Assembly: GCF_004010195.1 (NCBI RefSeq)
Contig: NC_057730.1
Coordinates: 46,357,609-46,421,608, forward strand
Source of the DNA: Chiloscyllium plagiosum
Taxonomy: Eukaryota
DNA length: 64,000 nt
Direction: 5' to 3'
A program made the translations under genes and the position numbers. A model generated the notes under the pieces. It had not been told where the DNA came from. It did no database searches and saw nothing but the letters and a program-made list of their open reading frames with translations. Within the stretch, counting starts at the first letter, position 1. The number at the start of each line of letters is the position of its first letter. Positions 1-64,000 of this stretch are shown here, one piece after another.

Positions 1-559
1 AGAGCAAAATTTTAAAAAAGAGAAGAAACTAAAAGGAAGCAGGCAGAAGCGGACGAACCCTGAGATCAAGACCTGGCCCAGACACTGTTACTCCGCCATC
101 TTCTTACAGGAATTAGTCTGCTGGTAAAGAACGTCTGCAGCCTCATGTGTACATGCTTCAATGACTAATGCTCACATTAACAAAACTGTGTGTTCCATTG
201 TGGGACCTGACATGCCCAGTAGTGCCATCAGCTGGGGTCATATCAGAATGGGGGATCTTTGAGCATTGAAATTCATTGAATGTAAGAGAAATGTGTATCT
301 TTAAAAAAAAACAGATACGTAGAGGTTCAGGACATAAAACTGGAAGGTTATGGTGATGTTTTTTAGATGAATTGGGCTTTCAAACACTAGTGACATAACA
401 GAGTTAAATTTCATTTTAGTTAGGTACCCTGGCAATTGCCAATTTAGCAGCATTTTCTTTGGGGAGGGGGTGATTGAGGGAAAGGAAACTAGGCTAAACA
501 AGGTGTGAAGGGGAGATGATCCTAACATCCTGAACAATATCCAACTATCAATTAACATC

Positions 560-852
560 ACACAAATATGTTGTGAAACTTGAAAAGATTTACAAAGATG
601 TTTCCAGGGTTGGAGGATCTGAGCTACAGGGAGAGGCTGAACAGGCTGGGGCTGTTTTCCCTGGAGCGTCAGAGGCTGAGGGGTGACCTTATAGAGGTTT
701 ACAAAATTATGAGGGGCATGGATAGGATAAATAGACAGTCTTTTCCCTGCTGGCAGGTGGGACTAGATTGGGTTGGGATATCTGGTCGAAATGGACGGGT
801 TGGACTGAAGGGTCTGTTTCCGTGCTGTACATCTCGATGACTCTATGACTCT
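560..852 (+). mobile_element. CR1 LINE 3' fragment with internal deletion
   Basis: Encodes RFTKMFPGLEDLSYRERLNRLGLFSLERQRLRGDLIEVYKI (CR1 ORF2 C-terminus) and ends in a (gactctat)n tail; very similar to 21240-21700 on the minus strand. Confidence 0.9.
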
Positions 853-949
853 AAATAAATTACCTGCTCCAATCACATTGCAATTTGTGAGACTTCTCTT
901 TGCAAATTGGCTTTTGTGTCTCTTGCATTAAACCACACTTCAAAATGAC

Positions 950-1084
950 GCAAAAACAAAACAGAAATTGCCGGGAAAACTTAGCTGATCTGGCAGCATT
1001 TGTGGAGAGAAAGCAGAGTCAACAGGTAGGGTTCAGTCACCTTTCTTCAGCTTTCGCAGTACTTTGAATTTTGTTTTGCTTAGT
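950..1084 (-). mobile_element. Penelope-derived mini-element, partly inverted, with degenerate hammerhead
   Basis: Flanked by a 12-bp direct repeat cttcaaaatgac (938-949, 1085-1096). The minus strand carries a ctgaagaaagg... remnant; related to 27740-27905. Confidence 0.6.
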
Positions 1085-2847
1085 CTTCAAAATGACAGCT
1101 TTTACAAAGAAATTTGTGACAGAGTGATTGTTCCAAATGGCAAAATGGTCAATCAAATAGCCACCAGTGCACATGCTGGTTTGGTGTGTTTTTTGAAATA
1201 TATTTACTGGAATGTGTATGTAACATTCTCAACTTGAGCTCTAATTATGCAGTTGATTTCTGAAAGCTATCCTGCCTCAGTGTGTAAATGCATCACATGG
1301 TGAGCTATTAAACTGTAGAGACCAATAGTTCAGCTCATTCAATAGACAATGGCTTGGACTCAATTTCTTCATTCACTGGAAGAAAAACTCAAATCGCTGG
1401 AAATACTCAGCAACTCAGGCTGTGAAGACAGAATTAACATTTCATTTTGATCTCCTTTCATCAGAACTGGAAACAAATTAGGAATTTAATGGCACACGAT
1501 CCAGTATAGAGCCAAGGAAAACCATGAATGGGCACAGGGAGAGATGACGGTGGCAAAATGGAGGGCAGGAATGATAAAGTGGTAAAAATGAGATGGAACA
1601 AGACAAAGGTGGGGGGGGGTTATGATAAGAGAATCGAACGATGGAGTCCTGTGGAGCTGTAAGTGACTACAGCAGAACTGTTTCCCATCTCCAGCTGTCC
1701 AACAATATCCAAATTATGATACAAAATTGTTCAACTCAACATCATGTCTGTGAGGGTATAAAGTGCCTGATGGATGAGTTGATGATCTTTGAGGTTCTGA
1801 CTGTGTTAGCAGATTTTGACTGGGGCAGTCATGGCATCACATTTGGTCTGATCACCTTTGTTCACGAGAAATAGAAGATTCGGTCAGGTATCCCAATGCT
1901 GGTCACTATCAGATGTCCTTGGAGAATGTGCTTGTTTGTGGGAATAGTTACTAACAGGCTTGAGCCCAACTGTACCCTTTTGCAAAGACTCTCAACTGTC
2001 TCTGCATGAGCTCAGGCAGAGAAATAACAGGTTTCATCAAGCATGTGAAGAGAGGAAAGAAATGGGGCCAAATTGGTGGGAAGACTTTTAAATTTAACAA
2101 AATAACTCTTTCAATGCTCCCCTTATGTGCCGTGTTATCACTATGATCTTTCCAGCATTTTTTGACATCAGTAGCCTTGACCATTAGAGACATGCTTTTC
2201 TAACATTAACTAATCATTATCACCAGAATTTTATCAGAGCTGGAATTTCTGTTAATACAAAATGGTAACTTCAGTCAAGTATGCAACATCAAATTGACAT
2301 GATCCGTATAAGTAAAATTGCTCCAATGAGTAAGTATAGCTTGAAGGAATTGGATTAGTACAGAAATAAAGTTTAAAATTGATCTAATAGAAACAATGTA
2401 ATTCAATGTCTCAAGATACTAATAACTTCAATTGTTTCATTTTCAGGATCTATTTATTTTAATGCTTACTGCAAATTTCAACAAAATTGTTGGAAATGAA
2501 CAGAAGCCTTTAAGGCACAGACTTTATTTGGAGCCTCTTCTCTATCTCAAGAGTATTGGAGGAACTGGAATATGGTGAATGATCTCTTGGGATAGTTGAT
2601 AACTTGCTTGATACCAAAAGTCCTGCACCCATTACTTCTGCACAGGAGCAAATTTTGATGCAGAATGAAATTTTATCACAATGATATATTGCTCTTCCTT
2701 GACATTGTTGTAAAGTAAGCAAGCATGATGACTGTAACCACTTCAATTTATAAAGTAAAATATTGTATTTAATGCAAGTATAATCTGCCCTTATTTCTGA
2801 CAAGCTGATGCTAACGGAGTAACTTAACTATTTTGTCCAACCCCGGA

Positions 2848-3057
2848 ATAAAGGTAAAGTTGCCAGACCATAGGACTGCTCTCTCACTGGAGAGAGATGA
2901 GTGGTGGTGGTTTAACCTGAAGGCCACCATATCTCAGGAAAGGGGAAGAGGTTAGAATGGAGAGTCCTTCAGGGTACCCTTAGCCAGTGTGGGAATTGAA
3001 CCCACACTGTTGGCATCACTCTATATACAAGTCAGCCATCAACCAACTGAATTAACT
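2848..3057 (-). mobile_element. old tRNA-derived SINE
   Basis: The minus strand has an A-box/B-box-like head (ttcagttggttga...gggttcaattccc). A related decayed copy at ~59840-60360 is split by a V-SINE. Confidence 0.55.
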
Positions 3058-3278
3058 CACCCTGACCACAAACAAACTTACTGATGATGGTAAGCAGTTA
3101 CTCTATTCTTTCTGCTCATTTATTACAGTAATTATTCAAATATAAGGGTGCTCACTTTATTTAAAAATTATATCCACATTAATATTTCAATATAAATCTA
3201 TTTGATAAACCAAGTCAGAGGGTGCAATTAAGCATAGAAATACAAAGCAGAATTTATTGTCCTGCTGCTAAGGTGACT

Positions 3279-3287
3279 TTCCTTGAA
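3279..3287. promoter_or_regulatory. candidate STAT5 GAS element upstream of IGFALS
   Basis: TTCCTTGAA matches TTCN3GAA, about 0.92 kb upstream of the IGFALS ATG; a chance match is possible. Confidence 0.3.
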
Positions 3288-3976
3288 GTTTGAATGGTCT
3301 AATTAACACAGAGGTCAATTAGAGTCTAATTCCTCCTGGTTACTGCAAATATAACCAAAATACACCAACAGTTATAGTAAATTGAAATGCTGAAGTGATA
3401 ATATAAGCACATCAAAGCTTGTTTCAGAAATGAATCATTCCAAACAGGTTGGTCTTGGATGGGGGTTACAGGGGGATTAGTGAGTAAAGTTTGCTTTCAA
3501 TCCATTCCATCGTTATGCTAAACTATTCCTTACCAATAAGGTTTTCTCCTCACTTTGTGGTACCTGCATTTTGATGTGAAAAGTGCGACAAAAATGCAAA
3601 CTGACACTATGATTTATTTGTGTGGTAAATGCCCCCTATAAATTGCACCAAATGAATTCACAACTACTGTCACGACAGTTTAAATGGTATCTTTGAGCCA
3701 GGTGCTAAGTGGAGGTAAAGATTGCATAATGCTTCAAATAAATGTCACCCTGGCTAGACAAGGTGAACTTATCAGATTTAAGTGGACGTACCTGGTATCC
3801 AGAGGGACACTGTGTTGGCAGCATGCTTTGTGGCTGCAAAGAAGCTAAATATTGCCACATGTGGCTGCACTAAGTAAACAATATTGATTCCTTCTTTACC
3901 ATGTGCCAGCTGTTTATTTTTCTCCTGACCCCATTTTGGCTCATTGCCATTTAGTTGTCCACGCAATCCAGCGATC

Positions 3977-3994
3977 TGTGTGTGTGTGTGTGTG
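3977..3994. repeat. (TG)9 microsatellite in the IGFALS proximal upstream region
   Basis: Read directly from the sequence. Confidence 0.9.
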
Positions 3995-4200
3995 GGAGGG
4001 TGCAGTCTAAAGATTCGTGTAGTAAGGAAAAATGAGACGTTTGCATTGTTGGGCTGGTTAGCTACTGAAAAGAAGTTGCCCCATTGATCCTGAACTTTCG
4101 TAAAATGAAGTGATAATTCTGCATACAGTTTGTGGCTGTATCTGGAGCCAAACAGAAGACAACTGGGAGTTATTATTGTTTGCAGAAAAGGCTTGACAAA

Positions 4201-4216
4201 ATGCACAAATCTGTGG
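4201..4216 (+). CDS. IGFALS: IGFALS coding exon 1 (MHKSV + 1 nt)
   Basis: ATG CAC AAA TCT GTG G followed by the donor gtaag. The phase-1 junction joins in frame to the acceptor at 5839/5840; mammalian IGFALS has the same 16-nt first coding exon. Confidence 0.85.
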
Positions 4217-4489
4217 GTAAGATATTTTTTTCTTCAGAAGGGGGAAGGCTAATACTTGTTTTCTAACCTATAGCATGTGATGGATCTCTACATGTGTATT
4301 TTATTCTCCTTCCTGCAATTTTGTTGTACTTACCTAAAATAGAGATTCACCAGTAATGCAAGTTCATGAAGATTTCATACATTCGACTTGAGCAAGAAAC
4401 ATTCAGAAACAACACAACTAAAAGTTGTTAAGAACCTAGCTATAGACATGGTTCTTTGTTTTGTTGCAAATTTGGAACCAATTTAGACA

Positions 4490-4727
4490 AAAGGGGCAAT
4501 TGCTTTTACAGAGAGGGTGGTTTCGCGTGTGGAATGAACTTCCTGAGGAAGTGGTGGATGCGGACATAGTTACAACATTTAAAAGACACTAAGATAAATA
4601 CATGACTAGGAAATGTTTGGAGGGATATGGGCCAGGAGCAGGCAGGTGGGACTCTGTTGGTTTGGGATTATGTTCAGCATGGCCAGTTAGACTGAAGAAT
4701 CTGTACATATGCTACATGACTCTATGA
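4490..4727 (+). mobile_element. CR1 LINE 3' end in IGFALS intron 1
   Basis: FTERVV..WNELPEEVVDA-like remnant, CR1 3' UTR and gactctatga tail. Confidence 0.8.
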
Positions 4728-5839
4728 ATAATTTTGTAAGATCTCCATCCACTTCTCAGACAAGTGTCAGAACAAGCCTTCTTTGTAATGTCTGTCGTAT
4801 ACAAAAACAGCAAGCTGAAACAAAATCTGCATTTATTCATTGCACTGTATTTTTGAACTGTTCTAGTCACCTTCACCTTGCAGGGGACCCATACAGAAGT
4901 ATTAATGCAGAGTTATTCCATTAATAAATTGGGGTTTGCTATACATATTTCTGATAATTCAAAAGGCTGCTGACTAACTTAAGGGTACATGCAACTAAAC
5001 CTACCATATAATCCCATTGCTGTTACACTGATATCATTCTGCATCAACACTGCTTCACAAATAGCAATGAGTCAAAGGCTCTTTTCACCTGATCTCCAGC
5101 TGTTAGTCAAGACTTAGATGAAAAGCATCATGGGATCTCCAACACCCACCCCAACTGTCTCAGTAGGACCTCAATCCTTCTATACAATCTTACCTATTTT
5201 AAGACTAAGTTTAAAGGTAACTCAGACGGGTAAAGTTGATCACTATGGTTCTTTGTGGAACTAAATAGCAGGACCATTACCCTCAATCTTGGATTGCATT
5301 TAATGAGAAAATCTGGGAATTTGTTTTTTTAAGAAAGCAAGGAATTAAAAACTAACCTTTAATGAGAATTGAAAAAAAACTTCAATTCAACTGAGCACAA
5401 AATGCAAAATTGGTATTATATGAGCAAAATTCATCTTTAGCAATTATTTTTTCCCCATTGTCAAAACAAAAATAATGCAGATTTGAGGTTACAGAAAGAT
5501 AACAGTTCTCAACTATACTTAATGTATTTAACATTTCAAGCATTACAGATACAAAGCAGGCTTCAAAATAAAGTGTGAGGAAAGTATCTCCAAAGCTTCA
5601 ACTTATTTCAGTGTGCAGCTGAGAGCAATTAGACTCTTTGTTAACCTCATGATGCATTGTTAGATCATATGGTCTTAAAAGGCCAATCCAAGTTACAGTC
5701 AAAGATACCCTGACAACAAAATAATACACTGGATGCTAAATAGTTTTGGTCTTTTTGCTGTCAAAGTGGCACAATATTATAAATATTAGCTGAATGTGTT
5801 GTATTCTCTAATTGCATGACGTGTGTGTTTTTCTTTTAG

Positions 5840-7641
5840 AATTTTGCCTTGTATCCGTAATTGTCTGTCAATGGTGTATCCCACTACTGGGGGCAGAACC
5901 ACAGCTACCATTAGGAGGGTCAGCTGATGAAAACATCACTTGCCCTGAAGTATGCACCTGCATTTTTGATGATTACAGTGAAGAACTGAATGTCTATTGC
6001 AGCTCTCGCAACTTTACAAGCATTCCAAACGATCTACCGTTAAATGCTAAAGCCATTTGGTTTGACTCTAATAACTTCACAGTTCTTCAATCCCATGCTC
6101 TCAGGAATATGTCTAATCTGGATTTCTTGAACCTAGAGAATAGCTATATAGTTACGGTCGAGCAGCATGCCTTCGACGGTTTGAAGGTGCTAGTTCACCT
6201 CCATTTGGAAAGGAACAAATTGAAATACCTAGTACCAAATGTATTCCTCCACACTCCATCTCTTGGATCACTCAGTCTGAACAATAACAACTTTGGCAAA
6301 ATTGAAGATGAATTGTTTTCTGGCCTCTCTCATCTCTGGTACCTGAATCTGGGATGGAATAATCTGGCAGTTTTGCCTGCTACAGGCTTTCATGACTTAC
6401 CAAACTTAAAGGAACTTATTTTGGCAGGAAATAGATTAACCTACCTGCAGTCCCAACTGTTTACACGTTTGACAGATCTGAAGGAACTTGATTTATCAGG
6501 AAATTTGTTGAGGGGCATTAAGGGGAATATCTTTGTGAAGCTGCAAAAGCTTCAGAAGCTTTATATGAGTCATAACCAGATCAGTACCATAGTACCAAGA
6601 GCGTTTATGGGGATGAAATCGCTCAGATGGTTAGACTTGTCCCACAATCGCATTACAGTACTACATGAAGAAACATTCTCTGGCCTTCTAAATCTGCATG
6701 TGCTTCGAATGCTCAACAACTCCATCACACAGTTGAAGCCCAAGACGTTCACAGAACTTCAGTTTCTGGAGGAACTCCAGCTTGGGTACAACAAAATCAT
6801 AAGTCTTTCTGAGAATGTGTTTGATGGGTTAGTACAATTGGAAGTCCTCACACTAAACAATAATCAGATTCAGCAGATCAAACCAGGAACATTTGTTGGC
6901 CTTCGTGAGGTGGCTGTACTGAACCTATCCAGCAACTCCTTAAAGAATTTACCAGACCATTCATTTACAGGTCTTATTAATCTACATAGCCTGCATTTAG
7001 AAAATAACGCATTCACCAGAATTCAACCAAACACATTTTCTGGATTGTTCTGCCTTCGAAGACTCTTCCTGCAAAACAATTACATTTCGGTTATTCAGAA
7101 TCAGAGCCTCAGTGACTTAAAACAGCTTTCGGAACTGGATTTCAGATACAACAAACTAACACAGATATCTGTTCAGGCCTTTGTTGGTGTACCAAATCTG
7201 GAGTATCTACTATTAAAATGCAACGAACTTCAATACATTTCTGAAACCACCTTTCAACCTTTACACCTCCTCTCGTGGCTTGATTTATCGGAGAACTTCA
7301 TTGAGTTTTTCTATAATTACACTCTGACACCCTTGACAAAGTTAAAGTATCTGAACCTTAAGAGCAACTCTTTAAAGCACTTCCCCCCACAGCTTTTGGA
7401 GCAGGCAACACAATTGGAGCAACTACTGCTTGGGGGTAACAATTGGCACTGTGACTGTTTGCTAAAGTCACTCAGAGATTACTGTCTAAGGAATCCCCAC
7501 GTAGTTCCCCGTTATTTCGAATCAGCAGTAGAAGATGGTACAATCATGCACACTTACAACAACATCACCTGTGCAAGCCCAAAAACTATTGCGAGCACAG
7601 ATTTGAGGGACATTAGTGAGGACTATTTTCGTAATTGTTAA
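5840..7641 (+). CDS. IGFALS: IGFALS exon 2: IGF-binding protein acid-labile subunit (signal peptide, LRRNT, ~19-20 LRRs, LRRCT); spliced protein 605 aa
   Basis: Acceptor ttcttttag at 5831-5839. LRRNT is CPEVCTCIFDDYSEELNVYCSSRN, followed by 24-aa LRRs and a C-terminus YNNITCASP...DLRDISEDYFRNC typical of ALS. Adjacent to NUBP2 as in other vertebrates. Confidence 0.95.
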
Positions 7642-9215
7642 TATCAAGAGCAAGATGCATTCCTGCAATCATCACATGCATTTTGCCCTAGTATTTTAAC
7701 TGTGACAACCAGGTGTACATTTCATATGTAATTATAAGTATACCAAGTGAAATCAAGGCTAGACAGGCCTATTTGGTTTGGATCCCAATATTACCAATCA
7801 AATTTACAATGAATAGGACAATTCGTTCGGCTTAGTGTGTTCTATTAAGCTCATCATAATAGCTTTAGAAACAAAGTTTGGTCATTGTCTTAAAATCATA
7901 ATAACAGCACTGACTGGAGTGTTAGTCTCTAACCTTAGTAAAATGTCTACAAAGTATCACAAGTTATCACAGACAACCAAAACTATGATTGGAACAAGTT
8001 CCTTATCACTTTAGAGTGAAAGCTACTCGGGTTGGAGGAGAGGGTCACTGTGGTAGAAAATAGGTCTGAGTGTTCCGTGCTATAACAATTCCGTGATTGT
8101 GTAAGTGATATGAAGTAAAAGAAAATTGTGAGTTAAACTAAATAAGCTAAACATGACAAACTTGTCTCAGCAACAGGGAGGGTAAATATGGATTAATTTA
8201 TTTCAGAACATTTGAGCCACAAATAATTTCACTCAAATCTATACAAATAATTAATAGAGAAATTTTGCCCCTTATTACTAATTCAGATAACTGAAGTGTA
8301 ATCGGTTACCAAATGACAAAATGTTTGTTGAGTGTATTTAATGCAGTGCATGTTACCAATGAACATAACACGGATATTAGGTCAGTTTCTTTGGGACAGA
8401 TCCATAGGCCAAACACTTTGTTGTTAGTCTTTTAAGTAATGATGGTCATTGTTTGATCGGAAATAAATGCATGCTCCAAAATGACAAATTTTTTTTGCAA
8501 AACTTCAAATACCTTTGCCATACCTTTTTCCTGTTGTCTCCTGTACACTCTACTCCTAAGCATCCCCAAATCCCATTCTCATCTCTTGCTTTTTGCTCCA
8601 TATGGAGAAATGGTTTATTGTGTTTTCTCCAACACTGCAGCTCAAAATTGGATAGAAACATGGGGACCAGGTGGCTATTAACTGCACCCTGTGCTTTTCT
8701 ATTTCGATTTGATCTTGATTAATTAGGCAAGTGCTCCCATTGTAAGCAGAAAGGTTCCTCTTCAGAGAGCTGCACAGTTCAATATTGTTTATCATTCACA
8801 GCTTAGAAGACTCATACTTGAAAACTGACTCTGAAATGGTCATTTTAAAAAGGGTTATTCTACAATGGTGACATGAGTAACAAGGCAGGCATGTGGAATT
8901 GAAGCACCCAGCCATATTAATAAACTATAGTGGAGACTCATCGACTTCTATTCTTAAAAATTACATACAAATTAACAGAGTAAAATAGTGAGGTTATGGT
9001 AGACATATTGTTATGGAAAAACAGTAAGCTGTTTTACCAGGCTCTGCTGTACCTAAATCAGTAACATCTTAAACCGGTCCTTCACTTGATGGTAAAAAAT
9101 CTCCCTAAAATATATAATTTAACATAACTTGGGGGAAGAGAATCATTTTACAGTTGTTAGGGAATCTTTTATGTGCAGTTAAATAATTATTTGTAACAGA
9201 GACTTTGAGACTGTC

Positions 9216-9303
9216 AAGAGTGTGGTAATGGAAAAGCACAGGTCAGGCACCATCTGAGGAGCAGGAGAATTGACATTTCAGGCGTAAGTCCTTCATCAGG
9301 AAT
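9216..9303 (-). mobile_element. Penelope-derived mini-element with hammerhead-like core
   Basis: The minus strand reads attcCTGATGAAGGACTTACGCCTGAAATGTCaattctcctgctcctcagatg; same family as 24609-24727. Confidence 0.7.
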
Positions 9304-10092
9304 TGAGTAGACTGTCCAAATGCAATTTTATTACACAAGACACCAATTGTATAACAATACATTAATACAATCTAGTTTCTTGCAGACCCAAGGTGATCTA
9401 ACTTAGCCTCTGTTATGTTTTGAACTTCTGACTATCCTGTTCCGAGTTTCTATGTACCCTTCCTGAGCAAATTACATCATGATACCTAACACATATACTC
9501 TTTCTTGTACAACCTGCAGACTTGGCATAATGGCCACCCTGATGGTTTAACAATTACTTGTTTAAAAATGACTTCATTGATCCATCAGCAAGAGCAGCTG
9601 CACTGGACTTTTTTTTTTTAATACTTGGTACTCAACTAGCCACTGCAGTGATGGAAAGGAAAACAAAAAGCATAGAATGAGAAGTGGGGTGCATTGGATT
9701 AAAAGCATGTGAATTTGTAATTAGGGTTTTTGATTGTGCTGCCAACTCAGGAATGACTGCTATTCTGTAGCGCTTCTGAGCTAGATAAGGACTTTTTATC
9801 TTTCCTATCAGCAATGAACAATTATTCATGTTGACTGGACTCCCTAGAATACTGGAAAGTTATATAATTATGTGTACATCAAACCAAGGAAGCAGTGATT
9901 TGTTTCAAGCTGAATGAGAGTTTAAAAGCATTACTCCAATTTTTGACACAAGCACAATACCCAGGAAACAATGATTTTGGCCATAAATAATGCCTATTAC
10001 AAATGAAACAGAATAATGCAAACAATCTCAAACACTTAAGTGCTTAGGCATACCCCAATGCTTGCACCATCATACGATGAGATGGGATGTAG

Positions 10093-10257
10093 GAGAAAGT
10101 AAGGGCTGCAGATGCTGGAGAGTCAGAGTCGAGAACGGTGGTGCTTTAAAAGCATAGCAAGTCAGGTAGCATCTGAGGAGCAGGACAGTCGATGTTTTAG
10201 GCATAAGCCCTTCATCAGGACATTCCTGTGTTTTTCCAGCACCACCCTTTTCGACTC
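10093..10257 (-). mobile_element. Penelope-derived mini-element with short inverted segment
   Basis: 15-bp TSD tgagatgggatgtag (10078-10092, 10258-10272). The minus strand has CTGATGAAGGGCTTATGCCTAAAACATC, a hammerhead with a mutated GAAA. Confidence 0.8.
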
Positions 10258-11715
10258 TGAGATGGGATGTAGCCAATTGTTCCAGCCAATGGTTTCTGGA
10301 TATCTGAATTCAAACTTTATAATCACATTAGATATAATTAAGTATAGGATTCAGGAAAATACTAACAGGTTTCTAATATTAATACACTTGTCCTACAAAA
10401 TAAGTCACAGGGATGCAAGCCATCCAAAACTGATATTCTTTAGAACATTATAAACCAGAAATAGATCATTCAGTTAAGCTGCAGCCCATCTTTAACTTGC
10501 ACCTTGCACAGCAGAAATCAAGGATGGAAATTTACAGTATTGGGCTGTAGTTAAAAATGGTTCACCTTCAATTCTTTAATTATAATTCCACTTATTCCAG
10601 AATATGCCAAGCAATTCCTTTATTTTTGTTGTTTCCTGTTTCTTTGATATCCACTCAGGCATGAGGATGCAACAAATCCAAATCCGGAGTTGTGTCCCTC
10701 CTCACAATAGCACCAGAGCATTCCTCTTGTGTTTGCTTTTCAAGAAAATCTTGACATAATTCAAAATCAAACCTCACATCAGTCATTCAACACAAATGTT
10801 TGTGTTACTAGGCTAACAAATAACACTCTTTTTGCAACACCCTACCATGAGGCCAACTGAGATCATGCTATTAAACAACCTTAAATCAGCAAGTAATATA
10901 GTTAAAATAACAAAGCTAGCTTCAGATTACTACACATGGCATTACACACATTAATAATTCTGTGTTTGATTGTGTCAGGGTTTTGCTTATGCAAATTAAT
11001 TTTTCTTAAGAATCCTAATTTCAGAAGCAAACCACTTGAGCATTTGATTATAGTAATGAGTTTCTTTAATAAAATAAAAGCAAAACTTTTAAAATTAAGT
11101 TTACAGATGACAATGCTCACCAAAAGAAGTGAAAATCTTAGCTGCAGATGACATCTTTAATAAACAGAGTTACACAGGGCAGTCAAACAGACTCTGAACT
11201 ATTTCTACATTTTTTTGCTAACTTAAACTATTTCAAATCTTTGACTGATTCCTAACATGGAGGCTTTTTTTCTCCCTCATTTTCCAAAGTTTTGTTTCAC
11301 TCTATATTGCACAAATTCGGTTAGCCTTGCGGCTGGAGTACTTTCTGCAAAGTGTTCCCACCTCAAGGAGTTGTAAATAATAAGAGCGGATGACCTCCTA
11401 AATCCACCACTCTAAATGCAGCATCACATTAATATCTAGAACAGAATGTCTGGCATTGTAAATACAGTTAATTTCAAACACATGTTGAAAGTGTTCTAGC
11501 ACTTCCATAAAAGTAACTGGGTACAAATAATTGATTTATAATTCCACATTTCCATTGGTATAACAAAAGGCATTAATGGTCCAATATTCAAGTGTTTCCA
11601 TTTCTGGAAAAAAAATTGATTATTTTATTCTTACATTCCAAGAGTAAGAGCTCTTTATGCTTCTATTCTGCAATTCGCCACCTCAGCAGTTTGATATGAA
11701 TATACAAGAATAATC

Positions 11716-11870
11716 TCATGTATGAAGTGCTGAAGATTCATTATTGTTGCTTAAAATTTTTTCCACTATGTTATTAATAGCATCAAAGGTTGCACTCTTT
11801 GGAAAAGCCTGGATGAAATTTCGACCTTCCTCCAGACTGTGAGACAATTGAGGATCCAGAGGAACACACC
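11716..11870 (-). CDS. NUBP2: NUBP2 exon 7 (last)
   Basis: tag|GG TGT GTT CCT CTG GAT... gives (G)CVPLDPQLSHSLEEGRNFIQAFPKSATFDAINNIVEKILSNNNESSALHT*. Confidence 0.9.
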
Positions 11871-12925
11871 CTATAAGAGATGTAAAAAAGAATTGTACTT
11901 CAAAAACTAAAAATAAAAATCATCACCAACAAATCAATTAATTCAATGGCTTATGACTGTGAAAACAAATCCAAACTAGGGTAAGCCGCAACAAACATCT
12001 ACAGTAAATGAAGAGGAAACTTCTTACAGCCTTGAAATGACAAGGTGAAATTAAAAAGTTGAGTTCATGTCTTGGCTAACATTCTTCAGTTAAAAATACT
12101 CAGACATTTTTAACTTCGATTTACCATAATTTCAAGGCTGTTAAAGCTATAACAGTTACAGTCACTCATTAAGAGTAAGCTTTTTAAGAGGAAAGAAATG
12201 CATACAAGTATAAAAAATACACATATTATATTCAGTTTATACAATCAAAATAATTCATGTATGGATCAGACACAGTTTTTCTTTTTATTTCGGCTGAACA
12301 TCTCGTCACGAAGGTGGGAATGTCAAAATAAAACTATTGAAAGATACACATAAGGGAGTTCTTCTATTTAAAAAAATATATAGTTCTTCAATGCCGCTAT
12401 AGCAATATTTTTAAATAAAAATACCATGTGCAATGATTTTTCATGAAGCTGCTCTCAGAATAATAATGTGCTTTCTTTTCATGCATCCAAGTGTTCGACC
12501 CCATATATTAATCTTGCTTACATGCCTGGTCCATTAGACAATGTGCCAATGCTGAACAAGTGGCCACATGCTAGCACATTTAGGACCAATATCAAAATGG
12601 TCTGCACATCTGAAAAAATGTTCTAGTAGTATACCACTTTGAAATCATTTAAACGATAGGTGAATGCAGTAATTCACATGAGACACGGAAAATTGTATGT
12701 TTCTTTTAGATGGTTCAAAAAGGATCCTTCATTTGTAACCATTTTCTTAATTATTCAAATTTCATATGCATTCATTAAAAAGCAACCTCCACAGACGCAC
12801 CAATCCTAAACATTCAGCAGAGGTCTTAGGTGCCTTAGAAAGATGCAATGCTAAATACATACAGACTCAAATTATAACTTTATTTTGTTCAAAGCTCTTC
12901 CACAAAATGAACCCAACACATGACA

Positions 12926-13077
12926 CAGAGGGACCTTGAATATCCGACATACAATTAACCGAATTTCCGGATAATCCGAACTTGGTCCCGATACTTGGTT
13001 AACGATGTTATCTTGCACTCGATTAACTGAACGAAACACATCCCGTCCGGGTCCTTCAGATAATCGAGGTTCCTCTG
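12926..13077. mobile_element. Tc1/mariner (pogo/Tigger-like) MITE
   Basis: Imperfect TIRs cagagggaccttgaatatccga / tcagataatcgaggttcctctg with TA on the right side; same TIR as 32396-32522. Confidence 0.7.
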
Positions 13078-13229
13078 TATACTAATCATAAAGTGTACCT
13101 TTACAGATTGTGCTTTATAAAGAAATCCTTTTGTCGCATGATCTTGGCCAAGCATCATGGCAGTGCTTAAGTGAACTCCAAAACTTGCAATAGAATTAGA
13201 ACTTCAGTAGTTTACTTTAGGATGCTCAC

Positions 13230-13299
13230 CTAAAAATGGAACATGAGACTGCTCAGCAAGTGCTTCACCTCCTCCGCTGGAAAATATATTAGTGCATTC
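13230..13299 (-). CDS. NUBP2: NUBP2 exon 6
   Basis: cag|ECTNIFSSGGGEALAEQSHVPFL(G)|gtgag, 70 nt. Confidence 0.93.
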
Positions 13300-13832
13300 C
13301 TGAAAAGGAATAATTCAACAACATCAAAACCTGAAGCACCATCACTGTCTTCCTATAAATGTCACATTATCTTGAGACCCATCAAATTAAATTTAATCAA
13401 ACATATTTACAATTATTCAAATACAGTCATGTTCTTTATAATTTCACATCAATTATTTCATCCTGTCTTGCTTCACAGGGAAATCTTTTACAGTTGGACT
13501 GTTTTTGGTTTAGGTCATTAGTGATGTTTAAAAGAAAATCATACTACTTTCTATCATTTCAATATCTCAAAAGATCAGAACTTTTTGGTCTTTAATATTA
13601 AGAAATATGCAAAGCTAGAAGTACATTTCACCTCCAGTCAAGATTTTTAAAAACCCACTTTTTGAATCTAACACATTTAAAAATCAAAATTTTCAAAGGT
13701 TTAACACATTGTAAACATTAGTAGGTATGAGCAATAGGCCCATATTTTAAAAATTGACAAGTTTCTTCACATGATCAAACTGGTCTTAATAAACCCACAG
13801 TTAACAAGCTTCAAACAGCTTACAATACTCAC

Positions 13833-13943
13833 TGAACAATTGGGGCAAACAAAGCCACTCATGTTTTCAATTATTCCCACCACTGGCAATCCAGTTTTTT
13901 TGCAAAATGTCAATTCTCTTCTTACATCTCCAATGGACACTGC
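13833..13943 (-). CDS. NUBP2: NUBP2 exon 5 (ENMS and CPxC Fe-S motif)
   Basis: cag|[37 protein letters not shown]|gtgag, 111 nt. Confidence 0.95.
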
Positions 13944-14989
13944 CTGTTAATAAACCAAAATATTTTGAAATGATACTCAAAAGGAGTAGGAATGATAATA
14001 GGTGTTTCAAAATTAAACTTGTCAACATTCATGGTCAAGTATCACATATGAATAATGATCACTTGGACAAGGCAATGTAGATGAATCATTGCTCACAGAA
14101 TCATAATTCAGGAGCTCTCAGGAGTGATGGAAAAAAATCTTTTGCACAAGCACAGAAGTTGAGATTGAAAAAACACTACACACATCAGGCAATGCTAAAC
14201 TGGAGTTAATAAATCTCCTAAGATTGTCAGAGAACAGAAAAACTAAAGAGAAGTCAGCAGTTTGGCATAGTTGAGGCTCAGTGAATGAACAAATGACTGA
14301 ATGGGGTTGTAGCACAATTCAACTGAGGGAGAAGGTAGGAGAGAAGTCTGAAAGATAAAATAGATGTTTAAAGCAGAGAGGAAATCACAGAGTAACACTG
14401 ACCTGACCAAGTTTGAGGAGACTTCAAGAAACAAGGAAAATTGCAAGAGTTATTGGGAGATGAAAAATTAAATTTATCAGATGAAGAACTACCCAAACTA
14501 GAGGATAAGGAAACAAATATACTTATCTATATAAAGCAGTTAGCATCTCCAATATTGGACTGATAGAAGTTACAAGTAGAAATAAAGTTGACTTGGGATA
14601 TCCAAACCACAGGCTAATTTGGTTAAGTTCTAAGTTTTTAAAAAGCAGACCAATAGCCGTTATTGCACACTTAGAAGAGTTTTAAAAAAAAAGACTACAG
14701 AATAAAGAATAGGACAGCAGAGGAACAGGACCTTTGGCCCAACATGCCTGTGCCAACCATGATACCATTGTAAACTAACCCCAAATAAACAAATCGCCTG
14801 CATGTTCATGAGTCTGTCTAAATGACTTTTAAATGGTGCCATCATATCTACTTCTACCATGTCCACTAGCCATCTGTTTCAGGCACCTACCACCCTCTGC
14901 ATTAAAATATTTGCCTCGCACATCTCCTTTAACAGGTCACCCCTCAGCCTTCAACACTCCAGCAAATAAAATTCCAGTCTGTCCACCGT

Positions 14990-15308
14990 GGGCGGCACAG
15001 AGGTTAGCACTGCTGCCTCACAGCGCCAGAGACCCGGGTTCCACTCCCGCCTCAGGCGACCGACTGTCTGGAGTTTGTACATTCTCCCAGTGTCTGCGTG
15101 GGTTTCCTCCGGGTGCTCCGGTTTCCTCCCACAATCCAAAAATGTGCAGGTCAGGTGAATTGGCCATGCTAAATTGCCCGTAGTGTTAGGTGCAGGGGTA
15201 AATGTAGGGGAATGGGTCTGTGTGGGTTACGCTTCGGCGGGTCGGTGTGGACTTGTTGGGCCGAAGGGCCTGTTTCCACACTGTAAAGTAATCTAATCTA
15301 ATCTAATC
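14990..15308 (+). mobile_element. HE1/V-SINE (tRNA-derived), well-preserved copy
   Basis: tRNA-like head ggcggcacagaggttagcactgctgcctcacagcgccag...gggttc, V-domain gtgtctgcgtgggtttcctccgggtgctccggtttcctccca, CR1-like tail and (taatc)n. Confidence 0.9.
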
Positions 15309-15396
15309 TTTCCTTATAGCTAACACACTCAAATCAAGGCAACATCCTGGCAAACCTCTTTTACACTCTTCCCAAAGCCTCCATATCCTAACTACA

Positions 15397-15707
15397 GGGC
15401 AGCACAGTGGCTCAGTGATTAGCACTGCTGCCTCACAACGCCACGGACCCAGGTTCATTTCCAGCTTTGGGCAACCATCTGTGTGGCGTTTGCACAGTCT
15501 CCCTGTGACTGTGTGGGTTTCCTCCCACAGTCCAAAGATGTGCAAGTTAGGTCAATTGGCCTTGCAAAATTGCCCATAGCATTCAGGGATGTATAGGTTA
15601 GGTGCATTAGTCAGTGGTAGGGGAATGAGTCTGGGTGGGTAACTCTTCAGAGGGTCGGTGTGTACTTGTTGGGCTAAATGGCCTCTTTTCACATGAAAAG
15701 GATTCTA
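15397..15707 (+). mobile_element. HE1/V-SINE
   Basis: Same head and V-domain as 14990-15308, more diverged. Confidence 0.85.
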
Positions 15708-16940
15708 GAGTGTGGTGACCAGACCGGCACACAATATTCTAAATGTGGGCAGATCAAAGTTTTATACAGCTACAACATAACTTGCCAACTTCAATACTCA
15801 ATGCCCTTACAGATAAAGACAAGCATGCCGTACCCCTTCTATACTATCTTATCCATTTGTGCTGGCACTTTCAGGAAGCTTTGAACCCAAGATCCCTCTG
15901 GATATCAATGTTCATTAGGGTCCTACCATTTACTTCATACTTTCCTCTTGCATTTGACCTATGAAAATGTCTGTCCTCACTGGTCCAGATTAAACTCCAT
16001 CTGCCATTTCTCCACCCAGTTTTCCATATGATATATAAGCTGCTCATCCTTTGACAACTCACTTCCCTATCCACAACTCCACCTATTTTTATGTAGTCTG
16101 CAAACTTACTCCCTAACTCTGCATCCAAATCAATCATTTATTACAAGCAATATTGGCCTGCACTGATCCTTATGGAACACCACTTGTCACAGACCTCCAG
16201 TCAGAAAAACAGCCCTCCACAACTACAACAACAGAACAGTTAAGAGTGAGAAAAACCAACAAACTAACTCTTAATTCAGCCAACTATACGGTGTTTACAA
16301 TGCCAAACAAAATTGTAAGTAATTCAGAAAATGCAAGTTAATGGCAATGCTATGGAAAATTTAAAAGAATGAAGAGTCATCTAAGTAGTCTTTGCAATAC
16401 CAATTCCTGATACTAGAGGGCAATGCCAATCCCTAGATGGGGACCAAACAGAAAAAACTGGAAATTCTATAGATGCTGCCTGACCAAGTGAGAGAAACAC
16501 TGATAATGACATTACTGACATTCAACTTAAAACAGATTATTTTTCCCTTAGCAGATGCTACCTGACATGCTAAGCATTTCCAGCATTTCATTCTTATACT
16601 TCAAATTTCCAGTAACTAACACTTACTTGATACTTGAGACTTTTTACCATCCACCCACACAAACTCTAACAATAACTTATTAAGCAGAAAATGCTTATGA
16701 CAAAATCCAACATTTCTTCCTGATTTATCATACATGAAATGCCTTTTACTTAACATCACTGTGTCGTATACTTTTCAGATTCCATGCACAAAATGGAACA
16801 AAGCAAGATTTTGAAGATGACCTGAGGAAGAGAGAGATTTCTATCCAAATAATAAATGTAAACCAAGGAACTGCTTAATTAGCATAAATTTCCACCTTCA
16901 AATTAGCCTAATTTATACTATATTACTGTATGCCTTTATA

Positions 16941-17300
16941 CAGAGAAACCTTGATTATCCAAACAAAACGGGCAGGCAGTATTTCGTTCAGATAATTGAT
17001 TCAAAACCTTTCCTCTGGGGCTCGGAGTTTTCTGAAGTTTCCTTTTTCCTCCCTCCGCCTGCCTTGCTCCCTCTCTCTGTCTCAGGGTTAGTTTCTGAAC
17101 CCACACGCACTTGTCTGTAAGGGACCTGCAGCATTGCTGAAGCCTCCCTTTCCCTCCAACCCCAACCAGCTCAACGGGATTGACACAGCGAGCACTTGCT
17201 AAGTCCACTCCCTATTCAGGAGACTAGGCAGCAGCAGCATACTACAGCAGCAAAGGTAGTCATGCCCCTGGCGTTAGCACTGTTTAAATGTCAAAAAAAC
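16941..17300. mobile_element. one end of a pogo/Tigger-like DNA transposon
   Basis: ta|cagagaaaccttgattatcc TIR like the two MITEs; no partner TIR found and the right boundary is uncertain. Confidence 0.5.
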
Positions 17301-17595
17301 AAAAATCAACTGTAGAGGGTGGGGCTGCGACACAGGAAATAGAATCACAGGAAATAAAAGGACCAATAAGTTTCCTCCATAAAAAGGAGAACCACGCAAC
17401 ACTTGAAATAATTTGGGATACAAACTGTGCATTTTGCCTGGATGGAAGTCAGTGTAATGCAATTTAAAACATCCAAATACCTAACAACTGAAACAAATAA
17501 TGTGTACTTAACTGACTGTATCAGCATTTATCGGTCTGGCATGAACAAAAGAAAGCTGAAAAGACCTCAGAAGTTGAATCTCTCAGTAAACGCAC

Positions 17596-17750
17596 CTGTG
17601 GCGTCGTAACCAACAGAGCTCCATCGGGTTTATGCTGACGAAGGCATTCCACCACTGAGATGTGTTCATCAGAGGTCCCAGGCGGAGTGTCGACAATGAG
17701 ATAGTCAAGCTCTCCCCAGGCCACATCGGAAATAAACTGCTTGATTAGAG
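17596..17750 (-). CDS. NUBP2: NUBP2 exon 4 ([10 protein letters not shown])
   Basis: tag|(A)[51 protein letters not shown]|gtgcgt, 155 nt. Confidence 0.95.
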
Positions 17751-19253
17751 CTAAGTGAGGAAAGGGAGAAAAGTTTTTTTTAAAATATAAAGCAAACTTG
17801 AGAACATTTAGCTATTTCATATGTTCAGAGATAATTAAAGTCTGACAGTTGAACTTGACTGCCAAGTTAATGAAAAGGTTGTTTGAGCATTGTTTTCAGA
17901 GTCAAAATCTCAAGCTTACAGGTCATTCAATTCCAGTTAGACTAAATCTATGATATTTCACCATGAAAATACATCTTCACCTTCCGGGCTTTTCATAGGA
18001 CTCAAACTGAAATTAAATTATTTAAATACAATTCTGACTCTAAAACAAAACAATTCATGCCAGTAGAGATTAAGCTTCCTGCTAACTGAAGAAGGAAAAT
18101 TCTAACTTCGAGTCACAATTTTTTTTACCTCCCAATCCACAGCAAACAAACATTTGTGACTAAGTGCAGCCTCCAGGTGAAACATAATACATGGCTGGGT
18201 GTTTCTGTTGGCCACTGTACGTGATTACATAGTCTCAAGTAAGGTATGAAGTGTTCCAGACATCACGTGTACAAGATAGCCTTGAATGGACCACTTCATT
18301 CTTTGTCAGTAATCGCTAGTGTTGTGCAGACAAAATCCACTCCCTATTTTAGTTGCAATTTCTAGATGTTAGATTTCTGTGCAATCATCTTTGAACTTTT
18401 ACATCTATATTTACGTAGAAGATTGCCAACGTACCCTTGCATTAAACTTGAAATACCCTCTCATAACAGTGGAAGATGTTTAAAAGAAAGAAGGAACTCT
18501 CAAAGTCTCTTACAATAACCAGAGACCTAAAGTGCCCATTTTCATCCATTGTCATTTCTGTGGGTATTATGCTGGTCTCCCACTTGAAATATGTCAGGGA
18601 GATGGATAACATGCCTGTGAAATTTCACTGTCTGGATCAGTTAATTTCCAGTATTGCTAAAGAGAAGTTGCAGGAAATGTTGTAGGAACAGTACACCAAG
18701 TAGCTCAAAATTTCATACTGTTGCCAGGTTGCAGATGTGTTACATTGAGCCTTCATCTTTAAATATTAAACCTAATTTCAGTCTGCACAAGTCACAAAAT
18801 CATTTGTTATTCAAAGTTTGCATATTCGTAAATATTTGTAAAATTTCATCAGCACTTCAAAAACAAAGTGTCTATTAACCAGATATTGGTCCACTACTTT
18901 TCATCATTTATATAAATGATTGGAATGCGAGCATAAGAGGTACAGTTAGTAAGTCTGCGGATGACACCAAAATTGGAGGTGTAGTGGACAGTGAAGAAGA
19001 TTACCTCAGATTACAACGGAATCTTGATCAGATGGGCCAATGGTCTGAGGAATGGCAGATGGAGTTTAATTTAGATAAACAGGAGGTCTGCATTTTGGGA
19101 AAGCAAATCTTAGCAAGAGTTATACACTTAATGGTAGGGAGTGTTGCTGAACAAAGAGACCTTGGAGTGCACGTTCATAGCTCCTTGAAAGTGGAGTCGC
19201 AGGTAGATAGGATAGTTGCTGTGGTTCTGTTCGCCAAGCTGGAAGTTTTTGTT

Positions 19254-19293
19254 GCAAACGTTTCGTCCCCTGTCTAGGTGACATCTTCAGTGC
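19254..19293 (-). ncRNA. minimal type I hammerhead ribozyme motif (sense to NUBP2 pre-mRNA)
   Basis: GCA-CUGAAGA-U-GUCACCU-AGAC-AGGGGAC-GAAA-C-GUU-UGC: both conserved boxes, stem II, palindromic AACGUU and a 3-bp stem I. Confidence 0.7.
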
Positions 19294-19668
19294 TTGGGAG
19301 CCTCCTGTGAAGCGCTTCTGTGGTGTTTCCTCCGGCATTTATAGTGGCCTGTCCCTGCCGCTTCCGGTTGTCAGTTTCAGCTGTCCGCTGTAGTGGCCGG
19401 TATATTGGGTCCAGGTCTATGTGTTTGTTGATGGATGAATTCGACTGGGACAACACTACCATTATAGGGCAAGCCAAACAAAGAACAGCCAGGGAATTCC
19501 TAGAAAGTTGGCACTCATCCACAAACTCCATCAACAAACACATAGACCTGGACCCAATATACCGGCCACTACAGCGGACAGCTGAAACTGACAACCGGAA
19601 GCGGCAGGGACAGGCCACTATAAATGCCGGAGGAAACACCACAGAAGCGCTTCACAGGAGGCTCCCAA

Positions 19669-19708
19669 GCACTGAGGATGTCACCTAGACAGGGGACGAA
19701 ACGTTTGC
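19669..19708 (+). ncRNA. minimal type I hammerhead ribozyme motif
   Basis: GCA-CUGAGGA-U-GUCACCU-AGAC-AGGGGAC-GAAA-C-GUU-UGC. Confidence 0.7.
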
Positions 19709-20056
19709 AACAAAAACTTCCAGCTCGGCGAACAGAACCACAGCAACGAGCACCCGAGCTACACATCTTCTCACAAACTTAGATAGGATAGTGGAGGCAG
19801 CATTTGGTGTGCTGAGATGTGATCAGCTGTGATCATATTAAACAGTAGGCAGGCTCGAGGGGCTGAATTGGCTACACCTCCTCCACATTCTTAAGTTCTA
19901 AAATTTTTTTCTCCACCATAACCCGAGCAATGCTTGGAAAGGCACCAACATGCTAAAGGAATGTTCTAAGAGTAACAGATTACTTGTAATTAATTACTGA
20001 TGAGCTACAACACGTGCTTTATTTTTGTTGTTTGAGTTAAAGACATAGGACCTCAC

Positions 20057-20255
20057 CGGTTTTCTTTGGCCCCCTCCATATCACAGCATCATCTGGAGTC
20101 TCCAACAGAAAGCCTATTGACATTATGCACATTGTTTTATCTTTGTCTACATAAACTGGTACCCAACCCGCATCGCATTGATGTACAGCACTATTCAGAA
20201 CATTCAGCATCCGAGGGATGCTTGGACCACACAGATCAATGTCGAGAATTCCAAC
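20057..20255 (-). CDS. NUBP2: NUBP2 exon 3
   Basis: tag|[66 protein letters not shown]|gtgag, 199 nt. Confidence 0.95.
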
Positions 20256-21239
20256 CTAAAATAAAACAATTCAACAATAAATTAAACAAACAATTGGGGA
20301 AAAAATTGACATCAGAGATTAACTAGAATGACAACAACTAGGACTAGAAGACTGAAGAACCCTATTAGATGCAAAGAGAAGATAGAAGAGGTGGTGGTGT
20401 TTTAAGTTCAGAAGGAGATTTTCAAAACTATGTAAGGATTTTAGAAACTATGCAAAGAAAAACTTAACAATTCAAATCACACTCCAAAATTGGCAAAAAT
20501 AGAAGGACACTAGAACTTCTAATGTTGTCACAGAGCCAGAACATGGTGCGCTTTACCCACAAGTGGTTTCTACAATAAAAATTAATTGAAAAGTGACATG
20601 AATAAACATTTGGAAAGAACACAAGATATGAACATTTGAAATCTGTTCCTGTCAAACAGCTTTTCTTTGCAAATAAAATGCTTTAAAGCATTTAATATTT
20701 TTAGTTATGTCCTTTGTTAAATTTGTTTTGAATCTCTTCAAAATGAAAACAATCAAAATTTCAGACGGATTTTGCAAAAAAGCTAAAAACGATCCGTGAC
20801 AGCGATCGGGAAGTATTCATTGTTGGCATTGTATCAAGTTGCACTATGGAATGCTACAACAAAGAGTTGCCTTAAATGATGTAATTTTCAAGTGAACCTT
20901 TCAAGTAAATTTTTCACAAAGTTTTGAATATGACCTTCTTGCTTCAGGAGCAGTTACAAATAATGTTTTAGGAAGCAGTGTAGAATTCAAAAGTATGGAT
21001 TATTGGAACAATGTTGAGGAGAAAGAATGTATTAAAAATTGAGCCGCTGGGAATTATATGCATCAACTACAGGTGAATTGCTTGCAGTACCATAAGTTTG
21101 GATTGAATGTCTTGAGACATCCGAAACTTAGCTGAAGTATGACAAAAAGATAGAGAATTTTCAGGCAAAACTTGGTCCACTTAGGTTGGTTTACAGAAGA
21201 TTTTATATTCAGTAATATGTCAATGAGCGAGCAGGCACT

Positions 21240-23275
21240 TAGAGTCATAGAGATGTACAGCACGGAAACAGACCCTTCGGTCTAACCCGTCCATGCCGAA
21301 CAGATATCCCAACCCAATCTAGCCCCACCTGCCAGCATCTGGCCCATATCCCTCCAAAGCCTTCCAATTCATATACCCATCCAAATGCCTTTTAAATGTT
21401 GCAATTGTGCTAGCCTCCACCACATCCTCTGGCAGCTCATTTAATACACATACCACCCTCTGCGTGAAACATTTGCCCCTTAGGTCTCTTTTATATCTTT
21501 CCCCTCTCACCCTAAACCTATGCCCTCTAGTTCTGGACTCCCCAATCCGAGGGAAAAGACTTTGTTTATTTATCCTATCCATGCCCCTCATGATTTTGTA
21601 AACCTCTATAAGGTCACCCCTCAGCCTCCGATGCTCCAGGGAAAACAGCCCCAGCCTGTTCAGCCTCTCCCTATAGCTCAAATCCTCCAACCCTGGCAAC
21701 ATTCTTGTAAATCTTTCCTGAAGCCTTTCAAGTTTCACAATATCTTTCCAATAGGAAGGAGACCAGAACTGCATGCAATATTCCAACAGTGGCCTAACCA
21801 ATGTCCTGTACAGCTGCAACATGACCTCCCAACTCCTGTACTCAATACTCTGACCAAAGGAAAGCATACCAAATGCCTTCTTCACTATCCTATCTACCTG
21901 CGACTCCACTCTCAAGCAGCTATGAACCTGCACTCCAAGGTCTCTTTGTTCAGCAACACTCCCTAGGACCTTACCATTAAATGCATAAGTTCTGCTAAGA
22001 TTTGCTTTCCCAAAATGCAGCACTTCACATTTATCTAAATTAAATTCCATCTGCCACTTCTCAGTCCATTGGCCCATCTGATCAAGATCCCATTGTAATG
22101 AGGTAACCCTCTTTGCTGTCCACTACACCTCCAATTTTGGTGACATTTGCAAACTTACTATCCCTACCTCAAATGCTCACATCCAAATCATTTATATAAA
22201 TGACGAAAAGTAGAGGAGCCAGCACCGATCCTTGTGGCACTCCACTGGTCACAGGCCTCCAGTCTGAAAACAATCCTCCAACACCACTCTCTGTCTTCTA
22301 CCTTTGAGGTAGTTCTGTATCTAATTGCCTAGTTCTCCCTGTATTATGTGAGATCTAATCTTGCTACCAGTCTCCCATGGGGAACCTTGTCGAACATCTT
22401 ACTGAAATCCATATACATCACATCTACCCTCTGCCCTCATCAATCCTCTTTGTTACTTCTTCAAAAAAAAACTCAATCAAGTTTGACAGACATGATTTCT
22501 CACGCACAAAGCCATGTTGACTATCCCTAATCAGTCCTTGCCTTTCCAAATACATGTACATCCTGTCCCTCCGGATTCCCTCCAACAACTTGCCCACCAC
22601 CGACATCAGGCTCACTGGCCTATAGTTCCCTGGCTTGTCCTTACCACCCTTCTTAAAACAGTGGCACCACATTAGCCAACCTCCAGTCTTCCGGCACCTC
22701 ACCTGTAACTACTGATGATACAAATACCTCAGCAAGAGGCCCAGCAATCACCTCCCTAGCTTCCCACAGAGTTCTAGGGTACACCTGATCAGGTCCTGGA
22801 GATTTACCCAAGTTTATGCATTTTAAAACATCCAGCACTTCCTCCTCTGTAATACGGACATTTTTCAAGATGTCTCCATCTATTTCCCTACATTCTATGT
22901 CTTCCATGTCCTTTTCCACAGTAAATACTGATGCAAAATGCTCATTTAGTTTCTCCCCAATTTCCTGTGGCTCCATACAAAAGCTGCCTTGCTGATCTTT
23001 GAGGGGCCCTATTCTCTCCCTAGTTACCCTTTTATCCTTAATGTATTTGTAAAAACCTTTTGGATTCCCCTTAATTCTATTTGCCAAAGCTATCTCATGT
23101 CCCCTTTTTGCCCTCCTGATTTCCCTAAAGTCTACTCCTCCTGCCTTTATACTCTAAGGATTCACTCGACCTATCCTGTCTATACCTGACATATGCTTCC
23201 TTCTGTTTCTTAACCAAACCCTCAATTTCTTTAGTCATCCAGCATTCCCTATACATACCAGCCTTTCCTTTCACA
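21240..23275 (-). mobile_element. ~2 kb 5'-truncated CR1 LINE with frameshifted RT
   Basis: Consecutive ORFs 22653-23087, 22424-22702 and 21319-22077 ([40 protein letters not shown]); 3' tail ctctatgactcta. Confidence 0.95.
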
Positions 23276-23657
23276 CTAATTGAGCCAAAAGATTTTGATG
23301 TAGGAAGTCATTCCAATTTTGAGCACAATTTACACCCTGATTGCCAACTTCAAGACCAGAAAGCCAAGGAAAATTAGACTAAAGCTCTGGTGCAGAGTCA
23401 GACATTGCACAGGCAAGAGGAACATAAATAGCTTATATGGTCACATGTCTAGAACTCATGGTTGCTTCTTTTGTTACCAGTAGCATGTTTTGCATAGAAT
23501 TTCTTTTGTACTGTCATGTTGTGGCCTTAATGGATTCATCACATTCTGCCACAGAAAAGGGAATTTTAGAAAAAAAATTAATACCCTTCACACAAACAAT
23601 TTTTTTTCTTGAATGTTAATGAAATATTCATGTTTGGTGACATTTATTTTATCTTAC

Positions 23658-23770
23658 CCTTTTCCCAGCATTTCTCAGTGCAAGTGCTAACTCTGTTGTT
23701 ATGGTACTTTTCCCCACTCCTCCTTTGCCAGAAAGAACCAGCAGGATGTGGTCAACAGCAGCGAGGTTAT
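23658..23770 (-). CDS. NUBP2: NUBP2 exon 2 (deviant Walker [10 protein letters not shown])
   Basis: aag|(D)[37 protein letters not shown]|gtaag, 113 nt. Confidence 0.95.
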
Positions 23771-23832
23771 CTTGGGTTAAAAAAAGTTACATCATTAAAA
23801 TCACGTGCATTTCAACAACCTAAACATTGCTA

Positions 23833-24180
23833 AGTCAGAAGTCACACAACACCACGTTATTTGAAATCACAAGCTTTCAGAATGACAAAAGCTTGTGACT
23901 TCAAATAAACCTGCTGGAGTATAACCTGATGTTGTGAGACTTCTGACTTTGTCACACCAATCCGATATCAGCGTTTCCACATTATGGTTAAACATAAACA
24001 AGACACAAGGTTTGCATAAAGATTTGCAGCAGGAACGGAACCAAATGAATTCCAGAAGACACAGCACAACAGTACTGCACAGGAGGCGCCAAAGTACTGA
24101 AAATGTCACCTAGTCAGGGGGCAAAATGTCTGCAAATCAACTTTCTACCTTGGCAAACATACCCACAAGTATAATCAAGG
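23833..24180. mobile_element. two decayed Penelope-related relics (an inverted pair and a degenerate pLTR)
   Basis: Inverted repeat aagtcagaagtcacacaac...gaaatcacaagcttt / aaagcttgtgacttc...gttgtgagacttctgactt. Positions 24095-24133 are a mutated copy of the 19669 hammerhead. Confidence 0.55.
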
Positions 24181-24608
24181 CACAATCTAACTTACAGGAC
24201 AAATAAATGTAGGCTCATTTCAGAGCAGTCAAGTCCTTAGATATTTAAAAAATGCAGTAATGCCAAGTTTCTATTGTCCTTTGAACAGGTGCTACACTCA
24301 TCTAAGAGATCTTCCTCCCTCGAGAGAGAATGCACATTTGTGTCAATATATACCAGATATTCTAAGAAAGGTTCAAATATTTGAGAGACAATCTCGTTCT
24401 TCACATCAAATCTGCTTTTAAATAGAGTAAAAAAGACGACAATACTGTTGTTACCGTAGGAACACTGATCAATAAAACTCACATTATAATAACCTTTACA
24501 TCATATCCAGGTGTTAATTTTTTTCTATCTTATCACATTATCTCATGAAGATGGTAGCCCATCACAGAATCTGGCAAAGCTGTGGTATCTTGGTCAATTA
24601 GAAAATCT

Positions 24609-24727
24609 GATTCCTGAAGAAGGGCTTATGCCCGAAACGTCGATTCTCTTGCTCCTTGGATGCTGCCTGCTTTTCCAGCAACACATTTTCAGCTCTGATC
24701 TCCAGCATCTGCAGCCCTCACTTTCTC
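24609..24727 (+). mobile_element. 119-bp hammerhead-headed Penelope-derived mini-element
   Basis: 15-bp TSD tcaattagaaaatct (24594-24608, 24728-24742); the body matches the 3' end of the PLE at 41030-41220. Confidence 0.82.
24611..24644 (+). ncRNA. minimal hammerhead ribozyme motif with intact core
   Basis: CUGAAGA-A-GGGC-UUAU-GCCC-GAAA-C-GUC-ga: perfect 4-bp stem II and GUC triplet, but a weak stem I. Confidence 0.65.
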
Positions 24728-24766
24728 TCAATTAGAAAATCTCCCAGGTTCCCTCACATATCAGAC

Positions 24767-25105
24767 AACACAGTGGCTCAGTGGTTAGCACTGCTGCCTC
24801 ACAGAACAAGGGACCCAGATTCAATTCCAATTCTGTATGAAGTGTGCACATTCTCCTTGTGTCTGCGTGGGTTTCCTCTGGGTGCTCCAGTTTCCTCCCA
24901 CAAACATGTGCATGTTAAAAGAATTGGCCATGCTAAATTGCACATAGTGTTGAAGGATGAGTATGTTAGGTGCATTAGTGAGGGGTAAAATATAGAGCAA
25001 TAGGGTAAGGGAATGGGTCTGGGTGGGTTACTCTTCGGAGGGTTGGTGTGAACTTATCAGGCCAAAAGGCCTGTTTCCACACTGTAGGGATTCTATGATT
25101 CTATG
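24767..25105 (+). mobile_element. HE1/V-SINE
   Basis: cagtggctcagtggttagcactgctgcctcac head, V-domain and (gattctat)n tail. Confidence 0.88.
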
Positions 25106-25654
25106 AAATGGTGCTATTTGTGATTGAGTAGTATCATAGCCAAGTTTGATGTTCATGATAAGGTACCCTGTTCTTAGATAGCAGAAGCTGGAATTGTGAC
25201 TGACTTCAGTTCGAGGGGCACAAGAACCAGCTCTAGTACACCATCCCATGGTACATATTAACAAATGAATGAGCAACTTTTCTGCACTTAAAGTATAGAC
25301 AAAATATTCACACCCTAAACAATCTGGACTGCCAGTTTGCTCGATCCTAAACTTCGGATGGAGTCAACTGACAAAAGTGTACATTGAACAGCAGCTGGAT
25401 TGGAGCTCATCTGAGCGAGTTTCAGATTTAGAAAATTCGCAGTATCCTACCTCTCTAGTGAGTAAGGCATTAATCTATTAAAAATCTTACGAAGGAGGCG
25501 AGCAAACAGATGGGGGACGTAAGAGGAGAATTGGCGGTAGAGGAAAAGAAAGCGAGGAGAGGAATGCGATGGGGAGGACACATTAAAGGACAGAGCTCTT
25601 CTCTTCTCTTCTCTTCTCTTCTACTCGTCTCCAACTCCCCAAACACACACTTAC

Positions 25655-25670
25655 CTTCCGCAGCCGCCAT
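25655..25670 (-). CDS. NUBP2: NUBP2 coding exon 1 (MAAAE + 1 nt); cytosolic Fe-S cluster assembly factor, spliced CDS 819 nt = 272 aa
   Basis: aagATGGCGGCTGCGGAAG|gtaag with a strong Kozak context, inside the CpG island; the phase matches exon 2. Confidence 0.9.
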
Positions 25671-26000
25671 CTTGTCTGAGTTCCCAGTAACCGTCATGCC
25701 GTCACGTGATTCGCCACCGCCCTTTCCCCACAACCGGGACCAAGGGAAGCGCATGCGCACCACTGACAGGACCTTTGGCTCTCCTGACCCGCTCAGATCA
25801 GCGGGTGGGCGGGGCAATAGCGGAATCTGATGGACGTGCGTCTTAACCATTCAACGGGCAGATACCTACGACGTTTCATCGGATGGACGTATCGGAAACG
25901 GGTGGCCGGCATACAAGTTTGGTTGTGAAGCCCGTCTCTATATATAGGGGTGGGGAAGACGAGCATGCGCAGTTGCGGGAGCGTTAATTGAGTTGGACGT
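25671..26000. promoter_or_regulatory. CpG-rich bidirectional NUBP2/SPSB3 promoter
   Basis: CpG-dense. E-box GTCACGTGAT 25701-25710, NRF1-like GCGCATGCGCA 25749-25759 and GCATGCGCA 25963-25971, GC box 25806-25815, palindromic CTATATATAG 25938-25947, and a YY1-like CCGCCATCTT over the NUBP2 ATG. Confidence 0.8.
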
Positions 26001-26078
26001 AGTCGGCTGGAAGCAAGAGGATTAATAAAAAGGAACCATCCGTAGAGCAAGAAATGCAGCGATTGGGTATTGATCAAG
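25990..26078 (+). other. SPSB3: probable SPSB3 exon 1 (5' UTR, or a short coding extension)
   Basis: Donor-like aag|gtgcgg at 26078/26079 at the CpG-island edge; a head-to-head arrangement with NUBP2 is known in mammals. The TSS is not determinable. Confidence 0.5.
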
Positions 26079-27739
26079 GTGCGGTGCTTGTGGAGAGGAA
26101 GCAGCTTTCTAAGACCGTGTTGCTTAGTGTCGGTGGATGCTGATGGCGTATTTACGGTTTAAATGTATGTGTATTGATGGGGTGGTCGTAGTAGGCCCGA
26201 GGCCTGCGGGTGTCTGTCTGCAGCCCCCGTCCCACGCTCTCCGCATTACGTTTACTGCTTTAACTTCCCTGATCATTTCCTGGCTTATTTAAAGCGAAAT
26301 CATTGTCATATTGCAAGTCCTTATCCGTCACTTAATGGGGTTCTTTTTTATCAAGCTACGAGCTTGATGTCGATCAATTTTAGGGACAACAGATTTGTCT
26401 CTGTGCGGTGCCGAGTATGGGGGCGAATCCTTTCCTCGAGATGTTTGTTGTTGATCCAAATCTAAGAGCTACGAATTGCATATTAACTACACAACATGGT
26501 TTGCAATACAGTTCTTCGCCCCCAGCGTTTTTCAAAATGCGTTGAATAAACCCTTGCCATAGCAAACGCCTCAATTGCATTAATTTCTTAATCCTAGCCT
26601 ATGCCCTCTTGTTTTGCGGCTCAACCTCTGTGCATTTAAAACAAATGTACGCAACTGATAACTGAGCACCTTTCTTTCATGCGTCTATTAATGCGTTGAG
26701 TGCGTAGCCTGACTTGGTCATGTTACTTACTCGGTGAAGATGAGCTGTCAGGTTTTATTATTTTCTTGGTCCAGGTGAGCAGCTGTGTGCCATCTTCATT
26801 GTTCGTCTAGCGATGACTCCGTGAAGTTACTGGCAATTGCTACCAGTGGAAATGCAAGTCTGTTTTTCCCCTAGAATGTGAAGGAGAAGATAAATGCGGT
26901 TTTAGAGTTTTACTAGGCAATGTCTCCTTTAATTTGAGTAATTGTGAACGTTTTTGCTCTAAAAAGTGGTTAAGTCGTTTCAAGCCTATCCGTTGCTTGC
27001 TTAATCAAGGAATTGTTGCGTTCTAGAACAAAATGTGCCCACGAATTCAGCTAGTTATGGTAGCGCTATGATTTGTTGCTGCTTTCTTTGTGGAAGAGAC
27101 GTTTGCTTTTGTGGAGGAGGCCAGTGTTTTAAAAGTTAATGGTTGCCCTTCGGGGCAAATGAAGGAGATTTCTCCTTTACTGTTGTAATTTTAGGTTTCT
27201 CTGCCAAAGAAGGTGGTGCCTTTAAATATTTTTAAGGTAGTGGTAGATTCCGTTGCCCAACAAGAATCTAAGGTTATTTGGGCAGATGAGAATATTAAAT
27301 TCTAGCAGATTGGCTGTTATGCTGAATGACAAAGCAGGCTAAAGATGCTGAATGGAGACTTCTGTTCTTAATTCTTGTCTGTATTTGCACAAATTGAAAT
27401 CCACTTTTGTTTTGAAGGCTGTTTTGATGTCGTTAATCAATGGGTGTGGGAACAAACTATTCAAATTTTAGTTGATCACAAGGCATACTCTGTGCCAATG
27501 TGTCCTCATTTCTTGTTTTCAAGTATATAATGTGGTTCTGGTGCATCAGTGGCAGATACCATATAATGCCAAAAACTGAAAAGCATTCTATTGTAAGTCT
27601 GTGTATTCTTGAGCATGTATCAGAATTGTATAATTTTATATTGTTAACCCTTACATCATCTGACTAGATTTTCACTGAGCCTGATTACTAAACTTATGGG
27701 TTGTTGTAACACTAGTACAAAGATATTTATTGGGTTTTT

Positions 27740-27905
27740 AAAAATAAATCAAACTGTAGATGCAGGACATCAGGAACAAAATCAAAAATTGCCGGGGAGA
27801 ATAAACCTCAGCAGGTCTCCGCAGAATATTCTGAAGAAGGGTCACTGGGCCTGAAACATTAATTCTGCTTTCTCTTGCCAGACCCTCTGAGGTTTTTCCA
27901 GCAAG
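27740..27905 (+). mobile_element. Penelope-derived mini-element with inverted segment
   Basis: ctgaagaagggtcactgggcctgaaacatt hammerhead-like core; inverted ctcagcaggtct / agaccctctgag. Confidence 0.55.
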
Positions 27906-29319
27906 TTAATTGGGTATCTAACCAAAAGCTACACTAAGTTGTATTTTTACACTAAAGGTTTACTGATAATGTTCCAGCAAATCTACAAAGGTTATTAAAT
28001 GAAATGCGTACCTACTAGATGTTAGTGTGGTTTCAAAATAAAGGTTAAGGTTTGTAAACTTTGCTATATGTTGAAAATTCAGCAACTTGAAAAAGTCACC
28101 CATTGAAACAGCCCTAGGCTGCCTGAATGTGACTGCAGTTAATACAGCAACATGATTTAAAATATAGGGGAACTGAGTCTGTTTCTATTAAAACCTGTCC
28201 TCACTAATTAGTGACTAGTGCATCTCGACAATGATACAGCAAAACCACTGACTAGCAGGTCCTTAAGCTTACCTATTTTTTTCCAAAAGAAGCATTGATT
28301 CAGTTAATATTTCCATTCTGCTTGGCCACCTATGTTCTGAACATCTGAATGGTGCTACTTGCTCACTTAAAAGAAAATGAATGGCTGCATGATAGTAATT
28401 CGGGAGTTTTGCTGTAATAAATTGATCTAAATTCATATTCTAAGTTGTGGATTTGCCTTGTTACAGGGGTTCTCCAATTTGAATGTCTAACTTTCAACCA
28501 GTTGCACTTGTGATCATGCTCTTGTGGAGAGGTGTAACTTTGAAGATTTGACATATACAGGCATCTGCTGTGCTTGCAAACAGCTCCTTTATATTGTCAT
28601 GCAGTATTTCGACTTGCTTGCAAACAGAATCTGTTTGCAACCTGTCTATACTTATTGCTATCTAACTGGAAACCATATCTATCAATTGCCATTTTTCTCT
28701 ATTTTTAATGTTTAGATAACCCCTCAATCTTGTAAGTTATGACATATGGAACTGCATAGTGTGATTAGTGGATATGGATTATAATGTGAATGTTTGCATC
28801 CAAAGACTGACAACTTTGTAGCTGGATAATGTTACCAAGTAAACATCTCCCTTTTTAATTGGCAAAATGAATACTTGACTTTCTCTTCTTGGAAGTCATA
28901 GACCCAGTGCTATAAGTGAATTTGTAATAAGTAAAATCTTGTTATAACTAGCTCTGAAATCTATGGTGCACCTTTTAAATTGATTCTATTTCTACTTGTT
29001 CAATATCAGGTTCAAGGAAGCATGTGGCCTACTCCTATTTCTGATGCCTTTGTTTAAAATGCCAATACTGGCTTAACTGAGCTTTTAAATTCAAGTGTGT
29101 TGTCTTTGTATTCGAGACATGTCCCTGCATCAAGGTCATTTATGCATCTAGTTTGTTTCTGTGTATTGCTGCACATGGTTTGCCATGTGATGCTTTTAAT
29201 GGTTTGCTTTAATTCATCAATGTGGTTGCCTTACATGTAAGTAGCAAATGTCCAAAGCACCATTCATGGTTTAAATTTTTTTTTGTTCTGTTAATCATGG
29301 TTCAATTACTAACACTTAA

Positions 29320-29410
29320 CTCTAGAAAGTTGCATAGGTTCAAGCCCAAATTCAGCACTTGAGCATTAAGGTCAGATGTGACACTCCAATGCAGTATACT
29401 TGTCATGTAT
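29320..29410 (+). mobile_element. ancient Deu-domain-type SINE remnant
   Basis: ggttcaagccc...acttgagca...tgacactccaatgcagta resembles the shark DeuSINE head as recalled; heavily decayed. Confidence 0.35.
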
Positions 29411-32395
29411 AGCAGTATTCAGTATTAACATAGTCTCTAAACCTAAATGCTTTACTTTCTCATCAGCTTGTAAAGAAGCTAAACTCTGTGGCATCAGACT
29501 ACATTTAAGAGGTGGGATTCTAAGACTTTTAAACGAACCGATGTCAGTTTGTAAGATGAACTTGATGTTTTCTCCCCATTAGAGCTTTGTTTCTGATGGC
29601 AAAATTATAGCATAGATCCAGTTGTCATTTCAAGACTATTTTAACGTGGAAATGTACTCTCAGGAACAGATGACAGTGGGTCCAATGGTGTTCTGTACTT
29701 TAAATTAATTTTGAGCTACTGGAAATGCTACATCAACTTTAAAAATCCTGTTTTGAATGGGAGGTAATTGGGGCATTGGTAGTAACAGGCTTGCAGGCCT
29801 CTTATTTGTGGTGTCACAACACAATGCTGAGGATCAGAATTAAAATTGGACAAAAGAGACTGACTTCTGAATTTGGGTGTTTTAAGATTGATTGATTTCA
29901 GCTTCAATCCTGAAGGCAACCTTTTAAACCGGGTCAGCCAGTCCTTTGGATATGTGACCTAAATAAATATTTCAAAGAAAGTGTGTTTTAGCAGGATGTC
30001 TGTGGTATTAATTGGAGTGTTTATGCTGTGATAAATGACATGCTGAAAAGCAAGTTTATTGGAGCCATTGGTAAATTTTAGTTGAGTTGGGTTCGGAAAA
30101 ATCTGGCTTTCAGTCATGAAGAGCAGGTGCACCCAAGCTGTAGGGCATTCATTACTTGCAGAAACCGAGGTTGTAGAAGTTTGTAGAAATTTTTTGTTAA
30201 TTTCTTGCTATTAACTGAAAAGCAACCCAACATCATTGAAAGATTGTCTTGTAGCTTTGCCTTGCAGTTACCATGGCACCTTGGTATTTCTTGCAAAGTA
30301 AATAGTTGGTAAAATTAACACTGCAAAATAGACTAAAAGTTAAAGTCTTGTTACACTCATCAGACCTTGGACACAGTTGGACTTGAGATGCAATCTTGTA
30401 TCCCATGAAATGAGGGTGTAGATTGGCAGGGCCATAATTGACATGGATATGCAGCAAGAACAGTTAACTTTAATATTTATTCTCAGACCACAAATAGGTC
30501 TGAGGTAGGTTCTGATTGGTGTGTCTCCATGGCAACCCCTTAACCAATGTTTCTGACTGCCTGACCTTATTTTTCTTAAACGATACAATGCATGTATGTT
30601 TCTTTGGGCGTACATAAAACATGGTCTTGAGTGTTTATATATAAAAGTTTAGCATGTGTAAATGACTTACTGGGTACAATTGATCTTGAAACTAGTTTCT
30701 GGTATCATTCTTGGCACAGTGAATTATTTAAATGATTCCCAATAGCAGAATCAAATCTACTTGTTTTCAGTCTCTGGCATTTGATTTCTAACCATGTGCA
30801 GCAGGAGGAATAGTCAATCAACTGGTATTTTTACAAATTTGCTAAGTATTCTTTAATCAGTATAGTAAAATACTAGCAGTACTAAATCTTTTTGTAGGCT
30901 GTATTAATTATTAGCACTTTGCAATTTTAATTCAGAGATATGCTGTTCTGGAAGAAAGTGTGATCCAGGCAAGCATACCTGCAAAAAGTACTTGTAGCTG
31001 CAGGAACCTCCGCTCAGTGATTGAGCTGGAGACCACAACTTTGGATATGAGAGAATAAAGGGCTGAGACTAAACTGCAAATGCTGCCACCTTGGATGACA
31101 AATTTCCTAGATTTTGTCTTTTGTCTTAATTTCAGGAGGCAGTAACGCTGCTTAGGTTCTTATTGCTCAATAGGGACAGTTGTTTGCAAGTTAGATCAGT
31201 AAATGCATCTGGGGCAGGAGCTTTGGCCATGACAATTGTCCATCAAATTTCTTTTCCTTTCTTTGGAGCAGCAGCCTTCACTATTTAACTGTTAAAGAGG
31301 GAACATTATGAATGTGGCTGTAGTGATGGGGATGGTAAATTGTCACCACTGTGTAGTAAAAAGCATGAATCCAGAAGGCTTTTAGCTGCCTGATTTGAGG
31401 TTTGGAATCTGTTCTGCACTGGAGGCAATTTGTAGTGGGAAGGGGAGGATAAGTAGTTGATCTGCAATTGATAATTGATACTATGCAATTGTTATCAATG
31501 CAGAATAAAATCTAGAAAAGGCATTCTGAAAGACTATAGAAGTAGGTGCTAATTTTAAAGGGTAGAACCTCCAGGATAGTCTCTAGATTACTACCTGAGC
31601 TGCCACCAATTTGGCTCATGATGGGTAAGATGAGTGAGGAGAATTGGGTCCTAGTTTATTGGAGCCAATGCTCCATATTGGGAGTACTGTACTATTAGGA
31701 TAGTACTACATCTGACAGATGTCCTCAAACCATAACTTAAGTAGGGATGCCTTTAAAGGGTGAGATGAAGAACCAAGTATGGGTGAATGTAACAAATTGA
31801 GGGACAGGGTTGAGGCAGAAAATCAAAATGCAGATGTGGAGAATGTGTCCCCTGCTGCCAAAGCAAAGAATCAAAGACCAGAGTCCAAACTAGATGCTGC
31901 ACAGTTAAAATTTAATGAAAAACTGATTTGATTACTAAACACAGATAGTGACTAAATTGATATTGCAGAGATGGCTAAAGAATGACTAGGATTGGTTCAT
32001 AGTGGAAATGATCTCTACCTGAACAGTGACTACAGTATAGGAGTATGCAAGAAGAAATACTGGATACTTGTGTAAAGGGACGGCAATAATTGAGTATCTT
32101 AATCTTTTTAAAAACTAGAAAATTCAGCCTAATAGCCTTTGAGGAGTTCATAGAATTATTTCAAGGTTGTGCAAGGTAGACAAGCAGGAGGCTGGAAGAA
32201 CACAGCGAGTCAGACAGCATCAGGTGGTGAAATCAACTTTCTGGAACTGACCAGAGATCAAGCTGTGCTAGACTTGGCATTGTGTAGTGTGTCAAGATAA
32301 ATTTGTGATTCCTGAAAGCACCATCACTTAACAGCAGTCCAGTTTGAAAAGAGCAGGTCTATGTCTGGCATTGTAAACCTAGATTAAGGCAACTA

Positions 32396-32522
32396 CAGAG
32401 GAACCTTTATTATCTGAATAACACCGGGAGTATTTTCTCAGATAAGAGTCCTGGATAACAGTTTAACTGAGTATCGGCATCTTGCCAGCTAATCCAAAAT
32501 TTGGATATTCGAGGTTCCTCTG
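32396..32522. mobile_element. 127-bp Tc1/mariner (pogo/Tigger-like) MITE
   Basis: TA|cagaggaacctttattatctgaa ... tttggatattcgaggttcctctg|TA. Confidence 0.8.
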
Positions 32523-32529
32523 TATAGGG

Positions 32530-32960
32530 GCGTTCATCAGGTGTTTGAAATACTCCCCATTTGTCTGGATGGTATAACTCAAATGCTAGAAGCTTGGCAC
32601 TGTCCAGGACAAAGCAGCCCACTTGATTTGACACTACATCCTCTCCCTGCACCACAGAAATGATCACCAAAGGTCCACTGTAACTTTCAAACACACAACC
32701 ATTTCAATTTGAAAGACCAGGGCACCAGATTCTTGAAAACCACCTGCAAAACTCTTCTCCGTGCCACTCACCATCCTGAGTTGGAAACGAATTGCAGTCC
32801 CTTCACTATGCTGAACAAGAATTTCTTCCCTGAGGGTATTGTAGTTCAACCTACATTATGTGGACTGCAGTGGTTCCAGAAGGCAGCTCACCACCACAAG
32901 GGCAACTTGCGAATAGGTAATAAATGCTGGCCCTGTCAGTGATCCCTATGTTCCACGAGT
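32530..32960 (+). mobile_element. LINE (CR1/L2 group) 3' fragment
   Basis: EYSPFVWM-like remnant and 3' end gctcaccaccac...aagggcaac...taaatgctggcc, shared with 33620-34160. Confidence 0.6.
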
Positions 32961-33619
32961 GAAGGAAGAGAAAAACATTAACTGCAATGAACTGGGATAT
33001 TAGGGTAGGAGGTGCATCAGAGGAGAAGCAGTGGTGGATTATTGAAGAGATGTATCAGAATGTTAAGTGTATGCTTGTAGTAAAGAAGAAATTTGAGAAC
33101 CTACCATCTGTGGTTAAAGATGAGAGAATCAAATTTATGGGAAAAGCACGTAATCATGGAAAAGTGAGAGGGACAGATGACTGGTGTGAACACAATAAGT
33201 GACTAAATGGGATAAATACATTTCAGCATGACAGCCAGCTCAGTGTGAAAACAATAGTTTCTATAGGTGTCTTTAAAAGGAAGAGACTAAGTGATTTAGC
33301 TTCACTCCTAGAGTGAGGGGGTGATGCAGTTGCTGATGTTGAAGTAGTGAATATAATGAAATACTTTGCTTCTGTCCTCACTGTAGATATAGAAATGTAT
33401 TTTGCACAAAATCTGTAAATATGGAGATTAAACATGAAGTACTTGGAGAAATTATGGTCACCAGGGAAGTGGTAATGACCTAACTGAATTATGGGTTGAT
33501 AAGTTTCCAGATAGACTTCAATAGTCAAAACAATACTAAGATGATGTCTAATGCATTGGTGTTTTAGAATTTTGTTGGATTTTGGAATGGTTCCATCAGA
33601 TTTGAAAATGGTAAAGAGC

Positions 33620-34160
33620 AGGTCAGAAGCTAGGAATATTGCAGTGAGTAACTCCTTATCTCCAAGCTTGCCCATCTACAAAACACAAGTTGATGTGTTT
33701 GAATACTCCCCACTTGCCTGGATGAGTGTTGTTCCAACAATATTCAAAGCACGACGTCGTCCAAGTCAAAGCAGTCTGCTTGATTGGCACCACATCAACA
33801 AACTTCCTTTTCCTCCATTTCTACTCCGTAGCAGCAGCATGTACCATCCACAAGATGCATTGCAGAAATTTACCAAAGGTCCTTGGCACCCTCCAAACCC
33901 ATGACTGCAATCATTTAGAAGAAAAGTTAAATGAGAACACTACCACCTGCATGTTTCCCTCCAAGCCATTCACCACCCTGACTTGGAAATGTATTACTGC
34001 CATTGGGACAAAATCCTGCAATTCCCTCAATGGCATTTCAGGTCAACCTACAGATACAGATTTTAGCTGTTCAGGAAGGTAGCTCACCACCACCTTCAAT
34101 GGCAACTAAGGACTGGAAATTTTGGCCCAGCCAATAATGCCAAGATCTGACAAGTGAACT
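33620..34160 (+). mobile_element. LINE (CR1/L2 group) 3' fragment
   Basis: IYKTQVDVFEYSPLAWMS and VAAACTIHKMHCRNLPK; same family as 32530 and 62860. Confidence 0.65.
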
Positions 34161-34689
34161 TAAAACAGGCTGTTTGAAGTCTGGGTATAAAATAAATGGG
34201 ATTTGTGCACACATGGACATATATCCCAACATGGTAAATAATGGGGCCTAAAAGTTCCAAAGATCTCTAAAATTTATAAAGCTTGAGGGGAAATGCCCAT
34301 AGCAGACTCTTCCCATTTCACTTTTTTTTCGAACGTGTTAGTTCTGTGAAAACCTGGTAACAGGACTGTAGAACTGTGCTCATAAGCGGATTAAATTACC
34401 GTGGGGTGAAGAAATTAATATTTCTGGACCTGAAGTACTGGGATTTAAAAACCCTAAAAAATTACAAAGCAGAGTACATAGCTCCCATCTTCCAGTTGGG
34501 AGTTGCTGAAACATGCCACTCTGGATTTGGTACAACCGATGAGTGGTTTTGGTAATGTACCAGGAGTGGTGCTTTCCATCTCCATTTATAGAATGAGTAT
34601 CCTTTTTAGAATAAACTTTCATTTTCTTGTGAAAGCAATTTTGCATGCTTATTTTTCAGCAAGCAATCACTAGAATAAAACTAAATCAA

Positions 34690-35070
34690 GGATGTTGCCA
34701 GGACTGGAGAATTTGAGTTCTAAGGATAAGCTGAGACCATTTTTCACTGGAGCAGAGGAGGTTGGGGGTTAACCTCAAGTTTATAAAATCATAAGGGATA
34801 TAGATCGTGAATAGCAAAAGTCTTTTCATCGGGTAGAGATCAAAACTAAGGGACATATTTTTAAGATTTGAAAGGGATCAGAGGGGCAGTTTTTAAGGGT
34901 GGTTCACATATAGAATGAACTGCTAGAGGAAGAGGTAGACTCAGGTACAATTACATCATTTAAAAGACGTTTGGACAGACAAGTGAATAGGGAAGGTTGA
35001 GAGGCATATGGGAACCTTGATTGGCAAAAATGATTTTGACAAATCCATGCTGTATGATGGACTCTATAAA
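34690..35070 (+). mobile_element. decayed CR1 3' end
   Basis: RMLPGLENLS...FSLEQRRL...FKRRLD remnants and a gactctat tail. Confidence 0.75.
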
Positions 35071-35339
35071 TGAAATACCAAGCAAGGTTCATGACTGCGA
35101 TTTGACTTGTCTGGTAATAACATCTGGAGTAAACGAGAACCACCTCAACTTCCTGTTAAGGGTAATGTTGGTTAATATTCATTAAACATGGATCACCTCC
35201 CCTTGGTCTTGTCCACATCATCCTCCCCAAATTACTAACCTTTCTACCCACTAGACTTCCTACTCGTTTTAGATACTTCATTTTCCACATCCTGCATTAG
35301 TCTGGCTGTTGAAACAACTCTACATCCACTGAATCCCTC

Positions 35340-36600
35340 ATTTTTGTCTCTTTTGCAGGGTAAGCTGCCACACGACAAGGCTGACAGAGCAAAGACCAGT
35401 GGTGAGTCGACCAACATTTGTGACCTCGCCCCATAATGAGAAGATCACTTAGAATAGCGAGACAGGACTGAGACCTCATGTGGAGATGCCGAGACCTCCA
35501 TGTCATAGCAAACAAGTAAGCTTCACTATGCTGCTTTCCCAGTGCCACAAGTGTCATGTTATGGTGCTCAAGCTTGCTACTTCCCCTCTACCTGACACAA
35601 ATTGAACACTTTTTATTGCAACTTTCCTGAATAGGCACCAGCAGCACCCACAGCCTCCAAATCCTCCTGAAGAGGCCTCTGCACATCTGCATCCACCCCC
35701 TTTCCGTTCCAAACCTAACCACCGCAAGGAAGTGTCAAGGATCCCACAAAGGAGGAATCCTACACCCTTTAGCTTTGGCTTTCACCTCCTGGGGGGTTCT
35801 CTTTCTAGTCTAGATTCAGGAGCGTGTTCAGGTGAACACATTACTGCAGATCTCTGCAGCTGTTTGGCACTCAAGACTGCTGTAAATCAAGCATCTGTTC
35901 AGCCCCAGGCACATGGCCCCTCCATGGTGTTGACCAATTAAAACTTGTGGCTGTACGTTTGCTTGAAGCAACAGGAAGGCTTATCTGACAGGAGTATGCT
36001 GGTATCATACCATACTCTCTCCAGAATGGTGTGTCTGGTTGTCTCAATGATTAGATTGGTTGCTTCCATGAAAAACTAGATCTGCGAGGTTTGCACGCTG
36101 ACCTGGATTCCATCACTTTAAGCACTTGTGCACCACATCAAGGTAAGCAGGATGAGGAATGAAGACTGGATTCCAATATCCCTTCTTTGCCAGGAGGCAG
36201 TAGTCCTTACAGGCACCCATACAGAGAAGGAGCCCCAGACAGCCCTCCCAGAAGTCTCCTGTTGGGATGCTTTTATTTTGAGGTGCGAGGTCCTTCAGCT
36301 CCACTTAACCTGCAATTTCTGTCCCAACTCTCAAAATTGCAACTAAGGTTGAATTTGCACATGGCCAGGGCATGCTCTCTTAGCCCACGTGGACCCTTTA
36401 ACTGCAGATGTCCAGGACTGCAAACTGTTCCAAGTCAACAATCTTCACTACAGAGCACCCTGCCTTCATCCCAGCTTAAGATTCCATGATAGCACCTTTT
36501 TGTCATGGGAGGGCAAGCATTCAAAAAATCTGAGCCGATGTGAATATATAAACACCACATCTAAAAGTATAAGTGTACTTTTAGATCACATCAAATGTCA
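35340..36600 (+). mobile_element. possible PIF/Harbinger Myb/SANT-gene relic
   Basis: After the acceptor ttttgcag (35351-35358) it reads GKLPHDKADRAKTSGESTNICDLAP, resembling the KLAHN.RER.KTGGG motif of Harbinger Myb/SANT proteins; decayed. Confidence 0.35.
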
Positions 36601-36645
36601 TTTTAACTGTCGGACCTAACTGTGTGGCTGTCATGTCAGTTTTTA

Positions 36646-36940
36646 AGATTCCCTACAGTGTGGAAAGAGGCTCTTCGGCCCAAAAAGTCCACACTGACTC
36701 TCCAAAGAGTAACCCACCCAGAACCATTTCCCTCTGATTAATGCACCTAACACTATGGACAATTTTGCATGGCCAATTCACCTGACCTGCACATTTTTGG
36801 ACTGTGGGAGGAAACCGGATCACCTGGAGGAAACTCACACAGACACTGGGAAAATGTGCAAACTCCACACAGACTGGTCACCCAAGGCTGGAATTGAACT
36901 TGGGACGACTGAGGCAACAGTGCTAACCACTGAGCCACCG
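36646..36940 (-). mobile_element. HE1/V-SINE
   Basis: Reverse complement of the SINE head and V-domain. Confidence 0.88.
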
Positions 36941-36974
36941 TTCTGCCATTTCTTGCTTCCCAAGGAGGATGTGA

Positions 36975-38312
36975 TTTTAAAAAAACTGCAAATGCTGGAA
37001 TCCAAGGTAGACAAGCAGGAGGCTGGAAGAACACTGCAATGTTTTAGGCGTAACCCTTCAGGACTGGAGGGGTGGGGGAGGGTTTAGGGTGGGGGGAGTA
37101 CAAGAGCAGGTTGGTGAGGTAGGGATAGGTGAACACGGATAGAGGGTGTGGCCTGGTTGGTGGTTGGGAGGAATGAACCCAGTTGATAGCTGGAAGAAAG
37201 GAGGAATGGAAGTGAGGGGAAGGGGAGGGAGTTTATTTAAGACTGGAGAATTATGTTAATTCCTCTAGGCTGTAGGCTCCCAGGTGGAAAGTGAGGTGGT
37301 GTTCCTCCAATTTGCAGTCTTGATTCACTGGCAATAGATGAGGCCAAGGATGGTCATGTCGGAAAGGGAGTAGGAAGCGGAATTAGAGTGGGCAGTGACT
37401 GAGGTCATAAGACCATAAGACATAGGAGTGGAAGTGAGGCCATTTGGCCCATCGAGTCCACTCCGCCATTTAATCATGGCTGATGGGCATTTCAACTCCA
37501 CTTACCCGCATTCTCCCTGTAGCCCTTAATTCCTTGTGACATCGAGAATTTATCAATTTCTGCCTTGAAGACATTTAGCGTCCCGGCCTCCACTGCATTC
37601 TGCGGCAATGAATTCCACAGGCCAACCACTCTCTGGCTGAAGAAATGTCTCTGCATTTCTGTTCTGAATTGACCCCCTCTAATTCTAAGGCTGTGTCCAT
37701 GGGTCCTAGTCTCCCCGCCTAACGGAAACAATTTCCTAGCGTCTACCCTTTCCAAGCCATGTATTATCTTGTAAGTTTCTATTAGATCACCCCTTAATCT
37801 TCTAAACTCCAATGAATACAATCCCAGGATCCTCAGCCATTCCTCGTATGTTAGACCTACCATTCCAGGGATCATCTGTGTGAATCTCTGCTGGACATGC
37901 TCCAGTGCCAGTATGTCCTTCCTGAGGTGTGGGGACCAAAACTGGACACAGTACTCCAAATGGGGCCGAACCAGAGCTTTATAAAGTCTCAGTAGCACAA
38001 CGGTGCTTTTATATTCCAACCCTCTTGAGATAAATGACAATGTTGCATTTGCTTTCTTAATTGCGGACTCACCCTGCATGTTTACCTTTAGAGAATCCTT
38101 GACTAGCACTCCCAGATCCCTTTGTACTTTGGCTTTATGGTCATGTCAGCCCCTGCAGCCCCAGCTGAGATGTTTGGTAAAACATGCCTTGGGTTTTACG
38201 TTTGGTCTCCCTGATGTAGAGAAGACCACATTGGGAGATTCATATATTGTAAACTAGGCTGGAGGAGAGAAAAGTGAACCTCTGTCTCACCTAGAAGGAC
38301 TGTTTGGAGCCC
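36975..38312 (-). mobile_element. Neptune-type Penelope element (GIY-YIG remnant) interrupted by a CR1
   Basis: The minus strand gives QRFTF...QCGLLYIRETKR (38140-38310), continuing after the CR1 as DLSVTAHSNSASYSLSDMTILGL (<37408), then a pLTR. Confidence 0.75.
37409..38138 (-). mobile_element. young 5'-truncated CR1 LINE (second subfamily)
   Basis: Uninterrupted 205-aa ORF2 C-terminus (RPHLEYCVQFWSP, LRGDLIETYKI, FFSQRVV); (gtcttatg)n tail; ggtcat on both flanks. Confidence 0.92.
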
Positions 38313-40335
38313 TAGCTGGGGGTGTGGTTTTGAATCTTTTCCACTTGAAGGGGAAGGTACTTGGGGGTTTGTGCTCATATTTAGGCTTGCTTTATTTGAA
38401 GCATCTGGACAGTAGCAGGTTTTAGGCATTTTTAACCCTAAAGTTCATAACTGCAGCCAAGACACACAGCACTTTACCTTTTTTGCCCTCTCAGTCTCCT
38501 CATTGAATGTCTTGTAATAGGCACAAGTAGGGATCAGGGCCAACAGTGTGGTTACTTTGTGTATGTGTCAGTACATGATCATTTGAGTGCACACTTCTCT
38601 GAATATAAAGGTTCATTCTACCAAAGTGTCTTACAGGTGAGTGCACACTTAAGGATGGATGGGTGATGTCCAGTAGTCTAGCATTCAAACTCTACCTCAT
38701 GCAATATATTTTCCCACCAGAATAATTTGCTAAGGACAGCTGTTCCAGTATAGAATTGGAATGAAATGTACTTAAGCATGATTTAGCTGTCTGAAACTGA
38801 TAATGACCCTAGAGAGCTGTGCAGAGTGTTCTCTTCATACTAATGAATGAATTATCCTCAAGCAAATTTTCCTTGGCCCATCCAATGTTGAAACCTTGTC
38901 TGACGACTACTTCTCCTATAATCTGTCAAAGTGTACAATGTTCAAATTCGAATGAAGTTGCTATCAAAACTTCATAGTTGTTAGCAGAAACACTAATTAC
39001 ACAACAGGAAAGTAAGACTGTTTGCATTTTCCTACTATTGACTGTTTGCTTTTGCAACAAAAAGGACTTTTTTAAACTTGATTTCATCACCCAATTTGTA
39101 TTTCTTGGATGCTGGTGTGAAATAGGTTATCTGGTTTGTGCTGGACTATGTATTTAATTATGCTGTAATGATGTTCCTCCCAATCAGTCATCTTGTCTTC
39201 CTCTGAAGCTGCTCTTCCAGCTCCTTGGCCAAAGTAATATCCCTCCTTGCTCCATTTGTGCAGAATGCAACACTTCATCTGGAGTATACTGAAGACCCTA
39301 TCACAGCAATCAAAACTAAGCTTGATAGGCCTGTCCTCTGTTCTGATGGTCCTAGTGAAAGCGCTGCATTCTTTCTGCATTCTCCCTCATTGTTTTGTTA
39401 AGAGAATCATCTACCATATTTAGAAAAGGTAGCCCTAGTCTTCTGAAAGCCATCTATTTGTGACATGTAGTCCTTGGAATGAGGTACAAGCTTGTGGTTA
39501 AAAAAAAATAGGCATTTTCAGATATGTGGCACAGACAACTTTTTAAGTTGTTAGGTGATGACCAGAGGAGTTACACATTAATCAGGTGGGGCCTGTTCCT
39601 GTTAATGAATTACCTCCTATTATAATATGCCATTCAAAGAGACAGTTCTGCAGTACCTCAGACTTGGAAATGACCAATGCTTGGAAAATCCCACTGTCAA
39701 AATTGCAGCATTGATCTTTTCATGAGGTGATGAAGGTCATAGTCGTACAGCATAGATACATCCTCTTCAATCCAGCAAGTCCGTTATCATTTCTGCTATA
39801 TTACTTTTATATCTTAAATCTATGGGTTGAAGACTGGGATATTCTACATGGTCCTCGGTGGACCCTTGGAATGATCCAGTTTTAGAAAAGTTTAAGCTAG
39901 AATGGGGTACCCACCTTCCCCTTTAGTGTGAGTCCTGCAGCAGGACCAATCTATTCTGTTACCCTGACATATCCTCAGTTTTCACCTGGAGAAAATTAGT
40001 GAGGACATTAGGTTCTGATTCTCCTTCTCCACTTCTTGGGTGAGCTTCTATGGCTACTTTCCGCTGAAGGCTGCGACTGTTTTTGTTGGGTCTTTTTCTC
40101 CTGCCTCTTTGTCTTCGTCGAACTTGCACAGCAGCAGAAGCACTCACCGTTCCAAAAGGAATGATGCACATCCTATATGAGGGGAGAGTCTGAAACAATA
40201 CGGGCCGAGTTCTGAAGTGTAACTGGACTCAACTTTAACTCTACTTTCTCCTCACAGATGCTACTAAATTTGAGTTTCTCTAGAAATTTGATTTTAGTTT
40301 AGCTTCTGTAATGTGATTTCTGGGCAGTTAGCGTG

Positions 40336-41220
40336 AGGTGCTGGAAAAGCACAGCAGGTCAGGTAGCATCTGAGCAGCAGGAGTGTGGTGCTGGAAAAGC
40401 ACAGTTGGATGCTGCCTGACCTGCGACTCCCTGGTCAGATCCATGCCCCTTAACATCCATCCCTCCGAGCACCTTCCTCTGCCACAGCAGGAATTGCAAA
40501 ACCTGCGCCCTCACCTACCCCCCTCACCTCCGTCCAAGGCCCAAGGAACCTTCTACGTCCATCAAAGCTTCACCTGCACTTCCACACATGTCATTTACTG
40601 CATCTGTCGCTCCCGATGCGGTCTCCTCTACATTGGGGAGACCGGACACCTACTTGCAGAACGCTTCAGGGAACTTCTCCGGGACAATCATACAAATCAA
40701 CCCTGCTGCCATGTGGTCGAACACTTCAACTCCCTCTCCCACTGTGCCAAGGACATGCAGGTCCTGGGCTGCCTCCAAGGCCACTCCCTCACCATCCGAT
40801 GCCTGAAGGAAGAACACCTCAGCTTCTGCCTCTGATGCCACCTTACGCCAGCACCATCCTCCTGACCAGTCCCACCTGTCAATCTTCCTTCCCACCTATC
40901 TGCTCCACCCTCCTCTCTGACCTACCACCTTCACCCCCACTTCCATCCACCTATTGCACTCTCAGCTACCTTCCCCCAGTCCCACCGCCTCCCATTTATC
41001 TCTCTACCCCCAAGGCTCCCAGCCTTACTCTGATGAAGGGCTTTTGTCCAAAATCTCGATTTTTCCTGCTCCTCTGCTGCCTGACCTGTGCTTTTCAAGC
41101 ATTACTCTAATCTTGACTCTAATCTCTAGCATCTGCAGAACCCACTTTCACCTGCTGTACTTTTCCAACACCACTCTCTCGATTCTGATCCCTAGCATCT
41201 GCAGTCTTCACTTTCTACTA
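40336..41220 (+). mobile_element. Neptune-type Penelope element: Zn-finger linker, GIY-YIG endonuclease and pLTR
   Basis: CHSRNCKTCA, then FTCTSTHVIYCICRSRCGLLYIGETGHLLAERFRE...HFNSLSH; pLTR ctgatgaagggcttttgtccaaaa at ~41029; inverted pLTR piece at 40336-40405. Confidence 0.88.
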
Positions 41221-41399
41221 CTGGGCAGTTATACCAAACAAATGAGGTTTTATCATAGACTGCAATACACTGGCTTCAAATACTCTAAATATACAGTACA
41301 CAAGCCATGTTGGTGTAACATTGGGATGCCCCAATTCACCCAAGCAATAACATTGACTACAAGAGCCCATGCTCTTCCTTGTAAGTGTTCACTGAGGAT

Positions 41400-41830
41400 T
41401 TCTTTATTCATTCCCAGGATGAGGGCATCACTGGTTAGGCCAGCATTTATTGCCAATCCCAGAGGGCAGTTACGAGTAAACCACAATGCTATAGTTCTGG
41501 AGTCACACGTAGGCCAGACCAGGTAAGGATGGCAGTTTCTGACCATAAGAAATAGAAGCAGAAATTAGAACATTCAGCCCATCAAGCCTGCTCTGCCATT
41601 CAATCAGGCTAATAGGTTTCTCAACTCTATTCTCCCACTTTCTCCCGTAACCCTTGATTTCCCTTTACAATCAAGAACCTATCTAACTCTGTCTTAAATA
41701 CATTCAATGACCTGGCCTTCATCTCCTTCTGTGGCAGTGAATTCCATAGATTCACCACTCTCTGGCTGAAGCTTCTCCTTGAAATCATATTCCACCATCT
41801 GCCATGGCAAGATTCAAGCCTGTATCCCCA
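41400..41830 (-). mobile_element. LINE 3' end with a nested CR1 3' fragment (41545-41780)
   Basis: FSQRVVNLWNSLPQK...FKTELDRFL with a cttatg tail, inside a ccagcatttattgcc-type LINE end. Confidence 0.7.
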
Positions 41831-42249
41831 GAACATTACCTGGTTCTCTCGATGACAAGGCCATTGCCTTCCAGCTTTTGAGGGCTTGTCTCTCTATAGA
41901 CTCTTCAAAATATGCTTGAGAATCAGTGATTCCAAGTAAGACTTGAGCAGAAGTGATCACTGGCAAACTTCTGAAATGCAAGAATTAAATGGTCATGATT
42001 ATTAGTGTGCCCAAGATTTATTGTGTACACTATTTGTTAATCCATGAGCTGCACATGTGCCATCACTACATACAGCTGCGTGATTTAAAGGGAATTATCC
42101 TTTTGAAGGACCTCTTGTTGCAAACAAACCAACTGTACCCCCACAGGCAAAACAAAATTGCTCTACCTACTGCACTGGCAGCTATTTTCCATCCTCTACC
42201 TTGTGCAGAGTGGAAGATGCTATGCTATCCAGCTTCTCCTGAGGATAAT

Positions 42250-42980
42250 ATAGCAGGCTGCACCTGAGCTTGAGATCTGCTCCATCTTCAAGTTGCTTTT
42301 TTAAAACTGTCACTGTCAATCACTTCAGCTGTCAAGTTCCTTGCATTTCAATCAGCCCTCTTCTATTTGACATTATTTTCCCCCTCAGCCTGTGGCCTAC
42401 TGCATTTTCATGCACTAACCCCTGCAGTTTCCCAGACTCGAGCCAGGGTGGTAGTGACTACGGCAAACCTGTTCTGCAGTTCCCAAGCCTTCCAGTGTTC
42501 TACAGGATTCTGCCTTTTCTTGTTTTGGAGTTGCTCTTTCACAGTCCTTATCCCATTCTCAGACTTGCATTTCTTCTTTTTATTCAACGTAGCATGGACT
42601 CCCCAACCCCACACTGACTTGAGGATTACCCAGTTCCTGGGCTGGAAGTACATGGATCCCTGAACTCTGATCACAAAGCACTCCGATATGGCCACCATCC
42701 TGGACGAGAACAAACAATGCATTTGACGATGTGGCAGCATCCCCAGAGTGGCCATACTTCATCTTTTGCTAGGTTTTCCAACATGGTCGTCATCATTCTC
42801 TCTCCAGTCATTGTTTATTCTGCTGTGTGGAACTCTTGAGGTATGCTTTGGCATACTAGTCTGGATAAGGACCCACCCAAGTGGCAATTTAGATGGATCC
42901 TTGGCTGCTTTAGTTGAAGCTTGTGCAGTTTGTGGTGATAGCTGGCAAATGCTGGGCATGTGACATTGACAGTCTAGTAT
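42250..42980 (-). mobile_element. possible decayed Gypsy gag/protease relic
   Basis: Minus strand: knuckle-like KYGH...QDGGHIGVLC, followed downstream by protease-like SSGAACYII; weak. Confidence 0.3.
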
Positions 42981-43523
42981 AAAATAGCATTGTTACTGCA
43001 CCATGACCGTTCCCTACTGACAATTTGCTTGGTCTTCTATATGAAGTGAGTCAAGCTGTGATTCTGAAGTTGATGGTCAATTTAAGAACAAAGCTACGTT
43101 ACTGAGCAGCATGCTAAGTCATCTCAAATTGAATGGGCACTAAGAAAGCAAGCAATAGGACCTGAAGTGGGTGTGTCCTTGCACACAGGGACCGGAAAAA
43201 ATTGCAATTAAAGGTGGCAGTGAGCTCAAATTATGAAGTGTATTGAGTTGGAGGTTGGCTGAACATCAGTCTCACCACATCTTGGACAAGGCCAACTTCC
43301 ATGGATAAAGTGTGTGGTGATTGTAGTGCAGTCAGCCAGATGGACCTCATTAGATTGGGTTCCCTGATTGGACAAGGTTAATAATCCCAATCAGTGAACC
43401 CAGCTGACAGATTCACTGGCCACTCGGGTGTTTCTTCTTCCTGGTGGTGGAAATTCGAATAAAGATTCGTGCACCTTGTAGAGAAAAAAAAAAATTTTTT
43501 CAAATAACCAGGAGTGTTCAGAG

Positions 43524-44270
43524 GGTGGGTAGGCCACCCTGATGCCAGTCGACAGAGAGCCAGATAGTGGGTAGGCCATTCTGAGCGCTGTCATCCCGAG
43601 AAGGGGTGATCAGGATGGGCTGTCCTAGAGGTGGTCAAAAGGTAGCCGAGAGCCAGAAGGCGCGTAGGGGCAGGTTGAGATCCGGAAGATTTGTGGGCTA
43701 CCCTGCACGCAGTCATCCCAGAGAAGGGGACGGGCTGTCCTAGAGGTGGCCGGAAGGTGTGCCAGGTTAGCCCACTGGCCGGAAGGATGCATTGGGGTGG
43801 GTGAGCGCCCAATGGTACGCAGGGGCAGACAGAGAGCCAGAAGGTGGGTAGCCGTCCTCCGCACTGTCAGTCTGGGCAGGTTGCCCCAGAGATGGTCGAA
43901 AGAGTGTGTCAGGGCGGACCAAGAACTGGAAGGGGCATGGGGTGGACTGAGAGCTGGAAGGTGGGTAGGGGCGGGCTGCCATAGAGTGGTCGGAAGGTGG
44001 GAGGGACGGATGCTTGCTGGGTCTGTATTGTATGCACTGTTTATGTAACTGGATTAGCTTTTTATGTACAAATGTCATTGTCACTGTCTTGTCATATGTG
44101 AAACTGGGATTTGGGGTTTGTCCTCATTTCCCTGTAAACTGGTTGAACGGTAGGGTTTGTGGCCTAGCTTTGCTGCTCCTCTCTCTTGTAAAATTGCTGT
44201 TCCATACAGCTGTAAATGTTAACTGTTTTTAGTAAAGTGTTTTGTAATTGCTTAATAAAATTAAAAAAAA
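43524..44270 (+). mobile_element. GC-rich, internally repetitive poly(A)-tailed retroposon 3' end
   Basis: Imperfect repeats (agagccaga..., gtcatccc.agaagggg...gggctgtcctagaggtgg), AATAAA at 44254-44259 and an A-tail, bounded by taaccaggagt repeats. Confidence 0.55.
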
Positions 44271-44281
44271 TAACCAGGAGT

Positions 44282-44662
44282 ATTTTACGTTAGAGCCCAG
44301 GTGTCTCTGGAAAAGGAACACGTGGTGACCACCAACACCCTTGAGCTATTCAGGGAGAGGTGGGCGCCGCAGGGAGTGGAGTGCATTATTTCCCCCTCCA
44401 ACTCTTATTTTGATTTGATCCCTGCCCTCCCCTTCACTGTTTGATCACACAACATTGTCCTTTGATGTGAAGGGCATTGCTTGTCACTGGCCACTCGGGT
44501 GTTTCCTTTCTTCCTGGTGTTGGAAATTTGAATAAAGATTTGTGCACCTTGTATCTTTCACTGTGTCTCACACCTGTGCGCGCGCGCACACGTGGGTGCT
44601 GGGGAAAAAATACGCGCTACCGCAGTTTGGCAGTAGTGTGGGGGTAAAAAGGGGAAAAAAAA
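44282..44662 (+). mobile_element. Tx1-like (L1 clade) non-LTR retrotransposon 3' end
   Basis: YVRAQVSLEKEHVVTTNTLELFRERWAPQGVECII resembles the Tx1 ORF2 C-terminus; 3' UTR with AATAAA and an A-rich tail; 44484-44553 is duplicated at 43413-43480. Confidence 0.7.
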
Positions 44663-44711
44663 TAAACAAGAGTGTCAGAGGTTCTGTTTTTTAAAAAAAA
44701 AATAACCGGGA

Positions 44712-45022
44712 GTGTTGTAGCTCAGTGGTTAGCATTGCTGCCTCTCAGTACCAGGGGCCAGTGTTCAATCCAAATCTCTGGCGATTGTGGAGTTTGCACA
44801 TCCTCCCTGTGTCTGTGGGTTTCCTTTGCATGCTCTGGTTTCCTCCCACAATCCAAGAATGTGCAGGTCAGGTGATTTGGTTCTGGAATATGTAGGTTAG
44901 GTGCATTAGGGATAGACGTAGAGGAAAAAAGGTAGGAGAATGGGTCTGCGTGGGTTAGTCTATGGAGGATTGGTGCTGACTGTTAGCACCAAATGGCCTG
45001 TTTCCACACTGGGATTCTGATT
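44712..45022 (+). mobile_element. HE1/V-SINE
   Basis: gtagctcagtggttagcattgctgcctc head and V-domain. Confidence 0.85.
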
Positions 45023-45156
45023 TCTTTCTTTTGAAAAAAAAGGAAGTGTCAGAGATTCTGTTTTCTAAGAACTGCCTGAGAAAGCTGGCTCAGTGTCCAA
45101 GACCTGTGTAAAGAAAGGGTGGCTTAGTGACAGGATTCGTGCCTCTGTTTATTTTA

Positions 45157-48100
45157 GTGGAAACGAGAAATGCATGCTGTTGGGGGGGAAAAGTTCACTC
45201 CCCAGTCTGAGCTGGGTGTAAACATTTCTGGTATCATGCCATTATTTGGGAAGCTTGACTTGTTTGATCCTGCCTTCGAAGACTGGGCCCAGAATGTGGA
45301 AAGAATATGCTTTTTTTTATGTGGGCAAATGACATTTGAGGCAGAGTAATAAATAATACTCTTGGCAGCGGCTGGTGAACCTGCAGCTTTTTCACTTATT
45401 AGGTTAACTTTTCTTGAGGCACCAGATGCTGAAATCTTTCAAGAGTTGACAGATTTAGTTATGAAATGTTTGACCCCAAGCCACATCTAATTCTGAGATG
45501 CTATTGGTTTTACTTGGCGATTTGAGAACCAGGGGAATCCGCATCAGGATTTCTGACTAGGTTAAAATGACTGGCAGAGGCACTATGTTGTCTTAACCCT
45601 TAATAAGATACTGACCCCCATTTGGTATGTGGGATAATGCAAAATCACCTAGCTGTAGTCCAACTGGACTTCAAACAGGCACTACAACTGGCTTTATCAT
45701 TGGCAAATATGGTAACTGGTTGGCTGAGTTGCAGGATATTCTGATACTGTCACCTGTCTGAGTTTGGGGGAACACGATTTGGGTGAAGGCAATTGCATAG
45801 CCTCATTTGGGATACATCCTGAAGAGAGGGATTCTGGGTCAACCCACAGCAAAACTCCAAAACAAAGCCAAGCCTAACCAAACAGTTAACTTTCTTCAGG
45901 ATCCGGCTTGGCAAGCGATTGTAATTGCTGCTGGTATGTGGACTTGAGAGCAAAAGAGTCCTACTAGATGTAAATGGAGTAAGAACTCCTAGGCTACTAT
46001 TCAGGAGAGTGCACATCCTAGAAAGTCCACCTACAGCTGGTTCAGAACAATTTAAATTGGTTCTGATTTGTGTTAAACAATCAAAATTCCGATTAAATGG
46101 TCACCCAGTTCTAATGGAGGTTGATACTGGCACAGCTGTATCAGTAATTGCAGAACCAGTCTTTAATTCGCTCTGGGCTCCAAACCTCAAGGTTAACTTT
46201 AGTTCTGGTCTCATGAGATACAGCTGGTTCTGTTACCTACTGATGAAAATGCTGTGGCCAAAGCCTGATGGGGTGAATTTGGTTGAGAAATTCACCTTGA
46301 TTGGCGCAACACTTCTCGATCAAAAAAATGGCTGCTGAGTGAAGTCATAATTACCTGGAAGACTTTCAGGAATATCTTGGGAATATGAAGTGTCAAGGCT
46401 ATCTTGCATGTTGCCTAGGAAGCAGTGCCATGATTCTGCAAGGCGTACCCAGTGCCATTTACCTTGCATGCAAAAGTAGAGGCCAAAATCAGAAGGCTGG
46501 AAAGTAAAGGAATCATCAAACTAGTCCAGTTTGCAGAATGGATAGCACTGGTCATGCCAATTTGTGAAACCTTAAATGATAAATTGCTTCTCTCAGTTGG
46601 ATAAACACTTGATCCTTTGCATAGATGATTTATTCACAAAGCTGGCAGGATGGTTGTCCTTCAAGAAGTGTGGCTCATGTCCAGCTTACCTGCAATTGTG
46701 GTTAGCTGAGTCCCAGATGTATACTACAATTAATAACCATAAGAGTTTGTACCAGCGTCAGACTGCTATTTGTGGTATCATTGTCTGCTGAAAAAGTGGC
46801 AGTGTCTAATGGAGAAAATTTTATAAGGTCTTTCCCCGAATCACAATTTATCTAGATGACCTGCTAATAACAGGAAAAACCAATAAGCAGCATGTAAAGA
46901 ACTTGGGCCCTAGATGTCTCCCCAAGGTAGGCATATGACTTTAAAAGGGAAAGTGTGTTCCAGGCATCCAAAGTGACTGACTTGGACTACAGAGTCAACA
47001 AGACTTAGGTAACCCTCATGATCTTCCAATAGGTGCAATCAAAGGTGTGTGTGTATGTGTGTCTTTTAATGGGAAGTTCATACATAATCTGGCCTCCATC
47101 CTGGCACCCTTATATCTGTGGAAAAAGTTTCAGCCTTGGAAAGGTCTGAGCCATGATGTAGTCTTTAAGAAATTGAAGAAACTATCTTCTAAGATGTTGG
47201 CATACTCTGACTTCAAGCGAGATCTGATGTTGACATATAATGCCTCCCTTTACAGAATTGGAATAGTATAGTCTCCAAGATCTCCCAAAAGAGAGGAATG
47301 GCTGATACCATGTGCCTTCTGGATTCTGGCTAATGCAGAGCACAAGTATGCCCAGATGAGGATGGAAAGTTTGGTCATTTTGAGGCAGTTCCACTAATAC
47401 TTTCACAAATTTGCATCTGTAATAGTAACAAGCCATGGCCCCTGCTAGTACTAATCCAGAGGTCAAGACCTTGCTGCCCATAGTTTCAGGTCAAGGTCAG
47501 CAGGGACACTCTCTAAATGTTTATCATTACAAGTTTGAACAACGTCTGGGATGCCTCGAGCTGCCTTCTGATGGTGCCACCACTGGAAGAGTCCATTCTG
47601 ATTTTAAACCTTCCGGACACCCTTCTGGTTTCTGACCATATCCGACTGGACCCAAAAGGTTCCAGTCTTGGTAAAAGTAAAACAGCTGGTGGTGATGGAG
47701 GAAACTAAAGGGCCAAAGCACCTGGAATGGAAACCCCTCTGGACCCAGAGAGACCAGATCGTAATAGAGGGCAGCATTCCATTATGGGGAGCAAGTGTGG
47801 TTGTCCCAAGTTTTTTTTTAAAAATACTGCCACATATTGGCTGAGTTCCTCCAGGGTCATCAAGGACTATCCAAAATGAAAATGATGACCAGAATTGGGT
47901 GCAGACATAACTGGTGGAGTAGTGCCAAGAATACCAACAATCGAAAAGAACTTACCATCAGCTTCCCCCATATTTATGGGAATGATCAGTACACCCTGGA
48001 CTCTGTTCACATGTGATCCTTTTTATGGGTGCAACTTTCTTGTCATTGGGCATGCCCTATCAAAATGGTTAGAATTTTCATTTGTCAAACACTGGGTTGA

Positions 48101-48500
48101 TAATAAAGCTGCCAGCATCATATGCAATATGTGGGCTCCCAGATGTATTGGTCCCGGATGACAGGCTATTGTTTCACCAGCAGGGAATTGGAGTATTTCC
48201 TAAAGTCAAATTGTACTCTTTATATAAGGACAACTCCATACCATCTGTCAGCCAATCGTCTGGCAAAAAGAGCTGTCCAAACTTTGAAGGCAGGTTGGGG
48301 GGAGCGTGGCGCGATGAACTGGCATTTGTTGAAAATAAGACTTTTTAAGAGAGACCACTTCAGTGGACAAGGTTTGTTGTAGGAACCATAGTAAAGGCCC
48401 CGCATGGTTAAGAGGCATGGCTGATGCAATGTCAGGTCCTGTGCCATACAAACCTCATTTAAGTGAGGCAGTTCTGAACAAGCACTTGGACTTGTCGTGA
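45157..48500 (+). mobile_element. decayed Gypsy (Mag-like) LTR retrotransposon internal region; no 3' LTR seen
   Basis: gag MPLFGKLDLFDPAFEDWAQNVER (ATG 45236), protease LNGHPVLMEVDTGTAVSVI (DTG 46123), RT IYLDDLLITG (46846), integrase FTSRELEYFLKSN...TPYHLSANRLAKRAVQTLK. PR-RT-RH-IN order, with many stops and frameshifts. Confidence 0.9.
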
Positions 48501-48980
48501 CAATTCTTGTCACTGGTGCTGAAGCATTGGGAAGAATCTATTTTTTGTTTTTGCTGTTTGAAAGTCCTTCATTGACTTCCACGTATAGTTTTTTTATTTT
48601 TTGTTTCCTATAATAAACTGCTTGTTTCAAAATACTTGGCAGCCTCGTGAATATCTTCAGTGAGTAACTGCCATGGTAATGAACTAAAGAAACTTGATTG
48701 ATCAAGCCAGATTTTATTCTGGAATTTGACCTGTTCAGAACACACCTCTGCTATTTTTACAACAGTGGGTTTTGTGGCACCTGTTTTAAACATGAACGAT
48801 ATTTTGCAAATTAACAGTTTTACCTTTTAATTACCTCAAGCTCTGTAGATGAAGTATGCTGTCAAGTATCAACGGGGGACAGGTTTTTAAGAACTGGCTA
48901 ATGTTCTTAAGATTTTTAATTCTGTCCCCCTTAGTGGCTCATTATTGTACAAATATTCCTCTGCAGGTTTTAAGGGCACC

Positions 48981-49112
48981 ATGTCTCGCCGTACCAGAAA
49001 TAATCGTGCCTGGCGGTATGTGTACAGTGGTATTCGAGATGCTGATGCTGTGGCTGTAGTAATGCCTGATGGGTCAGTTGGTCCTGGTCCTGGCTATGAC
49101 TCAGATGGTCAG
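48981..49112 (+). CDS. SPSB3: SPSB3 first canonical coding exon (exon starts at 48967); spliced CDS 1071 nt = 356 aa
   Basis: cag|gttttaagggcaccATG; MSRRTRNNRAWRYVYSGIRDADAVAV...YDSDGQ|gtaggt. Confidence 0.9.
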
Positions 49113-51476
49113 GTAGGTATTTCAAAAAAAATTGCTGCTAACCTATTTGACAGACTGGGTAATCCACAAATCAGTAAAATCATGTCAATTTCCTTCCAAA
49201 CATGAGATCCCTCTTGGCTGAAGCCTGTTGCAATTAGCCCAGTACAGACAGGAATCACTATCTGCTAGTTTGTGACCTAATGATCTATCATTTGGTGACA
49301 GTAGACACCTTTTGTCTTAAAACTAGCCTTTTGTTTTTTGTATAGATTAAAGTAATATCCTACATAATCCTAAAGCTAAATTTAAAGTGCTAAATAAAAT
49401 CAAACATGTAATAAAGGCCTTTTCATCTGGATTCAGTTGCTTTTTGAGCGTTCAGTCACTTTCAACTCTGAAACTTATTTCAGTTCAATAGCAGTGTTTT
49501 AAGTCTCTGTGACCAGTGATAGTTCTACAATTTCGATAGCAAGACACTTTTATATTTGGTTTGATATATTAAAGACAGTTTCAAGACTAAACTTGCTTTA
49601 TAGACTAGAAACTTAATCACTTGGTTTCAGTTGAAGCTATGGAAATATATTTTTTGTTCACTTGCAAAGGATGAGTATCAAAATAATAAACTGTTGCGTA
49701 ATGTAAATATGCTTTGAAATTGAAGCTGTCAGAATCCCACCACTTAAAATAACTTGGCAATTTTAACAACAAAATCCTGGGAGTACCATAATCAGGCATA
49801 TTATTGGTGCGTAACAGGTGATGTTTCAAGTTGGTAAATCTTCTCCCCTTTTTTAAATGAAAGCCATCTCTGAACCGAAGCTAATCAAATGTAACTAATG
49901 TGAAATGTTAACGTTCATCTGTGCAGGTACTACCTGTTTGGACTTCTCCAGCCTTTTCTGATTTTATTTTCCTTTACTCTGGATTTCCAGCATCTTTATA
50001 ATGCTCTGCATTTCTTATTGCTAATTTTTCAGAATATATTTTCACATTTGAGTCCCAAACTTGTTTATTTTTCTTTAATATATTGGGCATGACTCAATGG
50101 GGAAAAAAATGTTAACCAGTGAAATTGAGCATAATCCTTTTTTCCCAAAAGCATAAGCTGATTACAATCTACCTAAAGTTTAATTATTTAGTCTGAGTTG
50201 GGCAAGTCTAGATTATGTTTGTTTATAGTTGATGCATGAGCTGGCCAAGAGTTCCTGCAGTAAAATGCAAATCTTTGCTCCTTTTGCAGTGCTTGAATTA
50301 ATGTGTTTAGTTGTTTTGTAAGTAAATAGCTGGAGCCTTGTGTCCAGTTTTAAGAACAATCTTTTCTCACTGGCTCTTTAGCAGTAAAAGTAAGTGAGGG
50401 GGTTCGTAGGGGGTTAATTTCAATTTTTAGTTTTAAATTCAAAAGGACAAATTCTATTGTTTGAATTCTCAATCTTCTAATTGCAAAACCCTGTAAGAAG
50501 ATTTATTTATGCAGTATCAAAATTGGTGTGCCTACACCTCCTTCAAGAAGGCAGCTTGCCACTTCCAATTAGGGCTGAGCAGTAAATACTGGGTTAACAA
50601 GTAAATATTCTGATGTCATGACTCACTTGGGATAGTGCACTGGAAAGCAGGTTCCATGTTCTTAGACTTGTTGCAATTGTGTAAAGATTTAATTAAACTG
50701 GAAACTTGGGATAGTTTACCTGATTGTGGAAACCAGGTTAAAAGAGCACTCACCAGATGTCTGTGCTTAACGAGAAAATAGCTATTTATTGCAAACAGAT
50801 TTGAATTTAAACAGACTACAAAATTGCTAGTAGTTAACTTTCAATGACTTGAACCATTTTTTTAAAAAACCTCACTTGAGACCAGACACAGTACAGCACA
50901 ATTCTGGCTCAAGTCTAAATTACAGAATCCATTAGATGGTTAACTGGAGTTCCTGGAGTCTTTTTGACTGTGGGTGAGAGGTTGTGAACACCGAATCTAA
51001 GTCTCCCATTAAGGATTTTCCCCATCAGTGTCTTTGAAGGTGATTTTGTTTTCTTTCTTCTCCCTTTTTTAAGAAGGGTATTTGCAGAGAGCAAATCTGC
51101 TCTGGATTTTTTCTGAATTGATAAAGGAGGCGATGTTTTCTCCCTGAAAGTCTGGATGTTTCTGCTGCATTGCACAAATATAGTTGCTGCCACTATCTTG
51201 GGAACCAATCAAGAATTTATTAGGTGTACTGAGTATTCCTGAATGCCGCTAATCTCGGCTGGAAAAGCTAATCGGTGTTGAAGACAACCTTGTCAAATAA
51301 GCCCTAGTAATTCTTACTTAAAACTGCCACATCTTCCACAGTCTCTTAACTTAATTTAAAGCATCTTTTTCCAGTTAAGTTCACACTACAAAAAAATTAG
51401 TCTTTACACCATGAAAGAATAAATTTTTAATTCCAGAAATTGGTAACTTTGTCATGTGTTATTTCATTCCTTAAAG

Positions 51477-51651
51477 CACAGTGACTCTGATTCTGAGCCA
51501 GAATTCCATTTGCCACCGTCAATCCCAACAGCATTACCTGTGACGGGAGAGTCGTACTGTGACTGTGCGAGTCAAAGTGATACCCGATATTGTGGTGGTA
51601 TGCGTAGCTTCCATCGCATGAAGGATTGTCACTGTGGAGAGGAGGATGAAT
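51477..51651 (+). CDS. SPSB3: SPSB3 exon 3
   Basis: aag|[58 protein letters not shown]+T|gtaag. Confidence 0.92.
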
Positions 51652-52562
51652 GTAAGGATGAATAAAAATTACACTCTTGTTTGAGGGATTTGATAGCAGT
51701 GTAATGCAACAACAGTTTAAGTGGAGCAGGGGGAGGGGGAGCAGGGGGGGGGAATATAAAAGGATCATATAATTGTTTAATCCTGGTGCAATGCTTTATC
51801 ACTGGCTCTTCTCAGAATTCCATATGGCATACATCAAGGTTTTAAAATAGTTCACTGGCAAATTATTAAATTTGCAATCCCCATTTCTGACAGTGTCTCA
51901 GTATTAAATACAAATTTGAAGTGCAGCAGTCAACTTGATGAAAATTAGGTTGCAATAGACTGGCATAGCTGTTCTCAGTAAGGTTTGCACTTTGTTTAAA
52001 GAATTTGTGGTGCTATTGTGAACAGTACTTGAATTTTGACTTTTAATGCTAGATCTGATCAAATGGACTGAATGGAGAATCATGGGTGATTTGGTCTCAA
52101 GATGTAATTTAATCCCTCTGTTCTAGTGACCATTTTAGAGCTGAAATCCAAACCATACAAGACTAGAGCCAACAGGTTGCTGCCAGCCATCTGACAGATC
52201 ATGAATGCTATTGGTGGGCCCATGATGCCACCATTTTGTAATAGTCTTTAACTGCATATTATATATACTCTGGCTTTGCACGCTGAAGCTGAGTAACCTC
52301 CACTTGAAGGACTAGTATTTGAGGTGCAGACATTGCAGGTTTTCCAAATTGATTGACAGGTGATATCAGAATATTCAAATAATTGTTCATTTAAGAATAA
52401 AGTATTTATCTCCAGTGTGCTAAACTACTTGAAACAAATGTGACAAGTCCAAATTTGTTTGGACAGTGTATTGGTTTATCTCCACCAACAAGCATTTAAA
52501 ATGTGTGTACAATGTGACGAGTGAGAATTTGAAAAAAACTAATTTTTAAAAAATCTCTGCAG

Positions 52563-52750
52563 ATTTTGAGTGGATGTGGGATGATTCTACCAAGTCCTCT
52601 GCGACACTGCTGAGCTGCGAGAACAGAGAAGTGAACTTTCACATGGATTACAGTTGTGGAACAGCAGCAATTCGTGGAGATAAGGAAATGAGTGAAGGTC
52701 AGCACTTCTGGGAAATAAAAATGACATCCCCCGTATATGGTACTGATATG
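52563..52750 (+). CDS. SPSB3: SPSB3 exon 4 (SPRY)
   Basis: cag|(Y)[62 protein letters not shown]|gtagg. Confidence 0.95.
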
Positions 52751-54452
52751 GTAGGTCCAGTAAATATCTAATACCTTGTCTTTCTATCTTTTGAATAGTA
52801 GTTTAAGTTGCACAAGGGTGGTTCGTTCATGGGATGTGGACATTGCTGGCTGTTCACCATCTATTGCTGATCTCTGATTGCTGTTGAAGATGGTGCTGAG
52901 TTGCTGCCTTGCGTGTTGCAGTCTATATGCCGTAGATTGCCTTGCTATTGGGGAGGGCATTCCAGGATTTCAGCTCTAATGCTGAAGGAAAGGTGACATA
53001 TTTCCCAAGTCAGAATGGTGAATGGCTTCGAGAACTTGCATCAAATGGTGTTCCCATGTATCTGTCTGCTGCTGTTGGTCCTTCCCGTTGGAAGTGCTTT
53101 TCCTTTTAGAAGGAGATGATCCTTTCAGGAAAAGTAATGATCCCCTTTTAAGGAATGCTACAATACTGTAGAACTGTATTTTTTAATATTTTGATTTAAA
53201 AAGGGAGATTTGAGTTAGTGAATAGTTGTGGGCATTTGTTTTCATACTGTGTATGCTCATCTTCAATCACTAATATTAAGATAAAGCTTTATTCTGGTTC
53301 CCCCATTACTAATATCTTGAGCAATATTTTGGTGTTTATTATTGGTATCAATCCTTAACGTAATAAATGGGATTTCACTTGGACATGTCCTGTTCTCCAC
53401 TTTTTTCCTATTGGTGCAGAATGAGGACAGTGCAGTCTGCTTACTCTCTGACTGGTTTGCAAATTATTTGCAGCTGCATTTGTTCTTCCTTTTTCTCTTT
53501 AAACAAAGAAACTAGCAAGTGAATTGAAAGGAACTAATGCATATTATCCACCCGTTAGTGTGTTTACTCACCTAACAGTAGTATTAGTTTCATTAAATGA
53601 AGATTAGCAAATTGCGATTGAAGTTGTAACTACATACCATGTGGAGGAGATTAAGTACATGTGAATAAGTGGATCATAAGATGCTATTTATTTCATAAAC
53701 TTGTTAATGCGATCATTGCTGAGTAGTGTAAACTCCATCTATTAGAGGTGATTAAGTATATGTGAAATTTTACTCCAGTATTCACTGGATCATGTTTGTT
53801 TGAATACACAGTGCTTTGCATGAAATGGAAGTGGTATAATTGATTTTTGTGCTGTTATGTTATTGCTCACATTTTTTTAAGCAACCTAGATTGTATTGTA
53901 CAACATATTCGTTGGCATCTGAAAAGACAAATTTGTAGTTTGAGTCATAACTGAAGTGGAGACTGAATCCTTGAACTTCATTCAGAAAGCTGATTATTGA
54001 GCAATGCAGATTTGGTCAAACATAACCATTTGGTATCAAGTTGAATATGCATACGAATTAATGTGCAAAATTGTGAACTGATTGACTTTGTTGCTGAAAG
54101 TTTATCATATTGCAGAAAGCTGGCCTTCGTGTTTAGTTACTGAATGGCTTGCTAGGATCTTTCGAAGCAGAAATAAAATCTTAACTACAGAAAATGATCC
54201 AGCTTGTCCTAATTAATCTGCTTTTATTTTCTCCCAATATTCTCTTGGGCAATATTAAGTCCAAACATTGTCATATTACACCAAACAAGTATAATTATTC
54301 CATTGAATAAAACCTGCAAGAGAAATTGGTGACTATTCTGTTCTGAGCAGCAATATTTAGAATTTTTTTTATACTAGCAATGCCAAGAACAGTAACTAGA
54401 ATATTTATCTGCATCTTCATAATTTTGTTTGTATTTTGTGCACTATTTTTAG

Positions 54453-54555
54453 ATGGTAGGAATAGGAACAACTGATGTCAAACTGGACAAATTTCGTCAT
54501 ACCTTTTGCAGCCTACTGGGAAAAGATGAAAATAGTTGGGGGCTCTCCTATACAG
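54453..54555 (+). CDS. SPSB3: SPSB3 exon 5 (SPRY)
   Basis: tag|[34 protein letters not shown]+G|gtacc. Confidence 0.93.
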
Positions 54556-55233
54556 GTACCACTCCTGTGAAATAGTTTCTTAAAAAGTACTCTGCCTTTA
54601 ATTTTGATCTTTCATTTAAACATGACCAGCCCTTGCTTTTCTTTCAATTTACTTTGCTGTCCATGGGATTTGTAGACCAGGTACATTCAGTGGCTGTTGC
54701 TGCACTGGGGCATTCTTTTTAGAACCGGTCATCTCCATCATTTCAGCTCCAGCCATGGAAACGTGAGCTATGAATGGAACTGTTTGTCTCTTACTACAGA
54801 GTACTGGAACTGCTCAAATCTTTAAGGTGCTGTTCCACCTTGCTTTGGATAAATAAATGACACTCTAGTACAATGCATGGGCATAACAAAAAACAATTGA
54901 CCACAAGGACAAATTGGAAGAACAAAGTGAAATGGTTCTTGTAATCCACCCTGGATTCCTGTGCATACAGGATTAACTCAATGCGCAATATTTTGCATAT
55001 ACAACTTTCTGTTGGTGCAACTTTTAAAAAGCTTTTTATGAAAAGGATCCTCCATCTAAGTCTTAGAACTTTGTACACCTCCAACCTTACCAACAACTAA
55101 ACTTTGTCATCAACTTTTTATACTTCTATTTACAATAAGGATTTGTTTTATATTTGAAAGAATCTACTTTATTTGTATATATTACATGTGACAGATCACT
55201 AAGTTTTAGCCTTTGAAAATATTTGTTTTGCAG

Positions 55234-55359
55234 GTGTACTACATCACAAAGGTGCCAAGATTCACTTCTCAACAAGATTTGGACAAGGCTCTATCATAGG
55301 TGTTCATTTGGATACCTGGCATGGTACCCTGACATTCTTCAAAAATAGAAAATGCATAG
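55234..55359 (+). CDS. SPSB3: SPSB3 exon 6 (SPRY)
   Basis: cag|(G)[41 protein letters not shown]+G|gtatg. Confidence 0.95.
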
Positions 55360-55504
55360 GTATGGTGCAGTTTTTATCCAGTGGAAATTTTTACCTTGCC
55401 TAGTGTTCCTTGAAACATTGCGCTTTAAAGTTGCCTGGTGATCATCAGTTTGGATACTGATCCACTATTGCAAATTCAAATATGAGGGGAGGGGATAAAA
55501 GATA

Positions 55505-55620
55505 TTGCTGATGCCCAAACGTCTATTCTCCTGTCCTTGGATGCTACCTGACCTGCGGTGCTTTTCCAGCACCATACACTCGACTCTGATCTCCGGCATC
55601 TGCAGTCCTCACTTTTTCTC
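55505..55620 (+). mobile_element. Penelope-derived mini-element with partly deleted hammerhead
   Basis: atgcccaaacgtctattctcctg...gatgctacctgacctgc...ccagcaccat...ctctgatctcc.gcatctgcagtcctcactt, like 24609-24727. Confidence 0.7.
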
Positions 55621-56422
55621 TCAGAAAACAATACATGTCAAATAGTGTTTTATAAACAATTAAGTTAATCAGTTGCAAGTCATGACTTTTTTTTTAGGGA
55701 TTTTTTTTTTTAAAATGCACTGCCACTCTAAATGCAAGGCTCTCAAAGTTCCTTCTGCCCTCAAATAGCAGACTTGTTGTGATACTCTTGATTTTTATAT
55801 AGTAGCTGAGAAATCTAACCACTAAGCATTCCAAATGGCCACCAGGTCTCCCTAATACATTGGCTAAAGCGGTGTTTTTTTACATTTCCTCAACTTTAAT
55901 CTCGCTGTATCAGATCTGCACACAACCAAGTCTTTGAATTTCATTTTAACAATACAATAAGTTGTAATACTGTTACTGCTGATGTATGTGCACCTGCAGA
56001 GCACTAAAGATTAAACAACATTCTGTGCACAATTTTTATTTTTGTGGAATTCGGTTTTTTGCCATATATTAATAGTAATTATGATTATAGCAGTGAAAAG
56101 TTTGCCTTGTTGTTATAGTGTAATTTGTAAGATTTGACACAATATTTTTCCAGATTGTATCTGCAATTCATCTATACTTAAAAGTAGATGTAGTTACTGT
56201 TAACGTTGTTTTTCTCCTAAAATAGCAACTATATTTTTAATCAGTGAATTTTAAAATGGTCTTGTTTCTTCATGCCATGCAGCTAATCTAGCAAAATCAA
56301 ATTGTGCAATATTATATCTGTTTGTTTGAATTTGGTACGACTTTTTCCAGTAGATCCAAAATATTGCTGTATTATGGTGACTTGTGCCTAGCTGATGTTA
56401 ACAAGTGTTTTTCTTTACGAAG

Positions 56423-56769
56423 GAATTGCAGCTACTAAGCTGCAAAACAAGAAGTTCTTCCCAATGGTTTGCTCGACTGCAGCAAGGAGCAGTATGAAAG
56501 TGATTAGATCACGTTTCTCCCCGACTTCTCTCCAGTATCTCTGCTGCCTAAGGCTACGACAGCTCTTACCTGATCACAGTGACAAATTGGAGGTTCTTCC
56601 CCTACCCCCAGGCCTGAAGCGCATACTCCGTAATCGATTGGGTTGGGTCCTTTCTATGAACCATGAAGGTGGCGGCAAAGAAGCTGCGTGCAGCTCATCA
56701 GGCAGTGATTCTGACAGCTCCTTAGTAGACGCTGAAGCTTGCCAACGGAAAAGGTGCCGGCGGACTTAA
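56423..56769 (+). CDS. SPSB3: SPSB3 last exon (SOCS box)
   Basis: aag|(G)[26 protein letters not shown]...[16 protein letters not shown]...[11 protein letters not shown]...CQRKRCRRT*. Confidence 0.95.
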
Positions 56770-58264
56770 CGCGTGTATGGGTTTGATTTTCTCTTTAAAT
56801 CATGACTGCAATTTTAACTGCTGCAGCTGCAGAACTTAGTATGGACATGGACCAGTGCTGCTACATGATGAGCCAAATGCAAGATGATCAAAGCTCTCAA
56901 CTTCATTTTTTTAAATGCTTTTTGCTCCTTCCACCAAACTGTTGGGGACTCGTGAACTGGGATTGGCAAGAAATGCTTGATTGATGGCTGAAGACACTCT
57001 TCAGAAGAAGTACCTGTGTATTTCAAGAATTCTTCTCAATCTGCTTTTTGTAGGTCATGTAGTGCTTTCACATTTTAAAACAAATTAAATATTCAGCTTG
57101 TCTAAAATATTTATTGCATGCTGCTTTTCTTCCCAGCCTAAAAGCTTCATGATCTATTTCGTTGGATGAGATATCTAGATTTTAAAGATTTTTTTGATTC
57201 CTTTGTCTGTGAGTTGGCTTCCAACTGGATAAAAATAGGGTGTTCAAAGCTGGCCATTCTGGGGTGGGGCAGGGTGTGCAGAATCAGAGGTCTGCATTCT
57301 TCAGTGTGCATCTATTTGTGACGTCCCAGTTGAGAAGATGATGGTTCTTTTAACTTGGTCATAGCTTGCTTGTAACGATTGAGGTTCATTTTTCTTTCAG
57401 ATAAACTACGGGGAGGTACATGATCCTTGAGGAGTCAGTGCCAGCAAGAATGTAATAGCATTCACTTGATTGAAAAGTTCTGGTAAGATTGGGAACTGTG
57501 TAATGAATAGTTCATTTAAATTTAGTGTAGTTAATATTTTTTGCAATCTAATATCCATTCTGTCCACGTTGGACCATTTTTTTTTTAATCTTTGAGCAAT
57601 GGTTCTGAAATTATGTCCCCAATTTAGTTTTGTTGTTCTATTGGTTACAGCTACTATTAGGCAACTGTTTATGAAGGACATAAGGCATTTTATAAACAAA
57701 AACAAATTGCCTGTTTTCATGACCATTTCAGGCTCCAGATTTATATAGTGTTTAAGATATATATAAATAGGCATATATTGTAAAGTGTAAGCCCCATTCT
57801 GACTTCTCCTATTGTGCTTATTAGTCCTATTATTTTACTCAATCATTCCACATGTTTGAGTTTAATTTGTGGCCTCGTTGAATCATTGCAGAATAGCATC
57901 AGTTTTTGCCTTTTTAGATTTTCTACACCATTACTTAGTAAAATTTCAAATACTGGAATGACAAGCTTCTGTCTGTTCCTAATAACTATCAAATGCAACT
58001 TGAATCAGTCTTTCCTATTAGATTTATAAAAACAAAGTTTTGCTGCTTGTAATTTTTTCCTCTGCTCTAGAAAGCTGGTGCTTTTTAGTCAGTGACTTTG
58101 TGTTTTGAAAATTCAGAATCGATTAATTTTAACTCTTTATGGACCATTTATTTTCTTGTTTAACTTTGCACATTGAACATTAACTTTCAATGTCAGTTTT
58201 TTGTACATTGAGGTCCCATTCAGTTGAATCTTTTAAAACATAGGTTCTGTTTTAATGCACAGCA

Positions 58265-58270
58265 AATAAA
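58265..58270 (+). terminator. candidate SPSB3 poly(A) signal
   Basis: AATAAA about 1.5 kb after the stop codon, preceded by a U-rich/TGTA stretch and followed by GT-rich sequence. Confidence 0.55.
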
Positions 58271-58383
58271 CTGGTTTTGAATGTCTTGTGCTTTGCTAAT
58301 CTAAATTGTTATTGTTTGTGCGAAGACTTGTAGCTTGGGTGCTCGTTGTTGTGGTTCTGTTCGCCGAGCTGGGAATTTGTGTT

Positions 58384-58423
58384 GCAGACGTTTCGTCCCC
58401 TGTCTAGGTGACATCCTCAGTGC
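58384..58423 (-). ncRNA. minimal hammerhead ribozyme motif
   Basis: GCA-CUGAGGA-U-GUCACCUAGACAGGGGAC-GAAA-C-GUC-UGC. Confidence 0.72.
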
Positions 58424-58885
58424 TTGGAAGCGCTTCTGTGATCTTTCCTCTGGCATTTATAGTGGTTTGTCTCTGCCGCTTCCGGTTGGCAGTTCCAGCT
58501 GTCCGTCGCAGTGGCTGGTATATTGGGTCCAGATCGATGTACTTATTGAATCTGTGGATGAATGCCATGCCTCTAGGAATTCCCTGGCTGTTCTCTGTTT
58601 GGCTTGTCCTATAATAGTAGTGTTGTCCCAGTCGAATTCATGTTGCTTGTCATCTGCGTGTGTGACTACTAAGGATAGCTGGTCATGTCGTTTTGTGGTT
58701 AGTTGTTCATGGATGCGGATAGTTAGCTGTCTTCCTGCTTGTCTTATGTAGTATTTTGTGCAGTCCTTGCATGGGATTTTTTTACACTACATTTTGCTTT
58801 GGAACTGACAACCAGAAGCGGCAGATTCAAACCACTACAAATACCGGAGGAAAGATCACAGAAGCACTTCACAGGAGGCTCCCAA

Positions 58886-58925
58886 GCACTGAGGATGTCA
58901 CCTAGACAGGGGACGAAACGTCTGC
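58886..58925 (+). ncRNA. minimal hammerhead ribozyme motif (sense to SPSB3 read-through)
   Basis: GCA-CUGAGGA-U-GUCACCUAGACAGGGGAC-GAAA-C-GUC-UGC, with the canonical GUC triplet. Confidence 0.72.
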
Positions 58926-59319
58926 AACACAAATTCCCAGCTCGGCGAACAGAATCACAACTAAATTGTCATTTTAAAAACTTTCTTCTGGTAGTTGGGC
59001 AATGTTACTTAAAAAGTTAAGTATAGGTTTTTGTCTTTTGTCTTTCCCAGAATTCTAATTGTTTAACATATCTCCAGGGTTTCATTCCTCCCGGAATTAA
59101 AAAATATAACTTGAACGATCAGCTTTTGTTTACATACAGGAACTTTACAAGACCAAATTTGACATCTCCGTATAAGGAGGTAATGGAGAAATGACTCAAA
59201 GCTCGACCAAAGGAATTTTTTTAAAGTGATGTGTTAAGAGGAAACAAAGGGTGTCGGAACAGATTTAAAGAGCGCTGAGTAAAGGATTTGGGACGCCCTG
59301 TTGAGGTTGTGCAAGACAC

Positions 59320-59810
59320 TGTGAGGCCACTTCTGGAGTACTGTGTACAGTTCTGGGTGCCCTGCTATAGGAATATATTAAATTGGAGAGGGTTCAGAAA
59401 AAACGTACCAGGATGTGGCTGGAAATGGAGAGTTTGTTATATGGATGGGCTGGGACTTGGCCCACTGGAATGTGTAGGAGGTTGAGGGGTGATGTTTAGA
59501 GGTTCAAAAAATCATAAGCGTAGACGATGGCAAGTGCATGCATCCCCAGATGGAGGAGTTCAAAGCCAGGAGAGGAGAAAGATAACCTGAGAAGTAGAGC
59601 TTTGAGTGTGGTTCATATGTGGAATGAACTGCCAGAGGAGGTGATAGATGCAGGTGCAGTTGCAACATTTAAAAAACATTTGGACAGATTCATGAATGGG
59701 AAAGGTTTAGAGGGATATGGGCCAAACGTAAACAAGTGGGACTACTTAAGTTAAGGAAAACTTGGTTTGCATGGACAAGTTGGACCATAGTCTGTTTCTG
59801 TGACACTACT
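59320..59810 (+). mobile_element. decayed CR1 3' fragment
   Basis: VRPLLEYCVQFW; WNELPEEVIDAGAVATFKKHLDRFM. Confidence 0.82.
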
Positions 59811-59930
59811 ACTATACATTTTTAAAATTGAGATATCAAGTATCTGTAGTCCCAAAGAATCAGAGCTGTTCTCCCTGTAGAGAGAAATGATTGGTGGGAA
59901 GTTTAACTTGAGCATTACTTGAGCATTGAG

Positions 59931-60236
59931 TGGCATGGTCAGTGGTTAGCACTGCTGCCTCACAGCACCAGGGTCCCAGGTTTGATTCCAGCCTCGGGCG
60001 ACTATGTCTGTGGATTTTGCACATTCTCCCCATGTCTGCATGGATTTCCTCCGGGTGCTCTGGTTTCCTCCCACAGTCCAGATATGCACGTCAAGTGAAT
60101 TGGATATGCTAAATTGCCCATAGTTAGATGCATTAGTCAGAGGGAAATGGGTCTGAGTGGGTTACTCTTCGGATGGTCAGTGTGGACTTGTTGGGTCAAA
60201 GGGCCTGTTTCCACACTGTAGGGAATGTAATCTAAG
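59931..60236 (+). mobile_element. HE1/V-SINE nested in an older SINE
   Basis: Head, V-domain and taatcta tail; the flanks resemble 2848-3057. Confidence 0.88.
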
Positions 60237-62859
60237 ATAATTCCAATGCCTCTGGGAAGGATTGAGAAGGTGGGGCCTTTGTGTTAATCTTGGCCATTAT
60301 GGGAATGTAACTTATGCTGTTAGTGTCACAAACCAGCTGTCCAGCTAACTGACTCCCATGATTACTAGTATAAATTTGATCTTGTGTAAAAGGAAGATTG
60401 CAAAATGTAACTCTTGAAGTGCAGACCAGTACAACTTAATATATATGAATTATAGTAATGTCTAGAACCACTGTCGGAAGGCATTGACAGTCTAAACTTA
60501 CTGGGGACTTGAGATTTGAACTGATACGACTCTCATGAATTTTATTTAACCACTCCAATTAATACAATGGTACAGTTATTAAAAGTTACTAATAGCATTT
60601 CACAATGTGAAGTTATAGGAATCACGTACAAGCACTGAAGTGAATACATCAAAACAGTTCTTTTCAGAAAGATATTTACATTGCTGTAGACAACTGTATA
60701 TAGGCATTCTGATTTTGAAACTTCCAGTAGATTGAGTTCCAGACTCCTTGACCATATTTAGTTTTTGATCTCTCCTCCTGTTTTAAAATGGGTATGTCTC
60801 ACACGCTGTCTGAGCTTGGGTTTTCTCTCTAATTATGTAACTTTAATTTTGCAAAAAAGTATTTAAAGTTACATTAATGAAAGTTTTGCTCCTAGCAATT
60901 CCAACATTTGCTGTAGCTTCTCAAACCAGCAGCACTGTCTAGATTCGTCTGCACACTGTAAAATAAATTTGCAAGAAATCCCATGACATGCTGTTCAAGA
61001 GCCCACCAAAGGCCATTCTTGGAAACTGCAGAGCTGACTGACAGTTGACCTTTATTAGTTTTTTGAGGAAAAACTAAACATTAAGGTGTATTTCAATTTT
61101 CCGAGGTACTGCTGAACAGCTGCCTTTGTGTTGGGAAGGATTGAGGGGGCAAGGGGGAAAACAGGCTTTTCAATTTGAGTGCTTCAAATGTGTTGGACTG
61201 CTTCACCTGGCTTGATGGCATCATTGCTGGAGATCACCTTCAGCCTGTAGCTGATTAAAATTGCCTCAAACTCTCCCATCACGAGAATGTATTCCTTTCT
61301 TCGAGGTCAGCAGTGTGGTGTTGCTTTGCTACTGAAAGGTTTGGACCAATATCACTAACTATCGATGTTGGAAAACCAATTGTAAGTGCATAAGCATGCC
61401 CTTGTAATTATTTGGAAGTGTCATCACAATATTATTCCCGATCACTACTTGCCCCATCTTCCCCTAATAGGGAGAAAGGACATGTAACTGAAGTGCTGTA
61501 GCTTGCTTAACCATGAGACCACCAGGAAACTGTTCCACTTTTTGACATTGTATTATTCCATTAACACTATCTCAGACTTGGTACCAGGAGAGGTTGGTAT
61601 TTAATGCACAATAGGTTTGTTGGAAATTTATAGCAAATCTCCAAGTCTTTTTTCAATAGATACCAATTGCTTGTATTGCAAAATACTACAGTTGAGGTTC
61701 ATGACATTGACTATTCTAAATTAGACTGCATTTAGTCTTAATGTACCAATTCATATGCATACAAAAGTGCTAAAGGCTATTAATTGATTAACAATGCAAA
61801 CACTGTTATGTAAACTACTTGGTATAATTAACACGAGTCATAAACCTTAATGGCTTTAGCAAATTTAATCTGAGTTTTTGTCATGTTTCTTGGTAAAACC
61901 AGTGATTGTGGTTTTAATCTGCAGACAATTGATGCACCTTTTCATTTGCAGTTTTGTCATTAATTGACAAATGATCAAGGTCAAAAAGTAATTCCAAGAG
62001 ACCCCTCAGGCTGAAAAGTCAAAATTTTGTATCTAAATATCTAAAACTGAGCCTACTCTTCAGTAAACACGTTTATTTTGCTAAAATCTATGGTTCCATC
62101 AAATCTCTTGATCTTAATGTTACTTCTTCTGATTTGTGCTGTCATTGGCAGGTGATCATTTGGCCAATCAAGCCATTTTTAGCTGGACCTTCCCTGCAGC
62201 CTTGCATTTTTAAAGTTATTGTTGGTGTTATTCCAATTCCTTGTGAAAGCTGGAATTAAATCTGCCTCCACTACCTTCTGTCATTTTAAATGGATTTTTA
62301 CTCATTTCATACATCTCTCACTAAATTGTTAGCAATTTTTGCCTTCGTACAATTTTCTAGATCAGAAACAAATGCAGTTCCTGTTTTGCCATAAATGCAC
62401 CGAAACTTAGTTTTTAAAATATATGTGCCACCTTCAGTTAACTGTAATAATTTTTCACTAACATTTATAGCCTTCGGCATTCCAGAATAATGTAGATATT
62501 TTATTGAAGTAAAGTTGAGCTAATATTGGGTGTGTGTTTCAAGCAAGCCTTAGACAGCTTCTAATCAAATGGGCTTTTCCTAAATTGTTTGAACTGTTCT
62601 TAGCTGAGGTGGATTGATATTAGTCTGACGTTTTAGAAGGAAAGCTGTTAATATTGTTTGCTATGATCACAATCTCTCACTCTTCCTCTCCAGTTCAAAA
62701 CTAATCTCCTAGACACTGATTTTATAGTGCTTCATTTTTTATTGTATAAAATGAGACCATTTTGCATGTTGTCTGCACTGGCTCATGCTGCCATTTTTCT
62801 TGTACACTTGTTTATAAAACTATGGGAACCAGATGGTTTCATGTGTATATACACACGAA

Positions 62860-64000
62860 TGGAGATGGGTTGTGTAGTGCATCTGGTAGGTGATACATGC
62901 TATTGCCAGTTTGCATTACAGTTGTGGATGGGTGCCAGTCAAGTGGGCTGCTTTTGTCCTGGATGGTGTCTAGTCTCTTGAACACTGTTAGAGCAGCACT
63001 CATTTGGACAAGTGAGAAATATTAATCACATCCTGACTTGTGCCTTTTTGTATATAGACAACATTGAGGATTCATGAGTTGCTTACCACAGTGCCCGGCC
63101 TCCAACTTTGATTTGTAGCCATGTTATTTGTGTGGTCCTGTTCTGTTTTCCAGGTGAATGGCAGCCCTCAGATTATTTAATGGTGTAAATACCATTGAAC
63201 ATCAGAGGATAATGGTTAGACTCATTGGAGATTGTCAATGCTTCGTGCTTGGCATGAAAATTACTTGCCACTTATCAGCCCAAACCTGAATATTGTACAA
63301 ATTTTGCTATATATGGACATGGGTCAGTTTCTAAGGAGTTTTAAATGTTGTGCAATCATGAGCAAACATCCCCATCTCTGAACTTAATGATGGACAGAAG
63401 ATCATTGAAGTAGCTAAAAATTATTGAGCTTAGGACACGACCCTAAGGAACTCACGAAGTGATGTACTTGGACTGAAATCACTAACCTCCAGCAACCACA
63501 ACTATTTTTCTTTTGTGCTCAGTATGAATCAAACCAGTGGAGAATTTCCCCTAATTTACTATAGTCATTTTTGCTAGGGCTCATGGTGCTGAACAGGGTC
63601 AAATGCTGCCTTGATATAAGACGGCAGTCACTCATCTCTGCTCTCCTCCAGAGTTAGTCCTTTTGTTCATGTTTGAACCAAGACCCTGGTGGGGTCAGGA
63701 ACTGAAAGATCCCCCTCAAAACCCAAACTGCACATCTGTGAGCCGGCCAGTTCTTTGCAAATGGCATTTGGTACCACTGTTGATGATCCTTTCCATTACT
63801 TTGGTCAAGAGTAGACACAGGTGGTAATGGCCAAGTTGGATTTGTTTGTTTTAAGCACAGGACATATCTGAGCACTTTCTACATTCAGGGCAGATGTCAT
63901 TGTAGTTGTACTGGAAGATTTCAAGGCTTTTAAATAATAATTCATAAATCTGAGACTCTGCCAAGTTGCAGGCATCTTACTTTGTTTGATTTTACCCACT
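62860..64000 (-). mobile_element. decayed LINE (CR1/L2 group) RT region running off the window
   Basis: The minus strand has a degenerate [18 protein letters not shown] motif (~63400-63460) and DIKAAFD-like sequence near 63610. Confidence 0.65.

Follow-up and report, generated by a model that had tools for sequence, protein, structure and literature searches.

The window, the whole 64-kb stretch of DNA analysed here, contains a decayed, probably Gypsy-type retroelement whose LTR is split by a stack of retroposons (Table 1). A short target motif recurs within the stack. Its copies at 43505, 44271, 44663 and 44703, each preceded by an A-run, were all located as listed in a preliminary description, and a degraded fifth copy was found behind A8, starting at 45042 and not at 45041. 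The pieces between the copies also had the identities given there, although 43519 is the first base of the passenger element and 44717 that of the SINE match.

Table 1. Features of the interrupted LTR and the element that it belongs to (window coordinates)
Feature	Position	Strand	Remarks
LTR (probable Gypsy type), U3 half	43313..43412	+	TG start; runs up to and includes base 1 of the TATA-like box
Inverted CCAAT; CCAAT	43367; 43387		inside the U3 half
Tx1 3'-UTR fragment, 5'-truncated	43413..43504	+	91% to Tx1 copy L304; A/T-rich tail
Target motif copy 1	43505..43518	+	TSD; host variant TAACC
Tx1 passenger, 3' 45% of a ~1.8-kb non-coding A-tailed element	43519..44270	+	AATAAA at 44254
Target motif copy 2	44271..44282	+	TSD; TAACC
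Tx1L-related LINE, 5'-truncated	44283..44662	+	last ~50 ORF2 codons, 3' UTR, A-tail
Motif copy 3, ~15 bp of LTR R sequence and second A-tail	44663..44702	+	probably 3' transduction
Target motif copy 4	44703..44716	+	TSD; TAACC
HE1-type V-SINE	44717..45041	+	head short by ~10 nt; ends in T-rich stretch and A8
LTR R-U5 half, led by degraded motif copy 5	45042..45156	+	45047-45136 matches empty LTR copies
Primer-binding-site-like sequence	45158..45167	+	TGG..GAG
Decayed gag-pol region	45168..48500	+	many stops and frameshifts

A near-full Tx1 copy matched segments 43413-43477 (91%) and 44285-44644 (84%) at its 3' end, a 1850-bp passenger copy matched 43519-44270 over its positions 979-1832, and a tRNA-headed SINE matched 44717-45020. 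The frame 44283-44441 looks like the C-terminus of Tx1 ORF2. The first Tx1 fragment stops about 20 nt past its own internal AATAAA (43458). Outside the inserts, 43313-43411 and 45047-45136 each matched one half of LTR copies that are empty, in agreement with the single LTR of the preliminary description, and the sequence that we take to be the primer-binding site follows at 45158. Downstream, the order of protease, RT (YLDD), RNase H and integrase-like sequence is that of the Gypsy type; Pfam matches were weak and below threshold (protease, E 0.01; RT_RNaseH_2, E 0.067), and the remaining domain labels are assumed by us from motifs. No partner LTR of the host family was found within the 64-kb window, and an Rfam search of the window region gave no match, including no snRNA. 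One extra motif match was seen in the window, at 51671 on the opposite strand; the shuffled window gave a mean of 0.63 matches and a maximum of 3.

The host LTR is about 245 bp long, with TG..CA ends, and its compact CCAAT-CCAAT-TATA promoter layout occurs in many genomic copies. Its empty site had 147 exact matches in the genome, and all 30 of those examined continue into R. The motif thus belongs to empty LTRs, where it forms the TATA-like box, in agreement with its earlier placement in the LTR promoter region. The loci described throughout are best-scoring matches, not a genome census. At 30 loci with an A-tail followed by the site, the upstream sequence was Tx1 (24), passenger (1), SINE (1), very short Tx1-like bits (3) or other (1). 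Thirty sites beginning AAACAGGAGATT.. comprised 17 empty LTRs of a second subtype, 12 passenger heads and one interrupted site; as a marker of a second LTR family only, this sequence was half wrong, given the passenger heads.

The motif was also counted at the junctions of genomic copies. It followed 20/28 and 32/72 Tx1 copies (opposite strand, 0 and 2) and 18/27 passenger copies (opposite strand, 0), compared with 0/29 SINE controls (opposite strand, 2). At 5' junctions the motif was present in 17/27, 11/25 and 38/73 Tx1 copies (66/125; opposite strand 1, 1 and 3, or 5) and in 12/23 passenger copies (opposite strand, 2), at many distinct truncation points for both elements. The U3 half of the LTR was contiguous upstream in 9/28 and 8/27 short loci; because the BLAST contiguity filter under-called by missing some short A-rich gaps, the motif counts are preferred as evidence. 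TSDs with shared private variants were seen at L312, L317, L318 and L128. Presence of the motif at 44-71% of junctions lies above Kojima's rule of one target type in more than 20% of flanks. No junction motif was seen in about half of the ORF2-end copies, and copies that are clearly off target carried their own TSDs (L039, L055, L079, L080, L089, L380, L407 and L415). The Tx1-clade LINE therefore has a strong preference for the LTR TATA motif, not absolute specificity. The site-specific endonuclease postulated earlier survives as an APE-bearing Tx1 LINE that prefers the site, without the strictness.

The motif might instead belong to the 3' terminus of the elements themselves, after a single transduction and later copying, with the LTR association due to hitch-hiking. 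Such 3'-transduced copies do exist, probably including one in the window. However, the motif at the 5' junctions of independently truncated Tx1 and passenger copies largely refutes this reading; it is further opposed by the contiguous U3 halves, by TSDs that share acceptor-private variants and by unrelated cargo (SINE) at the identical base. We regard an absence of real targeting as very improbable. The locus is best read, at a probability of roughly 0.8, as a single LTR that four insertions in succession have divided at its TATA-like box, likely through the machinery of a Tx1L-related LINE that prefers this site.

Judged from its sequence, this LINE is assigned to the Tx1 clade, close to Xenopus Tx1L. 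Pfam searches of natural copies L122, L290, L294 and L295 detected PF03372 (APE, E 2e-12), PF00078 (RT, E 5e-33), zf-RVT (E 4e-5) and, weakly, zf-CCHC (E 0.012), and features of the clade were present: a CCHC knuckle in ORF1, and in ORF2 an N-terminal APE, RT and a C-terminal zinc motif. Identity to Tx1L (P14381) was 45% over 400 aa and 67% in the RT. In an RT tree of 32 rows of chosen matches, midpoint-rooted with no L1 outgroup, the placement sought by the preliminary description was obtained: the RT grouped with P14381 in a 12-row clade (100/100) that includes turtle, sturgeon and stingray proteins. An alligator Tx1 match (52%) fell outside the Tx1L branch of this tree, which holds no named Keno or Tx1-Mar protein. 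Tx1 copies showed poly(A) tails, 5' truncation and TSDs, and Tx1 inserts had either of two 3' ends. No intact ORF2 was found in the 8 + 20 long loci fetched; a 1,213-aa open frame in one copy was an artefact of a run of N.

Most full-length copies of the GC-rich passenger measured 1.7-1.9 kb; they had a defined head, and long ORFs were absent (longest stop-free sense-strand frame in L188, 92 aa). These properties led us to reject the passenger as the 3' UTR of another coding LINE. The head matched the R region of the second LTR subtype (BLAST, E 5e-7), and an Rfam search of one copy gave no match and no snRNA. A SINE with a Pol III small-RNA head (tRNA, 7SL or 5S) was rejected on the same LTR R head, the lack of an Rfam match and the length of ~1.8 kb. 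By analogy, the passenger would work like SINEU, a Tx1 passenger, though it is not a SINE. A single-cell poly(A) RNA run yielded 505 reads on a full passenger copy, mostly reads of other copies, among which there was no peak of transcript starts or ends; a second run yielded 0 reads on the same copy.

The window SINE, which we take to be HE1 (V-SINE), is an old copy with 75% identity to its relatives. Five other SINE copies were found at the exact site (L155, L358, L359 with a TSD, L360 and L361), three of them with clean 13-16 bp TSDs, and most of the six site-borne copies had an A-rich linker or TSD. As a control, an LTR 11-mer gave three matches, none in an LTR. The earlier claim of at least two retroposon types at the site thus holds, with Tx1 and the passenger joined by these SINEs. 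Site specificity of the V-SINE family was not upheld: it is an occasional passenger only, with 0/29 relatives at the motif.

The tRNA-like head and tail shape of these 29 relatives resembles the tRNA head and short-repeat tail of the HE1 V-SINE, from the HE1/HER1 system of sharks and rays (PMC3747384). The six copies at the Tx1 site differ from that system, and were likely moved by a non-partner LINE. Arrival of the window copy by an ordinary CR1/HER1-type route, at the site by chance, would suit the age of the copy and the absence of its 29 nearest relatives from the site; the GGG head of the SINE itself could share bases with the motif upstream, and L239 resembles such an event. Yet none of the 29 controls shares the A-tail and flanking motif copies of the window SINE, and five more copies lie at the same base. 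A chance landing is therefore unlikely, and the window SINE was likely inserted by the Tx1 enzyme.

Not every motif copy in the stack need be a TSD. The earlier reading of the copies as successive TSDs stands for 43505, 44271 and 44703, but no copy was found at the 5' junction 43412/43413, and the copy at 44663 is probably donor flank acquired by 3' transduction. This copy continues through 26 bp of LTR sequence and has its own A-tail, and the preceding tail plus TAAA forms AATAAA at 44661. Thirty units of motif, R sequence and A-tail were collected (5 from a pattern that fixes the first subtype; two pairs, L036 and L078, are tandem duplicates). Eleven were followed by a classifiable LTR, and in 9/11 the subtype differed from that of the acceptor. 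The 44663 copy could also be the TSD of a poly(A)-only insertion, in line with the existence of long true TSDs (L317, ~95 bp; L139, ~170 bp) and with the same subtype in the other 2/11 units.

We propose that the APE makes a bottom-strand nick within the TATA box, with priming on the poly(A) tail. Inserts lie in the LTR sense direction, and the duplication (10-20 bp usually, occasionally far longer, sometimes none) restores the site, so that stacks grow. The enzyme would accept loose cargo: the DNA at the site includes Tx1 sequence with either 3' end, the passenger and, rarely, the HE1 SINE. An A-tail joined to TAAA would make a new AATAAA, as the subtype mismatches suggest, and read-through RNA would be cleaved 22-35 nt inside the LTR, carrying the motif as a 3' transduction. 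Full-length copies may be transcribed from the CCAAT-CCAAT-TATA promoter of the LTR, which would explain why the LINE and passenger begin with R-derived heads. L263 and L266 pass by eye from LTR R into the Tx1 5' UTR, and BLAST aligned the Tx1 head weakly with LTR R (E 0.04). The LTR-derived heads suggest promoter capture. However, full-length passengers keep bases from +13 past the TATA, even in acceptors of the other subtype (L310, L312 and L325), which argues against promoter capture because a start ~30 nt after the TATA would not transcribe them.

Site choice might depend partly on promoter layout and not on the 13-bp sequence alone: the AT-rich nick would lie ~26 bp downstream of a CCAAT box, to which NF-Y may be bound. 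Copies with TSDs that lay off the motif and outside LTRs and stacks were examined in two batches of 13, and CCAAT/ATTGG started 24-27 nt before the TSD in 4/13 and 2/13. Pooled (6/26), this is a modest excess over the background of 62/1923 windows (3.2%; P ~1.5e-4). Copies of the LTR with a badly decayed motif were still used (L394, L417 and L440), and at L403 and L412 the Tx1 junction falls on the TATA of another CCAAT-TATA sequence. Against this, the first batch was partly known before the test and had 3/16 rows dropped, whereas the pre-set second batch (19 rows minus 3 A-stack rows and 3 LTR copies) alone gave P = 0.06; 20/26 off-target sites had no CCAAT box, and stacked inserts enter behind A-tails, where CCAAT is absent at the corresponding distance. 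A contribution of promoter layout is a tentative possibility. Likewise doubtful is a broad form, in which the LINE would read Pol II core promoter architecture (CCAAT and a TATA ~26 bp downstream, possibly via NF-Y), land at the transcription start needing no promoter of its own, rebuild the site and poly(A) signal each time, and admit any polyadenylated RNA, including another LINE's SINE.

The preliminary description had also suggested that insertion may inactivate the host. A hyperparasite silencing active Gypsy elements by cutting their promoter would fit the geometry, in which R-U5 and the internal genes are cut off from U3 by the insertion (the LTR in this window is followed by a PBS and gag-pol), and about 5/29 LTR copies read by eye were occupied. 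The inserts are, however, younger than the LTRs (pairwise identity 92-93% versus 86%), most empty copies seen resemble solo LTRs in that they have no PBS, the host element in the window is in advanced decay and the majority of sites are still empty. We consider host silencing quite improbable; the data fit better with use of the LTR for its promoter and as a safe place to land.

This type of system is already in print. Crocodilian Tx1-8_Crp and Tx1-4_AMi target LTR retrotransposons (Kojima 2015, PMC4494074); compared by description only, they cluster with Keno and Tx1-Mar, whereas the shark family groups with Tx1L, and the passages of that paper compared here give no position within the LTR, while the landing base here is the LTR TATA box. 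The same paper describes Tx1-Mar and SINEU-1/2/3 in Mariner-N4_AMi, with preferences from 13% to 90% and proposed transcription from the flank. As here, an autonomous Tx1 and non-autonomous passengers share a transposon target, tandem inserts sandwich a TSD and 5' extensions derive from the target; that target is a DNA transposon with two hot spots and the heads are from U1/U2 snRNA, whereas here the target is the LTR TATA, insertion is in sense and the heads are from the R region. Xenopus laevis Tx1L (P14381), described as inserting in the DNA transposon Tx1D (PMC1950540, PMC6719617), has an endonuclease reported to nick its own site in vitro (PMC1950540). It is the closest named protein (RT 67%, EN region 45%) and shares the APE endonuclease and transposon-in-transposon targeting; the target differs, the DNA-contacting hairpin loop is three residues shorter here and targeting is looser. 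R2 read-through RNA is described as carrying target flank at its 3' end, which raises R2Ol integration efficiency (PMC6530143); R2 differs in its restriction-like endonuclease and rDNA target, and a second poly(A) lies behind the carried motif here.

That Tx1 elements nest in transposons is known, but as a rule the target is named no more closely than by its family. Recurring motifs in stacks of this kind call for caution, since TSDs and 3' transductions occur side by side among them, and the Tx1 enzyme is likely L1-like toward foreign RNAs. The many copies of the CCAAT-CCAAT-TATA promoter and hundreds of natural insertions, on and off target, make two questions testable: whether a target-specific LINE lives off the promoter of its target, and whether, besides sequence, host factors or promoter layout guide an APE-type LINE.

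Four copies of the target motif TAA[A/C]C[A/G][A/G]GAGTGT(CAGAG), each following an A-run, lay where the preliminary description had placed them; shuffled sequence gave 0.63 matches per 64 kb. Comparison with empty copies of the same family identified the outermost segments of the stack as two halves of one LTR. Downstream of the LTR came a PBS-like site, then a decayed gag-pol region apparently in Gypsy order: Pfam matches were weak, and the order is taken in part from domain motifs. A short AATAAA-bearing stretch at the stop of the decayed pol region resembled the end-repeat of another LTR family. Two exon-like, CpG-richer stretches followed; the LTR element may be intronic to a host gene. 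The window's longest stop-free frame had 609 codons.

Coordinates of features in the window
Feature	Position	Remark
LTR, left half	43313-43412	no TSD at 43412
Motif copy 1	43505	TAACC
Passenger, 3' part	43519-44270	A-tailed element, mostly 1.7-1.9 kb
Motif copy 2	44271	TAACC
Tail-made AATAAA	44661	tail + TAAA
Motif copy 3	44663	TAAAC
Motif copy 4	44703	TAACC
Motif copy 5	45042 (start)	degraded
LTR, right half	45042-45156	
AATAAA-bearing stretch	~48540-48775	
Exon-like stretch 1	48960-49112 (+)	ends in GT donor
Exon-like stretch 2	~51490-51660 (+)	
Longest stop-free frame	5812-7641 (+)	

The motif belongs to the LTR rather than to the inserted elements' termini, because empty LTR copies carry it. 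An exact 35-nt empty-site pattern matched 147 times in the 3.56-Gb genome, and all 30 matches examined continued into R. A search with the U3 half yielded 29 other LTR copies; in most of them a TATAAA-type box led on into the motif, and about 5 of the 29 held an insert at exactly this spot (by eye). A second LTR subtype had the box in common and differed in the sequence behind it (17 of 30 sites). As read from sequence, the LTR contained two CCAAT boxes, TATA, an initiator-like TCACTCT approximately 30 nt beyond, AATAAA and a CA end, a layout that would make a putative promoter. On the minus strand of L137 / L363 (up to 9276), the LTR right half was joined to an A-tailed stretch whose end is a DNA-transposon-like piece bounded by inverted repeats, and no left half was found within 9.3 kb upstream. 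The site may here have received a cellular RNA, or the right half may be an orphan.

Two element types frequently occupied the site. Among copies of Tx1, the Tx1L-related LINE, 20 of 28 had the motif directly behind their 3' end, as did 18 of 27 passengers and 0 of 29 control SINEs (two loci that overlapped and one that lacked a 3' flank were dropped beforehand). In an unseen batch of 80 Tx1 copies it followed 32 of 72 scorable 3' ends. At 5' junctions the motif was present in 17/27, 11/25 and 38/73 Tx1 copies and 12/23 passengers, and on the opposite strand in 1, 1, 3 and 2, respectively; truncation points varied between these copies. Sequence decay lowers all junction counts. Tx1 lay upstream of "A-tail + site" in 24 of 30 cases examined (37 exact matches). 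Some insertions are cleanly off target and have TSDs of their own (14-18 bp), and Tx1 targeting is therefore a strong preference rather than strict specificity.

At the most frequent 3' junction (A)n ran into TAAAC or GAAC, or straight into CAGG, which places the nick inside the TATA box. TSDs were mostly 10-20 bp, were absent from some insertions and reached 35 bp in L318, ~95 bp in L317 and ~170 bp in L139. Duplications of ~95-170 bp in L139 (~1290-1680), L317 and L122 (1555-1660, 8720-8815) ran from the TATA nick to microhomology with the insert; that in L139 surrounded an insert of merely ~16 nt plus poly(A).

The motif copies had been described as successive TSDs. This holds for copies 1, 2 and 4, which share a variant; copy 3 differs, having the family form, its own A-tail and 26 bp of LTR sequence behind it that are missing behind the next motif. 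Copy 3 is probably a 3' transduction and less likely a long TSD enclosing an insert of poly(A) alone. Units of motif, R and A numbered 30 over all loci, the one at copy 3 included, and 24 measured 22-35 nt. Nine of the 11 with classifiable LTR behind them differed in subtype from the acceptor LTR; the other 19 were followed by non-LTR or unclassifiable sequence. In L128 and L009 both true ends carried the host's private variant and the middle a foreign one. The AATAAA formed by tail and TAAA would set RNA cleavage at the distances seen. The variants, subtype mismatches and tail-made AATAAA argue for four insertions as the simplest history, one bringing its donor's target along by 3' transduction.

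L122 and 20 further long loci revealed a ~7-kb Tx1 element with ORF1 (CCHC) and ORF2 (APE, RT, zf-RVT), the ORFs being broken in every one. Identity to Xenopus Tx1L ORF2 (P14381) was 67% in the RT and 45% in the EN region. An RT tree of four own copies and 28 chosen matches, built without an L1 outgroup or the named Keno and Kibi, grouped the family with Tx1L, turtle, sturgeon and stingray proteins, and teleost and alligator matches apart (100/100); the nearest named RT relative was the stingray protein, which together with an HE1-like SINE suggests a cartilaginous fish. In L004 (from ~1600) the LTR site held a Tx1-like ORF2 end of greater divergence, a hint that a second, or an older, family shares this target.

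An A-tail was called in 19 of 20 fetched passengers. The element showed no long ORF and no similarity to the Tx1 body, and a copy compared with Rfam gave no match. The passenger head resembled R of the second LTR subtype (E 5e-7). Passenger and Tx1 coincide in site, orientation and age (each ~92% pairwise), so Tx1 is the likely carrier. Members of one subgroup (L065, L072, L076, L080, L084, L088, L090) ended in AATAAAATATTA without poly(A), abutting the target directly, with an off-target example at L080. In another (L307, L309, L319) the head was extended by a second LTR R stretch, of the first subtype, a repeated addition like that described for SINEU.

The V-SINE, one of the stacked pieces, is not at the site as a family, which ends in short GATTCTA/AATCTA repeats without an A-tail. 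The copy in the window has an A-tail and lies between motifs, and SINEs occurred at the same base in L155 and in four of six pattern matches (L358, L359, L360, L361). In L155 the SINE was followed by flanking sequence as far as a T-run, then by poly(A) and a TSD; TSDs were also present in L358 and L359. A control pattern with another, possibly less conserved, LTR 11-mer gave three matches, all in one satellite. We read the copies at the site as probable rare trans-mobilisation by the Tx1 enzyme. Elsewhere, one small contig held SINE copies that had multiplied within a tandem satellite array (L444-L446).

The upstream TSD usually kept CCAAT-CCAAT-TATA whole ahead of the insert. An LTR R-like stretch preceded the 5' UTR in 16 of 27 further full-length Tx1 5' ends (by eye, among matches listed), often itself preceded by a piece of Tx1's own 3' UTR (by eye); L263 and L266 continued from LTR R. 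The BLAST match between Tx1 head and LTR R was weak (E 0.04). Capture of the LTR promoter by the inserts is slightly favoured. Its simple form is opposed by full-length passengers, which retain bases from +13 after TATA, also in other-subtype acceptors; the RNA start must therefore be further upstream, e.g. in a stack.

CCAAT/ATTGG lay 24-27 nt upstream of 4/13 and then 2/13 non-LTR off-target sites, against a 3.2% background at that distance (pooled P ~1.5e-4; second batch, fixed beforehand, 0.06 alone). From the first batch 3 of 16 rows were dropped, namely two stacks and a questionable TSD; the second lost 6 of 19, namely three A-stacks and three decayed LTR copies, which do have the box. 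These counts are suggestive of, and do not establish, a part for CCAAT-based promoter layout in site choice; the layout is dispensable for insertion. That promoter layout and promoter capture both operate is unlikely. In L403 (~1610-1655) and L412 (~1725-1765) the Tx1 5' junction fell just behind the TATA of a CCAAT-TATA sequence from outside this LTR family, the two being related to each other.

Silencing of active Gypsy elements by the LINE had also been suggested, and nothing in the data shows it: LTR copies were ~86% similar versus 92-93% for inserts, empty copies were mostly solo-looking, and most sites were empty.

Kojima 2015 (PMC4494074) describes Tx1-Mar and SINEU within a Mariner element, a TSD sandwiched between tandem copies, 5' extensions derived from the target, and two families preferring LTR retrotransposons. 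Published work on Tx1L gives Tx1D as its target, nicked by its EN (PMC1950540, PMC6719617), and R2Ol is aided by read-through target sequence (PMC6530143). A literature search, with Repbase Reports and most subscription journals outside its coverage, returned no paper that places a shark Tx1 in the TATA box of an LTR. The stack system is well supported as real; systems of this kind are already known, and this form is new.
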